Source: Hypanus sabinus (lineage: Eukaryota). Taken from it: 64,000 bases of DNA. The stretch spans positions 53,816,001-53,880,000 of the forward strand of contig NC_082708.1 of the NCBI RefSeq assembly GCF_030144855.1, in the 5' to 3' direction. The notes under the pieces are model-generated. The model ran no database searches. It saw only the letters and a program-made list of their open reading frames with translations, and was not told where the DNA came from. Shown piece after piece: positions 1 through 64,000 of the stretch. The position numbers and the translations under genes were made by a program. Numbering within the stretch: the stretch's first letter is position 1; each line of letters opens with the position of its first letter.

Positions 1-770
1 CTGCAGACTTTTTATTTGTTATGGGTAAGGATACACTTTTTAAAATCTAGGACTTCTGCCTTGCCACTCTTCCATAAATATCCTTTTTGTGTACAGTCTT
101 TGTTACTGTGGAGCCAGGAACTTCACCTCTAGTTGCAACCACCTACTTCTGTAGCTCAGAGTGACTGTTGGCATCACAGTAACCTCTCTTAAAAGTATCA
201 TTCTTCTCTGGTGACTAGCTTTAGAAGGGCAGCCTGAACTCGGCAGTTTGGCTGTGGTTTCATACTTTTTCCACTTTGTCATGATGGACTGTATACTCAG
301 AGGAATGCATCTGAAATGGGCTTGTACCCTTCCCCAGATTTGTGCTTCTCTATTATCATTTCCCCGACTTGTCTTGAAAACGCTTATATCTGCATTTTGA
401 CTTGGTCTATTGAAAATCTACCATACTATTATAACTTACAGAGAGAGGAGGGTATTTGTTTGTATGAATTCATTGAAAACAGTTGATCTGCCAATTTTCT
501 ACATCAACAAATTGGGTGAGCTACAGTAATATAATGCACTCCAAAGAAGTTAGCGTAGTAAATAGGGGATGAATAGTTTTTCTGTGTCATAATTTTTAAG
601 TAAATTGTTAACAGGTTTTGGAATTTCTTAATTTGATATTATGCACAATGTTTGTAAATTAGCTCAGAAAATCCTACTTCAATACATCTTAAATTTAGAA
701 AATGAGACTGTAAAAAGTGAAAATACTTGTGGGGCCTGAGTGTATTTTTTTTAAAAAAGGCATTGAATAC
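1..770 (-). mobile_element. Degenerate Tc1-family DNA transposon (partial; runs off the window)
   Basis: Reverse complement of 56-180 aligns by eye with the Tc1 copy at 19690-19820 (GGxATTTATGGAAGAGTGGCAAGG); decayed terminal-like sequence near 730-770. Confidence 0.7.
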
Positions 771-2783
771 AATGAACTAAATGACTATGCTAAACAAATA
801 TGCATTTTAATACACATTAAGATTTCTTGCATGACTTGTTTTACATCCAATGTTTAACAAATTTTGGCAGTGATTCAGTTTCACTTTTCCCTATACAAGT
901 TCCATTAATTAAGAGCTTGCTAACTATAAAGCAGTACTTGGAAAACATCACCATGCCTCAACTAAATCAAAACCACATCATTACAAATACTAATTTCACA
1001 GCACAGAAGATTCATAAACTATAATCAGTATTAAATTTTAGCTTGAAATGCTCCAAAAATGAATTAGTTATTTAAAATGTGTATCTATTGGATTAACCAG
1101 TGTTCTCAATCAGGAGGCTGGATAATCGTTGCAAGCCATTAAACTTAAGTTATGTTTTCCATTATTAGCTAAGATGCCAACAAAATTCACTGTTAAGTAA
1201 TGTGACAACAATTGCATTAGTGGAGCATTTATACTCTGCATCAAAAATGCAATTTAGTACCAAATTATTTTACTTCAAGTATGGAAAGCTTTGCAATGTT
1301 ATGTGCATTGAAGGGGGAAGCAACATTGATGTTAGAATTGCGGGTATTTACTCAAAACCTAACCATGCTTGTACTCATGAACTCTAAAAAGCAGAAGTTC
1401 CAGCTGCTTATAGAGCTTAAAAGCAACTTGAACATGTACAGAAGTGAGTCTCTGGTGATGAAATTAAAGGACAAGAATACTTTTGAAAGAATGCCCATGG
1501 TGCTTGTTTAAGCATAGGCTTTCACACATTTGTTTTCTACATGTACAAGAATGTTGTATAACTTCAAACTTGAGTGAAAAAAAATTGACATGCAGAGACT
1601 GTTGTTTAAGTGCCCTCAGATATGTGATGAAAGCCACTCTACTTTTTCTTCTATCTACTGTACTATGAATTGTAACTGCACTTAAGCAAGGCATTACAGA
1701 AGAGGCAAACAAATGCTGTCATTAAAATAAACAAACACTCAATATTGACTTCAGTATTAGAAACCTCAATAGCTTCATAGTTTAATACGATTCTATGGAT
1801 AAAGATTCAGAAAATGAAACTATGCTGGCATTGACACCAGGAATTGATTGTCCACTCCAGGTACGAGGGCAATACAAGGAAAGATTAAATTAAGATATGA
1901 TATTACATGCATTCCATGAACAGAAAATTGTTGTGGCATTTTCATTTTACTTGTATGATAACCATAGCAACACCAACAAATCACAGCTAGTTAAAAGGCA
2001 AAATATCAATCAGTGATGAGAGCCATATTGTTAGCTGCTACAGTAGGAAAAGTTTGGAACATATAACCAGATGGACAACACTAATAAGACAGAGCTATCA
2101 TATGCTTTTGGGAGAACCATGGGAAAGTAACTAGCAAGGCAGATGATACCTTGAGGAAAGCAAATACAACCAATGAACCTGACTTATGGACATCACATGG
2201 AAGGGACAACACATGGAAATAATGAGCAAATGAAGTGTGTGGTGCACCTAAATAGCTAGTTTATTGGCAGAACCTTCTAGAAGGTGATGAGCTGAAGCAG
2301 GCACATGGAGAGGTAGTGGTAAATACAAGCAATGCTAGGAAGAGGCAGAAGTGAGAAAAACAAAAAAAGCAGAGATTCTGAGATGGTAGATTCACAGAAA
2401 GTACCAGTACACAAGATAGTTTCAGCAATCTGTCAGTATGATAGTATTCTACAATAATTATCAAATACAAAGAGCATTAGTGTATTGATTGGGCGATCTC
2501 TAATGGCATACATGGGGTGACCTAAAACTACCAGTGTAAAGGAAAAAACATTTGCATTATAAGTTGCTTTGAACTCTCTCAAAATACATGGCTAACGAGT
2601 TAAGATGTCTCAGTGCAGCCATTTCTACCCATCAGCCACCCTTAAAAACATGCTCAACGTTTTTCAAAAAGCCAAACAAAAAATTAAAATACATGCAGAA
2701 GTTACTGTGTTGTGGTAGTATATGCTTTGAAAAATGCCACTGCAGAATCATCCTACAATTCAGATACAAAATACCAGAAATAC

Positions 2784-2861
2784 CTTTATATTCACACCAT
2801 GGGATAGATGTGCTTGTCCAAAAGGCAGATGGATTAGATTTGAAAAGACTAAAATTAAACC
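2784..2861 (-). CDS. RANBP2: RANBP2 cassette exon in intron 20 (78 nt, phase 1-1): [26 protein letters not shown]
   Basis: Acceptor cttatttttag|GG and donor AAAG|gtattt; length divisible by 3; in frame with exon 20; resembles a recalled mammalian RANBP2/RGPD isoform peptide [18 protein letters not shown]. Confidence 0.82.
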
Positions 2862-5800
2862 CTAAAAATAAGAATGGGCACATAAGTGTCTAGTTGTAAA
2901 GAGGTAGCCAAAGGATCCTTTCCAAGCAAAGCACAAATTACTGAACGTTAGCTACTGACTCTTACCATTTATTCAAATCAAATGAAAAATTATATCCACC
3001 CCATTTAAATATACTCATAAATCAGCATTCATAACACATTAATAACCCAAAGAAATCATAATTAATACCATGCTGTTAAATGGTAATACCAGTATTTCTG
3101 AATGATAAAATGAAAATGCTTTGCCTTTATGACTACTGTTAAAATTTAAAATTCCCAGTGTTCAGATTTCCCCTTGTGCCTACCTAGGACTTCTCTAATC
3201 CAATCAGATTCTTGAGATTCTAATTTAATTTTTCTTGTGGACAATACAAGTTTATTCAATCATTGTGCCTGCAAGTAACTACTAGACTTCAGAATTGCAA
3301 GAAAGGCAGTTCCATAAAGAGAAACTGGATTATACTACACTAGGTACGTGCATTTCCTGTAGTCATCCTACCAAAAATAATGAATTTCCAGAAAAAAAAA
3401 TGAACAATGACATCAGAATTTCAGTGCAAGAGATTGAAACTTTATAATGGAAAAGCAGATCAATTTTGTTTTAAATCGAAAGGAACTCTGCAGAAAATTC
3501 TTTCATGTGATAAAATATGCATTAAGAATGCCTTTAACAAAGAAAATTGTTTGGAAATTCTTTTGAACAATGGTTGTGAAAACTTTTCTACAGAGTGGAC
3601 TTAAAAAGCACTCAGCCAGAAGTGATGACGCCAAGTTTGAGAAGTTATCAGAAAGGGAATACTGTGTGGCTAGGGTGGTTTTCCTTCTAAGAGCAGAAGG
3701 ATAATTGTGGAAGAATATCTAGCAAGAAATAGGTGTACAAAGGAGACAATGTGATCAAAGGCTGTTTTCAGTTTTCAGATAGAGTGACTTACCAGGTTGT
3801 GGTCTATTAAATAGAGTCTGCTTGGATTTATCTTCAGTTGCAAAAGCAGTTTCCACACATTCTGCTGTTGAATTTGAAAACAAGTTGGCCATTGACGAGA
3901 GAGATGCAGCTGCTTTACTAAAATCAAATCCACCATTAGCAACATCCTGCGGTTTATTCTTTACAGCAAAGGAGTCACTTTGCACTTGGTCTTTTAACGT
4001 TGAGCCTGTACTTTTAAAACTGAAACCAAAGGATCCAGCTGCTGAATTACCTAAAGTGAAGGGTCTCTCATTCTCACTGCTGAAAATGGTTTTCATAGAA
4101 GCACATCCAAATACGAACTTTAATGGAGGTGCTTCTGTCAAGCTAGTATTCGCTGACTTGACCGCACTATTTGAAATTGAAACATTACTATTTGTTTGCT
4201 CTGTCGTTTCCTTAATAGTCTCCTCTATCATTGACACTGAAATCTTACAAGGAGATTCCCTTGGGGTAGTTTCCCTTGAAGACAATGGTGTAACTAATGT
4301 CCCTTGTTCTTGAGCCTTCTTGGCTTCTTCAAAGAGGTCTCTGAAAGAGTTAGCAACCTCTTGTTGCTTAAAACGCACAGCTAACTGTTCCACCTTTGCC
4401 ACATCATCTGCAAAATCCATTACACTCCAAACAAAAGCTTTCTCAGTTCCTTTCATGGGCTCAATTTTTATATCTGGTGTCAGCCAGTGATTGGCACAAA
4501 TTTTCAACACCTGATCCCTTCTCATAACAATCCGAACTTTTTTGGTATCATAATTTTGTAAAATTTTCAGGTCCCCTATCCCCCTCTCTTTCCACTGGAC
4601 CATTTCCTTATCATAACGGTAAAGTTTAGCTCTGTGACAGAAGATAACTTGCTCATTTTCCTCTCCTGTTGCTACATCAATCAAATCAGGCAATGGAATA
4701 ACTGGTTCAAAATGCTGTATGTCCTTTTCTTCCTCTTGGCCAAATTCTGAGTCTTCATCTGTACCCACAGACAAACCACTCTGATTCAACTTCGGAGATT
4801 TTAATGGACTCAAACAGGGTTGGAAATTAAAATTAAAACCAGTTGCTGTATCACCAAAACGGAAAAGGTTTTTCCTCACTGGACTGCTAGTGTCAGGAGG
4901 TCCATACCCAGTGCTAGATACACTAGTATCCAAAGCTTCTTCACGTAGATCATAATTATCCCACTCCAAAGTAGGTCCAGTACTTTCAGAATGTGGTTTA
5001 ATTACTAAACCAGATGTACTGCTGCTTTCAGATACAGAACTCAATACATTCCCTTCATCCTGCAAGCTTCCTTTCTCATCTTTCAAGAAGTGTTTCAGGT
5101 CTTTTAAACCATTTTTCATTTCTTCAGCTTTCTGTATTAGCCGAGCAGTCTTACCATTGTCCAATAGTTTATGAGGTGTCTGTAGTGGTATATCCAACAG
5201 CAATCTTTGGAATTCCTCAAATTTTTCTTTAAACTCTTCAGCTAATTCAGGTGTTTTAAACTTTGCTGCTAGCTGCTCTGCCTTTGCCTCACCATCTGAA
5301 AAGTCACTAGCCAACCACATCCATGCCCTATCAGAGCCCATTAAGGGTTTGAGATTCATTGTTGTAGTTATCCAGTGATTTGCGCACACTTTTAAAACTT
5401 GCTCTCGACGCATTATTACTCGAAGCCGGCCATTGGCTTTGTTTTGGAGAACTTTGAGGTTTCCAACACCCCGCTCCTTCCACTGGCTGCTTTCTGAATC
5501 AAATCTAAATAGCTTAACTCTCTGTGAATAAAGTACCAATTCATCTTCTTCACCAGTAATCAGATCTACTTTTTCAGGCATAAGAACCACAGGTTCAAAA
5601 TGAATATTATCCCCCTCTTCAGTTTTGTACAGTTCATCATCTTCATCAGCAGAAGTAGCTGTTGTACATGTTGAAAACAATTGCTGACCTACTCCTTCAA
5701 AACCTTTGAAATTAGGATCTTTAGAGCCAAATTGAAAACCTTTATCTGCAGACTTTGCTAAATCAGCAAAAGTAGAGACATTCATATCATTACCTAGAAT

Positions 5801-8800
5801 AAAATCTTGACTTTGGTTTGAAATGGCAGAGTTTGGAACTTGATCTTTGTCTGATTGTGCAGTGATTCTGTCCCTCTCCTTTTGCTCAGCAAAGGCTTTT
5901 AAGAAGAGTGCAGCTGATCCTTGCTGACTAGTTTTTTTAGCAGAATCTTTGCATGTATCTGGCAAACCAAATGTGAAGTTACCACCTGAACTAGCTGAAG
6001 AAAATGTAAATGCAGGACTGGAAAACTGTCTTGAAGACTGAGATGATGATGGCTCAACCTTGAAGCCTGCAGTATTGTTTACACTACCATTCCCAAATTT
6101 AAAACTACTTGCTGGGAAGTTAACTTTAAATCCAAATTCAGGTGCATCTGATTTGGGGCAAGCTCGGCCAAGAGCAAATGTTGTGGTAGAAGCTGCTGAA
6201 ACTCCAACTGTTTTATTGCTTGCTCTGGGTGCCTGACAAGCAACACAGTTTGTCTTTTCTGGTTCATTTCTCACACAACATGAATCACAATCCCATTGTC
6301 CTTCCTTTCTGGAAAATAATTCTGCCAAGCTTTGTGTGGCGGGTTTCTCACTGGATGCTGGTTGGGCAACTGTAGTAACAACTGGAATTTTGTCATTGGG
6401 TTTCGATGCCTGACAGCTCATACATTTTGTCACTTCCAAATTTCTCTGCAAAGTGCTGCAATCACACTGTCCTTTTCTGGCAAATATTCCTTGTAATGTG
6501 TCTTGTGTCAAAGTAGATGTTCTCTCACTGAAGGCTGACTGGCCAAATGAAGTAACAATAGGAAGTTTGCCATTAGGTTTGGGTGCCTGAAAGGTTGCAG
6601 ATTTTGCATCAGTATTGGTAAGTTTGTCACCAAACCCTCTTGGCTTGGTAAAAGCTGTAATCTTCTCAGGTCCTTCAACTGCACTTCCATTTTGCACTAA
6701 TTTTGCAACTTCCATTTCTGAAGCAAAAGGTAAACTTTGTTTTCTATTAGTGACATTAGGGCTTTGGCAAGATTGACACATGGAATCTGAAGCAGTGTTT
6801 CGTACAAAACACGTGCTGCAATCCCACTCACCAGGTTTCTTAAAAAACTTTGCAGCAAATCCAGAGTCTTCAGTAGACTTAACAGTACCCAAGTTCACCA
6901 TATCAGACTTCAACTTGATTCCCATTTTCTGTTCTTGACCAAACAAACTGCTCAGTTTTAATTCATCATCTTTAACCAAGTTTTGTGCTTCTTCAAATTT
7001 GGCTTTGAACAATGCAGCCTCATCTGCTGTTTTAAAGCGAACAGCAAGTTGCTCAAATACTTGCTTTTCATCAGAATAATCCAAGGCACACCAGACCCAT
7101 GATTTATCAGATCCTTTATTTGGTTTCAACTTCATATCTGCAGTAATATAATGGTTTGCACAGATCTTAAGAACCTGATCTCGCCTCATTAGAAGCCGGA
7201 TTTTCCTGGAAGTCCTGTGTTGCAGTAGTTTTATGTACCCAATGCCTCGTTCCTTCCATTCTTTGGTCTCAGTGTCAAAACGGAAGAGTTTAGCTCTGTT
7301 GGAAAACAATAGTTCCTCATCTTCTTCTCCTGTTTTTACATCTACTTTGTCAGGAAGTGGTACAACTGGGTCAAAATGTGGCCCATCATCTTCATCAGGT
7401 ACACTGTCGCGATCACTTTCACCATCCTTGTCTTCAGCATTATCTCCACAAGTTGCTGGCTTGCCAGTATCCTTGAAACCAAATACCTGATTACTCAATA
7501 CATTGAATGTATTCTTATTTTGTCTTTGAGGCAAAACGTCATTAAAAGAATGCTGCTCTCCTTGGGAAAAGGGACTCTCTCGACTGTGCATTCCTTGTGT
7601 AGACATTTGCCCCAGAATCAAATCATTTTTTATAGGCCTTCCAGCAGTTAAAATTCCTAGGAGACTATCACTAGCAGATGATGGTGGTGCCTGGGCTTTC
7701 ATCTGTGGTGATGAGAATGTAAAATCTCCCTCATTATTCTTGAAATTTGAGTTAAATTTAAATGTTGTTGCTGGTGTTGAGTGCAATAGTCCAGTAACCA
7801 ATGAATTCTTTGCAGCTTCATTTTGTATTTGTTGATTAGGTGTTCCAAATCGTCCTTTAGTTTCCATAGGTTTCATAGGTTGCATTCCTACAGGCGGCTT
7901 AGTAAAGTAACCAGGCTCTGGCAAAGGTGGGTTTGTGCTTGTTTGTGGAATGCCATGGTTGTAGTAGTCTTCACCAAATGGAGAAAGCAATCCAGTTGCA
8001 GGAGATTCAAAATGCAATTGTGGCCCATACATATCCTGTGAATAAATACATGCCGAATTGGTTTGAATAGGAGGTGTGTGAGCTTGCTGCTGATATCCAT
8101 ACACAGACTGTTGCGGTGGAATCCGACCAATTCCATATGTAGGAGTCTGCTTCAAAACAAAAAAAAACACAATGTTAATCTGTCAATACATATACTTTTC
8201 CAAATAGAGAATATCACTTTGGTTACCTTGGTTGGAGCCACGTTGGTTGCTGCTCTAAGATGATATTGGGAATTGTACATTGGAGATTGATTGTAGAACA
8301 CAGTTGATCCTGAAGTAGCAACTGAGAGAATGTGTTTTAGTTTGTATCTTCATAAAATATCTCACTGACAAATATTAATGATTCACTCTATTATGGCATT
8401 CAAATTGCTTCAGGTAAAGTATAGTTTAAACTATTTGGCAAAGCTAAAACAATAATCTGAAGGCCGAGTAAATTAAATTAGAAGCCCTTGAGCCTGTTGC
8501 TGCCATTACTGGGTAATGTTTCTTAGTAAAAATTCTTTACAGTTTGCCTGAACAATCAAAAAATGAATTACAACTAAATTTATTTAAAAATATGAATGGC
8601 ATGCTATCACAAATTAAAAACTCAGTTGTAAACTACATTCAAGTGTTATGACCACAAAATTTGTTACAATTTAAATAATTATTTAAAGCCAAGTTATATT
8701 GCTAATTGAACATAAACAGATCAAGCAACACACAAGAAATGCTGGTGGAACGCAGCAGGCCAGGCAGCATCTATAGGGAGAAGCGCTGTCAATGTTTCGG

Positions 8801-11800
8801 GCCAAGACCCTTCATCAGAACCAACGAAGTCCTGACGAAGGGTCTCGGCCCGAAACGTTGACAGCGCTTCTCCCTATATATGCTGCCTGGCCTGCTGGTT
8901 TCCACCAGCATTTTGTGTGTGTTGCTTAAATTTCTAGCATCTACAGATTTCCTCGTGTTTGCCTTTTAAATAAACAGATCAATCGAGTTCTGTATTGGTA
9001 AATTACTTCAATACAAGATAAAAATGCCATTAACTTTATTTGCTGCATGGAACGGAAGTTCCAATGCCACCCATCAAAGCAGTTTACAGATGTCACTCCT
9101 TTATTATGAGACACTCACTTAATTGTTTGCTTCATAATTACCTGTTAAAGGTGGCCCCTGAAAACTTTGTACTCCTTGATAATTTTCTGTATGGGGATCA
9201 CAACTATCTGCTTGCCACTGGGGTCGTGGGGATTCTGTTGAACTTGAATTATTCATTTTCAGCTCACGGACTTCACCCTGGTAATATTTTGAATAAATAG
9301 CAAATTGTATCTGCTCTAGTTGTTTTAAAATGTACATATTTTAATGCATCAGACAAAAACATTAATAAGTTTCAAATCAGTTACTCAAAATGCATTTCCT
9401 AAGGAACCAAAATTCTCAGCACAACTTCACTACAGACTTAAATTACACATTCCCCCACCAACTCCCTCCCCCACCAACTCCCGCCCCCCCCATAAATTCT
9501 GAAAGTTAAACTATCCCAACACAAGGTATTACCAGTCAAATTTACATGGATCTTCTACTGCAAATTTTATCTATGCCTCAACTGGAATGACAAGCTTTTC
9601 ATTTGCTTTGACAGGAATCCGACATTCCCTGACATTCTTTAGAGTGCTTCTTGCACAAAAGAATCACGATGTATAAAGTTTGCATGCTGTCAGAAAACAA
9701 CATGCATATTTTGCATGCTGTTTAGGAGATCACAATGCTTTAAATGTTAAGCAACATGAAGTGCAGCAAAAAAAAGATACAAGAATCAGTGAAGATAACT
9801 TTTTTAACCAATTATTCCACAAACTCTTCATCAATCTACGCAAATTTCTACTTTTCTGAAGATGACATACCTTTAGCTGTTCCACTTGCTGGCAAAGCAT
9901 CTGAAGCAAATGTTTTTGATCTTCAGCCCAGCGTGGAGGAGTCTTTGGAGACCACTGAAGAAAAATCCCAAGTTAAACTCTCAAAAAATTTTCCTTCCTT
10001 TTGAAGTATGAACTAAACAATTCATGGAAGTTATTTCCAGCATTTAAAAACCCCTATTCAAAGTATTACCTCCCTCATGTGTAACAAACTTCTTAAATTC
10101 TTAAATATGTGCTATTTCATATTACTCACAATTTGGCCTAGGCAGAGCTAGCCCACCACTCCTAGTAACCCCACTTACTTCCCAATAATCTTTCCACTCT
10201 CACGTGCCCATCAACTCCATCACAATTATCCCACCTATACTCAGTAACTTACAGCAGCCAAGTAACATACCAAATAACTTCAGGATGTCAGAGAAAATCA
10301 AAACATCTAGGGAAAATGTCTCAGACACCATTTGCTGTCAGTATTAAAAACAGATGCTGGAGAAGTAGCACTACCTGTTAAGTCACTGCACTGCCAATGA
10401 AATTGTAAATCTTGCTTAATCATTACAATTTCTGTTTAAGGCAAAGCATTAATAAGGAATAGCTTCCAACAGATTAAGTGCCTCAGTAAATAAGTTCGTG
10501 ATCAGTGCAAAAGCAATCTTTGCTTTCCCGTATGCACCTGAAGTCCAATGCCACAAACTGTAATAGCATCAAGCTAACATTAACACAAAGATATTGCAGC
10601 TCGGAGCAGCATTCGGAGTTCCAAATCCGACATCATCTATAAGGAATCTATACATTCTTCCCATGAAATGTATTGATTTTCTCTGTTTCCTCCAGTTTCC
10701 TCACAATCCAAAGATGTGCTGGTTATTGGTAATTGTAAATGGACCCAATTAGGTTAGGTTTAAAAAATTGGGGCAGGGTGGAGGTAGCTGGGCAGTGCAG
10801 CTCAAAGTGCCACACTGCATCTCTAAATAAATTATAAATACAACATCACTAATATTGAAGCATGTCCTTCACCCCAAGTACATAACTAAAATGAATAGGG
10901 ATAGAAAGAATTGAGTCAGGAATGGCATTACACTTATTAGACGAGACTATAAATTTTCATATTAAATCTATGAAGTTAAAGTTTACAAATTTATTTGTTG
11001 CAGACTTAAAACAATTTGAAAAGAATTTACCTTGTAACTTTTGGTTGGCGATGGACTAAGCTTTACTGGAGATAGGGTAGAATGTTTCACTGGAGTCAAC
11101 TCTGGAGAAGTGCTGTTTTCAGCTATCTGGGAAAATGTGTTGTCTTCTTCACCCTGGTCAAGCTCATCATTATTATATTCTTGAAGATGCTGACTTACCA
11201 ATTCTAGCATTTCTTTTACTGCATCTAAAGGTACAGGCAACTGGGGATGAAAGGTTGCATAAATAATTAAACCAAAGGTTTAGGATGACCAAGGGGGAAT
11301 TGAAAATATTTAAATATTTTCACAGCAACAGTGGAAATTATGCAAGACACAGCTTTTCACTGTACCTCAGTAAGACAATAAATCAATTTTAATTTTAAAT
11401 TAGAACACAGAGACAAGCAAGTAAATCACAATAACATGAAGTCTTGGAAATTGGATGAAGATTAGGAATGACCTCCTGTTGTGCAATATTCAGAAAGAGA
11501 GATGAAAACTACAGAAACATGCATATGCAAAAGAAGAATCTAAATGTAATCTGTAAAGATATGACTGCAAACAGCAGGCAGCAAGACGAGATGATGCCAA
11601 TGGACTATGCTCTATTTTTGATTGATCAAAAAACGGACAAGAGTTGTTTTGGAAGAGTAGCTTATCAAATACTGAAATTAATTTGAAACATTCTAAAACA
11701 GCAATTGAGATAACCAATTAATTTGCTTTAGTGGCACTGGATGGAAAAGTTTCCACTTTAAATGGACTGATCAGGGAAAACTAATTTACATTTAACTGTT

Positions 11801-14800
11801 AAAGTGAAATCAGATTTCTTCTTAAGTGCCAAGTCTCCATTAAACATAAGCCAAATTGACACTGGTTATGCCCAGATCTGGAAAGAACTACCAAGCAGCT
11901 ATTTAGCTGAGTTCAACCAAGTATCTACCCAAAGATCCCTGACCAATTTTTCTCAGTGTTTAACAAATGGCCACCGAGTACAATTTCAACACTCTTGCTA
12001 ATACTAGAATTTCTGCAAGTTGAGAATACAACTACAGGTCATTTAATTCATCTATTCACTGGACAAGTATTTCGAAGTGTGGTATCTAAACAAATGATTG
12101 TCAACAAACAAAATGAAGCACAAAATGTTATCCATATGGTTGAGAAATGCATTCAATTTTGCCTAGACTTTGTCCATGAAGATCAAAAATTCACGTGTCA
12201 GCAAAATTAATTCTACATAATGCAAATGCCCTATTAGCTTATGGACACTTACACTGTCAATAGTTGTTACGTTAGTTTCAGCTTCAATCAGCACTTTCTT
12301 TAGATATGCTCTACTACGCAGTAAGCAAATTTTACATTCTTCATGTTCATCAGGTGTCATTCCATCACCATTCTCATACTCTTCAGACCTTCTGTGAAAT
12401 ATCTGACAAAAAAGGTAAAATCCAAATTATAGCACTTACAGACATGGAATAAATAAATAAATAGAGATATAGCAGGCACTTACCAAAGCAAGATTCCAAT
12501 GTGCAGCAATGTTATTGATGGACTCAAAAGCAGCAATTGCCTCATCAATTTTTCCATCAACTACATCAAGTGTAGCAAAAGCAATCTCCGCTTCCCTTTC
12601 ATAATCGTTAACTTCATCAACCTAAAATAAGCATAGTCTTAACTGAAGTAGCCATCAGTCACTTTAGTATATAATACTATAGCATATGTAAATTTTTATT
12701 TACTATAATTTCCTTTATGAATGTCTATCATTGTAACTGAAATCTCAGGTTAAATTCTATGAACCCATCATGCTTTGCCAAAAGTATTTTGCAAAACTAA
12801 AGACCAAATACAGCAATTTATTTCAGGGACAAGGCAGCAATATTTAATCCATAGCTAAATCATTGACTAAAAGCAGCTTTCAGAGGAGAAGCGACGGCAA
12901 ATAGGATCCTCATTGTAAGGATTTCAAGAATTCTACTTAAGCAGAATCAGGTAAATGTAAGACTCAACAAATGCATAATTCAAATAATATGGACAAATTT
13001 CAAATTGATGGCTTTAATAGGTTACTTTTAATATAAAGGTGATGCTCATTTGTGGACAATGTAAACTGTATTTCAAAGCACTGATATCATTACATAAGGA
13101 GATAGGAAAAAAACGAGAATGTCAACATGTCCAAACAGTAATAGTGTTGTATACTAGGCAATGTGGGACCTCAGTGATAAACGCATTTCCAAACTTAATC
13201 CAAACCTTTACAGGGTAAGTTACATGGACAAGATTTTTCAAGTACAGAAAGATATTTCAGTTCCAAAAAGAAATAAGACTTTTCATAGTTACCTTAATTT
13301 CCTTGCTATGGAAGTGCATAAACAACGGATCGATAGGCTCATGAATGTTCTTTTTCTTCCTAATGATCTGCAGCAATGGCTGAACTTTCTTCCAATAGAA
13401 GGCACCCCGTCCAATGTAGTCTTTTTGGTCATAATACGAATTTAATCGACTTCCCTATACGGACAATACGAACTATTAGGATCTGCATTTTTTAAAATTA
13501 AAGCCAGGCTAACAAAATTACATGTTAGCATAATTTCAGGCAAATAAAACCTAGGTTTCAGGCAGTCTGATTCAAACAAAAACATTTGTTAAGGGCAATG
13601 GAATAGATAAGACAGCACACAAAGGTTGCGTTTTCAGTTTTTCCCCAATAGTACATCACAATTACAGTCAGATGCACATAATGTTGACAGTGGGAAGTGA
13701 GGAACAGAATAGTATAAAATGCCACATTTCAGAGAAACAATACAATAAAGGGGAAAGAGGGCTGCTAGATAGTACCACCTGAAGAGCTCAGGTTGTCTTC
13801 CTTGGGGTGGGAAGAGTCATTTGTGTCAAAAGGGCAAAAACAATGCTTATAAAAAGGGAAAGCAGCACATACACCTCAGGGACAGGATAAAAATGGAGTG
13901 TATGAGGTGAAATTGTAAAAAATAAAGACCTAGGCAAAGATGGAGATATAATACTTTCATTATGCCTGTGAGGAGCAGTCAATGAGTGTGTGCAGTGGAA
14001 AGCAATCAAACCTTAGTAATAATATTTAAGTACTGATTAAAATTTTGAGGAGATAAGGGTTATTTTCTAGAGCTGGCAACTAATTGAAAAAAAAGATTTG
14101 ATTTGCTTAACAGAATGAGCTAGGAGTAATAAGTGCTTGACAGAACACTAACAATACATAAATGTAAAATTTTGCGCAAGCAAATGTGAATGTTTTGGGT
14201 TTTAAAGCTGCTGAAAGTACTATAAAATGTAATACTACTGATTTAATAAATCAAATGCATACATTAAGTAGCTGATATACCAGTATAATAAAACTGAATT
14301 AACATTTTCTAAAATGCACACCATTCAGGACTTACAATGTTGACCAAGCTTCGTGCCCAGTGTATGATAAGGGCAGGTTGAAGTCCGTGTTTTTCTAATG
14401 CCCTTAGAGTAGCAAGTTCACGCTGGATAATAAGTCTCATCTTAGCTGATGTACCTGGTCTAAAAAAAGAACGATGCTGCAGTAAACTGTCTTAACAAAT
14501 TTTTAATTCAAACAAAAATTACAAAAGCAATAGAATATTTACTGTGCTTTTTTGTAGACAAGGTTGCAAACAGCATCCCACCAGGCTTTTTGTCGCTCTG
14601 TATAGAGTAGCTTACTGATTGAAAGGGGCAAGCACTTTGGTTGGTGTAAACTGTAATGATGAGCTGCTTTATCTTGTAACTGTGTGTGACTTGAAAATAT
14701 CACTCCAAGAAGAAAAACCTGAAAATATTTTATTAAATTAGTATTGTTCACTTTTAACAGCACTTAAAAAAATTAGTATTGCTTTTAATCATACCTCAAG

Positions 14801-17800
14801 ATCTAAAATACAAATAGTCTCAGGAGCATTTGTGTCAAGTCGTGATGTTTCCTGGGGCAACTTAGGAAATAACTGCTTCAGCCAACTCCGGACCACAGGT
14901 AACTGAGCCATTGAAAACTGCTGCAAGCCAAGCCAGACAAGGTGCTGCAAATTTGAACCATGCAGTCTAACACAACCTAAAGAAAGCATAGATTAACAAA
15001 ACTAGTTTTAGCTGAAAGTTTTATCATGTACTCAAGTATAATACAGAATACCCAAATTATGTGCTGATCTAAATTGTAGCCTGATGTAGGATTACTTTTA
15101 CTGAGAGAAAAATACCCCATTCAATTCTGCAATAAAATTTACTTTACACATATGCATGTACCTGCAGCATTCCTTTATCTCGTTATTTCAGAAAGGGGAA
15201 TGAACAGAATGAAAATTCCAATTACAACACTCCATACAACCAATCTATAAAATCAAAACTGCATAGGAAAACAAAAGGATTATGCAGCAATTTAACGTCA
15301 AAGTACTGTAATATTTCAAATCTTAGAAGTTTCTTCTTACCATCATCACATTTTACAAGATAGTTCATGTCTGGTTGGCTTCCTGTAACATCTCGGATGT
15401 CATCACTGGCTAGAAAAGACCTTTCAGAAGTTAGACTTCCAAACAGTGTTTCAATCAATGCGGTTTGGCCACTTTTATTTGCAAAAGTCTTCACCACTTC
15501 TTTGTGATAGTCAGGCTTACCAACCATTAAGTTCAATAACATGTGACCTACAAAAGAGAAGGAGCTGTTTTGTTAGGAAGGAATTCAGTAGAGAAAAATT
15601 TAGTGAATTTATGAATAAATTATACTAGGTTATACCAAAAAAAATCAAGCAAAACACCATTAATGTCAGCTGTGGTTAAGTTCTTAGTACTTTTGCCTGA
15701 TCAACAGCTGCAAGATCAAGATCTCTTCTGAATTGAAAACAAGAACCTATATTCAGCAGAATATTGAGAGTGCTATACTATCATATTTAATATTCAAAAC
15801 AGCCAAAATAGGCTCCAGGAGTTTGGAAAGGAATATGGAAATGGTTTAAAAGCTGCAACAAGAGGAATCAGCAGTGGGAAGTCACAGCTGAGACAGGTAA
15901 TTGTGTATAGGTGACTGTTGGCTAAATTTTAGATTAACCTTCAGCATTTAAATTTCATTCCAGTAAACTGTGTAGAATGTATTGCATACGTTAATCAAAA
16001 TGGCTTCTTTGTGGGTAAAAGTAAACCTACTTCTTTGTTATGTTAACTGGTGAGAGAGTGTTTCTTGCAGAGCATTCTCGAAGCTTCTAGCAGTTTGTTT
16101 AGCTTTAGAATTGCTGACAATGGGGATTGTGTTCCTTTGTTAACCAATGGGGGAATGTTACTTTGTCTTGTGGGTCTGGGAGCTGAGTTTTTCGCAGTCT
16201 TTTCGGGGGAGTCGGGAAGAAGACGCCGAAGAAGGTGGACGTGTGCTGCACTGCTTGGTTGACCACCAGGGTGGTCCCAGATGCGAGGACGTGGAGGTCA
16301 GAAGAAAGCGACGAGGGTCGAATGGTTCGATGGTTGAGCTCCAACGATGTGCACTAAACTGACTGAATTCTGATAAGTTTGGCGCCTTTTACCTTATTTT
16401 CTTTTATTTCACTTTACTTTATTGTCACCAAACAATTGATACTACAGCGTACAATCATCAGTGATATTTGTTTCTGCGCTTTGCGCTCCCTGAAGTGCAA
16501 GTCAAAGTAAATATAATAAAAATTTAAATAATAAATCATAATTAGAAAATAGAAAAGGGAAAGTCAGGTAGTGCAAGTCAGGTCCGGATATTTGGAAGGT
16601 ACGGCTCAGATCCAGTTCAGGATCTGTTCAGCAGTCTTATCACAGTTGGAAAAAAGCTGTTCCCAAATCTGGTTGTACGAATCTTCATGCTCCTGAACCT
16701 TCTCCCGGAGGGAAGAGGGACAAAAAGTGTGTTGGTTGGGTGGGTCTTGTCCTTGATTATCCTGGCAGCACTGCTCCGACAGCATGCGGTGTGAAGTGAG
16801 CCCAAGGATAGAAGATTGGCTTGTGTGATGTGCTGGGCTATGTTCACGATCTTCTGCAGCTTCTTCCGGTCTTGGACAGGACAACTTCCATACCAGGTTG
16901 TGATGCACCCTAGAAGAATGCTTTCTACAGTGCACCTATAAAAATTAGTAAGGGTTTTAGGGGACAGGCCAAATTTCTTCAGCTTTCTCAGGACGTAAAG
17001 GCGCTGGTGGGCCTTCTTGGCAGTGGACTCTGCTTGGTTAGGCCAAGTCAGGTCATTTATGATATTCACCCCGAGGAACTGAAAGCTTTTGACCTGTTCC
17101 ACCTGCACACCACGATGTAGATGGGGTTGTGCGGTCCGCTATTCCTTCTGAAGTCCACAACCAATTCCTTCGTCTTGCTGACATTGAGGGAAAGGTTATT
17201 GTCTTCGCACCATGCCATCAGGTTCTTAATTTCCTCTGTACTCAGACTCATCATTACCCAAGATATGGCCTACTATATACTGTATTGTTAGTACTCATTT
17301 AGTTTTAGTCAAATCTTTAAAGTATATTCCATAACGGTATCCAGTGTGAGTTTGATATTGTGCATACGATGCGGTATTAACTTGATTCCCACAGCACCTA
17401 CGTATACAGGAGGCAGGGTTGGTGAGTGGCTGGATTTCTCACCACCCCCCCCCCCCCCCCGCCAGACATATACCAGCCTGTTGGGCAAGTGTTACAACTG
17501 CAAACATTAAACTACATGGGAAAAGATAAGCAAATAGAAGAGAGGGTGAAATGAAAAGAAAGATAGTTAGAGATGGAAAATTGAGCTGTATAAACATTAT
17601 CATCCAAAACCTCAATTACCACAAAATGCAATCTTCATCTTCACCCTTAGAATGATTTGTGAGCAGACCATAGAGGTGCAGAAAAACTATACCTATGTTT
17701 CATCAACTCTACCAAAATTTTCGATAAGGTGAGACAAAGAGCTTATTAAATATCCTTCAGCATTTGAACATTGATGGGAAAGATATAAAGAGTCATCAGA

Positions 17801-20800
17801 AATTTGTATTGGGAACAAAGAATGGAAATGAGTTGAAAATGAGACAAGTGATTTTGTCCAGATTAAGATGAGTGTCAAGACAGGGCTGTGCTCTCTTGCC
17901 CGACCTATTCAACCTTTATAGCAAGAAGATTTTGAGAAATCAGCAGTATTCTAGGAACAATAATTGGTGGATATAATTTGAACAACATACGATAATGCAG
18001 ACAACAGTACTAATAGCTACTTCTAAAGAGAAGCTCCAAGAAATACTGAAGTGGTCAAAAGTACACAGAGGATTGACCATCAACTGCAAAACCACCAAAT
18101 GTACGGTTGTCACAAAGAAGTAGAGAAATGTGAACTGAAAGCAGGCAACACAGCAATTTAACAAAAAAATGGAAGTTTAATTACTTTGGAATCATGGTAA
18201 CATCTGACAGTAGGGCTGATGTCAAAATTAGAAGGACAAGCAAGATACTAAAGAATAACAATTTCTATAGGTATGAAACACAGAGTGTTGTGGTGCTATG
18301 TTCATTGCACACGAACATATCAAAGCGAATGTTGGACAATATCAACACAAAATGAAGGAAGACTTGAAGCTACAGAAATGTGGCTTTTGAGAAGAATGAT
18401 CAAAAGATTGTAGAAGGACAGAGCAAGAAATGAGGCAGTGTTGTGAAAAGCTGGAATTTCTGGGACATGTGCTGACAAAAGACCTTGAACACCTTGCAGT
18501 GAGTGACGTGAAAAACTGATGGAAGAAAGAGTTGTGGTCAACAATGCATGACATTCATTAGTTACATTAAGGGATGGACAGGCAAAATTTTTCAGGAGCT
18601 TATTGGAACTTCTCAGATTAAAGACCATGATCACCCACATAACACAATGATACAAAACCAGGAAAACATGGAATGGAGGGGATAAATTATGGTTGCCATG
18701 GCCCACACAGAAACTCCAGAATACAAAAAAGGCCTCTAAGAGTTTAAGTAAATAGACACCAATTGAAAAACAGAAGTACACAAATAATTTTTCCAATCAT
18801 ACTTAACCCACAAACAGATGGGCAGTGTTAATTGGATCAGGGAGATGAGTGAGGCTCAAAGATTGGTGCGGGAAAAGTGGGACACAGGCATCAGTACAGG
18901 GAAAGTAGCTGCTTCGTTGGCATGGACTTCATTACAACAATGCTGAAATTGGAATTCAGTCAAATTGAAAAATGTGGAGGCAAATAGTAGAGGATTAGAG
19001 GAATGGGAAACATCAATAGTGAAGAGAAATCTGTAATGCTAAAGATCCCCAACAGGAAAAAAGAACCAGTGGAGGTATGGAATTAATTAACAATATTAAA
19101 ATTGTCAGGAATGGACAGTGTACTAAAAAGTGCATTAACAGGACACCTAGAAAATATTAACAGGATTTGACAATACTAAAAGATTTATTGAAGTGAAACA
19201 AGAAGAAATCTACTGGACCATTGAGGATGTAACTGGTGGAATAGATGAGAACAAGTGGATATAGTGTATTCTGATTTCCCAAAGTATTTTGATGAAGACC
19301 CACCTGAGAGTTTAACGCAGAAGATTAAGTGCATCTCATGGCATGTGCAATACTGTCATGGGTTAAATGGGTTAAGTGCAATACTGTCATGGGTTATAAA
19401 AGGAAACAGGATGAGAATAATTGGAACTTCCTCAGGATGGCAATGTGACGACTAATGGAGTAGTGCATGGCAATTCACAATATGTATTAATGATTTAGTT
19501 AAGGGAACTAAATGCAATACAATGAATTCTGGTTAATTGGGACCAGTATATTTTGGCCCAATTAAACAACTGCACCAATTAGCCAAGTTTCATGGAAATA
19601 GTTAAAAAAAAGTAAATAAAAAGATGAACTATCCTTTAACTGCGCAATAAATTATGTATCTAAACAAAGTATAGAACAAATCATAACTACTGTGACACCA
19701 ACAGGCACTCTCACTGAGCTGCAGAAGTCAGTGGCTGCAACTGGAGGTGAAGTTCATGACTCCATAATCTCCAAGGCCTTGCACTAAAAGGGTATTTATG
19801 GAAGAGTGGCAAGGAAGAAGCCATGGCTGAAAAAATAACTTTTCCCTTAAAGATTTTGCAAAGCATACTATAAAGATGTGGAAGGTCTTGTGCTCAGTTG
19901 GGACTAAAGTACAACTTTGTGGCCTTATCATTAAAGGGTACATGTAGTGTAAAAGCATCAGCCTGGCAATACCACCCATGATGTAAAGTATGGTGGATGT
20001 AGCATCATGCTCTGGGGATGTTTTTCAGCAGCAGGGACTTGAAAGCTGGTCAGAGTTGATGAAAAGATGAATGCTGCTAAACTCCTGCTAGCTTCTGCGA
20101 TAAAGCTTAAACCTGTGGGGGGATGAGTTCATCTTTCAGCAGGACAATGACCCAAAGCATACTGCCAGAGCAACTGTAGATTGGCTTTAAATGAAGAAAA
20201 TTGATGTTCTTGAGTGGCCCAATCAGAATCCTAACCTTAACATGATCAAATTCTCTGGCAAGACCTCAAAACTGCTGTCCCCTACCTCTCCCCAACTAAC
20301 CTGGCACAGCTTGAACAATTCTGCAATGGGAAAACCTTGCTCCATCACATTGTGCAAAGCTAATAGAGACTTATCTGAAAAGATGACTGGCTGTCATAGC
20401 TGTAAGAGGTAGTTCAATGAAGTACTGAGCAAATGGGGGGGGGGGGGAGGGAAGAGAGCGATTTTAGATTTTGAATATTTATTCTTTCATGCTTTACAAT
20501 TTTCCCTCTTTTCACTGCTGAGAAAAAAAGGAGCATGTGGTTCACAAAAGAGTAACAATTCTCAGTTGATCAGAATCTCTAGTTGTGATACTCATTTATG
20601 TGAACAAAGTGTTGGGGGCTGAATACCTTTACAAGGCACTGTAGATAATCAGCCAGACATTTTGAATGAGCAACAGGCCTACTCCAATTTTCTGCTTCTC
20701 TATTGGTGTTTTACTGAAACTCTTTTCCAAAGGGATTATGAAAACACCATGAGATTATTATGAACAAGAATAAAGGAATTAACCTTTGTTCCAGTTGATA

Positions 20801-23800
20801 ATAAACCAATAAACAGTAATGTATTAAATTATCTGGTTATTATAGTTTTCTGTACACAAATTAGCAACCCCATTTCCAGGACCAAAAGTTACTACATTTC
20901 ATAAAGTATATCAATACCTGCAAACACATTTGGGATGGTTAAAAAGATCATGAATGGTACTCTTTGAAACTGTTTTTTTGAAGTAGATTACCTGATTGAC
21001 TTTGTCTGTCTGATGCTAACCAGCTCAGCAATTCCTTGTTTGTCTCTTGTGCCTTCATAGATTTTATTTTGGGTCTAGGAACCTGCATTTACATATAGAT
21101 ACTTGTATTACAGCAATACTACTATAAAGAAAATCAGTAACAAAATCCCTTCCCCAAAAGGCAATGGTTCAAGATTTTCTAAACATTGAAGAAACATACC
21201 TGATAGGCAATCAGATAACACAATGCAGCAAGATCTACAACTGCTTTCCACTTGATCTCATTCTGCTGAGCCATCTTTACAAGTAGTGATCCAGTATGCA
21301 AATACAGGTGTCCTCTTATTTCAATGAAAGCAGCAGAAAGATCATCCATAGTTGTGGTAATATACGATTTTGTGACATGCATTGTATGATCAAAACTAAA
21401 AAATACACAAAGCATAGAATTGGTATGTTTTCCCCATGGCTGATATATGAACAATTAGCATCTACAACTGAGATAAGTTCTATTTCTTAACTCAATGAAC
21501 TGTTTGGACCTGAACTCCAAGTGAAGAAATCCAAGCACACCTCACCAAATTGTCTCATCTCATTCAGATCAGATGAAACAAGTTAATTTTAACCATCTAC
21601 ATTAGGATTCCCCAAGTATCAAATGAATGCACTTAAGTCCTTTCTCACTAGTTTAAAAAAGTTGTACAATTTGCAGTTTATTAACAATATAATCATGTAG
21701 CATTGTTAACTTAACAAAAGTTTGAAGTATTTTAAAATAGCATTAGATGGTTATGAGATTATTGGAAATCACAGAAAGATCAAAATTAGCTACAATTAAT
21801 TTGTTATTTTAAAATAATCAAGAAAACTACCACACTCATTCATGTTTTTCGCTGCTTCTTTCCAGCATCTTCAAATTTCTAATTAATTCCACTCAGAAAT
21901 AACTCGTCATTTTTCTACTTTAAATTATAAAATTTAAGTCTTTCTTCATTAAAGCATTGTCAGTATGAGCAAGATCCAAGGTTCAATTCCTAGTTTAAGA
22001 GGATTCTTTGAAATGCAATAACAGATCCCAGGTCAGTCCCTTAAAATGCTCAGTCTTAACTTTAATGAATAATTTGTTCTGTTCAGTCAGAAGTTAAATG
22101 ACATATAATGGCCTTTGTGCTATATGTCCCTAATATAGTACTAATCTCTCATCAAATAAATCTCCAGCACAAATTAAATGTTACTGGAAAATAAACTAAG
22201 ATTACCTCATTAAAGCATCTATAGCATCTTGGACATCTCTGTTTGATAATGTCAAAAACATAAGATTAGAGGAAGCTAAAAGTAACTCCCTCTGCATTGA
22301 TCGCGATCTACTTTTATCAGTTCCCAAGACATCTGATGAATCAAGACAGCGCTGCAGAATAAAAGAACAAATGATTTAGACAATTAGAAAAGTTAAAGCA
22401 CTAGAACATTATGTTGAATTGAATATCAAAATTCACATTGAACGGAGAGAAAAAAAATCCCTGCTTTTCCACAGAATTCGAGTTTTGTATTCACTAATGA
22501 AAAACAGTATAGATGCCTACCTCAAACAATTTACACTTGAGAACTACCCACATTTTTTAAGCAAGAATGAGAAAAGATTTCCAAAACACCAACTGTTTAT
22601 TCATTTCCATAGATGCTGCCTGCCCCAGAGTTCCTCCAGCATTTTGTGTGTATATCTAACTGAAGTCAAGTTCATCAGCTAGAAAATACTGACATAGCTG
22701 ATCTGCTAAAAAAAGAGTACAACTGTTGCAAATAAAATAACACTGACATATACCTTTAATGTCTGTACTAGACAGGCATTCCATTCCAGACTTCTGGAGA
22801 GAGCTCTTCTCTTCTCTGTGTTCATGCAGAAATTCACTGCTTCTTCAAGTTTTCCAAATTGACAGTAGAATTCCACTAAGCGTATATTAGCATGTGGATC
22901 ATCTGGTCTGGATTGCAGTTCAGACTGAATAAGATCAAACAGCTGAGAATGGTCCAACTGTCCCTTTGAGCTCAGTAGCTTTTCCTTCAGAAATAAAAAA
23001 AGCAATAGTGTAAAATGAAGCTCCAAGATGCTGCAGATGACAAAATCTGGAGCAAATAAAACTGTCAGTAGAACTCAGCAGGACAAGGAGTATCTGTAGA
23101 GGGAAGGAATTGATGTTTTGGGTGAAGACACTGTCAAGACCTTGAGTTCTTCCAGCAGTTGTTTTAAACTAGAAATATGATTGCACAATAACAAAAACAA
23201 AAAATATCTTAAACCCAGAATCTTCAAGTACGGAGAGTTACATGTAGGTATTTCTAATATCAGGGCCACTATTTTCTGAGAACTTGGAAGTGATTTTAAA
23301 AATATTTAAATTGGCTGCATATTGTGCCATTAATACTTTTATATAAGGGAAACTACTGTCAAACAAGTTGATTGAATGTATTGCTGTAAAGAATTTAGAC
23401 TGTTGCAAGTTTGCCATTAAATGTTTCTTTTCTCTTTTCGTAGATTTTGTTTCGTAAACAGAAAACAAATTCTTTGCTGCAAGTTTATCCATCTAACTCA
23501 GCATTGTCCATAATTCACTTTAAATAGCACAAAAGCTTATATGAAATTAATCAGCAAATATCAGCAGAATGAAAAAAAATCAGAAAAATTATAGATCAGT
23601 GCTCTTGAATTTTGATTCACTTTCATTATTTCTAGCACTATGCGTACCTTCAGTTTATAAACAATCCTATTACCAGGAAAATGCTTGGCTGCCCTCTCCA
23701 ACCAGTATTCAGCTCTTCCGTCAATAAGGTTTCCATTATTACAGAGCAAATCAGCCACTTTCAGGATAATATCCTTCTGCACTGGATTCAGTTCAATAAC

Positions 23801-26800
23801 TCGCTAGTAAAAATTAAGAAAGAATTTAAAGAAAATTAAAACAACTTGCATATACTTTATAAATAAAGTGTTGGAAAAAACATAAGTATCTGAAAGGAAG
23901 GGTGCAAATACCCAAGATCAAATAAATAAGCCTTGCAACAGGCTTACAAAGAGGGAAACGTAGAACTTTAGGACAAGTTAACCTTTTATCCATCATTTTG
24001 CACAAGAGAACACCAATATTTTAATATCTTAAGTTGCAACTCTGAAGAGATAAGAAATAGCAGTCATAACTGCTAGCTCAGAATAATATACTGTCAGGAT
24101 TAAGAAAAATGAAATGCAAGACAGACAACCAAACACTAATGCAGAGTTGGTTTAAAGAGCAACCTCTTATTATTTTGCTTCTTAATTTTTCTGAACTATC
24201 CCCAATTCATTATCAATTTATTTAGGATATTTAGAGAGTCAGCTGGACTCCGTAAATTTCATAGAAAGTAATAACGGAGCGTGATCAGAGATAGCTATAA
24301 TATCATAGTTACAACCGATTACCATTGGAATAAAACAAGAGTCTAAATAATCAATTCTTGAATAAGAGTGATGATTAAATTGGATTAAATTGATTTATCA
24401 TACTCCAGTAGCCTCAGTGGTTACCAATAATCAAAGATCTCCCTTTTTTCGCCTATTTCGGGGCACTAGACAGGGATGTCCTCTTAGTCCATTACTATTT
24501 AACATTGCCTTAGAACCTTTGGCAATTGCCATCAGACAATCACAGGATATTTTGGGTATTAATCGTGGGACAGATATTCATAAGTTATCTTTGTATGCAG
24601 ATGATTTATTACTATTCATTTCTAACCCGGAGAAATCCATCCCAGCAGTTTTATCATTATTGGCTCAATTTAGTGAGTTTTCTGGGTATAAGTTAAATCT
24701 TAATAAAAGTGAATTGTTTCCATTAAATAAACGGGTCCCAATTTATGGAAATTTACCTTTTAAATTAGTTAATGACTCTTTTACTTATTTAGGGATCAAA
24801 ATCACAAAGAACCATAAAGATTTGTTTGGATTTAATTTTTTACCCTTAATTGATCAGATTAAAGGTTTGTTTACTAGGTGGTCACCTTTGTCTCTATCTC
24901 TAATAGGCAGGATTAATGCTATTAAGATGGTTATTTTACCTAAGTTTTTATATATTTTTCAAGCGATACCAATTTTTATCCCGAAATCTTTTTTTACTAA
25001 TGTTGACTCTAAAATTTCTTCATATATATGGCAGTATAAAAATCCCAGGTTAGGTAAAACATATTTACAGAAGACTAAAAAGGAAGGCGGGTTAGCATTA
25101 CCTAATTTCAGATTTTACTATTGGGCAGTTAATATTAGATATTTGTTATGTTGGTTGAAAGATGGGGGTGGATCTTTTGGCCCTTGTTGGGTGAGTTTAG
25201 AAACTAAATCGGTATCAGCTTATGCTTTGGGTTCTATTTTAGGGACTTCTCTCCCTTTTGCTCTTTCTAAATTGCCGAAACGAATCGACAACCCGATAGT
25301 TAAACATACATTGCGTATATGGTTTCAATTTCGGAGATTTTTTGGGTTGACTCAATTCGTTTTAAATAGTCCTATTGTATCTAATTGTTTTTTTCACCCT
25401 TCCATTATAGATCAAGCTTATTCAGCTTGGAAAACTAAGGGATTACTAAGATTTTCTGATTTATTTTTAGATAATTGTTTCATGTCTTTTGAACAATTAT
25501 CCAACAGATATAACTTGCCGAGATTTCATTTTTTTAGATATTTACAGATTAGACATTTTTTAAGTTCTGTACTCTCTATGTTTCCAAATTTTGTGCCTTC
25601 AGATACTTTGGAGAGTTTATTTGAATTAGACCCTTTTCAAAAAGGGCTTATTTCAAAACTTTATAATATAATTATGAAGATACGTTCAGAGCCCCTTTAT
25701 AAGACTAAACAGGATTGGGAAAGAGAGCTTAGTTTTAGTATTTCTAGTGAGAATTGGGATAGAATTCTTCAATTAGTTAATACATCATCGTTATGTGCCA
25801 AACATTCACTAATACAATTTAAGGTTGTACATAGGGCCCATATGTCCAAGGATAAATTAGCTCATTTTTACTCTCATATAAGTCCTATTTGTGATAGATG
25901 TCATTCTGAAATTGCGTCTTTAACTCACATGTTTTGGTCGTGTTCATTTTTGGAGAAATATTGGAAAGATATTTTTGATATTATATCTGCGGTTTTGAAT
26001 ATTGATTTACAACCTCATCCTATTACCGCAATTTTTGGTTTACCAATGTTAGATTCACAGCATTTATCTTCTTCAGCCCGTCGAATGATTGCATTTCTAA
26101 CTTTGATGGCTAGAAGATCTATATTGTTGAATTGGAAAGAAATTGATCCTCCCACTGTATTTAATTGGTTCTCTCAAACTATGTTATGTTTAAATTTAGA
26201 AAAAATTAGAAGTGGTACTTTTGAGACCTATTAAATTTGAAAAGTTATGGAGACCATTTATTCAACATTTTCATATGATGTAATATGACCCTTTGCCAAG
26301 TACATTTGATTTCCCAGCTTTTAGCTTATGGATTTTGAGAGGACCGGAAGTGACGGCATTGATGAATACTTATTTTTGTGAGATATTATAAACAGCCCAC
26401 TTTTTTTTTCCCTTCTCTTTTGTTTGTTTTTTTTTTCTTTTATATTACTTATTAGCTATAGTTATTAGATTAGATTAGTTAGTTCTGCATTATATAAATT
26501 TTTTTTTGTTTTTTTTCTTTCTTTTTTCTGTTTTTTTTATATTATACATTATGAAATATTTAGATTTACTATGTCCATACATATATCTTATGGCTTATGT
26601 CTTGGTAAACTCATTTATATTGTAACTATTATGTATGTTTTTTTTTATATGTAATGGAATGTGTATGTTGGTAATTTCTTTATCAATATATCATCTGTAT
26701 TCTGTCCATATTATTAATATTAATAAAAAGATTTAGAAAGAAAAAAAGAAAGAAAGGATATTTAGCACACAAAACTCTCCACCATAAATGATGATGCGAA

Positions 26801-29800
26801 TTATTTAGCACACCCAATTCCCTACTTTTATTTAGACTATTACCTCAATCAGCTTTCGAAAGATCATACACTTGTTACATAGCTTTCCAGTAACTAACAA
26901 CATACCCATGCCAGCTCCTCTTCATGACACTATTTGTCACCTTTGTTTGGCCTGGTTTCGCATAATATGCTTTTCATTGAATGTCCATTGAGTTAGTGTT
27001 ATGTTGTGCTATTCTACTGTGGTATTTTGACAAGTTACTGCACCTTAGAGGCAGTCATTGGCTGTGAATGGCATCAAGTTAATTTTTGAACATTATTCTC
27101 TAGGTTATCCAACTACCACAAATCCTTTGTCTCATTGCACGTTTATTTAAATCTGGAAGCTTATAGCTGTTTGCAGCAACAAACTATGCTCAATTATAGC
27201 TGCTATTTAGATAGATGTTTATACATTCCATGCTGTTAAATAAATCTGGCTCATTAGTTATCTCTGTTTACAATAAGGCTTGCTATCTTTTTGCACATAA
27301 TGCTTTTTTCCTAATGCGACTTATGTAGAAGTTATTATTTTAAACTCTGATTCTAACCAGGTACAGCTGCTACCAAAAGGCCTCTATGCAATTTCTGGAG
27401 AATCTTGAACACTATTCTTAATTCCAAGGATAGTCATGCTGTTTAACTATTTCTTTACCCTAATCACAGAGTCTAATAGTCAAATGTTATCATCTTTACT
27501 TTCACTCTTGTACAACCTAGTATTTTTAGTTCCCAGTTATGATAATCTTGGAGCAACATTTTAATAACATGCCAAGCCCTTTTAAATCACATTCAAGTCA
27601 GCAATTCATACTTCTACAGTTGTTACAGCTTTCTCAAGTCAGATCATTGTAAAATTCAGTTTTCCCAATGCTTGCCCAATTTTTGATTATAGTCGGCCCT
27701 CCTTATCTGCGAGGGATTGGTTCTAGGACCCCCTGCGGATTCCAAAAAACTCAGATGCTCAAGTCGCTTATTTAACCAGTCTCAATGTGGTGGACACTAA
27801 GACCCGGCGGAGGTCTGAATCCACAGTGTTTCTGATCACAAAAGTAATCACTATCATGATTGAAAATAAAGTGGAAATAATAAAGCGATTGGAGAGAGGT
27901 GAAACGCCATCGGTCATTGGAAAATCGTTAGGCTACAATCGGTCAACGATCAGAACAATTTTAAAGGATGAAGTGTGAATAATGGAGCGTGTGAAAGGCC
28001 CTACCCCGATGAAAGCTACAATTATTGCAAAGCAATGCAGTGATTTAATTATTGAAATATAAGTGTTTTATATGCATAGAAAGGTAAAATATATACTATA
28101 AGACAAACGTTTGACTAACTGACGCTAAATAAAACCAGATGTACCTGTAAGATGTACTTAGTAAGAGAACTTCCGGTTTTTTTCGATCCCGATTCNNNNN
28201 NNNNNNNNNNNNNNNNNNNNNNNNNNNNNNNNNNNNNNNNNNNNNNNNNNNNNNNNNNNNNNNNNNNNNNNNNNNNNNNNNNNNNNNNNNNNNNNNNNNN
28301 NNNNNNNNNNNNNNNNNNNNNNNNNNNNNNNNNNNNNNGCTCGAACAAGTGCTGGGTTTTCTCGATTCATGGTTGGTTGAATTCGCGGATGCGGAACTCG
28401 CAGATAAGGAGGGCCGACTGTATTTGCCTACCCTCTTGATTTTTGTTTGCATGTATTATTAATAACATTTCTCATTGCCTTCATTTATTAGCTCTCAGTG
28501 ATCAACTCGTTTATCCATTCTACAAGCACTCTGGACCTAACTCAGTTATGATAGTGCTCACCAATGTTACCATTCCTGCCTCTGCTAGAAAGAGTCAGCA
28601 CCACATGAAATGGAATTTTCACCCCCTTGTTACTGAGTTCAATGATCATCTTCTTACTCATTCCTTGTAAGAATTTCCAGGTGACGTATTAGTCAAAAAA
28701 AAATACTTCCAGCTTTAATTCCTACTAGACTCTGAAAAAGAAACCACCTTATTCTTTTCAGTATTATTAATGCCAACATGGACCACAACTGATGATCTTC
28801 CTTTCTCTCCACCAATATTCCTACAACACCTCTAAGAATCCCACACCATGGCATCATACTTCTAATATAGCATGTCACCAGTTCTCTTCGAGGGATTGGA
28901 AACGTAAAGGGTGAGCAGTTTCAAGTTCTTGAGTGTCATCTTCCCTGAGGGAACTCTCCTGGCCCAACACATTTATGCAATTAAAAAGACACAACAGAGG
29001 CTGCATTTCATAAGGAGTTTGAGGAGAATTCCTAGGTCAAAGACATTTGCAAATGTCTACAAATGTGCCAAGGAGAACATTCTAACTGCTTGCATCAACA
29101 TCTGGCACGAAGGGACCACTATACAGGATTACAGAAAGCTGTAGAAAATTGTAAACTAGCCAGATCTATCTTGGGTACTAGTCTGCCAAGAATTCAAGAC
29201 ACCCTTAAAAGGTGATGCCTCAAAAAGGCAGTATTGACCAATGAGGAACCCCATCATCCCAGACATACTCTCTTCTCATTGCTACCATCAAGGAGCCTGA
29301 AGACACAAGTCAACATTTCAGGAATAATTTCTTCCCCTCTGCCATCAGATTTCTGAATGGATAATGAGCCCATGAACACTACCGATGTTCACTGTTTCTT
29401 CTTTCCTCTTTGCATTAATATACATATATTTATATATTAAACAATGTATTCATTGCAATTTAGTTTTTGTTATGTAATGCAATGTACTGCTGCTGTAAAG
29501 CAACAAATTTCACAGCATATTAAACCTGATTCAGATGTACCACATAGGACTAAGTATACATATATGGCAATGACCAGTTCATAGGATGACAGTTATTACC
29601 AAATCTTATGTTTTAAAAACAAATGTTTTACAATATATTTTGGTGGTGCCACATGTTAAAACAAATTCTTGATTTAATTTCGTTCATATTTTTTAAGAAT
29701 TGATTTGCATGCAATATAATTTCATCAAGCATGCCAAGCCCAAAATAATATTCTTATTAAATGGTTTTATTTAACTAAATCTGTATTAAGAATTTCTATA

Positions 29801-32800
29801 TTTGTGATGAAGAACGTTGAATCTTTACATTTGGAATTTGATATCTATTGAATCCTTGTGTACTTATGCTTACTGTCTTGTATTATTAACTGCAAGGCAG
29901 TAGAATACAAGTGAACAGTGTAGGCCTTTCAGCTCATGTTGTTTTGACTTTTTAAACCAACAATGGAAGGAATGAATGGATTCAACAATGAATTAATTTT
30001 TGACCTCCACCTTAAAATTCTCAAACCATTTGCTAAGTAAATTCCACAATATTTACAGGTCATCAACTGTTCATTTTTCCATTTTAAAAAATTAATACAA
30101 AGCAAATGAACAAATTTTTTTTACATATTAGACCATACCTTGTAACAACCAATGGCCTTTTCAATGTCACCCTGAATTTCATAAATCTGGCCAAGCAACC
30201 TGTGCGCTTTTGGGTCCCTTTCCTGTACCTTTATGTATGCTGACACCTCCCTGCAACAGCCATTTTAAAAAAAGTGATTATTACACTGAACAATCAGCAA
30301 AACAAGTATCTACAATTCAAAACTTGAGATAAATATAAAAAGTGAAATGCATACACACTTTAAAAGAATATGGCAGGCCACAAATGAAGAGCAGGGGTAT
30401 GGAGCTAATTGGATGGCTCTTTCAAGAGAGACAACACACCCATGAATTGCAGATGTCAAGAACAGAAAAAGGCTCTTTAGGCCACCATGTTCATTAAATA
30501 ACCTCCTCCTAAGATGAATGAGTCTCTGAACTGCATCCACAATATAAATCAATTACTTGCTTAATTCTGCTGGCTCATTTCAGGATGACGATATGAAAAA
30601 CATTAAAGGGAATCAGAATAAATAAGGCCTATTAATAGTTTCTTATGCACTGAAGATAAAAAGTCAAACAAAACCTTTTCTTTGCCGCAATTATTTATAG
30701 GCCTTATTTAAGTAAAAAGATTATTCTAGCAAACTCATTATAATATAATTATTCAACTTCCTCAGTTTGCCCACAGTTCAATTTGGCTATTTGCATCTCA
30801 ATTCCAAACAGTCACAAGTAATGCACTTAAAATTTACAACACTGAAATAGATATCACAAGAAATTAAAGCATAAACATTTTACCAGAGATATGACTTTTG
30901 GATAAGTTCCACCCTGGATAATATACACCACTGTTGAACTTTGGTGTTGCAAGTCTATCCAGCTGATGAGTTCACGAACCAACATGGCTTTGCACAGAGC
31001 GCCCCTTTTTAATTGCTCAAAGTTTTGGTTTCATTTGTATTTTAAAAGCACAATGACTTAACTGAAGGAATTGATTTGTACTTCAGGAAGGGAAGTCGAG
31101 TCCTCATCTAGGAGTCAGTAGTGGAAAGGGTGAGCAGTTTCAAGTTCCTGAGTGGCAACATCTCTTAAGATGTATATTGATGTAGTTATTAAGGTGGCAT
31201 GCCAGTGGCAAGACTTCAGTAGAAGTTTGATATTTATTATGTCAGCAAAAAAATAACAAATTTCTTCAGATGTACTGTGGACAGCATTGTACGTGGTTGC
31301 ATTACCTTCTGGTAGGGAGGGGCCACTGCATAAATCAGAAAAGGCTGAAGAGGGCTGTAAATGCAGACAGCTCCATTTTGGGCACGAAGCTCCCTACCAT
31401 CAAGGACATCTTCAAAAGGGAATGCCCCAAAAAGGTATCATCAGTCATTAAGGGCATCAAACACCAAGGAGAGAAGGTACAGTGGCCTGAAGATACATAC
31501 TAAACATTTTAGGAATAGCTTCTCCCCCTCTGCCATCAGATTTCTGAACACTACCCTATTATTTTTGTACTGCTTATGGTACTGTGCAAAAGTCTTAGGC
31601 TCCCTAGAATTGTTATATAAATTTAGTTATAAGTGTTTATTTTTGTCTTCTACAAAAGTGTGTCAGTAGAGTAGAGCAGAGCAAATTTTAAGATTTTCAA
31701 ACATTCAATTTCCAAAAAAAAATGCTGCAGAGAAATTTCTGTATTTCTTTCAAAAAAGGACCATATCAAATAAGAGACTACTTTTCAAATAAAAAAAATA
31801 CTCTGGTATATAAACAAAGGTAACAAACCAGATCAATGACATAAAAGAGTTGAATAAACTAAACTGATTAACTGAAACAAAACTGGTGCAGAAGGAATCA
31901 AGCTGGGCAGAGGACAACCAAACTAAAAGAGAGCAGATGTGATAATTTAACCTTCAGATCATCAATTCTTACAAAATGGCAAGAGTGAGCATAGTAACAA
32001 GGCATAAAGTGGTAATCCTGCACCAGCAAGGTCTCTCCCAAGCAGAAATTTTGTGGGAGACAGGAGTTTCAAGATGTGCTGTTCAAGCTCTTCTGAAAAA
32101 GCATGAAGAAACGGACAAGATTGAGAAACAGAAACAGACTGAGTGCAGCAGCCAAGAGATACATCAAAATGACGTCTTCTAAATCTGAAGTAGTCCAACA
32201 CTGCTATCAGCTCTGAATTCATAGAACCCACTGGAAGTACACTCCTCTACAGTCCAGAGAAGTCTTGTCAGAAGTGGTCTTCATGGAAGAGTTGCAGCCA
32301 AAAAGCCATTTTTCCAAAGTGGAAACAAAGCCAAGAGACTTACTTATGCACAAAAACACAAGGGCTGGAGTGCTTAACAATAGCACCAAGTGCACTGGAC
32401 TGACGAGACAAAATTTGAAATTATTGAGCTGGAGAGCACCACATTTATGAGTGTCTGCAGCCAATAGCAAAGCATGGTCGAGGTACTCTGCAGGTTTGGA
32501 TCTGCATTTCAGCAAGTGTAGTTGGTGATCTGGTTAGAATTAATGGAATCCTCAATGCTAAGCACAAGCAGATTCTCATCCATCATGCAATACCACCAGG
32601 GCGATGTTTGGTCCCACCTTCATCCTGCAGCAGGACAATGACACCAAACACATGGCCAGGATCACAAAGAACTACTTTCAGCAAAGAGAACAAGGAGTTC
32701 TGCAACAGATGGAATGGCCTCCACAGAGCCTTGATCTCAACATCATTGAGGCTATCCAGGATTACCTGGAAAGACAGAAGCAAGACAGCCAAGTCTGCAG

Positions 32801-35800
32801 AAGAACTGGCAAGTTCTCCAAGATACTTGGAACAATCTACCAACTTGTTCTTATAAAACAGCACAACAGCGTATCTAAGAGAACTGATGCAGTTTTAAAG
32901 GCAAGGGGTCATTACATCAAACATTGATTTGATTTAGTTTTTTTTTACTGTTTACTGATCTTTATAGTAATTTTTTTTATATTTAGAAGCTTCTCACTTT
33001 GAAAGCATCTTTGCTTTAGATATTTTTGTTTACAAGTCCCTAAGACTTTTGCACAATACTGTATTTAATTTATATACATTTTTATCGCAACTGACAATAT
33101 ATTATGTTGCACTGTACTGCTGCCATAAAACAAAAAAAAATCATGGCCTGATTTAATAAACCCGATTCCTATGCCTGCTGTAAGAATCTAATCAGAATAG
33201 TGAAAGTGAAAACACAAAGTTTAATCTGCTACAGAAAGCAAGAACAATGACCAACATTGACAGGAAAGCAGAATAAAAGCAGGAACATTGAGTTCTGCAG
33301 GTCTCAGCACAGCCACATCAAAATAAAATTTTCAAAAAGTGGCTAACAGTACAGAAGAAAGTCTGACATTAAAAAATGGGATGGAATTCAATTTGCAAAG
33401 TATGTGACAAAGTATTTTGAGAAGGAAAATAATCTAAAGGTATAAATATACAATAACTGGTCTGATAGTGTGGAGGAACAGGAATCTTAATATCCACATC
33501 ACAGATAAAAACAAACAGCAGAACTAGACTGTCCAACCTTGCAAGCATCCATTAAGATAGTTGATGATCACTAAATATACATAAGTATAGATCACCAGGG
33601 TGCACCAAGACATTTGCACAATACTATAGTGATTTTATATATTGCACTGTATACGTGAGTAATGATAAACCTGATTCTGTAACGGGTTTCTACTGCGGAC
33701 TGAGAGTGGAAAGGGGGCGGGGGAGAGGAATAGTGGTTAGGAAAATGAGAAGGGAGGGAATGGGAAACACCAGAGAGACATTCTGTAATGATCGATAAAC
33801 CAATTGTTTGGAATTAAATTACCTTCCTACGTGACTCAGGGCTGGGTATGTCTGCATCCGCACCATCCCCACCCATCGCCCCAGCAATTCTTTTCTGCCA
33901 CCTATCCCACATCCCTCCTGCGGCTCCACCTTCGCCATTCCCAACACCCTTTGCTCCTACCAGATCTACAAACTCGCTCTGTTCCACATTGACACAGAAC
34001 AGACTGTGCAAAAGTCTCAGCTATATTAATGTGCCTAAGACTTTTGCACAGTACTGTACTTCTGTATCATTTTTCTGCACTACTGTACATCTCTTAGTTT
34101 GCTCTAATATCCAGAAAACAGTCTGGCTCATATTCCCAGAATGTGACTTCTGGTTCCTCAGTCAGGGAAACATCCCTACAAACAGCTAGTCAAAGCCTGC
34201 AAAAATATTGCAAATTTGACTGGTCTATTTTCATTCTATCAAACTATAGATTCCCAGAAGTCTTCAAATGGGTGGATACAACAGTTAAGTAATGAGGAAT
34301 GGAGCCAAACTAGAACTGTCAGAAGGCAGGCCACACCTTTGTACACAATTCTGCTCACATTAATAACATCACATCCTCCTAGTAAAGAGAAAACAAAAAT
34401 TTGAGGTCTTTGCTAGGGCTTGAAATTCTCATTTTGAGTAGTGAGTAACTATGCTGAATTGGTTCTCTTTGGAATAAAGGGAAGATTTAATTGAAGCTTT
34501 ATTGATTACAGTTAATTGGGAGAGTTGCTTACTTGGGTCAACACTTAAAGAACAAAAACTAACTGAGATATTAGCCAGATTCCCTTTGTTTATTGTGGAT
34601 ACTATGCCACTTAATTGGGACAGGAGACTGTTGTGAAACAGCTTCTAATTTGTGCTGTTAAGATCACTCATAGAGCAGTTCTAAATAGAGCCAGTTGTAT
34701 TTGCTTATTTTCAAAAAAGTTATTTTTGCACAGAACAGTAGTTTTGTCACTGACAGTTGGTGAGAAATAAACAGTAAGGCAACTTAGATGTGCTGTCTTG
34801 CTCTATGCAGTTTCAAGCATTCAAGCTTGGAGATGCCATAAAAGGCAGGAATTGAAAGTACAACCATTTCATTACTTCAGCAAATCAGGAACTGTGAAGA
34901 ATTTGGAAGTACAAAAAATACTCTTGAATGTTGCAATGAAGATGAAGATTTGGAGGATTCAATCATCAAAAGCATTGTATGAAGGCAGTCCATTATCTGC
35001 ACTTAGGTGTCTGCATTGATTTTGCTCATTTACAGTCAATCAAAAGAACACAGCGGTTGAAGTCCATCAATAACTATTAGGAACTAATACAGTTTTATAG
35101 TACTGTAGTAGTATTGATAGTGCTCAAATTTGTTCCTTAGTTAAACCCAGTAGTTTATCTTTTTATACCTTTAATTATTTCCATGAAACTCCAGCTAATT
35201 GGGGTCGCTGCTTAATTGGATCAAAATGTACTGGCCCCAATTAATCAGAATCAACTGTATATAAAATTATAACATGCTAACACTGGGAGAAAGGTAAACC
35301 ATTCCCCCCGCTACGTGTGAGCATTCAATAAACCCCTGATAAATTAGCACTCCGATGTTGAAGCCAAACAATGGCATACAGAATATTACACTATATTGTT
35401 GTGATATTTCCTTCACAGTTAATCATTAAAAGTGTACAAATACATGATAAGTGATAAGGTTTTAGTTATATAAATTTACAGTAACTGATAGTTGTTAGGA
35501 AGAAAAATCAATGTTCAGGGGTCTGCATTAGTCCACCAATAGAATGCACACACTTTCAATAGTTTGCACACTTTGACAGTATTTAGAATAGATGGGTCAT
35601 AACCTGTAAGGCTATTGACAGAGAGGAAGTGGAGTCAGCTAAATAGATCTAAGTAGTTGACATAAAAATGAACCAAACAGCTTTCTGTGTTAAACACCAT
35701 TACTTAACAAGTCAATAACCTGCATTTGTCCAATAAAGACAATATTGTAGACAATTAGAAATATTTATTTTACCTTTTAGCAAGTTCATATTCTTTGGCT

Positions 35801-36425
35801 TCATAGTAGAGTTTTGCAAACAAAAATCCTTTGAGTGATTTCTAAAACAAAGTAAAACAAATTACAACCAAAAGCTTTTATAAAACTTCAAAGTTCGAAC
35901 TATAAAACTATTAGAGAAAATGCTTTCAATTAGCACAAATAACAGGACTATAAATAAATAAATATCTAAAAGTATTACAGCCAAGTAGTTCAAACCTTCA
36001 AAAGGAAGTAAAAACAATTGTGGAAGGTAGCTTTAGGCATTTAAACCGTAACTCATCACAACTAAAATGTAAGTTCAAAATAATTTATAGACATAAATAT
36101 ACCGCCAAAAATCTGATAGAGGCGCTGCCTCCAGATCGAAGAATTGCGATAACTTACAACAATTGCAATTGCTGTAATGACCACAACTCTCTCCTGCAGT
36201 AAAAGAAACAGCGTGGTGCTGAAAGCACGACCGAACTCCGGCCTGCCTGCCAACCAGAAAGAAGGCCCAACAACCCAATCCACTGTCGGCGGCCCTTCCA
36301 CACCCTTGAGTTAGTCACCGGCACCTCACTTGATGGGTCGAGACACTCACCTCACGGGGCGACAGAGGCTTGAAGCCCTGCAATGAAGCGATATACTTCT
36401 CTACCTCCACCTTACTGCGCATCAT
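2784..36425 (-). CDS. RANBP2: RANBP2/Nup358 gene, 5' portion (exons 1-20 plus a cassette exon); 3' exons (IR/M E3 region, RBD4, cyclophilin) lie outside the window
   Basis: 20 exons with GT-AG boundaries splice into one open frame starting [17 protein letters not shown]...[22 protein letters not shown]. Exon sizes (68,112,231,146,182,176,124,162,138,84,136,95) match my recollection of human RANBP2. Exon 20 carries three RanBP1-type domains and RanBP2 zinc fingers. Confidence 0.98.
3793..8146 (-). CDS. RANBP2: RANBP2 giant exon 20 (4354 nt): FG region, RBD1 (~6980-7380), zinc fingers (~6225-6840), RBD2 (~5200-5605), kinesin/BicD2-binding region, RBD3 (~4310-4715)
   Basis: Within the 1471-aa ORF; three HFxPVxxxP...KTGEEDE...WKERGxG...KxCANH repeats; acceptor aagcag|ACT, donor CCTG|gtaagt. 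Confidence 0.98.
8227..8321 (-). CDS. RANBP2: RANBP2 exon 19 (95 nt)
   Basis: ctcag|(V)[31 protein letters not shown]|gtaacc. Confidence 0.96.
8725..8969. mobile_element. Penelope-derived palindromic insertion with 13-bp TSD and hammerhead-like cores
   Basis: ~100-bp inverted arms (8723-8820 and 8829-8927); ATAAACAGATCAA duplicated at 8712-8724 and 8970-8982; shares the caaaatgctggaggaact... terminus with the Penelope at 55265+. Confidence 0.85.
9142..9277 (-). CDS. RANBP2: RANBP2 exon 18 (136 nt)
   Basis: accag|[13 protein letters not shown]...[13 protein letters not shown]|gtaatt. Confidence 0.95.
9871..9954 (-). CDS. RANBP2: RANBP2 exon 17 (84 nt)
   Basis: ttcag|[28 protein letters not shown]|gtatgt. 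Confidence 0.96.
10180..10397 (-). mobile_element. Degenerate V-SINE-like element
   Basis: Reverse complement resembles a SINE central domain (ttttccctagatgttttgattttctctgacatcc). Confidence 0.45.
10585..10840 (+). mobile_element. V-SINE-like (HE1-type) element
   Basis: tRNA-like head, central ctccagtttcctcacaatccaaagatgtg, tail catctctaaataaa. Confidence 0.65.
11031..11240 (-). CDS. RANBP2: RANBP2 exon 16 (210 nt)
   Basis: cccag|[12 protein letters not shown]...[19 protein letters not shown]|gtaaat. Confidence 0.94.
12253..12402 (-). CDS. RANBP2: RANBP2 exon 15 (150 nt)
   Basis: gtcag|[38 protein letters not shown]...TTIDS|gtaagt. Confidence 0.94.
12484..12621 (-). CDS. RANBP2: RANBP2 exon 14 (138 nt)
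   Basis: ttttag|[46 protein letters not shown]|gtaagt. Confidence 0.96.
13293..13454 (-). CDS. RANBP2: RANBP2 exon 13 (162 nt)
   Basis: tatag|[24 protein letters not shown]...[16 protein letters not shown]|gtaact. Confidence 0.96.
14336..14459 (-). CDS. RANBP2: RANBP2 exon 12 (124 nt)
   Basis: ttttag|[41 protein letters not shown]|gtaagt. Confidence 0.96.
14543..14718 (-). CDS. RANBP2: RANBP2 exon 11 (176 nt)
   Basis: ttcag|[15 protein letters not shown]...[19 protein letters not shown]|gtaaat. Confidence 0.96.
14795..14976 (-). CDS. RANBP2: RANBP2 exon 10 (182 nt)
   Basis: tttag|[18 protein letters not shown]...[19 protein letters not shown]|gtatga. Confidence 0.96.
15341..15547 (-). CDS. 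RANBP2: RANBP2 exon 9 (207 nt)
   Basis: tgtag|(G)[27 protein letters not shown]...LVKCDD|gtaaga. Confidence 0.94.
15971..17496 (+). mobile_element. Solo LTR interrupted by a Rex1 LINE
   Basis: TGTAGAA...TGTTACA termini; ACTG target duplication at 15967-15970 and 17497-17500. Confidence 0.7.
16407..17273 (-). mobile_element. Rex1/Babar-type LINE, 5'-truncated
   Basis: [23 protein letters not shown]; FQFLGV...[14 protein letters not shown]...[10 protein letters not shown]; AATAAA plus short-repeat tail. Confidence 0.9.
17600..18660 (+). mobile_element. Degenerate RTE-type LINE fragment
   Basis: Decayed RT motifs (FDKVR; [15 protein letters not shown]); C-terminal [15 protein letters not shown]. 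Confidence 0.7.
19000..19517 (+). mobile_element. Degenerate CR1 LINE fragment
   Basis: [13 protein letters not shown] (~DFxKAFD); YINDL. Confidence 0.6.
19518..19690. mobile_element. One end of a Tigger/pogo-like element
   Basis: Reverse-complement match to 35100-35260. Confidence 0.6.
19690..20643 (+). mobile_element. Tc1-family transposon, 5'-truncated
   Basis: [29 protein letters not shown] transposase motifs; right end caaggcactgTA. Confidence 0.85.
20992..21082 (-). CDS. RANBP2: RANBP2 exon 8 (91 nt)
   Basis: tgcag|[30 protein letters not shown]|gtaatc. Confidence 0.94.
21200..21395 (-). CDS. RANBP2: RANBP2 exon 7 (196 nt)
   Basis: ttttag|[10 protein letters not shown]...[19 protein letters not shown]...ALCYLIAYQ|gtatgt. 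Confidence 0.94.
22206..22351 (-). CDS. RANBP2: RANBP2 exon 6 (146 nt)
   Basis: tgcag|[48 protein letters not shown]|gtaatc. Confidence 0.93.
22754..22984 (-). CDS. RANBP2: RANBP2 exon 5 (231 nt)
   Basis: ctgaag|[23 protein letters not shown]...[13 protein letters not shown]|gtatat; AAG acceptor. Confidence 0.93.
23648..23803 (-). CDS. RANBP2: RANBP2 exon 4 (156 nt)
   Basis: ctag|[21 protein letters not shown]...[15 protein letters not shown]|gtacgc. Confidence 0.95.
24235..26754 (+). mobile_element. Young L1 LINE, 5'-truncated with a 5' inversion; 11-bp TSD; antisense in RANBP2 intron 3
   Basis: 614-aa uninterrupted ORF2 C-terminal half ([14 protein letters not shown], CxxC...HxxxxC); AATAAA plus (GAAA)n tail; AGGATATTTAG at 24224-24234 and 26755-26765; inverted endonuclease segment at 24235-24373. 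Confidence 0.95.
27690..28420 (+). mobile_element. Tigger/pogo non-autonomous transposon (contains an assembly gap)
   Basis: TIR AGTCGGCCCTCCTTATCTGCGAG at both ends with TA flanks; CENP-B-like HTH remnant [22 protein letters not shown]. Confidence 0.9.
28196..28338. other. Assembly gap (143 N)
   Basis: Run of n. Confidence 1.
28880..29540 (+). mobile_element. Rex1/Babar LINE 3' fragment
   Basis: SSFKFLSV...[12 protein letters not shown]; tail taaacctgattcagat. Confidence 0.75.
30139..30250 (-). CDS. RANBP2: RANBP2 exon 3 (112 nt, TPR region)
   Basis: tgcag|[37 protein letters not shown]|gtatgg. Confidence 0.96.
31100..33170 (+). mobile_element. Rex1/Babar LINE 3' fragment split by a Tc1 insertion
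   Basis: SSFKFL; [14 protein letters not shown]; 3' tail resumes at 33064-33170 (aataaacccgattc). Confidence 0.7.
31577..33061 (+). mobile_element. Full-length but decayed Tc1 transposon (transposase pseudogene 31976-32927)
   Basis: TIRs GTACTGTGCAAAAGTCTTAGG and CCTAAGACTTTTGCACAATACTG with TA flanks; [19 protein letters not shown]...QQDNDTKH...[12 protein letters not shown]. Confidence 0.92.
33560..34058 (+). repeat. Composite repeat built from Tc1-TIR pieces and a Rex1-type tail
   Basis: TIR-like sequence at 33600-33630; gataaacctgattctg; paired TIRs at 34003-34052. Confidence 0.55.
34507..35260. mobile_element. Tigger/pogo-like non-autonomous transposon
   Basis: TACAGTT...AACTGTA ends; repeated TTAATTGGG subterminal motifs. 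Confidence 0.6.
35774..35841 (-). CDS. RANBP2: RANBP2 exon 2 (68 nt)
   Basis: ttttag|[22 protein letters not shown]|gtaaaa. Confidence 0.96.
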
Positions 36426-36850
36426 GTTTGCTGGGCAGCCTCAAGCTGCTGTGTGCACAACGGCCGGCAAACGCCGCCCCTCACAGGCCTGTTCCGGCCC
36501 CGTGCTGTCGCTTCCGTTCGGAGCGCAGCCGTTCCGCGGGAGAAACGAAACCAACCAACGCGTCCTGCCCCTTCCGCGCCTGCTCACGATCCGCCGACCC
36601 GGCTGACGTCACAAGGAGACCCCGACGTCTCTCGCGAGCGAGCGGCGCAGAGCAAACGCAGGCTGGAAAGAAACGGGACTACGTTCAAATCTCGCGAAGT
36701 TTCACATTTCGACTGACGTGAGTGAAGCCGCTGGGTGTCGGTGAGAGTAATTTCCACGTTGCTAACAAGTGACTCATTTTGGCCTCTTGGGTTGGCGGTT
36801 CTGTGCTTGAACTGTACCTCTCTCCATTTTTAGCGCCACCCCGTTTAGAG
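36200..36850. promoter_or_regulatory. CpG-rich RANBP2 promoter/5'UTR with a CRE and two TCTCGCGA motifs
   Basis: Sharp GC/CpG enrichment around exon 1; TGACGTCA at 36604-36611; TCTCGCGAGC at 36630-36639; TCTCGCGAAG at 36690-36699; TGACGTG at 36714-36720. Confidence 0.85.
36351..36425 (-). CDS. RANBP2: RANBP2 exon 1 (coding part, 75 nt)
   Basis: ATG ATG CGC AGT AAG... gives [25 protein letters not shown]; donor GAG|gtgagt. Confidence 0.95.
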
Positions 36851-36989
36851 AACTGGAATCATATTTCCAGAAGCAGGGTTGGGGGTTTCGACCATCCTCC
36901 CTCCGCAGATGCTGCTTGACCCGCTGAGCAGTTTGTTTTTCTGCCATCTGCATCTGCAGTCGATTATTTCTCTGATCAAATATTAACGA

Positions 36990-39290
36990 AGCTAACTAGG
37001 AAGGGAAGAGAAGAGATCTTAGAGAAACAAAATTATGAAAAAGATAGACAAGATAGCGGCAGAAAATTTGTTTGCATTGATAGGTAAGAATAGAACTAGG
37101 GGACATCGCCTCAAGATTCAGGGAAGTAGATTTAGGGCAGAGATGACAAGGACAGCTTTTTTTCTGGAGAATGCTGAATCTGGAATTCTCTGCCCATGGA
37201 AACATTGGAAACTACCTTATTGAATATATATTTAAGACACCTATTACATCACCAACACTGTCCAGTTCCAACCTAACAACATTGGAACTGGGAACAGTTG
37301 GAAATGTGATAGATATTCTGATCCTGAGGACAGGAAAGAATGAAAGAGACAGGTCTGCTAAAGAATGGAGACTAGCAGAAATGATGTGAAAGGGATGTGG
37401 TAAACTGGATCAGCAAATTTGCTGATGATACAAAGATTGGAGGTGTAGTGGACAGTGAGGAGGGTTTTCAAAGCTTGCAGAGGGATTTGGATCAGCTGGA
37501 AAAATGGGGTGAAAAGTGGCAGATGGAGTTTAATGCATACAAGTGTGAGGTTATTGTGCTTTGGAAGGACATACAAGGTAAGTGGTAGGACATTGAGGAG
37601 TGCAGTAGAACAGAGGGATCTGGGAATACAGATGCATAATTACCTAAAAGTGGTGTTACAGGTAGATAGGGTCATAAAGAGAGCTTTCGGTACTTTGGCA
37701 CTTTATCAAATCAAGTCGTCACTTTTATTGTCATTTCAACCATAACTGTTGGTACAGTACATAGTAAAAATGAGACGACGTTTTTTCAGGACCACGGTGT
37801 TACATGACACAGTACAAAAACTAGACTGAAATACAAAAAAAACAACACAGAGAAAGCTACACTAGACTACAGACAAACACCAGACTGCGTACAGTGCACA
37901 AAAACAGTGCAGGCGTTACAATAAAAAACAGGACAATAGGGAAAGGTGTCAGTCCAGGCTCTGGGTATTGAGGAGTCTGATAGCTTGGGGGAAGAAACTG
38001 TTACATAGTCTGGTCGTGAGAGCCTGAATACTTTGGAGCCTTTTGCCTGACAGCAGGAAGGAGAAGAGATTGTATGAGGGCTGCATGGGGTTCTTCATAA
38101 TGCTGTTTGCGGATGCAGCGTGTAGTATTATTGTCAGTGATGACAGAAAGAGAGACTCCGATGACCTCAGCTGACCTCACTATCCGCTTCAAGGTCTTGC
38201 GATCCGAGATGGTGCAATTTCCGAACCAGAGAGTGATGCAGTTGCTCAGGATGCTCTCAATACAGAAAGTAGAGACACTGCTGGGCTTTCTTTGCTGTGG
38301 AGCTGGTGTTGAGGGACCAGGTGAGATTCTCCGCCAGGTGAACACCAAGAAATTTGGTGCTCTTAACAATCTCTACCGAGGAGCCGTCAATGTTCAGCGG
38401 GGAGTGGTTGCTCCGTGCCCTCCTGAAGTCAACAACCATCTCTTTTGTTCACACTAAGAGACAGGTTGTTGGTTCTGCACCAGTCCATCAGCCGCTGCAC
38501 CTCCTCTCTGTAAGCTGACTTGTTGTTCTTGCTGATGAGACCCACCACAGTCATGTCATCGGCGAACTTGATGATGTGGTTCGAGCTGTGTGTTTCAGCA
38601 CAGTCGTGGGTCAGCAGAGTGAACAGCAGTGGACTGAGCACACAGCCCTGGGGAGCCCCGGTGCTCAGTGTGATGGTGTTGGAGATGCTGCTCCTGATCC
38701 AGATTGACTGAGGTCTCCCAGTCAAGAAGTCTGGGATTCAGTTGCAGAGGGAGGTGTTCAGGCCCAGTAGGCTCAGCTTTCCAATCAGTTTCTGAGGGAT
38801 GATTGTGTTGAATGCTGAACTGAAGTCTATGGACAGCATCGGAACATTTGTATCTTTTTTGTCCAGGTGGGTTAGGGCCAGGTGGAGAGTGGTGGCAATG
38901 GCGTCATCTGTCGAATCAAAGTATTGGGCGTGTTTTGTTAAATCAAAGTATTCAGTATAAGAATGTTATGGTGAGGTTGTATAAGATATTGGTTAGGCCG
39001 AATTTGGACTATTGTGTGCAGTTTTGGTCACTTAGTTACAGGAAGGATATTAATAAGGTTGAAAAATTGCAGAGAAGGTTTACAAGGATGTTGTCAGGAC
39101 TTGAGAAACTGAGTTACAGAAAAAGGTTGAATAGGTTAGGACTTTATTCCCTGGAGCATAGGGGAGATTTGATAGAGGTATATAAAATTATGATGGGTAT
39201 AGATAGAGTGAATGCAAGCAGGCTTTTTGCACTGAGGCTAGGGGAGAAAAAAACCAGAGGACATGGGTTAAAGGTGAAGGGGGATAGAAG
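36990..39290 (+). mobile_element. CR1 LINE fragments interrupted by Rex1
   Basis: SKFADDTKIGG...WQMEFN; LYKILVRPNLDYCVQFW; TRGHGLK. Confidence 0.88.
37706..38912 (-). mobile_element. Rex1/Babar LINE
   Basis: [33 protein letters not shown]; AATAAA tail. Confidence 0.92.
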
Positions 39291-39309
39291 TGCAGTGATG
39301 GGAGGGAAA

Positions 39310-39537
39310 GGGTAATGTTGCAATTAGATATTACAACCCCAGTGACCTGGGTTCAATTCTGCTGCTGTATGCAAAGAGCTTGTGAATTCTCCCTGTAACC
39401 ACATAGATTTCCTCCAGGTGCTCCAATTTTCTCTGACATCAGGTTAGTAGATTAATTCATCATTTGGGTGTAATTAGGCATTGTAGGCTTGTTGGTCTGC
39501 AAGGGCCTGTCGTGCTATATCTCTAAATAAAATAAAA
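39310..39537 (+). mobile_element. V-SINE-like element
   Basis: B-box-like gggttcaattct; atttcctccaggtgctccaatttt; tail ctctaaataaaataaa. Confidence 0.7.
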
Positions 39538-39869
39538 CATAGATTTTTAGATAGCAAGGGATTTAAAAGTTATGAGGAAAACCCTAACAACCATTTTCTC
39601 AGGGAACTGGAACTAAAAGCGAAAGAGCTTAGGTTTAACTGTAGAAGGAAAAGATTTACAAGAAGTCTGAGGGGCAACTTATTCACACAGAGGGTGATAT
39701 GTATATGGAATGAGCTGTCAGATTGAATGAGCTATTAGAGAAAGTTGTTAAGACATAATGTAATTTAAAAGACATTTCAGTAAGTATATAGACAGGAAAG
39801 CTTTTAGATGGACATGGGTCAAACACAGGCAAATGGGTGTGGCTTAAGTAGGTACATAGAACATAAAGC

Positions 39870-42800
39870 AGTGCAGCAGAGGAACAATGTTGTGTCAAAG
39901 TAATTGAATTAGTAAATCAGATGCTCAACTGAACCTACCCCTTCTGCCTATACAATGCCCATATCGTTACACTTCCTACATATTCGTGCACTTATATATC
40001 GCATTTGCCCTTTACCACCACTCAAGCATCGAATTCCATTCACCCAGTACTCTCAATAAAACTTACTCTGTACTTTTCATTTGAATTTACCCCTTCTCAC
40101 TTTAAATGTATGCCCTATGGTGGCAGAACTTTCTTCCTTGGAAAAAAAGATACTGCCTACCTTTGCCTCACATAATCTTTTGAATTTCTACCAGATCTCC
40201 TCTTAACTTCTATTGCTTAAGACAAAACACCTCTCCTTAGGGCACATGTCTTTTAATCCAGGAAGCATCCTGGTACACCTGTTCCATACCCCTTCTCCAG
40301 AGACTAACAATGTGTGACCAGAACTGAAAGTTATAATTCAGAAGGAGCTTAACTAGAGTTTTATCAAGCTGCAACTTAACTTACCAACTCGAACTCAGTT
40401 CCTCGGCTAATAAAGGCAAACATGCCATAAGCCTGTTTTACTATCCTATCAGTTTGTCTAGTTACTCTCATGGAGCAAAGAACCTGGACCTAAAGATCCC
40501 CCTGCTCATCAACACTTAAGGATTTTGCCATTAACAGTGTTCTGACCCTTTATATTTGATCTCCCAAAGTACAATACTTCAGGTTTGGGCAGGTTAAACT
40601 CCATCTGCTGTTTCTCCTTCCGTATCTGCAAATGACTATATCCCACTGTATTCTTTGCCAGTCTTCAACACTATCTATGACACCACCTATCATATTCACT
40701 GCAAGCTTACTAATCCATCCATCTATGTGTTCATCCAGGTTACTTATACACTTACTATCATAAACAGCCCAGGACCTACCATGAATCCCTGCCGGCACCA
40801 CTAGTCATAAACCTCTGCTTTCTATGGGTAAGCTGATTCTGAATCCAATCGGCTAGTTCACCATGGATCCTGTACTCCAGAATCTTCTGGGTGAACCTCC
40901 AAAAAGGGACCCTCAAGCACCTTACTAAAATCCATGTAAGTAATACCCACAACTCTCATCAATCATCTTTGTCACCAATCAAGTTACTAACACCAGACTT
41001 GCACTGTATAAAGCCATGCTGACTGTCCCTAATCAGGACATGAATTTCCAAATGCTCATGTATCATATCTCTAAGAACCCCTTCAATAACTTCCCTATCA
41101 CTGACATGAGACTCACTGATCTATAGTTTCCAGGTTTATCCCTTTTTCCTGTCTTGCATAATGGAACAACATTAGATAGTCACTAGTCCTCTGGGATCTT
41201 ACCTGTAGCTAGAGAGGCACAGAGATCTTGGTCAAGGCCCTAGCAATCTTATATCCTGCCTCTTTTAATAACCTGGGATATATTCCATCAAGCCCAGAGG
41301 ACATCCATCTTACTGTTAAAAGACACAACCCCACCTCCTTTATCTTAAAATATCAGTTAAGTTACCACACTCCACTGGTCCTCCACAACCTTCTTCTTGG
41401 TAAATATTGATCCATATTCTCTGTCTTCAAGCATGGGTTGCCTCTTTTAACCTTTAGGGTTCTTAACTGCTCTTTAATTACCCTCATGCTCTTAGTATAC
41501 GTATTGATGCACCATCAATAACTCTCTAAGACGTGAGGCGAGATATCGGCTTTTATTGACTGGTAGAAAGAACAAGCAGTAGTTGACCACCATACAACAT
41601 CCTGGAGACTGAGGGCAGGGCTCAGGCCTCAATCTCCTTTATACCGGGGTCTATGGGAGGAGCCATAGTCAGTGGTCAGCAAGGGGGGGCGTGTCCAGAC
41701 AGGTATATGTAGTTCACCACATGTATAGAATGCCTTGTGATTCTCTTACTCCACTTGCCAAGGACTTTTCCTGGCCTCTCCTGGCTTTTCTAACTTCCTT
41801 CTTCAGTTCTTTTTGCTTTTGGCTTTTTAATTATGCTCAAGAGTTCTGTTTGATTTTAGCTTCCTAAACCTTACAAACATTTTCTTTTTAACTAAATTCA
41901 CCACCTCTCCTGACATTCAAGGTTCCCTGACCTTTCCATCCTTGTTCTTCCTTCTTATTGGAACATACTGATCCTGTACTCTGTGCAATTGGTCTTTAAA
42001 TACTCTGCACATGTCAGATGTGGATTTGCCCCAAAGCAATTGCTGCCAATAATATCTCCCTGGTTCCTGCCTAATACTCATATCATTTTCCCTGCTGCAG
42101 TTTAATACTCTGTCACAGGGTCCATACTTATTTATAGTTATCATGAAACTTAAGGATTTGTGGTTGCTATTCCCCAGCTTTTCCCTAATCTGTCTGCACA
42201 AGTGTTCCTCAATGTCTCAACGGCAATCGGGAATCCTGTAGTATAATCCCATCATAGTGATTGTATCTTTATTTTTGTGCTAACCATATAGATTCAATGG
42301 ATAAGCCCTTCATTATGTCCCCTCTAAGTGCAACATCACAATTGACATCGACATCATTGCACTTGATAAATAATGCAATATTCCCCCCACTAAACCAATA
42401 GTAATCTCCTTCTCTATCTTTTCTAAAACATTGAAACCCTGGAATAATAAGCATCCATTCCTGTCCCTCTCTCAACCACTTCTGTTATGACCACAACATC
42501 ATAGTTCCATATACTGATCAATGCTCTTAAGTTCTTGACCCTTACCCATAATGCCCCTAGTGCTAAAATACACACACTTCAACTCATCTACCTTATTGTG
42601 TCTATTACCTTGTACTTGCCTGTTCTTACTGCTGACAACATCTACATTCCTCTCAATCCCTTTACTTTCTGACCTGGTGCTCTCATTTCCATCCCCATAC
42701 CTACCAGCCAGGATTGTGGTTCCCCTCCAGATAAGGTGCAAACCATCTCTCTTGTGCATGTCAGCCTTACCACAGAAGAGATTCTAGTGATCCAGGAACC

Positions 42801-43030
42801 TGAAACCTTGATCTCTACACAAGATCCTCAGCCACTCATTCATCTGGTTTTGTTTTTCTATTCATGCCCTGACTAGCACATGGTGATGGGAGAAATACAT
42901 AGGTTACTACCCTTAAGATTCTGCTTTTGAACCTCTCTCTTAGCTCCTTATACTCATTGTATAAGACCTCTTGCCCCTTTCTACCTATGTCATCTGTGCC
43001 AACATGTACCACAACCTCTGGCTGCTAACC
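39870..43030 (-). mobile_element. Long degenerate CR1 LINE (end of ORF1, endonuclease, RT remnants)
   Basis: RDGLHLIWRGT, LKCVYFSTRGI, PGFQCFRKDR, WISKLA motifs. Confidence 0.8.
41505..41721 (-). mobile_element. Solo LTR (217 bp) inserted in CR1
   Basis: TGTGGTG...TGCATCA on the minus strand; TATAAAG and AATAAA; 5-bp TSD CGTAT/TGTAT. Confidence 0.8.
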
Positions 43031-44099
43031 CTCGCCCTTGTGTATGTTCTTCAGCCACCCTGAGCATCCTCAACCCAGCGCCTGACATACCTTGGTCGGC
43101 ATGGGCATGTTGAGCGAAAGGGGTCATTTCCATGCTGTATGACTCAAGAAATCACATTTTATTCTCAGCATGTTGATATCAACTTCTCCACTCCAAGGTT
43201 CTACCATGTATAAACTAGAGGCAATTGAACTGTATGTGATATGGTTCCACTCAATAAAAAAAACATTCTGGCATTGGAGACAGTACAGAAGAGAATCACT
43301 GGACTACTGCAAGAAAAAAGCATTCTTAGGAGTTTGGAAGAATGCAGGTGATCCTATTGAAGCATAACATCCTGAGGAACAATGAAAGGGTAGATATTGA
43401 AAAGTTTCCATTGGGGAGTTGAGGAACAGAATCTCAAATAAGAGAAGAGTTACAAAGTAATGGTCATTTAAAATGGAGGTGTGTTGCAACTTCTTTTTGA
43501 AGAGGTTGATGACTCCTGTAATTCCCTGCCTTGGGAGATCTGTGGAAGTTGAAAATCTGGAGGAGGCAGATTCACTTTTAAAAGCCTATGAGGAATTGGC
43601 CCAGGAATTGTGCTCTGGAGTAGTTAAGCTATGATCATATAGTCATACTGAATGGTGGGGGACATTTTAGCGACCAGGTGGCATCTTCCTGCTCCCATTT
43701 TTGTGGCTTGTTACTGTAATGAGCAGATAGGATATCTACTGAGCAGAGATTCCCAAAGCTATTACCCCTCCCTTTATTCCTAGAGCTTAACTGCTTTGGG
43801 AATAAGACTTTGATCCCTTTTGTCTCTTGAAGAATATTTCAATAGGTTGTTTATTTTTTCCTTTCTATTTCACTTACTCAATTATAGAGACCTGTTTTGA
43901 TTTGTTGGACAGGGACATTCACTCTAACAATATATTTTGTACTGGCTATAACAACATGCCATTCAAATATCCTTCTACAATTACAATTTTCTGCATTTTT
44001 CTTAACTCATCATGATTTAACCACTTTTTATTTTTAATATATATTTCAAGCCTATAATAGTTTGGTTGATTGTTGACTGCTTTCTGACTTGTCAATGCA

Positions 44100-44241
44100 A
44101 GCAACACAGATAAACCAAACAACACACACAAAATGCTGGAGGAACTCAGCAGGCCAGGTAGCATCTATGGAAAAGAGTAAATAGTGGATGTTTCGGGCCG
44201 AGACCCTTCATCAGGACTGGAGAAGAAAGATGAGAAGTCAG
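44100..44241 (-). mobile_element. Penelope terminal (pLTR) fragment with a hammerhead-like core
   Basis: Reverse complement reads CCAGTC-CTGATGA-AGGGTCTCGGCCC-GAAAC; same family as 8725 and 55265. Confidence 0.8.
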
Positions 44242-46835
44242 TGCCCCTCTCACCGCCAGCCAGATGAGGTCTTGGTGCCTGTTGGTGAGGTCTGGCGATG
44301 AGGCATTTTGCCAGATGAACTGGATGGTCTGCTCAGGGAACCACTCCACTGTGTCCATCTCATCCTTCTCCTGCAGTGCCTGCAGGACCTTACATGCTGA
44401 CCACTGCCTGATGGCCCTGTGGTCAAAGGCGTTGACCTGAAAGAACTTCTCTACGAAGGACAGGTATGCCAGCAATGACCAGCTGACAAGGGTGTTGCGC
44501 GGGAAAGGGGCCAGACCCATCCTTTTTAGCCAGGGCGACAGGTAGAATCTGGCATGTAGTGGTACTTGGTGCCCACGTACCTGGGATCCACACACAACCT
44601 GATGCAGCCACACACGAAGCTGGCCATCAGGGTGAGGGCAACATTGGAGACGTTTTTGCCCCCGTTGTCCAGGGGCTTGTGCATGGTGGTCCATCTAACC
44701 CGCTCCATCTTGGATCCCCAGACGAATCTGAAGATGGCGGGGACTGGCCACACCTGCGCCAAGTACAGCAGCCCTGAGAGCACCTCACACCTGATGACTA
44801 GGTTCTTGCCCGCTATCGATAGGAAGCGCCCTCCCCACAGCCCCAGTTTCTGTTTCACCTTGGCAGTCCGCTCCTGCCAGTTCTTGTTGCACGCCTCAGC
44901 CCCTCTGAACCAGATCCCCAACACCTTCAGGTGATCAGCCCTGATGGTGAAGGGGACGCTGGATCGGTCTGGCCAATTGCCAAAGAGCATGGTTTCGCTC
45001 TTCGTGCGGTTGACCCAGGCCCCTGACGTCTGGTCTAACTGTTCGCAGATGCTGATCAGCCTGCGAACTGACCTCGGATTGGAGAAGAAGACGGTGACGT
45101 CGTCCATGTACAGGGAGGTTTTGACTTGTGTCCCTCCACTGCCTGGCAGCGTCACCCCTCTTATGCCCCCATCCCTCCTGATGGCTTCAGCAAAGGGTTC
45201 CATGCAGCACACGAACAAGACGGGAGAGAGGGCAGCCCTGCCTGACTCTAGACCTGATGGGGAAGCTGTCTGTTTCCCACCCGTTGACCCGGACTGTGCT
45301 ACAGATGTCCATGTAGAGCAGTTTGATCCAATTCCAGATTCCCTCCCCAAATCCCATTTTGGAGAGTATGTGTGCGATATCCTGTCGAAGGCTTTCTCCT
45401 GGTCCAAGCTGACCAGGCAGGCGTCCACCCCCCTGTCCTGCACGAAGGCGATGGTGTCCCTCAACAGCATGAGGCTGTCTGAGATCTTCCTGCCCGGTAC
45501 AGCATAGGTATGGTCCGGGTGGATCCCCTGCTCTAGTGCAGACTTGACCCTGTTGGCGATAGCCTTGGACAGGATCTTGTAGTCCACATTCAGGAGTGAG
45601 GTGGGCCTCCAATTTGTAATGTCTTCCCTCTCCCCCTTCTCCTTATAGATGAGGGTGATGATGCCCTTCTGCATGGATTTGGACATGTTGCCTGCCAGAA
45701 GCGTAGTGTTGTACATTTCCAGCAGGTCGGGGGCCACCTGGTTCCACAGAGCCAAATACAACTCGACCGGTAAGCCGTCGCTTCCGGGAGTCTTACCTGA
45801 CTCAAAGGAATGGACGGAGTCAATCAGCACCTCCAGGGTCAGTGGCTGCTCCAGACTCTCCCGCTTGTCGTCGTCTAAGACCTGCGTGATAGACGACAGG
45901 AAGTTGCGGGAGGTTGTGGAGTCTGTGGCCTTTTCTCCGTACAGACTGGCATAGAAGGACCTGCAGATCCTCAGTATGTCTGTCTGCGAGGACGCGACTG
46001 AGCCGTCCTCTTCCTTAAGGTTGTGGATCACAGAGCTCCCCCTGTGCACCTTTTGGAAGAAGAATTGTGAGCACGTCTCGTCCTGCTCCATGGTTTGGAC
46101 CCTCGATCGGAAGATGATCTTGGAGGTCTCAGTGGCAAAGTGCTGAGCCTGCTGGCCCTTCACCTCCTGTAGTTCCTCCCTGACATCCACCCCCCTTGAC
46201 TGCAGAAGGAGGAGTTGCTGCAACTCTGTCTGGAGTTTACGCAGTTCCCTCTGCCCCTGCCTTGCTTTCTGGATACCCTTGTGGATGAAGAACCTCTTGA
46301 TGTTCTCCTTGGTGACTTCCCACCAGTGAACCAGGGAATCAAAGAAGGCTTTCAAGGTTCTCCAACCTGTGTACTCCTTCTCTAGTTTCTCGATGTTCTC
46401 TGGGGTCAGCAGCTTGACATTCAGCTTCCATGTCCCCTTCTCTGCCTTCTGGTCCTCCAGCAGGTGGCAGGTGGCTCGCAGGAGGCAGTGGTCAGAGAAG
46501 AGCACTGGCGTGATGTCGGTGGTTCTGACTGTGAGGGGCTCTGACAGGATGAGGAAGTCAATCCGGGAATGGGCTGAACCGTCCGATCGTGTCCAGGTGG
46601 CTTGCGGCTGAGCTGTCCGATTGTGTCCAGGTGGCTTGCGGCTGAGCTCCACCTGTGGGGGTGCCAAAGGCATCGCGCAGCTTGGCTGTCTTTACCGTAT
46701 CCGTCAGGAGTCTGGAGGTACTGTCCAGCCTGCCATCAGCGCTGCCGGATTATCCAGCCGCATCAGTGGTGCAGTTGAAGTCTCCGGCCAGAACGACCGG
46801 CCGGGATGTCACCAGCAGTGGTGGGAGCTGCCATG
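44242..46835 (-). mobile_element. Tx1-type (L1 clade) LINE ORF2 fragment, truncated at both ends
   Basis: AGDFNC, SRIDF, SDH, KTPGSDGLP, DQEKAFD, YMDD, WLAVRGAL; GC-rich; frameshifts, including a 34-bp tandem duplication at 46581-46648. Confidence 0.92.
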
Positions 46836-46837
46836 AT

Positions 46838-47255
46838 TGGACCACACTCAGGTTGGAGGAGTAACATCTTATATTCTGTCTGGGTAGCCTCCAACCTGAT
46901 TGCATGAACATCAAACTTATAGTAATGCAACCCCCTCCTTCACAATTTCCCTTTTCCATTTCCCTCTCTCACCTTATCTCCTTATCTGTCCTTCACCTCC
47001 CTCTAGTGTGCCTCCCCCTTGCTTTTCTTCCATAGCCTTCTGTCCCCTCCTATCAGATTCCTCCTGTATCTCACCAATCAACTTCCCAGCATTTACTTCA
47101 GCCCTGCCCACTCCCGGTTTCACCTTTCACCTTCTACCTTGTATTTCTTCCTCCCCTCTCCCTGTCTTCTAACTCGGACTTCTCAACTTTCTTTTCCAGC
47201 CCTGGTGAAGGGTCTCAGCCCAAGACCCATAGATGCTGCCTGATCTGCTGAGTTT
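46838..47255 (+). mobile_element. Penelope 3' end (GIY-YIG C-terminus plus pLTR)
   Basis: RLEExHLIFCLGSLQPDCMNI; pyrimidine-rich 3' region; degenerate ctggtgaagggtctcagccc. Confidence 0.8.
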
Positions 47256-47284
47256 ACCTCTATTTTGTTTACCTCTATTGTTTA

Positions 47285-48011
47285 TTATTTTGTTTACCTC
47301 TATTGAATCTCCCCTCATTCTCCTACACTCCATGGAATAAAATGTTGTCCCATTCAACTTTTCCCTTTAATTCAAGTCCCGGCAACATCCTTGGAATTTT
47401 TCTCTTTAATAGAACTTTAATAGAATAGAAATAGAATTTTTCTATTTAAATTTTATTGCTAACTGTGCTTTAGGGAGGTGACAAAAACTATGCACAAAAT
47501 TCAAATTAAGGTCTCAACAACTTCAATATTACATCCCAACTCCTGTGCTCAATACTTAGATTTTTTTTTAAGGCCAATGTGCCAAAAGCTGTCTTTACAA
47601 CCCTATCTACCTGTAATGGCACTCTCAGGAGTAAAGGGATGTTTATTCCCAGTTCTTTGTTCTTAAGCATTCCTCAGTTCCCTACCATTCACTGCATAAA
47701 TCCATTTGCCATTTCATCTGCATTTTGCAGCTCATTTTTCCAGCTGGTCCAGATCCCGCTGCAAGATTTCATAGCCTTCTTCGCTGTCTACTATGACCCC
47801 AATCCACGAATTTTCTGATCCAGTTTACCACATTATCATCCAGGTTATTGATATAGATGGGAATTAATAATGACCCAGCACTGATTCCTGTGGCACATCA
47901 CTACTCTCAGGCCTCCAGTCAGAGAGGTAACCATCTACTACCACTCTCTGGCTTCTCCTGCAAAGCCAATGTTGAATCCAATTTACTACTGCATCCTGAA
48001 TGTCAAATGAC
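47285..48011 (-). mobile_element. CR1 LINE fragment
   Basis: RRMRGDSIEVNKI; CR1 RT 3' motifs. Confidence 0.7.
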
Positions 48012-50966
48012 TGTTGGATTAGACGGTATAATTGTTATTTTCTTTACTGTTTAACTTTCCTATACCTGCTTGTATTTCGTACAATTACCTATGTATATGC
48101 AATTGGTCAGGTGTGTCCCCTAGTGCTTACATTTCTTTGTGTTATTCTGGTATCACATTGTTTGAATAGGAGCTATCTGATTGGTTAACTCTTATCTAGA
48201 AATTTGAATGGAATATTTGTTATCTATGGCTCACCATCTTTCTTCTTTCTCCTTCTTTGTTCTTTCCTGCTGACTTTTTCTTTCTTACTACTCTCTTTTC
48301 CCAATTCCTTTGCTGTATTAGTGTTTAATAAAATGATCATTCAACAACAAGTTTCATGCCTTGTTCTTGACGACTGAAAGAACCTTAGATCAGAAACATC
48401 AGAATTTAACACTTTGGCATTATTGGCAAGGATGGTTGCAAAGATTTAAGGACTTGGAAGAATCCAAGATGAAATGAAAACTTTTGAGTGCAAATTTAAA
48501 AGGAAAGAGCTTCCTGTATAATTCCAAATCATTCAAGAAAACTGCCTAGTTCTTTTTCAATAACCATCAGTGGAAGTTTAGGAATAATGAAGCCACTATA
48601 CATTGCTATTCTGAAAAAAGAATCAGATCTGAAAAATCAGACCAGGACTGAAATTAATATGTTGCTCAAATTAAATTTGTACAAGCCAGTGGAGTACAGA
48701 GACATCTTTTGGTTGTAATTTAATGCTTTAAAAAAGTCTAGATTGCGATCTAGTGAGGGAAATATTGACATTTGCAAACCAAAAATATCAATTGCATGCC
48801 TAGAGAATTTCAGTTATCGTCCTAAAATAAAATATCAACTGCAATCTTATAAAATTTCGGGTGTGATCCAATAATATTTCAACTGCAGTCCTATAAAGAT
48901 TTCAACCCAATCTTACACTATTTCAGTTGGGATCTAATAATATTTCAAGACTGCATTTCAAGTGATAAAAAATATATACAAATTAATGTTACACGGTATT
49001 GAATTAAGGCAATGGCCAAACTCATGAAACCTATCACAGAATCTCCAATTACATTTGAACAGATGACTGAGCATCTGAGCTCTTACCTGATTAAAATATC
49101 TTAATTTGATAAAGTCTGGATGAAGAATACCATCAATGTTAAGTCTATTAAGAACACATGTGATAAAATCCAGAGAATGCCCAAATGAAAGGAAAAAAAA
49201 CTAGAATGTGTGAGTTAGAGATACAACCATGTGGTCAGTTTGATTGAGTGAGAAGTTTAATGGATGAGTAAAGAAGTTAACTAAGCAGTTGGGAGAGAAA
49301 TGTGAAATATGTAATAAATTACAGAAACAGTGTGATAGAGACAGTAATATATCTAAAGAGCAAATGTCTGCACTGAGTAAAAAAGCAACGTAAGTGTAAT
49401 TGAATCAAAGTGCACTGTACAGTGCTTCGAAACAAAGTGAAGTAATATGAGAAATTTTAGCAGGGAATTCAAGTGGATGGTCATGCCAGTGACACGCTCT
49501 CTTGGGAAACACCCCCTACATTGGACACAGTGGCATCATCTAAACTCTGAGGAATCAGAGCATATGTTGGGCAGTTCTCTGAGATGGAGCTAACATCCAA
49601 ACTCCAGAAACTACAGGATGGATATGACATGGATACTATAGCAGTCTCTAGCAACTCAATTGAGGATGACAATAATGAAACAATGGGATTGGTAGCTAGG
49701 TAATGGCTTGATCCAGTAAAGACCAAGGAACTAAAGACAAGCAGGACTGAAAATGGAACCTATGAAAGAAGACTGGAGGTGGATTATCGAGTTGTTAATC
49801 AATGTATTTACAAGCTAACCCCTAGAGTGGTAATCCATTAACTAATTTCAATGTTCTGAAGCCATCACACAAATGGTTTACAGTTATTGGAATGTCAACC
49901 ATTTTTGGCTTTCGAGGTTGATGGTCAAAAATACCAGTGGATGAGGCTACCACAAGTTCTCCACAACAGTCCCATTGTCCATTCTATGGCTTTGAGACAG
50001 CATTTGAAGGACTTAATAAATCCATAATAGAATAATAACCATTAAAAAATCAATAAAAGACTGTACCAACTTGGGCATTCAATCAGTTTGCAAAAGACCT
50101 AAATTGCAAATACAAAAAGAGAGAAATAAAAATATTAAATAAATAAGCAATAAATATTGAGAATGTGAGATGAAGAGTCCTCGAAAGTAAACCCATAGGT
50201 TGTGGAAATACTTCAATGATGAAGTGAAGTTGAGAGAAGCTATCCCTTTTGGTTCAAGAGTCTGATGGTTGAGGGGTAATAACCTCCTGAACCTGGAGGT
50301 GTGAGTGCTGAGGCTCCTGTACCTTCTTCCTGGTGGCTGCAGTGAGAAGAGAGTGTGTCCTGGGTGGTGGGCATCCCTGTTGATGGATGCTGCTTTTCTG
50401 GAACAATGTTTCATGTAGCTGTGTTCAGTGGTGGGGAGCACTTTCCCTGTGATGGTCTGAGTCATATCCACTACTTCTTCCATTCAAGGGCATTGGTGTT
50501 TCCATACCAGGCTGGGATGCAGGCAAAGAATATACTCTCAACATCTACAAAAGTGTGTCAAAGTTTTCAATGTCATACTGAATCTTTATAAACACCTAAG
50601 GAAATAGAGGCGCTACTGTGCTTTCTTTGTAATTGCACTTACATGCTGGGGCCCATGACAGGTCCTCTGAAATCATAACTTTAAGGAATTTAAAGTTGCT
50701 GACCCTCTGCACCTCTGATCCTCAGGTGAGGAATAGCTCATGGACCCCTGGTTCCTCCTCCTGAAGTCAATAGTCAGCTCCTTGGTCTTGCTGACATTGA
50801 GTAAGAGGTTGTTGATATGACACCACTCAGCCAGATTTTCAATCTCCCTCCTATTTACTGATTCATCACCACCTTTGATCTGGCCTACTCTCATCAGCAA
50901 ACTTGAATATGGCATTGGAGCTGTGCTTAGCTGCACCATCATAAATGTAAAGCGAGTAGAGTGGGG

Positions 50967-51843
50967 CAGTGGCCCCCAACCACTGGGCCGTGTACCTGTA
51001 CCGGGCTGCAAAGCATGTGCTACCAGGCCGCAAGGAAACGATATGATTTGGCAATACGAAGCGATACGAGTCAGCTGCCCCTTTTCCTCATTCCCTGTCA
51101 CGTCCACTGTTGAATGCACGCAAGGTCATTACACACGCGAGGTCATTACCCACGCAAGGTCATCAGTCACCTAAATGTAGTGATACCCTTGCACCAGGGA
51201 TCACTGGTTGGCCTTGGGAAGTGCTGTTGCTACTGGCCTGGAGCGCGGACGGATGGGTGCCGCTCTAAACCTGCTTAGCACACCAAATGGGGTGCCCTGG
51301 TGGGGAACCTGGTGCTAAAATATTCACAGACGACCTAATTCGGGCTCAGGGTTTCGTAAGTAGCTGAGCAGCTACCTCACTGCGATCTACTTAAAGTCAT
51401 CCCTCGAACCAAACATTTGTCAGCCACTCTCTCTGGACTGCAACCACCATGGCCCCATAACGGGGACCTCCAGCCTTCTCCTTGTCCTCTCACTGGTGCA
51501 ATGATTTTATATGTTCATACGAGGAAAATATATGCTGTGTGTTTAATATCCAAACTTTACTTAAAATATTATGATGCTATTGGCTTATAAGTGAGTTATA
51601 ATTGACTTTTCACTATATTCATGTGAGGAAAATATGTGCTGTGTGTTGAATATTAAATTCATTGGATAAACCCTTTTAGAAACGAAATTGAGTGTATTAG
51701 CCATCTATAAGTGACTCATAGTTGACTTATCATCTATATTCCGGTCATGATTAATACCGCCTCTCCCCCCCCCCCCCCCCCGGTTAGCCGGTCTGTAAGA
51801 GTATTAAACCGGTCCGCAGTGCAGAAATGGTTGGTGACCCCTG
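50967..51843. mobile_element. Non-autonomous hAT (Charlie-like) transposon carrying a 28S rRNA fragment
   Basis: CAGTGGCCCCCAACC...GGTTGGTGACCCCTG termini; 8-bp TSD GAGTGGGG/GAGTAGGG. Confidence 0.85.
51170..51421 (+). pseudogene. 28S rRNA 3'-terminal fragment (non-functional copy)
   Basis: GGGGAACCTGGTGCTAAA...GACGACC...GGGTTTCGTAAGTAGCTGAGCAGCTACCTCACTGCGATCTACTTAAAGTCATCCCTCGAACCAAACATTTGTC follows the conserved metazoan 28S 3' end; clearest at 51299-51421. Confidence 0.88.
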
Positions 51844-52581
51844 GAGTAGGGGGCTCAGCACACAAGCCTTGTGGTGCACCTGTGCTGATGGAGATTGTGG
51901 AGAAAATATTGTTGCCAGTCTGCCAGTATTGTCTGCCAGTGAGGAAATTGAGGAACCAATTGCATAAAGAGATATTGAGGCTGAGGTTTTGAAACTTATT
52001 GATTAGTTTTGAGGGGATGATGGCATTGAGAGCATGATCATGATGTGCTGTATTTGCTTAATTATCTGTCCTGTAAAAGTCACAAAGCAAATCTAGACAA
52101 GCGCAATTGCAGCAGGAAGTAATTTACTTCGTGAACAGAAAATTTCCCAAAGTAAGCAGGAAATCAATGAGGGTTGTGTAAAAGCTGTGAAGTCATCAGA
52201 GCCACCGACCCCAGTCCAGCAACTCCAATCTTTTCCAGGTTTGTGTAACTATGATAGAGCATGGGTTGATTCATATACTGAAATTGCCCAACTACTCAAC
52301 GATCTGTTGAACAGCAGTAAGTGCTCAGATGACCCTGTAAGTCTCAATGAAGAGCGACTGAAAGTGTTTCAAACTTTAAAGGTGACATTATGTACTACAC
52401 CTGCATTAGGAATCCCTGGTACAAGTAAACCATTTATCCTGTAGGTCAATGAGAAACATATAATGGCAGTCTTAACGCAAGATCATGGAGACCAACAGTG
52501 TTCTGTTGGTTATCACTCTACCAACTCTGATTCAGTACATCAATAGCTCCTCAAAGACTGAGGGAGGAATTCAAATGGCTA

Positions 52582-52659
52582 ACACAAAGTACACTGCAGA
52601 TGCTGTGGTCAAATAAACACGTACAAATAAATTCATCCAGCTTGTTTGTACGTATTTAC
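52582..52659. mobile_element. 78-bp Penelope-type mini-hairpin insertion with 11-bp TSD
   Basis: TCAAATGGCTA at 52571-52581 and 52660-52670; ctgcagatgctg; ACGTACAAA/TTTGTACGT stem. Confidence 0.65.
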
Positions 52660-55264
52660 TCAAATGGCTAGATGAGCCATTGTTTCTGAAACTGAAGTGC
52701 TGATATCAGAAAGCATGGCTCCTGGTTTGGCTGTTCATCAGGCAGAACTGAAAGCTCTGATCAAAGGATATAAGGTGCCAGAAGGAAGATCAGCCAATAT
52801 CTACATTGATTCTCAATATGATTTTGGTGTTGTTCATGATTTAGGAAGGTTATGGAGAAAAAGAGGATCTCTTAGTATGACTAGTACAAAAACCAATGAA
52901 TGCAGTACAATTGCTGTCAGAAGTTGTTGTATTAAAATGTAAAAGTCACTCCAAAATGACTACAATGGAAAGCTGTGGAAATGTATTCATGGATGAAATT
53001 ATGAAAAGGACACCACAGGAAGGGGTAAAAGAGAAAAAAATAAAAGAAGTTAAGAAGTTCAAATAATTAAAATAAATACTGAGAACATATGCAGTGAACC
53101 TGACACATGAGGTTAGAGAAATAAAGTTGGACTCTGGACAAACGTACAAGATATTTGAGAGATGCAAGCTCAGTGCTCTAACCAGCTAAAGTAATTCTGG
53201 ATGGAGACAGGCAGATGGTTAAATAGCAATGGAGCATGGAGATATGGCACTTGTCATAGACTAATAGCTCCAACTACATTGCTTCCTTATCTGGCACAGC
53301 ATATGCACTCCCTAGGACACGGAGTGAAAAAGATGATGGACAGATTCTCCCAATGGTGATGGAATCCAAAGTTCAAGGCACAAGTTCAACAAACATTTGA
53401 AAGTTGCATGACATGTGAGAAAATGAATCCTGGAGCAATAGAAAAGCTACCACAATTAAAATTCTCCTACCCCACCTGGTTTATTTTTATACTTACATGA
53501 GAACTAGAATACTTTGCCGAAGTATCAAGGATACTCAGACGTGCTGGTAATAGTGGAAAAGTTTTGAAGATAGGTGGAAGCTATCCCAGTGAGGAAAACC
53601 ACTGTCACACTCAGCAAAAAGCCTGATCAGAGTCTGTATTCCTAAAGGAGGATTACCATGTCATATCAACTCTGACCAAGGATCACATTTCACTGGGAAT
53701 GTTCATCAGGAATTATGTCAACTGATAAACATGGAATAGTTCTTTCATTGTCCACATCACCCAGTCATAAGGACAAGTTGAACAACTGAATGGAATCATT
53801 AATCAACAATTGACTAAGTATCATGAGGAAGGCATTCCATGGCCTAAGGCTTTTTCTATGGTCTTATGTGGCATAACAGCAAACTCAAACAAGAAAACTA
53901 AATCAATTTGAGTTAGCAATCATTTGTCACTGCTGGGAGCTCTTGATCTCAGAGAGGTTGATATCCACAATATGGCAGACCGCTTAGCTAACTTTGTTAA
54001 CCCAAGCTGTGCAGTCTGTTGCTTGGAGTGATTCTACAGAAGGGGGACTCACCCTGATTCCTGGTGAGTGATTAAGAAACTGCATAAGGAGCCACTGGGA
54101 GCTCAATGGGAAGGTCCTTACCAAGTTCTGCTATTTATTATTTGGCAGTAAAAGAAAGTGGATCCACGCTAGCCATCGCAAGCAAGCTAAAGTGTAAAGT
54201 AGTACCCAGAAGGACGACAACCACCGAGGTTAATGTGCTAGTAACTTCTGATTCAGTGCCTATGCTGCTGGGCTACAGTTAGCAAATCATTAACCAGCCA
54301 GAACAATTCAAAGCAGAGTTCACAGTTATTGGACATCATGAAGGTTATTCTAATATTATTATTGTTATACTTTTGCCAATTTTCCCTTCTCACAATGTGT
54401 CAATTCAGATGACTCATAATGTATACTATTGAGTATCAGAAGAGTTTGCTGATGCTGTTAATGCTGTTGAGTATATCAATATATACCTCACACTTCAAAA
54501 TATTCACCATTGCTGGGCAATCAAGCAGATCCAAAACAAACATACACTGTCATTCTTAAGCAAAGTTCATTATCACAACCCAACAATGGTGGTATTGACA
54601 TTGTGCCCATGATTCATTATTCTCAACAAAGACATAAATATACAGTGATCATAACCCCCACATACCATCTTGAACAACATCATTCATGTAAACATAATCA
54701 GCATGATTTCGTGAATCATATCATATCTGACCCAACTCACGTCTTATTCTGTACATCTCCATTTAATGTTTTTGACAAATTTATTAAATCTTTTCATGTG
54801 TTCACTATAAAAGCTACCTTCAGAAGGTACTATTCCAGTGGGTTATAGTTTATGTAATTATATTTACATTGTCCAACAAGGGCAATGACTGGAATTTTTA
54901 TTGATGATATCATCAGCAAAATGTAACAGTTCAATGAGGTTCCTGTTGAGTAATAAAAATGGTCTAAGTTCATGGAACAATGCGTACTTTATGTGCAGAA
55001 AAGGGGCTTATACCTCTCTTCTATATAATTGGCTAGGATCTTGTAATTTGGGTTACGCCTTTCCCGTTGTAAGACATACATAGATATCCTGAGTCCAGAA
55101 GTAAATGAGATATTTCAGGAGCTTGTTTTGCATCAATTGTATTTCCTTTTTATAGTTTTGCAAGGAGCATAAGAAAAATTAAAAGTGTTGCTACAACTTT
55201 AGAAAAGGTAAGCAATAACACTGCTGATACCTTGGAAATAGTCACCCATGTGTAAGATCACAAA

Positions 55265-56935
55265 AGAAGAGAAAATGTGCAGATTCTGGAAATCTAAGCG
55301 ACACACACAAAATGCTGAAGGAACTGGAGAGAAAAAGATGAGAAGTCAGAGTAAGATGGTGGTGGGAGGGGAGGAAGAAACACAAGGTGATAGGTGAAAC
55401 TGGGAGGTAGGGGTGAAGTAGCAAACTGGAAAGTTGATTGGTGAAAGAGATAAAGGGCTGGAGAAGTGAGAATCTGATAGAAGAGGACAGAAGGCCACAG
55501 AAGAAAGGGAAGTGGGAGGAGCACCAGAGGGAGGATATGGGCAGATAAGGAGATAAGCTGAGAGAGGAAATGGGAATGGGGAATGGTGAAGGGGTGGGGG
55601 ACAATTACCATAAGTTCAAGAAATCAATGTTCATGCCATCAGGTCAGAGGCTACCCAGGTGGAATATAAGGTGTTGCTCCTCCAACCTGAGAGTGGCCTC
55701 ATCATGGCAGTAGAGGAAGCCATGAACTGACATGTCGGAATGGGAATGGGAAGTAGAATTAAAATGGGTAGATCTCCTGATCCCACTTTTTTCCGGCGAA
55801 CGGAGAGAAGGTGCTTGGTGAAGCAGTCTTCCAACCTGCGCCAGGTCTCACTGATATACAGGAGGTGACACGGGATTATCGGATGTGGTAGATGACCCCA
55901 AAAGACTCACAGGTGATGTCTGGAAGGACTACTGGGCCCTGAATGGTAGAGGAGAAGGTATTGGGGCAGGTGTAGCACTTGTTCTGCTTGCAGAAGTGCC
56001 GGGAGATGAATGGACAAGGGAGTTGCATAGGGAGCAATCCCTATGGTAGTAGAAAATGGGAGGGTGGGGAGTGAAAGATATGCTTGGTAGTGGAATCCCA
56101 TTGGAGATGGTGGTAGTTACAGAAAATTACGTGCTGGACGCATAGGCTAGTGGGGTGGAGGGTGGATGGGGTGAGAGCAGACTTGTTAGAAATGGAAGCA
56201 ATGTGGGTGAGGGCAGCATTGATGATAGAGGAAGGAAAGACCCTTTCTTTGAAGAAGGAGGACATCTCCACAATTCTGGAATAAAAAGCCTCATCATGAG
56301 AGCAGATGCATTGAAGATGGAGGAATTGAGAAAAGGGGATTGCATTTTTACAAGCAGCAGGTCGGGAAGACATATAGTCCAGGTAGCTGTGAGAATCATT
56401 GGTTTTATAAAAGGTATCAATAGATAAGATGTCTCCAGAGACAGAAAGATCAAGAAAGGGAAGGGAGGTGTTAGAAATGGACCAGGTAAATTTGAGGGCA
56501 GGGTGGAAGTTGGAGGCAAAGTTGCTGAAGTTGACAAGCTTCACGTGGGTGCAGGAAGCAGCGCCAATACAGTCATTGACATAGCTTAGGAAATGTTGGG
56601 TAGGCTTGCATCTTAGACTGTTCCACATAGCCGACAAAGAGGCAGGCATAGCTGGGATCCATGCAAGTGCCCATGATTACACCTTTTGTTTGAAGGAAGT
56701 GGGAAGAGCTGAAGGAGAAATTATTGAGAGTGACAATCAGTTCACTAGATGGAGGAGAGTGGTGGTGAAGGGCAATTGGTTGGGTCTGGTGTCCAGAAAG
56801 TAACAGAGAGCTTTGAGGCATTTCTGAGGGCAGATGGAGGTGTATAGCAATTGGGTATCCATAGTGAAAATAAGATGATCATGGCTAGGGAACTTGAAAT
56901 CATTGAAACGATCAAGAGCATGTAAAGTGTCACAG
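55265..56935 (-). mobile_element. Penelope-like retroelement (RT plus GIY-YIG), 5'-truncated, inside ERV env
   Basis: NNFSF...FLQTKGVIMGT...YACLFVG; YVNDC; LPFLDL; YKTNDSHSYLDY...IPFSQF. Confidence 0.9.
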
Positions 56936-58519
56936 TGTTACATGTGAGACTGAGCCATGGGGAATGATATTCTTTTGATGTCCACTTAAGTGCACTAACT
57001 TCGCTAATTCAAATGCTAATTTATTTCAGCTGCTAATTACATTTAGTATTGTTTGGTTATATCACTAATTAGAACAGTTATAATGATTTGAACACTAAGA
57101 TCGCTGCATCACTAATTTAGTTCTGTTAGTTCTTATCACTGTAAGATCGTACATCTTTGGCGGAAATGTTATGAAGGATCAAACATACTTTTTTGATTTG
57201 GAAATTCATTATTTGGAAGCATACCATACAAGTTGTTTAATCTGGCTTTGTCTCTCAGCGGTTTTGGGTTTTTTTTTCAAGTAATCACTAAATTTTGTCA
57301 ATAAAAAAAGATATACCAAACAAACACCACTCTATGGCAAGGGATTGCCTCAGACCTGTTGATGTAATTGGAATTGCAACATTGAGAACAATGCATCAGA
57401 AACAGGAGCTGCTTGGGGCAGAATTATCTGTGACCGTTTGTTGATTCATGCTGCATGTTTGTGGTTTGAACACAGGTTGAATGGTCAACAATATCCATCC
57501 ATTGGAGACTATTGCTTGATTGGGTAGTGTTTACCTAAGGATTCATCACTTTATTTTATTGAAATGCTGAAATATTCCTTTTGCCAATGTTTGAATTGGG
57601 TACTATTTGTTAGGTCTGGTTTATTTGTTGACTATGTTGACTATGTTTATTGAATTGAATATCGCTAGTGCTGCAGGTGAACAAACAGTTAATTACAAGT
57701 TGTGCGACAAGAGGAAGTAACATGAGTATATCAAAGCATGGAATAGATGCCAATGACTCTGCAGTTGGGGCTTGCAAAAGAGAAACTGATGCTAAAGCTA
57801 AAGCTAAGCGAATTGAAAGTCTTCAAAAAGAGTATGAAACCAATGTGAACAAAATTAAATGTTTACTATAATCAATTAATGATCTTATGAAAATTAAAGA
57901 AAATGTCATACAAGTGTAATCTTGTTTTGAGGATTTGACTAATCTCTGTGAAGCTGTTGCTAGGTAACTTTGCATGCTAATCTCATTTCTTCCCAAGGCC
58001 AAACAAGAAAAACAGAACTGATGTTATTCAAACAGTGATCACTATTGTAGTGTATTCATAGAGGATACAAAACAATGATTGACCCAAACATGTTATATTG
58101 AAGGTCATGTTGCTGCAACAAGTGAATATATGTCTCTCCTTCCATCAGACAATGTTTCTCAAATTCCAAGGCATGTTTTGACTATGCATAGAGCAAGTGA
58201 CTCAAGGGATGACATGACATCGAACAGGTTGTCTAATGTTAGTGATTGAAGTTCTGTTGCAAGAAAATAATTCTTCTGTATCTACTACCTTCTCTGTACT
58301 TATCAAAACAGAGGTTGATTTAGCTGCTTTTATCACACATGAATGATTATTGAAGGACAAATGTACACCGGAAGAGCAACGAATAGAAGGAACAGTTTAA
58401 GTTGGAGGATGAAATTCCCACACGTGTCCAAAATTAATGTGCCTAGGGCCAAGTGTGGTGTGCCCAAAATGCCCAGCAGGACAGTCCTATGATGTGAGTT
58501 CCTATATTGAAAAGGCACA

Positions 58520-58930
58520 TTCATGCCTTATCAGAATAGGTTGAGTGAACTTGGCCTTCTCTCCTTGAAGTGGCGGAGGATGAGAGGTGACCTGACAGAG
58601 GTGTATAAGATTGTGTAGATAGTCAGAGGCTTTTTCCCAGGGCTAAAATGGCTAGCACGAGAAGGCACAGTTTTAAGGTGCTTGGTACAGAGGAAATGTC
58701 AGGAGTAAGTTTCTTACACAGAGGGTGGTGAGTGCGTGGAATGGGCTGCCGGCGACAGTGGTGGAGGTGGATACGATAGGGTCTTTTAAGGGACTCCTGG
58801 ACAGGTATACAGAGCTTAGAAAAATAGAGGGCTATGGGTAACCCAATGTAATTTCTAAAGTAAGTATATGTTCAGCACAGCATTGTGGGCTGAAGGGCCT
58901 GTATTGTACTGTAGGTTTTCTATGTTTCTA
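58520..58930 (+). mobile_element. CR1 LINE 3' end
   Basis: RRMRGDLTEVYKI; tail ttttctatgtttcta. Confidence 0.85.
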
Positions 58931-59742
58931 AAGAGAAACAAAAACGCCAAATGTCAATACTGATTTACTCATTCCTTAAATGTCTGTTGAATATGAACAA
59001 GATACCCAAGAGTTAGTTCAGGATGTTTACCTTCAGCCTGGCCCTAATGAGGCACTCATATCCAACAGCTCAATGGGACATTAACTTACAGCATGGAAAC
59101 ACACTTGTTTTAGATTATAGGTGTCAAAATAGTACTATTGATATTATGAAGAAAACAATAAAATAACAGCTTTAATGGTACAGCAGCAATGCATTTCATC
59201 TTTGCCTAAAGGAAAGATTCACATCTTTGATGGTAATCCCTTCATGAGGATTTTTGAAAACAGTGTTGAAGGCAAAACTGACAGCTGCAGTGACTGCTTT
59301 TATTTCCCTAAATAGTACACTAGAGGTCAGCCTAGAGAACTTGGCAGAAGTTGTCAGCACATTGACCCTAAGAAAGGGTATCTAAAAGCCTAGGCTTTAC
59401 TATGGAAACATTTTGGCAGTAACAGAAAATTGCATCTGCCTACATGCAAAAGACTCTTTCTTGGGTACCTATCAAATCTGAAGATGTGAAAGCTCTTCAG
59501 GACTCCAGTTTCTTTTCATACGGGCTGTTGCAATGTCATGGAAGAAGTGCATGCCTGAGCTGGACATGCCCACTAATATGTTGATTGTCATCAAGAAATT
59601 GCCCTATATGCGTAGTGATAAATGGAGAACAGTGGTCTGTGAACTGCAAGAAAGGTACAACTATAAGACCACCTTTATTGACATTGTTGATTTTATAGAA
59701 AGGCAAATAAAGATTGATACACACCTGGTGTTTTGAGATATA

Positions 59743-60360
59743 CAGTATATGTCTATTTTTGAGCTACTGTCAGGTATTTGATCACTGGAAAATATCTTGT
59801 AATTTACATTCTTAAACAATGTCTTCCATTTTCTGTGTACCCATGTTCTGGGTGTCCATTTCTAATGGAACTATGATTTTTTTGGCCATTGGATCATCCA
59901 TCTGCCAATCTAATAAATATTCTCTAAAGTGTCCCAGCTCATTGAAGCATTGGTTTTGACTAAGAGACATCCTTTCAGAATTCCCACTACTTTGAGAAAT
60001 TGAATTGCAGAATTTGCTTTTGCAGAACTAGACTTTGCACGATTTTTATGCACTAAGTTAAAAAAAATGAAAACAGTACAAAATTGGCAAGTGGAACCGA
60101 AGTGCACTGTGAAGTGAATTAAACAGGCGATTCCTTGGGGACTTGAAACATGCAGCCTACCAGTCAGATGGAAATTCTTCACTGCCCTAGACAATTTAGA
60201 TCACTTTGTAGAGACAGATCTCCTTTCAATTTCAATTTAAGAGTTTTTTCTATTAGATCAGTGTCCAAAAAAACCCAAATTAAATCCACTGTGATTCAAT
60301 GTTGTAAAACAACAAAACATGAAAACTTCCAAGGGTGGTGTATACTTTTTCTGGGCACTG
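59743..60360 (-). mobile_element. Internally deleted Tc1-like element inside BEL gag
   Basis: CAGT...CACTG ends at a TA in BEL sequence gatata|caggatgct. Confidence 0.65.
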
Positions 60361-60960
60361 CACAGGATGCTACATCACCAGTAATAAGCAAAGGTGTAAA
60401 CAAAACTAGGTAACAATTTAATTCTAAGGCTAAAGGAAGCAGTTACACCACTGCTGTGGCCAGCATGAGAAGTAATGCTAAAACGGAACCTGGAACTATT
60501 GGAAGGGAGATGGTCTCGTCAGGCAAAAGGAGCTGCCTGTTCTGCGAGGGAGAACACCATGCCCTCAGCTGTAGAAAAGGGCTCAGTGAGAAGGTTGCCT
60601 TTCTAAAAGAAAATGGTGTCTGCTTTGGCTGTTTTTGTACAGGATATGTCAGGAAGGATTGCTTCAAGTGCCTTTCATGCAAGGTGTGCAGTGGCAAGCA
60701 TCCCATCATACCTCATATTCACTCTAATGACAAGGGTGCAGAATCAAAACAAGCTGTGAAAGAATCAGACAGAACAGTGAGTAATGTCCTGGTATCTAAT
60801 GACCTTACAGGGGCTGGTGGTCATGATCATAAACTTCTCACAATTCCAGTACAAGTGAAATGGTAACAAGACAATGGTTACTTATACTTTCCTAGATCAA
60901 GGAAGTACAGCAGTGCTGTGCACAGTGGGCCTTATGAACAAGCTCAACCTCACAGGAAAA

Positions 60961-63351
60961 ACCATTCACATATTATATGAGCACATTGAGGGCGTGGATA
61001 TTATTATTAACATGGATGATATTATTGTTTGGGGATCATCTAAACAAGAGCATGACGCCAGACTCAGACAAGTCTTTGAGGCAAACCTGAAATTGAATAA
61101 AGACAAATGTCAGCTAGGAGTGACTGAACTTACCTTTCTGGGTGATATCATCAGCAATGAGGGTGTGCGTCCTGATCCATTGAAGGTTTCTGCTATTGAG
61201 AACATGCTAAGACCGCAATGTAAAAAGGATGTTCAAAGGTTCATGGGAATGGTCAACTACATGGGAAAATTCATACCCTATCTTTCGGAACAGCTTGCTC
61301 CATTGAGGCAGCTAACAGAAAAGAAGAACAAATGGAGCTGGAATCGTGAATAGGAGAAGACATGGCAAAATCTCAAGTAAGTACTCACAAAAGAACCTGT
61401 GTTGAAATTCTGTGATGCTAGGAGACCCATCAAAATCTCATGTGATGCATCTCAAGCAGGCTTAGGGGCAGTATTACTCCAGAAACATGATAAGGAATGG
61501 CTACCGGTAGCATATGCATCTCATTCATTATCTGATCCAGAAACAAGGTATGGCCAAATTGAAGAAGAGTTGCTCAGCATTATGTTTGCTTGTGAGAGAT
61601 TTCATCAGCTTGTATCAGGGCAATCTATTGATGTTGAAACTGATTGTAAGCCTCAGATTGCATTGTTTCACAAACCTTTAAGTGACTGTCCTTGCGAATT
61701 CAGAGAATGATGATCAAATTACAGAGATATGCATTGAATGTGTCATACACACCTGGAAAATTCATGTACATGACACACTTTCCAGAGTTCTGGATCTAAC
61801 AACAAAAGGCAGTCACAGGGATGTTGTTGATGTTCATGCATTTGTTGATATGGTCATAGAAACTGTACCTGTTGCTCCTGAAAAGTTGGAACTGCCGCAT
61901 CTTGAGACAGAGAAGGACAAAATCAGGTAATACAAGTGGTGAGGGATGGATGGCCAGATAATAAGCATGACTGGACCTTATAAGTACAAGAATATTGGAA
62001 CCACAGATCAGAACTTTCTGTTGTAGATTGGATATTGTACAAAGGTAGCAGAATTGTGCTTCCAAAAAGTCTCCAAAAAGAAATGCTTGGGAAAATTCAT
62101 GAAGGCCACCTAGGTATTGAAAAGTGTAAGAGAAGGGCAAGGGAAGCGATGTTTTGGCCCAGGATGAATCAAGAAATTGCAGGATTGGTTTCTTCTTGTC
62201 AAATATTCCTTAAATACCAACCTAGCAACCCTAAGGAGCCACTTCACCCACATCCTAGTCCTCAGAGACCTGATCAAAAGGTCGGCGTTGATCTGTTTGT
62301 AACTGACAACAAAGATTATCTATTAATAACAGATTACTACTCCTTGTATCCTGAAGTGTGTGGTCTGAGCAGAACAACAGCACAGATGAAATCAGTTTTT
62401 TCCAGACATGGTGTACCTGATGAAGTTTTCAGACAATGGTCCACAATTCAATGGTGAATGCATGAGACATTTTGCTCAGGAATGGGGCTTTGTTCATACA
62501 ACATCTAGTCCATTTTTCCTTCAGTCCAATGGATTAGTTGAGAAGTTGGTAGGAATTATCAAGAAACTAATGCACAAACCAAAAGATAGTGGAGGTGATT
62601 TTTATAAAGCCTTGTTAGCCTATCACAGTACTCCACTTGAATGTGGATTTTCACCTGCTCAGCTCTTGATGGGACACTGTTTGAGATCTAATCTGCCAAT
62701 GGATGAGAGCCTTCTGAGAACAGAGGGAGGTGAACAAGTGAAAAGATGGAAAGATGAACACAAAGCAAAGCAGAAAATATACTTTGACCGACATTCTTGT
62801 CCATTATTGGAACTGCACCAAGGAGGTGAAGTAAGGATACAAGACAAAATGAACATATGGACACAGAAAGCTACAGTACTTGAAGAAGTACAACCCAGAT
62901 CATACATGGTCCAAACAGAAGAAAGAGCAGTGTCAAGAAGAATTCACAAATACCTCAAGAAAGAGCCAACTTCAGAGTTTCAGTTAACTGATGTAGACCA
63001 GACAAAACATGAAAATAACAACGAAACACAAGAACTGACTGAACCACTTAGAAAGTCTACTCATGTTCATAACCACCCCCCCCCCAGAGACTGATAGAGA
63101 CATGTTAAATTATGTATTTGCTCTGGCCAATGTTGCGAATTGTTTTTCTTTTTAAGGAAAGGAAGATGTGGTGATATGACATGTAAGAACATGATTGGAG
63201 AGAGTTCTGAGCATGTGCAGGAATGATAGAAAGATCTAGAACATGGCATTGTAAACACATTGTGGTTGTTGTTAAATTAAAATTCTATTTCTTCCAGAAG
63301 ATGTTTCTTTATTAGTAATGAATGGTACGTATGAATATAAAGAACACCACA
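60961..63351 (+). mobile_element. Gypsy (K02A2.6-like) retrotransposon 3' half: RT-RNase H-integrase, PPT, 3' LTR
   Basis: MDDIIVWG; CDASQAGLGAVLLQ; HEGHLGIEKC; SDNGPQF; PPT at 63154-63166; LTR 63167-63351 with TGTGGTG/CACCACA termini. Confidence 0.92.
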
Positions 63352-64000
63352 ACAGGTAATTGCAACTGGGCAGAAGTTACACAGTATTTGCTCAGATTGT
63401 GGTGTGGGTGGTTGAAACATCTCAGCTCTCTGATCTGGTAGGATCCAAGTCATATCGACCCTAGATGTACGGAGTTCGGGAAAGGTGGTTTTCTCACTGC
63501 TGAGGCCATTAGCTGGTTAGCGAGAGGCTAACCAGCTGTGTTTCTAGAGATGCCTGGTAAAAGGGAGTTTCACACACTTGGGGTAAGTTAGTTGTTAACC
63601 AGGGGGACTGAGCCAAGGGGAAATAATAATATCCATTACACTTGTAGTTTCTCAAAATACTTTGCAAAATTTTGCATTGGAAATGAACTGGTGCAGAGCC
63701 CTCTATAGAGAATTTAACATGTGGATGAATTGGTCAGCAACTATATATGTCTTTAACCAATCATACTGACTAAATGTGTTCCTATTCCTTATGGTCTTCT
63801 TCCTTAAATGTATGACATGACTGAGAGATCTTTACCACCATTCCTTAACTCCTGCAGACCTCTAATTGTTTTTCTTTTAAAGAAAGGTGCCCTGAAACTT
63901 CCTGGATGCTTTATTTATAGTAGCCTGCTCAATTTAATAATCTTTTTCAACTTCACATGTGTTTATGAGTTATTAGTTCAGAATCCACAGAGTTCATCAA

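What the first reader, a model, noticed from the sequence alone, without database searches (positions are those of the whole stretch)
2784..2861. Hidden 78-nt FG-like cassette exon of RANBP2, apparently conserved from cartilaginous fish to mammals
Seen: a phase-1/phase-1 exon with good splice sites that adds [26 protein letters not shown] right after the giant exon, just upstream of where the SUMO-E3 IR region normally follows. A TGCATG (plus-strand CATGCA 2692-2697) and a GCATG (2649-2653) lie just downstream in the intron. Knowledge: downstream RBFOX sites typically promote inclusion in neurons and muscle; I recall the peptide [18 protein letters not shown] in non-canonical mammalian RANBP2/RGPD isoforms. 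Inference: an ancient tissue-regulated module that adds an FxF/aromatic linear motif to Nup358.
Basis: partly seen in the sequence, partly recalled or inferred. Interest (0 to 1): 0.7.

Follow-up and report, generated by a model that had tools for sequence, protein, structure and literature searches.

The report
Known muscle-specific RANBP2 78-nt exon
The 78-base stretch is the stingray copy of a real alternative exon of the nuclear-pore gene RANBP2, conserved across jawed vertebrates, but it was described in mammalian muscle in 2018 and is in many species' gene models, so it is not a discovery.

Summary
Window 2861..2784 (minus strand) is a 78-nt, phase 1/1, stop-free exon with AG/GT. It lies 931 nt downstream of the giant RANBP2 exon, whose donor is at 3793.

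The window is Atlantic stingray (Hypanus sabinus). Its giant exon is 1453/1453 aa identical to that species' RanBP2 isoform X1.

- **Annotation.** None of the four H. sabinus RefSeq isoforms carries the exon, so it is unannotated in this genome. The identical 26-aa peptide is in isoforms X1/X2 of a sister stingray. Orthologues are in models of sharks, skate, chimaera, coelacanth, frogs, reptiles, birds, mammals, sturgeon, reedfish, eel and teleosts.
- **Literature.** Capitanchik et al. 2018 (PMC7000147) reported this muscle-specific 78-bp RanBP2 exon in rat, mouse and human. Zhang et al. 2020 (PMC7532667, supplement) list the mouse exon as responsive to Rbm24 knockout, with inclusion change 0.42. 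They also list it as responsive to Rbfox2 knockdown, with PSI change 0.24.
- **New here.** Seven genomes from six lineages all have GCAUG 88-124 nt downstream of the exon (UGCAUG in six). All seven have a weak donor without G at +5. The 18-aa core motif occurs only in RanBP2.

The peptide's function is unknown and it is not an FG repeat. Verdict: real and ancient, but already known.

The parts
2784..2861 (-). 78-nt phase 1/1 alternative cassette exon of RANBP2, encoding [26 protein letters not shown]
   Evidence: The peptide is identical to Hemitrygon akajei RanBP2 X1/X2. Orthologous 78-nt exons are in 6 other genomes.
2862..2878 (-). 3' splice site: AG (2863-2862) preceded by a pyrimidine-rich tract (cccattcttattttt)
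   Evidence: ATTCTTATTTTTAG is identical in Callorhinchus.
2776..2783 (-). Weak 5' splice site AAG|gtatttct, with no G at +5
   Evidence: The same weak type (gtattt, gtatag or gtactc) is in all seven genomes.
2692..2697 (-). UGCAUG (RBFOX-type element) 88 nt downstream of the donor
   Evidence: It lies in the block TAACTnCTGCATG, which aligns with Callorhinchus. GCATG is at +104 to +124 in the other six genomes.
2649..2653 (-). Second GCAUG, 131 nt downstream of the donor
   Evidence: Its conservation was not shown.
3793..8152 (-). Giant RANBP2 exon (zinc fingers, RanBD2-3, FG region). Its 3' end and donor CTG|GTAAGT are at 3793. The 5' end is approximate.
   Evidence: It is 1453/1453 aa identical to Hypanus sabinus RanBP2 X1.

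Best explanation
This is the Atlantic stingray orthologue of the known alternative 78-nt exon of RANBP2/Nup358. That exon is included in striated muscle and myotubes in mammals.

**How inclusion most likely works.** The exon has a good acceptor but a weak donor lacking G at +5, so it is skipped by default. It is included when muscle-enriched splicing activators bind the downstream intron. The likeliest activator is an RBFOX protein at the conserved (U)GCAUG about 90-125 nt downstream. In mammals RBM24 contributes as well.

**What inclusion does.** It inserts 26 residues between the FG-rich end of the giant exon and the IR1 SUMO-E3 module, without changing the frame. The first 18 residues are almost invariant across jawed vertebrates. 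They sit in a disordered stretch and occur in no other protein. They are therefore most likely a short linear motif that binds a conserved, still unknown partner.

**Shown.** Exon structure, orthology, deep conservation, alternative use in annotated models of relatives, and motif conservation are shown here. Mammalian muscle specificity and the Rbfox2/Rbm24 responses come from the papers.

**Inferred.** Tissue pattern and RBFOX dependence in the stingray, and any protein function, are inferred.
For: **Structure and frame.**

**Species.** The window's giant exon is 100% identical to H. sabinus RanBP2 X1.

**Orthology.**
- The identical peptide is spliced RPQP|G...EYK|VEDED in Hemitrygon X1/X2.
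- Orthologues are in Mobula, Amblyraja, Callorhinchus, four shark genera and Latimeria, each with skip isoforms as well.
- Xenopus Nup358 in PDB entry 7VOP carries it.
- 70 of 108 further cluster representatives carry it.

**Literature.**
- A muscle-specific 78-bp RanBP2 exon between a RanBD and the E3 domain was validated by RT-PCR in C2C12 myotubes. Its junction siRNA encodes PESK|AQ, the end of the rodent cassette.
- The mouse event is chr10:58481318-58481396, lying after a 4663-nt exon. Reported changes are Rbm24 KO 0.42, C2C12 differentiation 0.31 and Rbfox2 KD 0.24.

**Regulatory signals.**
- GCATG lies at +88 to +124 in 7 of 7 genomes, and as TGCATG in 6 of 7.
- The chance of GCATG in the first 150 nt is 0.11-0.18 per genome. 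The joint chance is about 5e-5 for five lineages, and lower with Callorhinchus.
- All seven donors lack G at +5.
- Same-codon identity in the cassette exceeds that of the giant exon. For stingray against Cariama it is 15/17 against a 46% background, p = 4e-4.

**Motif.**
- A profile of the cassette finds only 11 proteins among 1.84 billion. All are RanBP2 or ORF calls over the genomic exon.
- AlphaFold gives pLDDT 54-61 with no stable fold.
Against: - No expression data for the stingray could be examined. None of its four RefSeq isoforms includes the exon.
- The Rbfox2 and Rbm24 values in the mouse supplement are absolute values from RNA-seq comparisons, not direct binding tests.
- The intron alignment between distant classes is poor. 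In tetrapods and ray-finned fishes the GCAUG is conserved in position band, not in an alignable block.
- The position band was noticed after looking.
- Synonymous-site excess is significant only in some species pairs.
- Isoform-specific knockdown in C2C12 reduced the isoform by only 8% and did not change myogenic index. No function has been demonstrated.
Confidence: 0.85

Rival explanations
1. Inclusion is driven mainly by RBM24 or other muscle factors such as MBNL or CELF. On this reading the conserved GCAUG is secondary or coincidental.
For: - In mouse the Rbm24 knockout effect (0.42) is larger than the Rbfox2 knockdown effect (0.24).
- GTGTG, the RBM24-type element from my own knowledge, lies 18-23 nt downstream of the donor in the bird and both teleosts.
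Against: - The stingray and Callorhinchus have no GTGTG within 250 nt downstream. In Equus the nearest is at +242 and in Amia at +146.
- GCATG is at +88 to +124 in all seven genomes.
- The two regulators are reported to share targets, so they need not exclude each other.
Confidence: 0.25
2. The peptide works as an extra FG-type repeat that binds nuclear transport receptors such as importin-beta or CRM1, lengthening the FG region of Nup358 in muscle.
For: - The cassette starts with GFNFS.
- GFxF units recur in the FG region of the same giant exon (GFQFG, GFNFNF, GFSFK, GFDFSK) and in Xenopus Nup358 (SGFNFS).
- 7 of 26 residues are aromatic.
Against: - The cassette has no FG dipeptide, against 14 in the giant exon.
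- FG repeats tolerate much sequence drift. This 18-aa core is nearly invariant over the whole of jawed vertebrates, including K8, N10, P11 and W15. That fits a specific docking motif better.
Confidence: 0.15
3. The conserved element acts mainly at the RNA level, as a splicing-regulatory or structural element, and the encoded peptide is incidental.
For: - Same-codon identity is above the gene's background in several pairs.
- Intron flanks are alignable between stingray and chimaera.
Against: - The frame, the multiple-of-3 length (78 nt, 75 nt in Chiloscyllium) and the absence of stops are kept in every lineage.
- Substitutions in the core are few and conservative (F/L, N/D, S/R, S/M), while the last 8 codons vary freely.
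- Extra synonymous constraint is usual for regulated alternative exons and does not exclude a protein function.
Confidence: 0.05
4. In the stingray the sequence is an unused relic. It is conserved by descent but never spliced in, which would explain its absence from all four H. sabinus models.
For: H. sabinus isoforms X1-X4 all skip it.
Against: - The open frame, both splice sites and the downstream UGCAUG are intact.
- The peptide is 26/26 identical to the one in Hemitrygon akajei X1/X2 models and 23/26 to Mobula hypostoma X1/X2.
- Absence from a RefSeq model set is expected if little muscle RNA-seq was used.
Confidence: 0.03

Closest known systems
Muscle-specific 78-bp exon of RanBP2/Nup358 (Capitanchik et al. 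2018, Nucleus 9:410, PMC7000147; a 78-bp human exon is recorded in VastDB according to that paper)
   Same: - Same gene, and the same position after the giant exon and before the IR1 E3 exon.
- Same length (78 nt) and same frame.
- Orthologous peptide: the first 18 residues are 17/18 identical between stingray and most of the mammals sampled, including primates and horse (16/18 in the rodents).
- The paper's junction siRNA encodes the end of the rodent cassette.
   Different: - The paper covers rat, mouse and human only, and says nothing about fishes or regulatory motifs.
- Muscle specificity in the stingray is untested.
- The last 8 residues differ (IPWCEYK in the stingray, SQPESK in mammals).
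RBFOX- and RBM24-co-regulated muscle exons such as Mef2d alpha2 and Rock2 exon 28 (Singh et al. 2014 as cited in PMC7000147; Zhang et al. 2020, PMC7532667)
   Same: - The mouse Ranbp2 exon is in the published list of 23 events that respond to both Rbfox2 knockdown and Rbm24 knockout.
- A downstream intronic (U)GCAUG fits the position rule, from established knowledge, that downstream RBFOX sites promote inclusion.
   Different: - No direct binding or minigene test exists for this exon.
- The stingray lacks a nearby GUGUG.
FG repeats of nucleoporins (FxFG, GLFG)
   Same: Aromatic-rich, disordered, next to the FG region. It begins with a GFxF unit like those in the neighbouring giant exon.
   Different: It has no FG dipeptide and occurs as a single copy. 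It is far more conserved than FG spacers and repeats usually are.

Membership tests
Published muscle-specific RanBP2 78-bp cassette exon | In-frame cassette of 78 nt | tested here: met
   Window 2861..2784 is 78 nt and phase 1/1. The mouse event 58481318-58481396 is also 78 nt.
Published muscle-specific RanBP2 78-bp cassette exon | Lies between the giant exon (RanBD3/FG end) and the IR1 SUMO-E3 exon | tested here: met
   The upstream side is in the window: the giant exon ends at 3793. The downstream side comes from orthologous proteins, with EYK|VEDEDLQIIF in Hemitrygon X1 and RPQP|VEDKDLQIIF in H. sabinus X1. The IR exon itself lies outside the window.
Published muscle-specific RanBP2 78-bp cassette exon | Sequence orthology to the rodent and human exon | tested here: met
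   The cassette peptides align with 13 invariant columns, 12 of them in the cassette itself. The paper's junction siRNA reads ..PESK|AQ.., which matches the Lemmus cassette end SQPESK|AQEK; the rat model has SQPESK|AREK.
Published muscle-specific RanBP2 78-bp cassette exon | Inclusion restricted to striated muscle and myotubes | not testable with these tools
   No RNA-seq access. Known for rat and mouse only.
RBFOX-activated cassette exon | (U)GCAUG in the proximal downstream intron | tested here: met
   TGCATG at +88 and GCATG at +131.
RBFOX-activated cassette exon | The motif is conserved across species beyond chance | tested here: met
   7 of 7 genomes have GCATG at +88 to +124. The joint chance for five lineages is about 5e-5 for the first 150 nt. 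It lies in an alignable block only between stingray and chimaera.
RBFOX-activated cassette exon | Inclusion changes when RBFOX is depleted | not testable with these tools
   Published for mouse C2C12 only: Rbfox2 KD, absolute PSI change 0.24.
RBM24-dependent exon | GU-rich (GUGUG) element near the exon | tested here: not met
   There is none within 250 nt downstream or upstream in the window. It is present at +18 to +23 in the bird and both teleosts. The motif definition is from my own knowledge.
FG repeat | FG dipeptide core (FxFG, GLFG or xxFG) | tested here: not met
   0 FG in the cassette, against 14 in the giant exon.

The most novel reading that the evidence does not exclude
The nearly invariant 18-residue core ([18 protein letters not shown]) is a docking motif found only in RanBP2. 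When spliced in about 15-25 residues ahead of the IR1 SUMO-interaction motif, it recruits a conserved partner in muscle. Alternatively, it changes how the RanBP2/RanGAP1-SUMO1/Ubc9 module works. Either way muscle nuclear pores would gain a property retained since the origin of jawed vertebrates. Neither the partner nor the effect has been described.
Probability: 0.4. Interest if true: 0.55.

Novelty: already known. Interest (0 to 1): 0.22.

Why it matters
The exon is not new. It was published in 2018, its Rbfox2 and Rbm24 responsiveness sits in a 2020 supplement, and gene models of dozens of vertebrates include it.

Two smaller points remain:
- **Annotation gap.** The Atlantic stingray RefSeq set lacks an isoform that its sister species has.
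- **Open biology.** A peptide kept almost letter for letter from rays to mammals, beside the SUMO-E3 module of the largest nucleoporin and used mainly in muscle, still has no known partner or function. The conservation data collected here are a reasonable argument for someone in the field to test it. They include the invariant core, the weak donor, the conserved downstream GCAUG and the motif's restriction to RanBP2.

Tried and rejected
1. **Structure alone as evidence.** Rejected, because 59 comparable AG...GT stop-free candidates lie in the same 3.8 kb of intron.
2. **Fetching shark, frog and gecko loci.** This failed because the files were too large or the isoform was not on record.
3. **Gray whale locus.** It has an assembly gap exactly over the intron. 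I left it unfilled and did not use it.
4. **Word-index search limited to 40 residues around the cassette.** It returned only 5 candidates, so its count says nothing about breadth. The 261-residue region search did better.
5. **Logan teleost protein that seemed to fuse the giant exon and cassette.** This is an ORF-caller read-through of a 290-nt in-frame, stop-free intron with normal GT...AG, not intron loss.
6. **AlphaFold model of the cassette plus IR1 (162 aa, 14-row alignment).** Mean pLDDT was 56 and the cassette scored 54-61 with two one-turn helices. That is too weak to support any fold or contact, so I ran no fold search.
7. **PDB sequence search.** It found only the Xenopus Nup358 sequence of 7VOP. 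Whether that segment is modelled in the map was not checked.
8. **Full multi-class intron alignment.** It was too diverged to place the GCAUGs in one column.
9. **Cyclostomes and invertebrates.** No cassette-bearing protein turned up in the profile search. Representatives at 50% identity may simply be skip isoforms, so absence is not shown.
10. **Singh et al. 2014.** The paper is not held. The Rbfox2 value is quoted second-hand from Zhang et al. 2020.

Full report
**1. What is in the sequence**

On the minus strand the giant RANBP2 exon is open from about 8152 to 3793. It ends ...[10 protein letters not shown] plus one G, followed by a strong donor, CTG|GTAAGT.

After 931 nt of intron comes a pyrimidine tract and AG (2863-2862). 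A 78-nt exon follows (2861..2784), then GT (2783-2782). Read in phase 1 it gives [26 protein letters not shown] with one base left over, so the frame is kept whether the exon is in or out.

TGCATG lies at 2697..2692 (+88 from the donor) and GCATG at 2653..2649 (+131).

The next coding exon (IR1) is not in the window. tblastn with a full-length shark RanBP2 places exon 1 near 36425, the giant exon at 8143-3764 and the cassette at 2862-2785 (88% identity). It finds nothing from the IR region.

Exon-like structure alone proves nothing here. The same stretch of intron holds 59 AG...GT, multiple-of-3, stop-free phase-1 candidates.

**2. Whose genome, and is the exon annotated**

The giant exon is 1453/1453 residues identical to Hypanus sabinus RanBP2 isoform X1. 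It is 98.5% identical to Hemitrygon akajei and 94% to Mobula. This agrees with other notes of this scan that call the genome Atlantic stingray.

The four H. sabinus isoforms in the protein cluster (X1-X4) all join RPQP directly to VEDKDLQIIF. They skip the cassette.

In the sister stingray, Hemitrygon akajei, isoforms X1 and X2 read [40 protein letters not shown]. The cassette is 26/26 identical to the window's peptide, and X3 and X4 skip it.

**3. How widely it occurs**

Isoforms with and without the cassette are annotated in these groups:

| Group | Species |
|---|---|
| Rays and skate | Mobula hypostoma, Amblyraja radiata |
| Chimaera | Callorhinchus milii |
| Sharks | Pristiophorus, two Chiloscyllium species, Mustelus |
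| Coelacanth | Latimeria |
| Birds | passerines |

- The first search had already shown the cassette in rat, chicken, zebra, chimpanzee, a bat and a lemming. A variant, GLDFRLFKDNPMAFWTST, appeared in teleosts.
- A search scored on the region around the cassette added 70 cassette-bearing cluster representatives out of 108. These are lizards, a snake, a turtle, a frog, many mammals, many birds, sturgeon, paddlefish, reedfish, eel and a cichlid.
- The Xenopus laevis Nup358 sequence deposited with PDB entry 7VOP has the cassette at residues 2476-2507.
- Genomic copies in a teleost (Xenoophorus), a second teleost from a Logan contig, bowfin, a bird (Cariama), a zebra and the elephant shark are all 78 nt with AG/GT.
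- Chiloscyllium has a 25-residue version.

The exon therefore dates at least to the common ancestor of jawed vertebrates. Nothing was learned about cyclostomes.

**4. It is already in the literature**

Capitanchik et al. [quoted passage not shown]
- It was found in rat tissue RNA-seq, is specific to myotubes in C2C12, and was confirmed by RT-PCR.
- A matching 78-bp human exon is in VastDB.
- Their siRNA against the novel exon junction translates to ...PESK|AQ..., the end of the rodent cassette peptide seen here. It is the same exon.
- Isoform-specific knockdown was weak (8%) and gave no clear phenotype.

Zhang et al. 2020 (PMC7532667) list the mouse event in their supplement.
- The event is chr10:58481318-58481396, which is 78 nt. 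The upstream exon is 4663 nt.
- Among Rbm24-knockout-sensitive exons its inclusion difference is 0.42.
- Among exons that change in C2C12 differentiation its value is 0.31.
- In their table of 23 events shared with Rbfox2 knockdown its value is 0.24.

A search for the peptide string in the paper library found nothing. No later functional study turned up.

| Feature | Stingray | Elephant shark | Cariama | Zebra | Bowfin | Xenoophorus | Logan teleost |
|---|---|---|---|---|---|---|---|
| GCATG position downstream of the donor | +88 | +105 | +108 | +112 | +124 | +124 | +123 |
| T before it (TGCATG) | yes | yes | yes | yes | no | yes | yes |
| First six intron bases | gtattt | gtattt | gtattt | gtatag | gtattt | gtactc | gtactc |

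- In local background, a 150-nt window holds GCATG with probability 0.11-0.18. That makes about 5e-5 for five independent lineages, and less once the elephant shark is added. The band was chosen after looking, so this is an order of magnitude and not a test.
- Between stingray and elephant shark the motif sits in an alignable block, TAACTnCTGCATG. The first 20 intron bases and the acceptor region also align. Across classes the introns do not align.
- No donor has G at +5, whereas the giant exon has GTAAGT. A conserved weak donor fits an exon that needs an activator.
- Codons for identical residues are more often identical in the cassette than in the giant exon of the same gene. For stingray against Cariama the count is 15/17 against 46%, p = 4e-4. 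Other pairs run from p = 0.002 to 0.12.
- GTGTG, the RBM24-type element, lies close to the donor in the bird and both teleosts. It is absent within 250 nt in both cartilaginous fishes.

**6. The peptide**

- In a 13-row alignment G1, F4, L6, F7, K8, N10, P11, A13, F14, W15, T16, S17 and Q22 are invariant. The last eight residues and the flanks vary.
- In context the core is as conserved as the PTFFCYKN core of IR1, and far more so than the end of the giant exon.
- A profile of the cassette against 1.84 billion representative proteins finds 11 sequences. Two are full-length fish RanBP2. Nine are short ORF calls over the genomic exon, one of them degenerate. The motif therefore belongs to RanBP2 alone.
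- AlphaFold on cassette plus IR1 gives pLDDT 54-61 for the cassette, against 84-89 for the known IR1 helix. It looks disordered.
- The cassette has no FG dipeptide. Its GFNFS start does resemble GFxF units in the neighbouring FG region.

My reading is a short linear docking motif inserted some 15-25 residues before the IR1 SUMO-interaction motif. The partner is unknown. This is inference only.

**7. Verdict**

The thing is already known, however. It has been published since 2018, it appears in published regulator-dependence tables, and it is annotated in many vertebrates, including cartilaginous fishes.

The only local novelty is that the Atlantic stingray annotation lacks it. The cross-vertebrate conservation of the downstream GCAUG, the weak donor and the RanBP2-only motif are modest additions that could motivate a functional study.

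Noticed in passing
window 24390-26231 (+) and 44529-46673 (-): Two long ORFs with reverse-transcriptase domains (RVT_1, E = 5e-17 and 3e-25; the first also zf-RVT). One lies antisense inside a RANBP2 intron. The other lies upstream of RANBP2 exon 1 in a GC-rich stretch. They are probably LINE-type retroelement copies.
   Followed up: partly
window about 1-330 (-): The end of the intron in the window reads like a remnant of a Tc1/mariner-type transposase. This is from reading the sequence only and was not tested.
   Followed up: no
L007 (Callorhinchus milii) and proteins P0299, P0300: The elephant shark has a further alternative exon between the cassette and the IR1 exon, encoding EIFSTKDGHSVFPTLNTHEYDMN. 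It is used with the cassette (X1) or without it (X3). No counterpart was looked for in the window.
   Followed up: no
L002 7205-7495 (Logan contig SRR30963139_33244, a teleost): The intron between the giant exon and the cassette is only about 290 nt, in frame and stop-free. A gene caller therefore read straight through it and on past the cassette's donor into the next intron, giving a 1629-aa product. This is an annotation artefact and not intron loss.
   Followed up: yes
protein P0169 (69 aa, unknown source): An ORF over a degenerate copy of the cassette (GFNFIPFKYNPMTFWISIPSSQPENK) has changes at otherwise invariant positions. It may come from a RANBP2 duplicate or pseudogene in which the exon is no longer constrained.
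   Followed up: no
proteins P0122, P0128-P0140 (Chiloscyllium): The bamboo shark cassette is 25 residues (75 nt) instead of 26. This was the only length variant seen among the cassettes whose length was checked.
   Followed up: partly
L004 21948-24446 (gray whale contig): An assembly gap covers the whole intron where the cassette should be. It was left unfilled and the locus was not used.
   Followed up: yes
window 8712-8982: An earlier first-stage note of this scan reports paired hammerhead-ribozyme cores in a Penelope-derived hairpin in a RANBP2 intron. It was not examined here.
   Followed up: no
many database entries (for example P0122, P0184, P0297): Full-length RANBP2 orthologues of sharks, lizards, birds and the elephant shark are named 'RanBP2-like and GRIP domain-containing protein 3/4/5/6'. 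The listed Pfam hits are those of RanBP2 (IR1-M, cyclophilin). These look like automatic misnomers taken from the primate RGPD genes.
   Followed up: no

What the first reader, a model, noticed from the sequence alone, without database searches (positions are those of the whole stretch)
50959..51851. hAT DNA transposon carrying the 3' end of 28S rRNA
Seen: between Charlie-like TIRs with an 8-bp TSD lies ~250 bp colinear with the 28S 3' terminus, ending at ...TTTGTC (51421). It is followed by a C-rich stretch, with no poly(A) or TSD of its own. Knowledge: 28S-derived repeats are known as retroposed SINE-like copies in mammals; carriage inside a cut-and-paste element is a different route. Inference: Pack-type capture of rDNA (possibly with 3' ETS) that was then amplified. 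Because hAT elements often transfer horizontally, the rRNA piece could act as a barcode of the genome where capture occurred, and transcribed copies could yield rRNA-related small RNAs.
Basis: partly seen in the sequence, partly recalled or inferred. Interest (0 to 1): 0.75.

Follow-up and report, generated by a model that had tools for sequence, protein, structure and literature searches.

The report
Dead hAT transposon carrying 28S tail
This is one old, decayed copy of a many-copy cut-and-paste (hAT) transposon whose interior holds the last ~240 bases of the large ribosomal RNA gene; it is an unusual cargo moved by an ordinary route, and this scan has already met the family at ten or more other places in the same genome.

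Summary
Window 50967-51843 (877 bp) is a non-autonomous hAT-type element. It has 16-nt imperfect terminal inverted repeats starting CAGTG/CAGGG and an 8-bp target-site duplication (GAGTGGGG/GAGTAGGG). It sits inside a LINE reverse-transcriptase fragment. Contigs from four other organisms cross the same LINE site without the element, and removing the element plus one duplication copy rejoins an RT motif in frame.

Bases 51316-51418 match the last 103 positions of the Rfam eukaryotic LSU model (33 bits, E 2e-6). Homology seems to begin near 51182 and ends at TTTGTC (51421). A 41% C stretch follows, with no poly(A).

Every part of the element is covered by tens to about 100 distinct contig variants in each of four organisms. 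The deepest contigs there agree with this copy's 28S tail except at two private changes, and both majority letters match the universal LSU consensus. This supports capture of the lineage's own rDNA followed by amplification. It does not support a one-off retrocopy or a foreign donor.

Not shown here:
- Direct linkage of arms and cargo in another full copy.
- That the post-28S stretch is the 3' ETS; the deep contigs stop near 51404-51421.
- Any small-RNA output or horizontal transfer.

The cargo is unusual, the mechanism ordinary. The scan found this family before on other DNA.

The parts
50959..50966 (.). left copy of the 8-bp target-site duplication (GAGTGGGG)
   Evidence: paralogous empty sites read GAGCAGGG once (tables 5c and 7)
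50967..50982 (+). 5' terminal inverted repeat CAGTGGCCCCCAACCA (hAT-type YARNG start)
   Evidence: I3; contig X4 record 29 stops matching exactly at 50967 and runs on into a different flank (table 8)
50983..51116 (+). 5' subterminal arm with repeated GGCCG/ACCGG motifs
   Evidence: read directly; covered by 30-86 contig variants per run (table 3)
51117..51169 (+). 17-bp tandem repeat, 2.8-3 units (CACGCAAGGTCATTACA)
   Evidence: (D2)
51182..51421 (+). 28S rRNA 3'-terminal segment (decayed). 51316-51418 is model-supported. The start near 51182 is inferred.
   Evidence: Rfam RF02543, positions 3297-3399 of 3401, 33.4 bits; depth step and majority letters
51422..51500 (+). C-rich stretch (41% C) of unknown origin; 3' ETS is possible but not shown
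   Evidence: depth profile, table 2
51510..51732 (+). two AT-rich direct repeats of about 104-120 bp
   Evidence: D1, D5
51765..51781 (+). C17 run in the 3' subterminal region
51828..51843 (-). 3' terminal inverted repeat (reverse complement CAGGGGTCACCAACCA)
   Evidence: I3
51844..51851 (.). right copy of the target-site duplication (GAGTAGGG)
50673..50958 (-). host LINE (L2-like) RT fragment, part downstream of the insertion site
   Evidence: far deeper than the element in all four runs (table 2)
51852..52060 (-). host LINE RT fragment, part upstream of the insertion site

Best explanation
Window 50967-51843 is a dead, non-autonomous member of a Charlie-like hAT family. The family's internal region was replaced once by a piece of the lineage's own rDNA: the last ~240 bases of 28S, perhaps with some sequence beyond it. 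The likely route (inferred) is template switching during repair of the gap left by excision, or imprecise mobilisation of an element sitting at the rDNA. The chimera kept both TIRs and the subterminal motifs, so a transposase supplied in trans by autonomous relatives could cut and paste it, and it multiplied (inferred). This copy landed in the RT region of a LINE fragment and made an 8-bp duplication (shown). It has since picked up at least 28 private substitutions and a roughly 14-base deletion at 51214/51215 (shown from majority letters and loose ends). The rRNA piece is passive cargo with no function for the host or the element.
For: Termini, TSD and a precise insertion are shown and by empty-site contigs in four organisms (tables 5, 5c, 7). 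No open frame within the element exceeds 77 aa; the 99-aa and 148-aa ORFs run out into the flank. No poly(A) or A-run is present. Every one of the 30 bins is covered in all four runs. Low-depth, diverged contigs lie wholly inside the 28S part: X1 record 6 (51242-51414, depth 13) and X4 record 30 (51218-51395, depth 5.7). These are dispersed copies, not the rDNA array. X2 record 23 runs from the left arm (51008) into 51204. An X1 contig joins 51152 to 51195. An X15 contig is an internal-deletion derivative, in effect joining about 51031 to 51625 (tables 5c, 8). At 51365 (T>A) and 51392 (T>G) more than 99% of the depth in all four runs carries the letter of the Rfam LSU consensus, so this copy descends from a more rRNA-like ancestor. 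Earlier notes of this scan describe the same architecture at ten or more other places in this genome; these are leads only.
Against: I could not fetch a second full copy. There is none in the window. The ORF-based fetch found nothing, and neither did two metagenome scans. Linkage of arms to cargo in other copies therefore rests on short Logan contigs and equal variant counts. The run kinds and organisms are coded and unrecorded. Depth in the 28S part is 10-20 times that of the arms, which needs an additional source; I take it to be rDNA but did not show this. The capture mechanism is inferred. No autonomous partner was seen.
Confidence: 0.8

Rival explanations
1. One-off nested event: an ordinary hAT MITE copy that later received an rRNA retrocopy, or a 28S-derived SINE like mammalian SINE28, at this locus only.
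For: Only one copy is in the window. 28S-derived retroposed repeats exist in mammals (PMC4994717, listed). An 8-bp direct repeat TCACTGGT brackets 51201-51497.
Against: There is no A-run or LINE tail. The 8-mer repeat has a chance expectation of about 0.1, and its left copy lies inside the 28S-colinear part. About 100 distinct low-depth variants of the 28S part exist per organism, matching the counts for the arms. Some contigs cross from the left arm into the 28S start (tables 5c, 8). The same architecture is noted at other places in the genome (leads only).
Confidence: 0.07
2. The cargo is foreign: the element was captured in another lineage and arrived by horizontal transfer, so the 28S piece is a barcode of the donor.
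For: hAT elements are known to transfer horizontally (general knowledge). The deep contigs do not match this copy at 51264-51300, and one X15 contig of depth 972 skips 51218-51300 (table 5). The expansion-segment part therefore differs from today's abundant form.
Against: Over 51311-51404 the deep contigs of four organisms differ from this copy at only two private sites (table 3). Expansion segments evolve fast by concerted evolution, which is enough to explain the 51264-51300 mismatch. Earlier follow-ups reached the same view (s1-223200 and s1-187814; leads only).
Confidence: 0.05
3. The segment is kept because it does something for the element. Examples: a terminator or processing signal, nucleolar targeting, or camouflage from small-RNA silencing because it looks like rRNA.
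For: A second, unrelated DNA-transposon family in this genome is reported to carry the other 28S boundary, ITS2 plus the 28S 5' end (lead only).
Against: This copy's 28S part decays like the rest, with private changes at conserved LSU positions and many broken pairs in the model alignment. An internal-deletion derivative lacking the cargo exists (table 5c).
Confidence: 0.05

Closest known systems
Non-autonomous hAT (Charlie-type) elements and MITEs of vertebrates
   Same: 8-bp TSD, short TIRs starting CAG(T/G)G, CCGG-rich subterminal motifs, no transposase, many copies. From memory, untested: the termini and the C-run before the 3' end resemble the MER30-type Charlie MITEs.
   Different: About a quarter of the element is a recognisable rRNA gene fragment, rather than deleted transposase sequence or anonymous filler.
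Pack-MULE and other transduplicating DNA transposons
   Same: A host gene fragment lies between intact termini and is amplified by cut-and-paste.
   Different: The superfamily is different (hAT, not Mutator). The cargo is a non-coding multi-copy rRNA gene end, not exons. The host is a vertebrate.
Pokey/mPok piggyBac elements of Daphnia (rDNA IGS repeats inside a DNA transposon; PMC10946416, Table 2)
   Same: A cut-and-paste element carrying rDNA-derived sequence in its interior.
   Different: Pokey lives in 28S itself and carries IGS repeats. Here the cargo is the 28S 3' terminus, and this copy sits in a LINE far from any rDNA.
SINE28 and LSU-rRNA retrocopies of mammals (PMC4994717)
   Same: Dispersed 28S-derived repeats that look like rRNA to annotation and mapping tools.
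   Different: Those are retroposed, with an A-tail and LINE-type TSDs. This one has TIRs and an 8-bp TSD and no A-tail.

Membership tests
hAT superfamily (non-autonomous member) | 8-bp target-site duplication | tested here: met
   GAGTGGGG/GAGTAGGG, 7/8. Paralogous empty sites carry the 8-mer once (tables 5c, 7). The RT motif is rejoined in frame.
hAT superfamily (non-autonomous member) | short TIRs beginning 5'-YARNG | tested here: met
   CAGTG... and CAGGG..., 13/16 complementary, or 14/16 with the family majority letter at 50973.
hAT superfamily (non-autonomous member) | weak target preference nTnnnnAn | tested here: not met
   The target GAGYAGGG fits on neither strand. This is a statistical preference, not a requirement.
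hAT superfamily (autonomous element) | transposase with BED finger, RNase-H-like DDE core and hAT C-terminal dimerisation domain | tested here: not met
   No open frame within the element exceeds 77 aa; the 99-aa and 148-aa ORFs extend into the flank. The 148-aa ORF that overlaps the left end has no Pfam family. No hAT domain turned up in the seven window ORFs I scanned. The element must be mobilised in trans.
Charlie clade of hAT | transposase phylogeny, or a match of the termini to a curated Charlie consensus | not testable with these tools
   No Dfam or Repbase library is at hand. The resemblance to MER30-type termini is from memory only.
Cargo-carrying (Pack-type) DNA transposon family | host-derived fragment between the termini | tested here: met
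   Rfam LSU_rRNA_eukarya positions 3297-3399 of 3401 at 51316-51418.
Cargo-carrying (Pack-type) DNA transposon family | the same cargo in many copies with the same junctions | tested here: inconclusive
   All parts are multi-copy with similar variant counts, and a few contigs cross the left junction. No second full copy could be read.
rRNA retrocopy / SINE28-like SINE | 3' A-tail or LINE-derived tail, and variable-length TSD flanking the rRNA piece | tested here: not met
   The element has no A or T run of 5 or more. Only a chance-level 8-mer repeat was found.
Functional 28S rRNA gene | full-length LSU reaching the Rfam gathering score | tested here: not met
   Only 103 model positions match, at 33.4 bits against a cutoff of 50. 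Nothing was found at gathering level.

The most novel reading that the evidence does not exclude
The rDNA cargo is not a random filler. Two unrelated cut-and-paste families in this genome are reported to carry the two ends of 28S together with adjoining sequence: this hAT family with the 3' end, and a Tigger-like family with ITS2 plus the 5' end (earlier scan notes, untested here). That pattern would point to an rDNA-specific capture route. Either the ancestors lived at the 28S boundaries as target-specific DNA transposons and took their flanks along, or the rRNA-like interior shields the elements from small-RNA silencing.
Probability: 0.08. Interest if true: 0.6.

Novelty: new member of a known kind. 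Interest (0 to 1): 0.3.

Why it matters
The significance is mostly practical. A family like this scatters rRNA look-alikes through introns and intergenic DNA. That can mislead rRNA annotation, rRNA-depletion and read-filtering steps, and the mapping of small RNAs. It adds a vertebrate hAT example to the short list of DNA transposons with rDNA-derived interiors. The 2024 review table lists only Pokey among DNA transposons. In principle the cargo dates and places the capture event, but here it points to the host lineage. It does not reveal a new mechanism.

Tried and rejected
1. Second copy in the window: blastn of the element against the window found none, and blastn of the flanks found no paralogous empty site.
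2. Fetching other copies through spurious ORFs: the 76-aa open frame spanning the 28S end into the AT-rich part (51360-51587) shares no words with any protein in the collection. I ran no further search on this.
3. Metagenome scans: one for the 28S/post-28S junction 20-mer and one for a 23-mer of the lineage-type 28S tail both gave 0 hits.
4. Rfam on 7 kb and on the whole window at gathering level found nothing. Only the 401-base search shows the LSU hit.
5. Pfam on the short RT pieces beside the insertion found no RVT_1. Weak, ordered blastp matches to an RT ORF of the window and the SPLLYSLY...FAD motif carry that point instead.
6. tRNA scan of the element for a SINE head: none.
7. Literature: four searches found no description of a hAT with 28S cargo. 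Absence from this library is not proof of novelty.
8. Orthologous-locus dating through the RanBP2-like gene was considered and dropped. The full-length protein probably falls outside the length window of the word search, and the element lies about 43 kb from the exon.
Full report
**What is there**

Reading 50700-52100 shows an 877-bp unit at 50967-51843.
- Its ends are CAGTGGCCCCCAACCA and, on the other strand, CAGGGGTCACCAACCA, 13/16 complementary (I3).
- They are flanked by GAGTGGGG (50959-50966) and GAGTAGGG (51844-51851).
- A degenerate pattern built from the two ends occurs nowhere else in the window.
- An unbiased search for any TIR >=13/16 with a TSD >=7/8 at 300-3000 bp finds only this pair. 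Five shuffles gave 0,0,1,0,0, so the termini alone are only suggestive.

**The insertion is real and precise**

The flanks are a LINE reverse-transcriptase fragment on the minus strand.
- With the element and one TSD copy removed, one frame reads ...ACVLSPLL|YSLYIYDGAAKHSSNAIFKFADES across the site. These are the RT motifs, in the right order relative to an RT ORF elsewhere in the window (weak matches).
- Independently, Logan contigs of four runs from four differently coded organisms were laid on 50700-52100 at 80% likeness.
- The flanks are by far the most abundant part. Many contigs join 50961 or 50966 directly to 51865, with 12-16 letters between that correspond to 51852-51864 (tables 5, 5c).
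- The loose-end consensus reads ...GTAGAGCAGGGGGCTAAGCACAC (table 7). Other copies of the LINE therefore carry the 8-mer GAGCAGGG once and no element.
- One contig (X4 record 29) stops matching exactly at 50967 and continues for 65 letters unlike the window. That is a copy at another site.

**The rRNA piece**

- On a 401-base search, Rfam's eukaryotic LSU model aligns positions 3297-3399 of 3401 to 51316-51418 (33.4 bits, E 1.9e-6).
- The score is below the family's gathering score. The hit is lost on larger searches.
- Upstream of 51316 there is no model support. This is the region of a variable expansion segment.
- Very deep contigs begin to match between 51178 and 51193, where depth in X1 rises from 15.8k to 86k. 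From memory, the spacing of conserved words there fits vertebrate 28S. I therefore put the start near 51182, giving about 240 bp. This start is an inference.
- After 51421 comes a 79-bp stretch with 41% C. Next come two AT-rich direct repeats of 104-120 bp, then a C17 run, then the right end.
- The element has no A-run, and no open frame within it exceeds 77 aa; the longer ORFs listed (99 and 148 aa) run out into the flank.

**Is the cargo family-wide?**

I could not read a second full copy. There is none in the window, the ORF-based fetch found nothing, and neither did two metagenome scans.
- All 30 bins are covered in all four runs.
- At sites where this copy differs from nearly all others, the number of distinct contigs is of the same order in the arms (30-86), the 28S part (74-112), the post-28S part (40-56) and the AT-rich part (56-92).
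- Low-depth, 80-85% similar contigs lie entirely within the 28S part (X1 record 6, X4 record 30). These are dispersed copies, not the rDNA array.
- X2 record 23 runs from 51008 to 51204. An X1 contig joins 51152 to 51195. An X15 contig is an internal-deletion derivative, in effect joining about 51031 to 51625.
- Together with the absence of retroposition marks, this favours one capture followed by amplification.
- The scan's earlier notes report the same architecture at ten or more other places in this genome, and copy numbers in the hundreds to thousands. I treat those as leads. They agree with what I see.

**Whose 28S?**

- Depth over 51311-51404 is 10-20 times that of the arms, so something else, most simply the rDNA itself, lies there.
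- Those deep contigs differ from this copy only at 51365 (T>A) and 51392 (T>G) within 51311-51404, and at 51310 just upstream of it.
- Both majority letters at 51365 and 51392 are the letters of the universal LSU consensus in the Rfam alignment.
- This copy is thus a decayed descendant of a sequence essentially identical to the abundant form in four related organisms. Nothing points to a foreign donor.
- The deep form does not follow this copy at 51264-51300. Depth there falls to about 330-390 in X1 and X2, and a depth-972 contig in X15 skips 51218-51300.
- The deep form also has about 14 extra letters at 51214/51215 (table 7, X2). This is as expected for a fast-evolving expansion segment plus a private deletion.

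**The 3' ETS question**

- Depth falls from 138k (51358-51404) to 32k (51405-51451) and 11k (51452-51498) in X1. The other runs behave alike.
- The abundant form therefore does not continue into the post-28S stretch at 80% likeness.
- Three explanations are open: the spacer has diverged since capture, these contigs come from RNA, or the stretch is not ETS.
- Earlier follow-ups state that about 500-540 bp is rDNA including spacer. I could not confirm that and leave it open.

**Age**

Within the element, at least 28 listed sites are private to this copy (table 3; 189 further rows were not shown). That is at least 3.2% divergence. The changes are dominated by transitions, and one TSD position has changed. 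It is an old, immobile copy.

**Mechanism**

- Shown: hAT-type insertion with an 8-bp duplication; no coding capacity; an rRNA-derived interior; multi-copy parts.
- Inferred: capture by template switching during gap repair, or by imprecise mobilisation at the rDNA, then trans-mobilisation by an autonomous relative.
- The 8-mer TCACTGGT at 51201 and 51490 brackets most of the cargo. Its chance expectation is about 0.1, and I give it no weight.

**Comparison with what is known**

- The 2024 review of rDNA-TE interplay lists as rDNA-derived TEs the 5S-headed SINEs, SINE28, Cassandra/TRIM elements and the IGS repeats of piggyBac Pokey (PMC10946416). It lists no hAT and no cartilaginous fish.
- Four literature searches found no description of this family.
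- It is a new member of a known kind: a cargo-carrying non-autonomous DNA transposon.

**Context and compliance**

- The window also holds a RanBP2-like large exon (3755-8170, minus strand) and two LINE RT ORFs.
- The N run at 28196-28338 was not touched.

Noticed in passing
window 3755-8170 (-): A 1471-aa open frame with three RanBP1 domains (E 3e-158) and RanBP-type zinc fingers: the large exon of a RanBP2-like gene. The hAT copy lies about 43 kb upstream on that strand. It may be in an intron or in the 5' flank.
   Followed up: partly
window 24390-26234 (+) and 44526-46673 (-): Two long LINE ORFs with RVT_1; the first also has zf-RVT. A 34-bp tandem repeat (2.3 units) sits at 46572-46648, inside the second ORF.
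   Followed up: partly
window 50747-50934 and 51875-52060: The LINE RT fragment that hosts the insertion is the most abundant thing on the stretch in all four runs, 15-70 times the summed depth of the hAT arms.
   Followed up: partly
window 51201-51208 and 51490-51497: An exact 8-bp direct repeat TCACTGGT brackets most of the 28S piece plus the C-rich stretch. Its chance expectation is about 0.1, and there are no TIRs inside it.
   Followed up: partly
window 51508-51714: In run X4, a 2284-letter contig (record 31) matches only this AT-rich repeat module, at its positions 1421-1627. The module may also occur in a longer element or another context, such as an autonomous relative or the rDNA spacer.
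   Followed up: no
window 51264-51300 and 51214/51215: The very deep, rDNA-like contigs do not match this copy at 51264-51300 and carry about 14 extra letters (CGGGCAGCCGGCGG) after 51214. The cargo's expansion-segment part therefore differs from today's abundant form.
   Followed up: partly
same genome, other pieces (earlier scan notes s1-228281, s1-191509, s1-191507, s1-236312): A second, Tigger/pogo-like DNA-transposon family is reported to carry the 28S 5' end plus ITS2. If so, both boundaries of 28S have been captured by unrelated cut-and-paste families in one genome.
   Followed up: no
window 28196-28338: A run of 143 N (assembly gap or masked).
   Followed up: no
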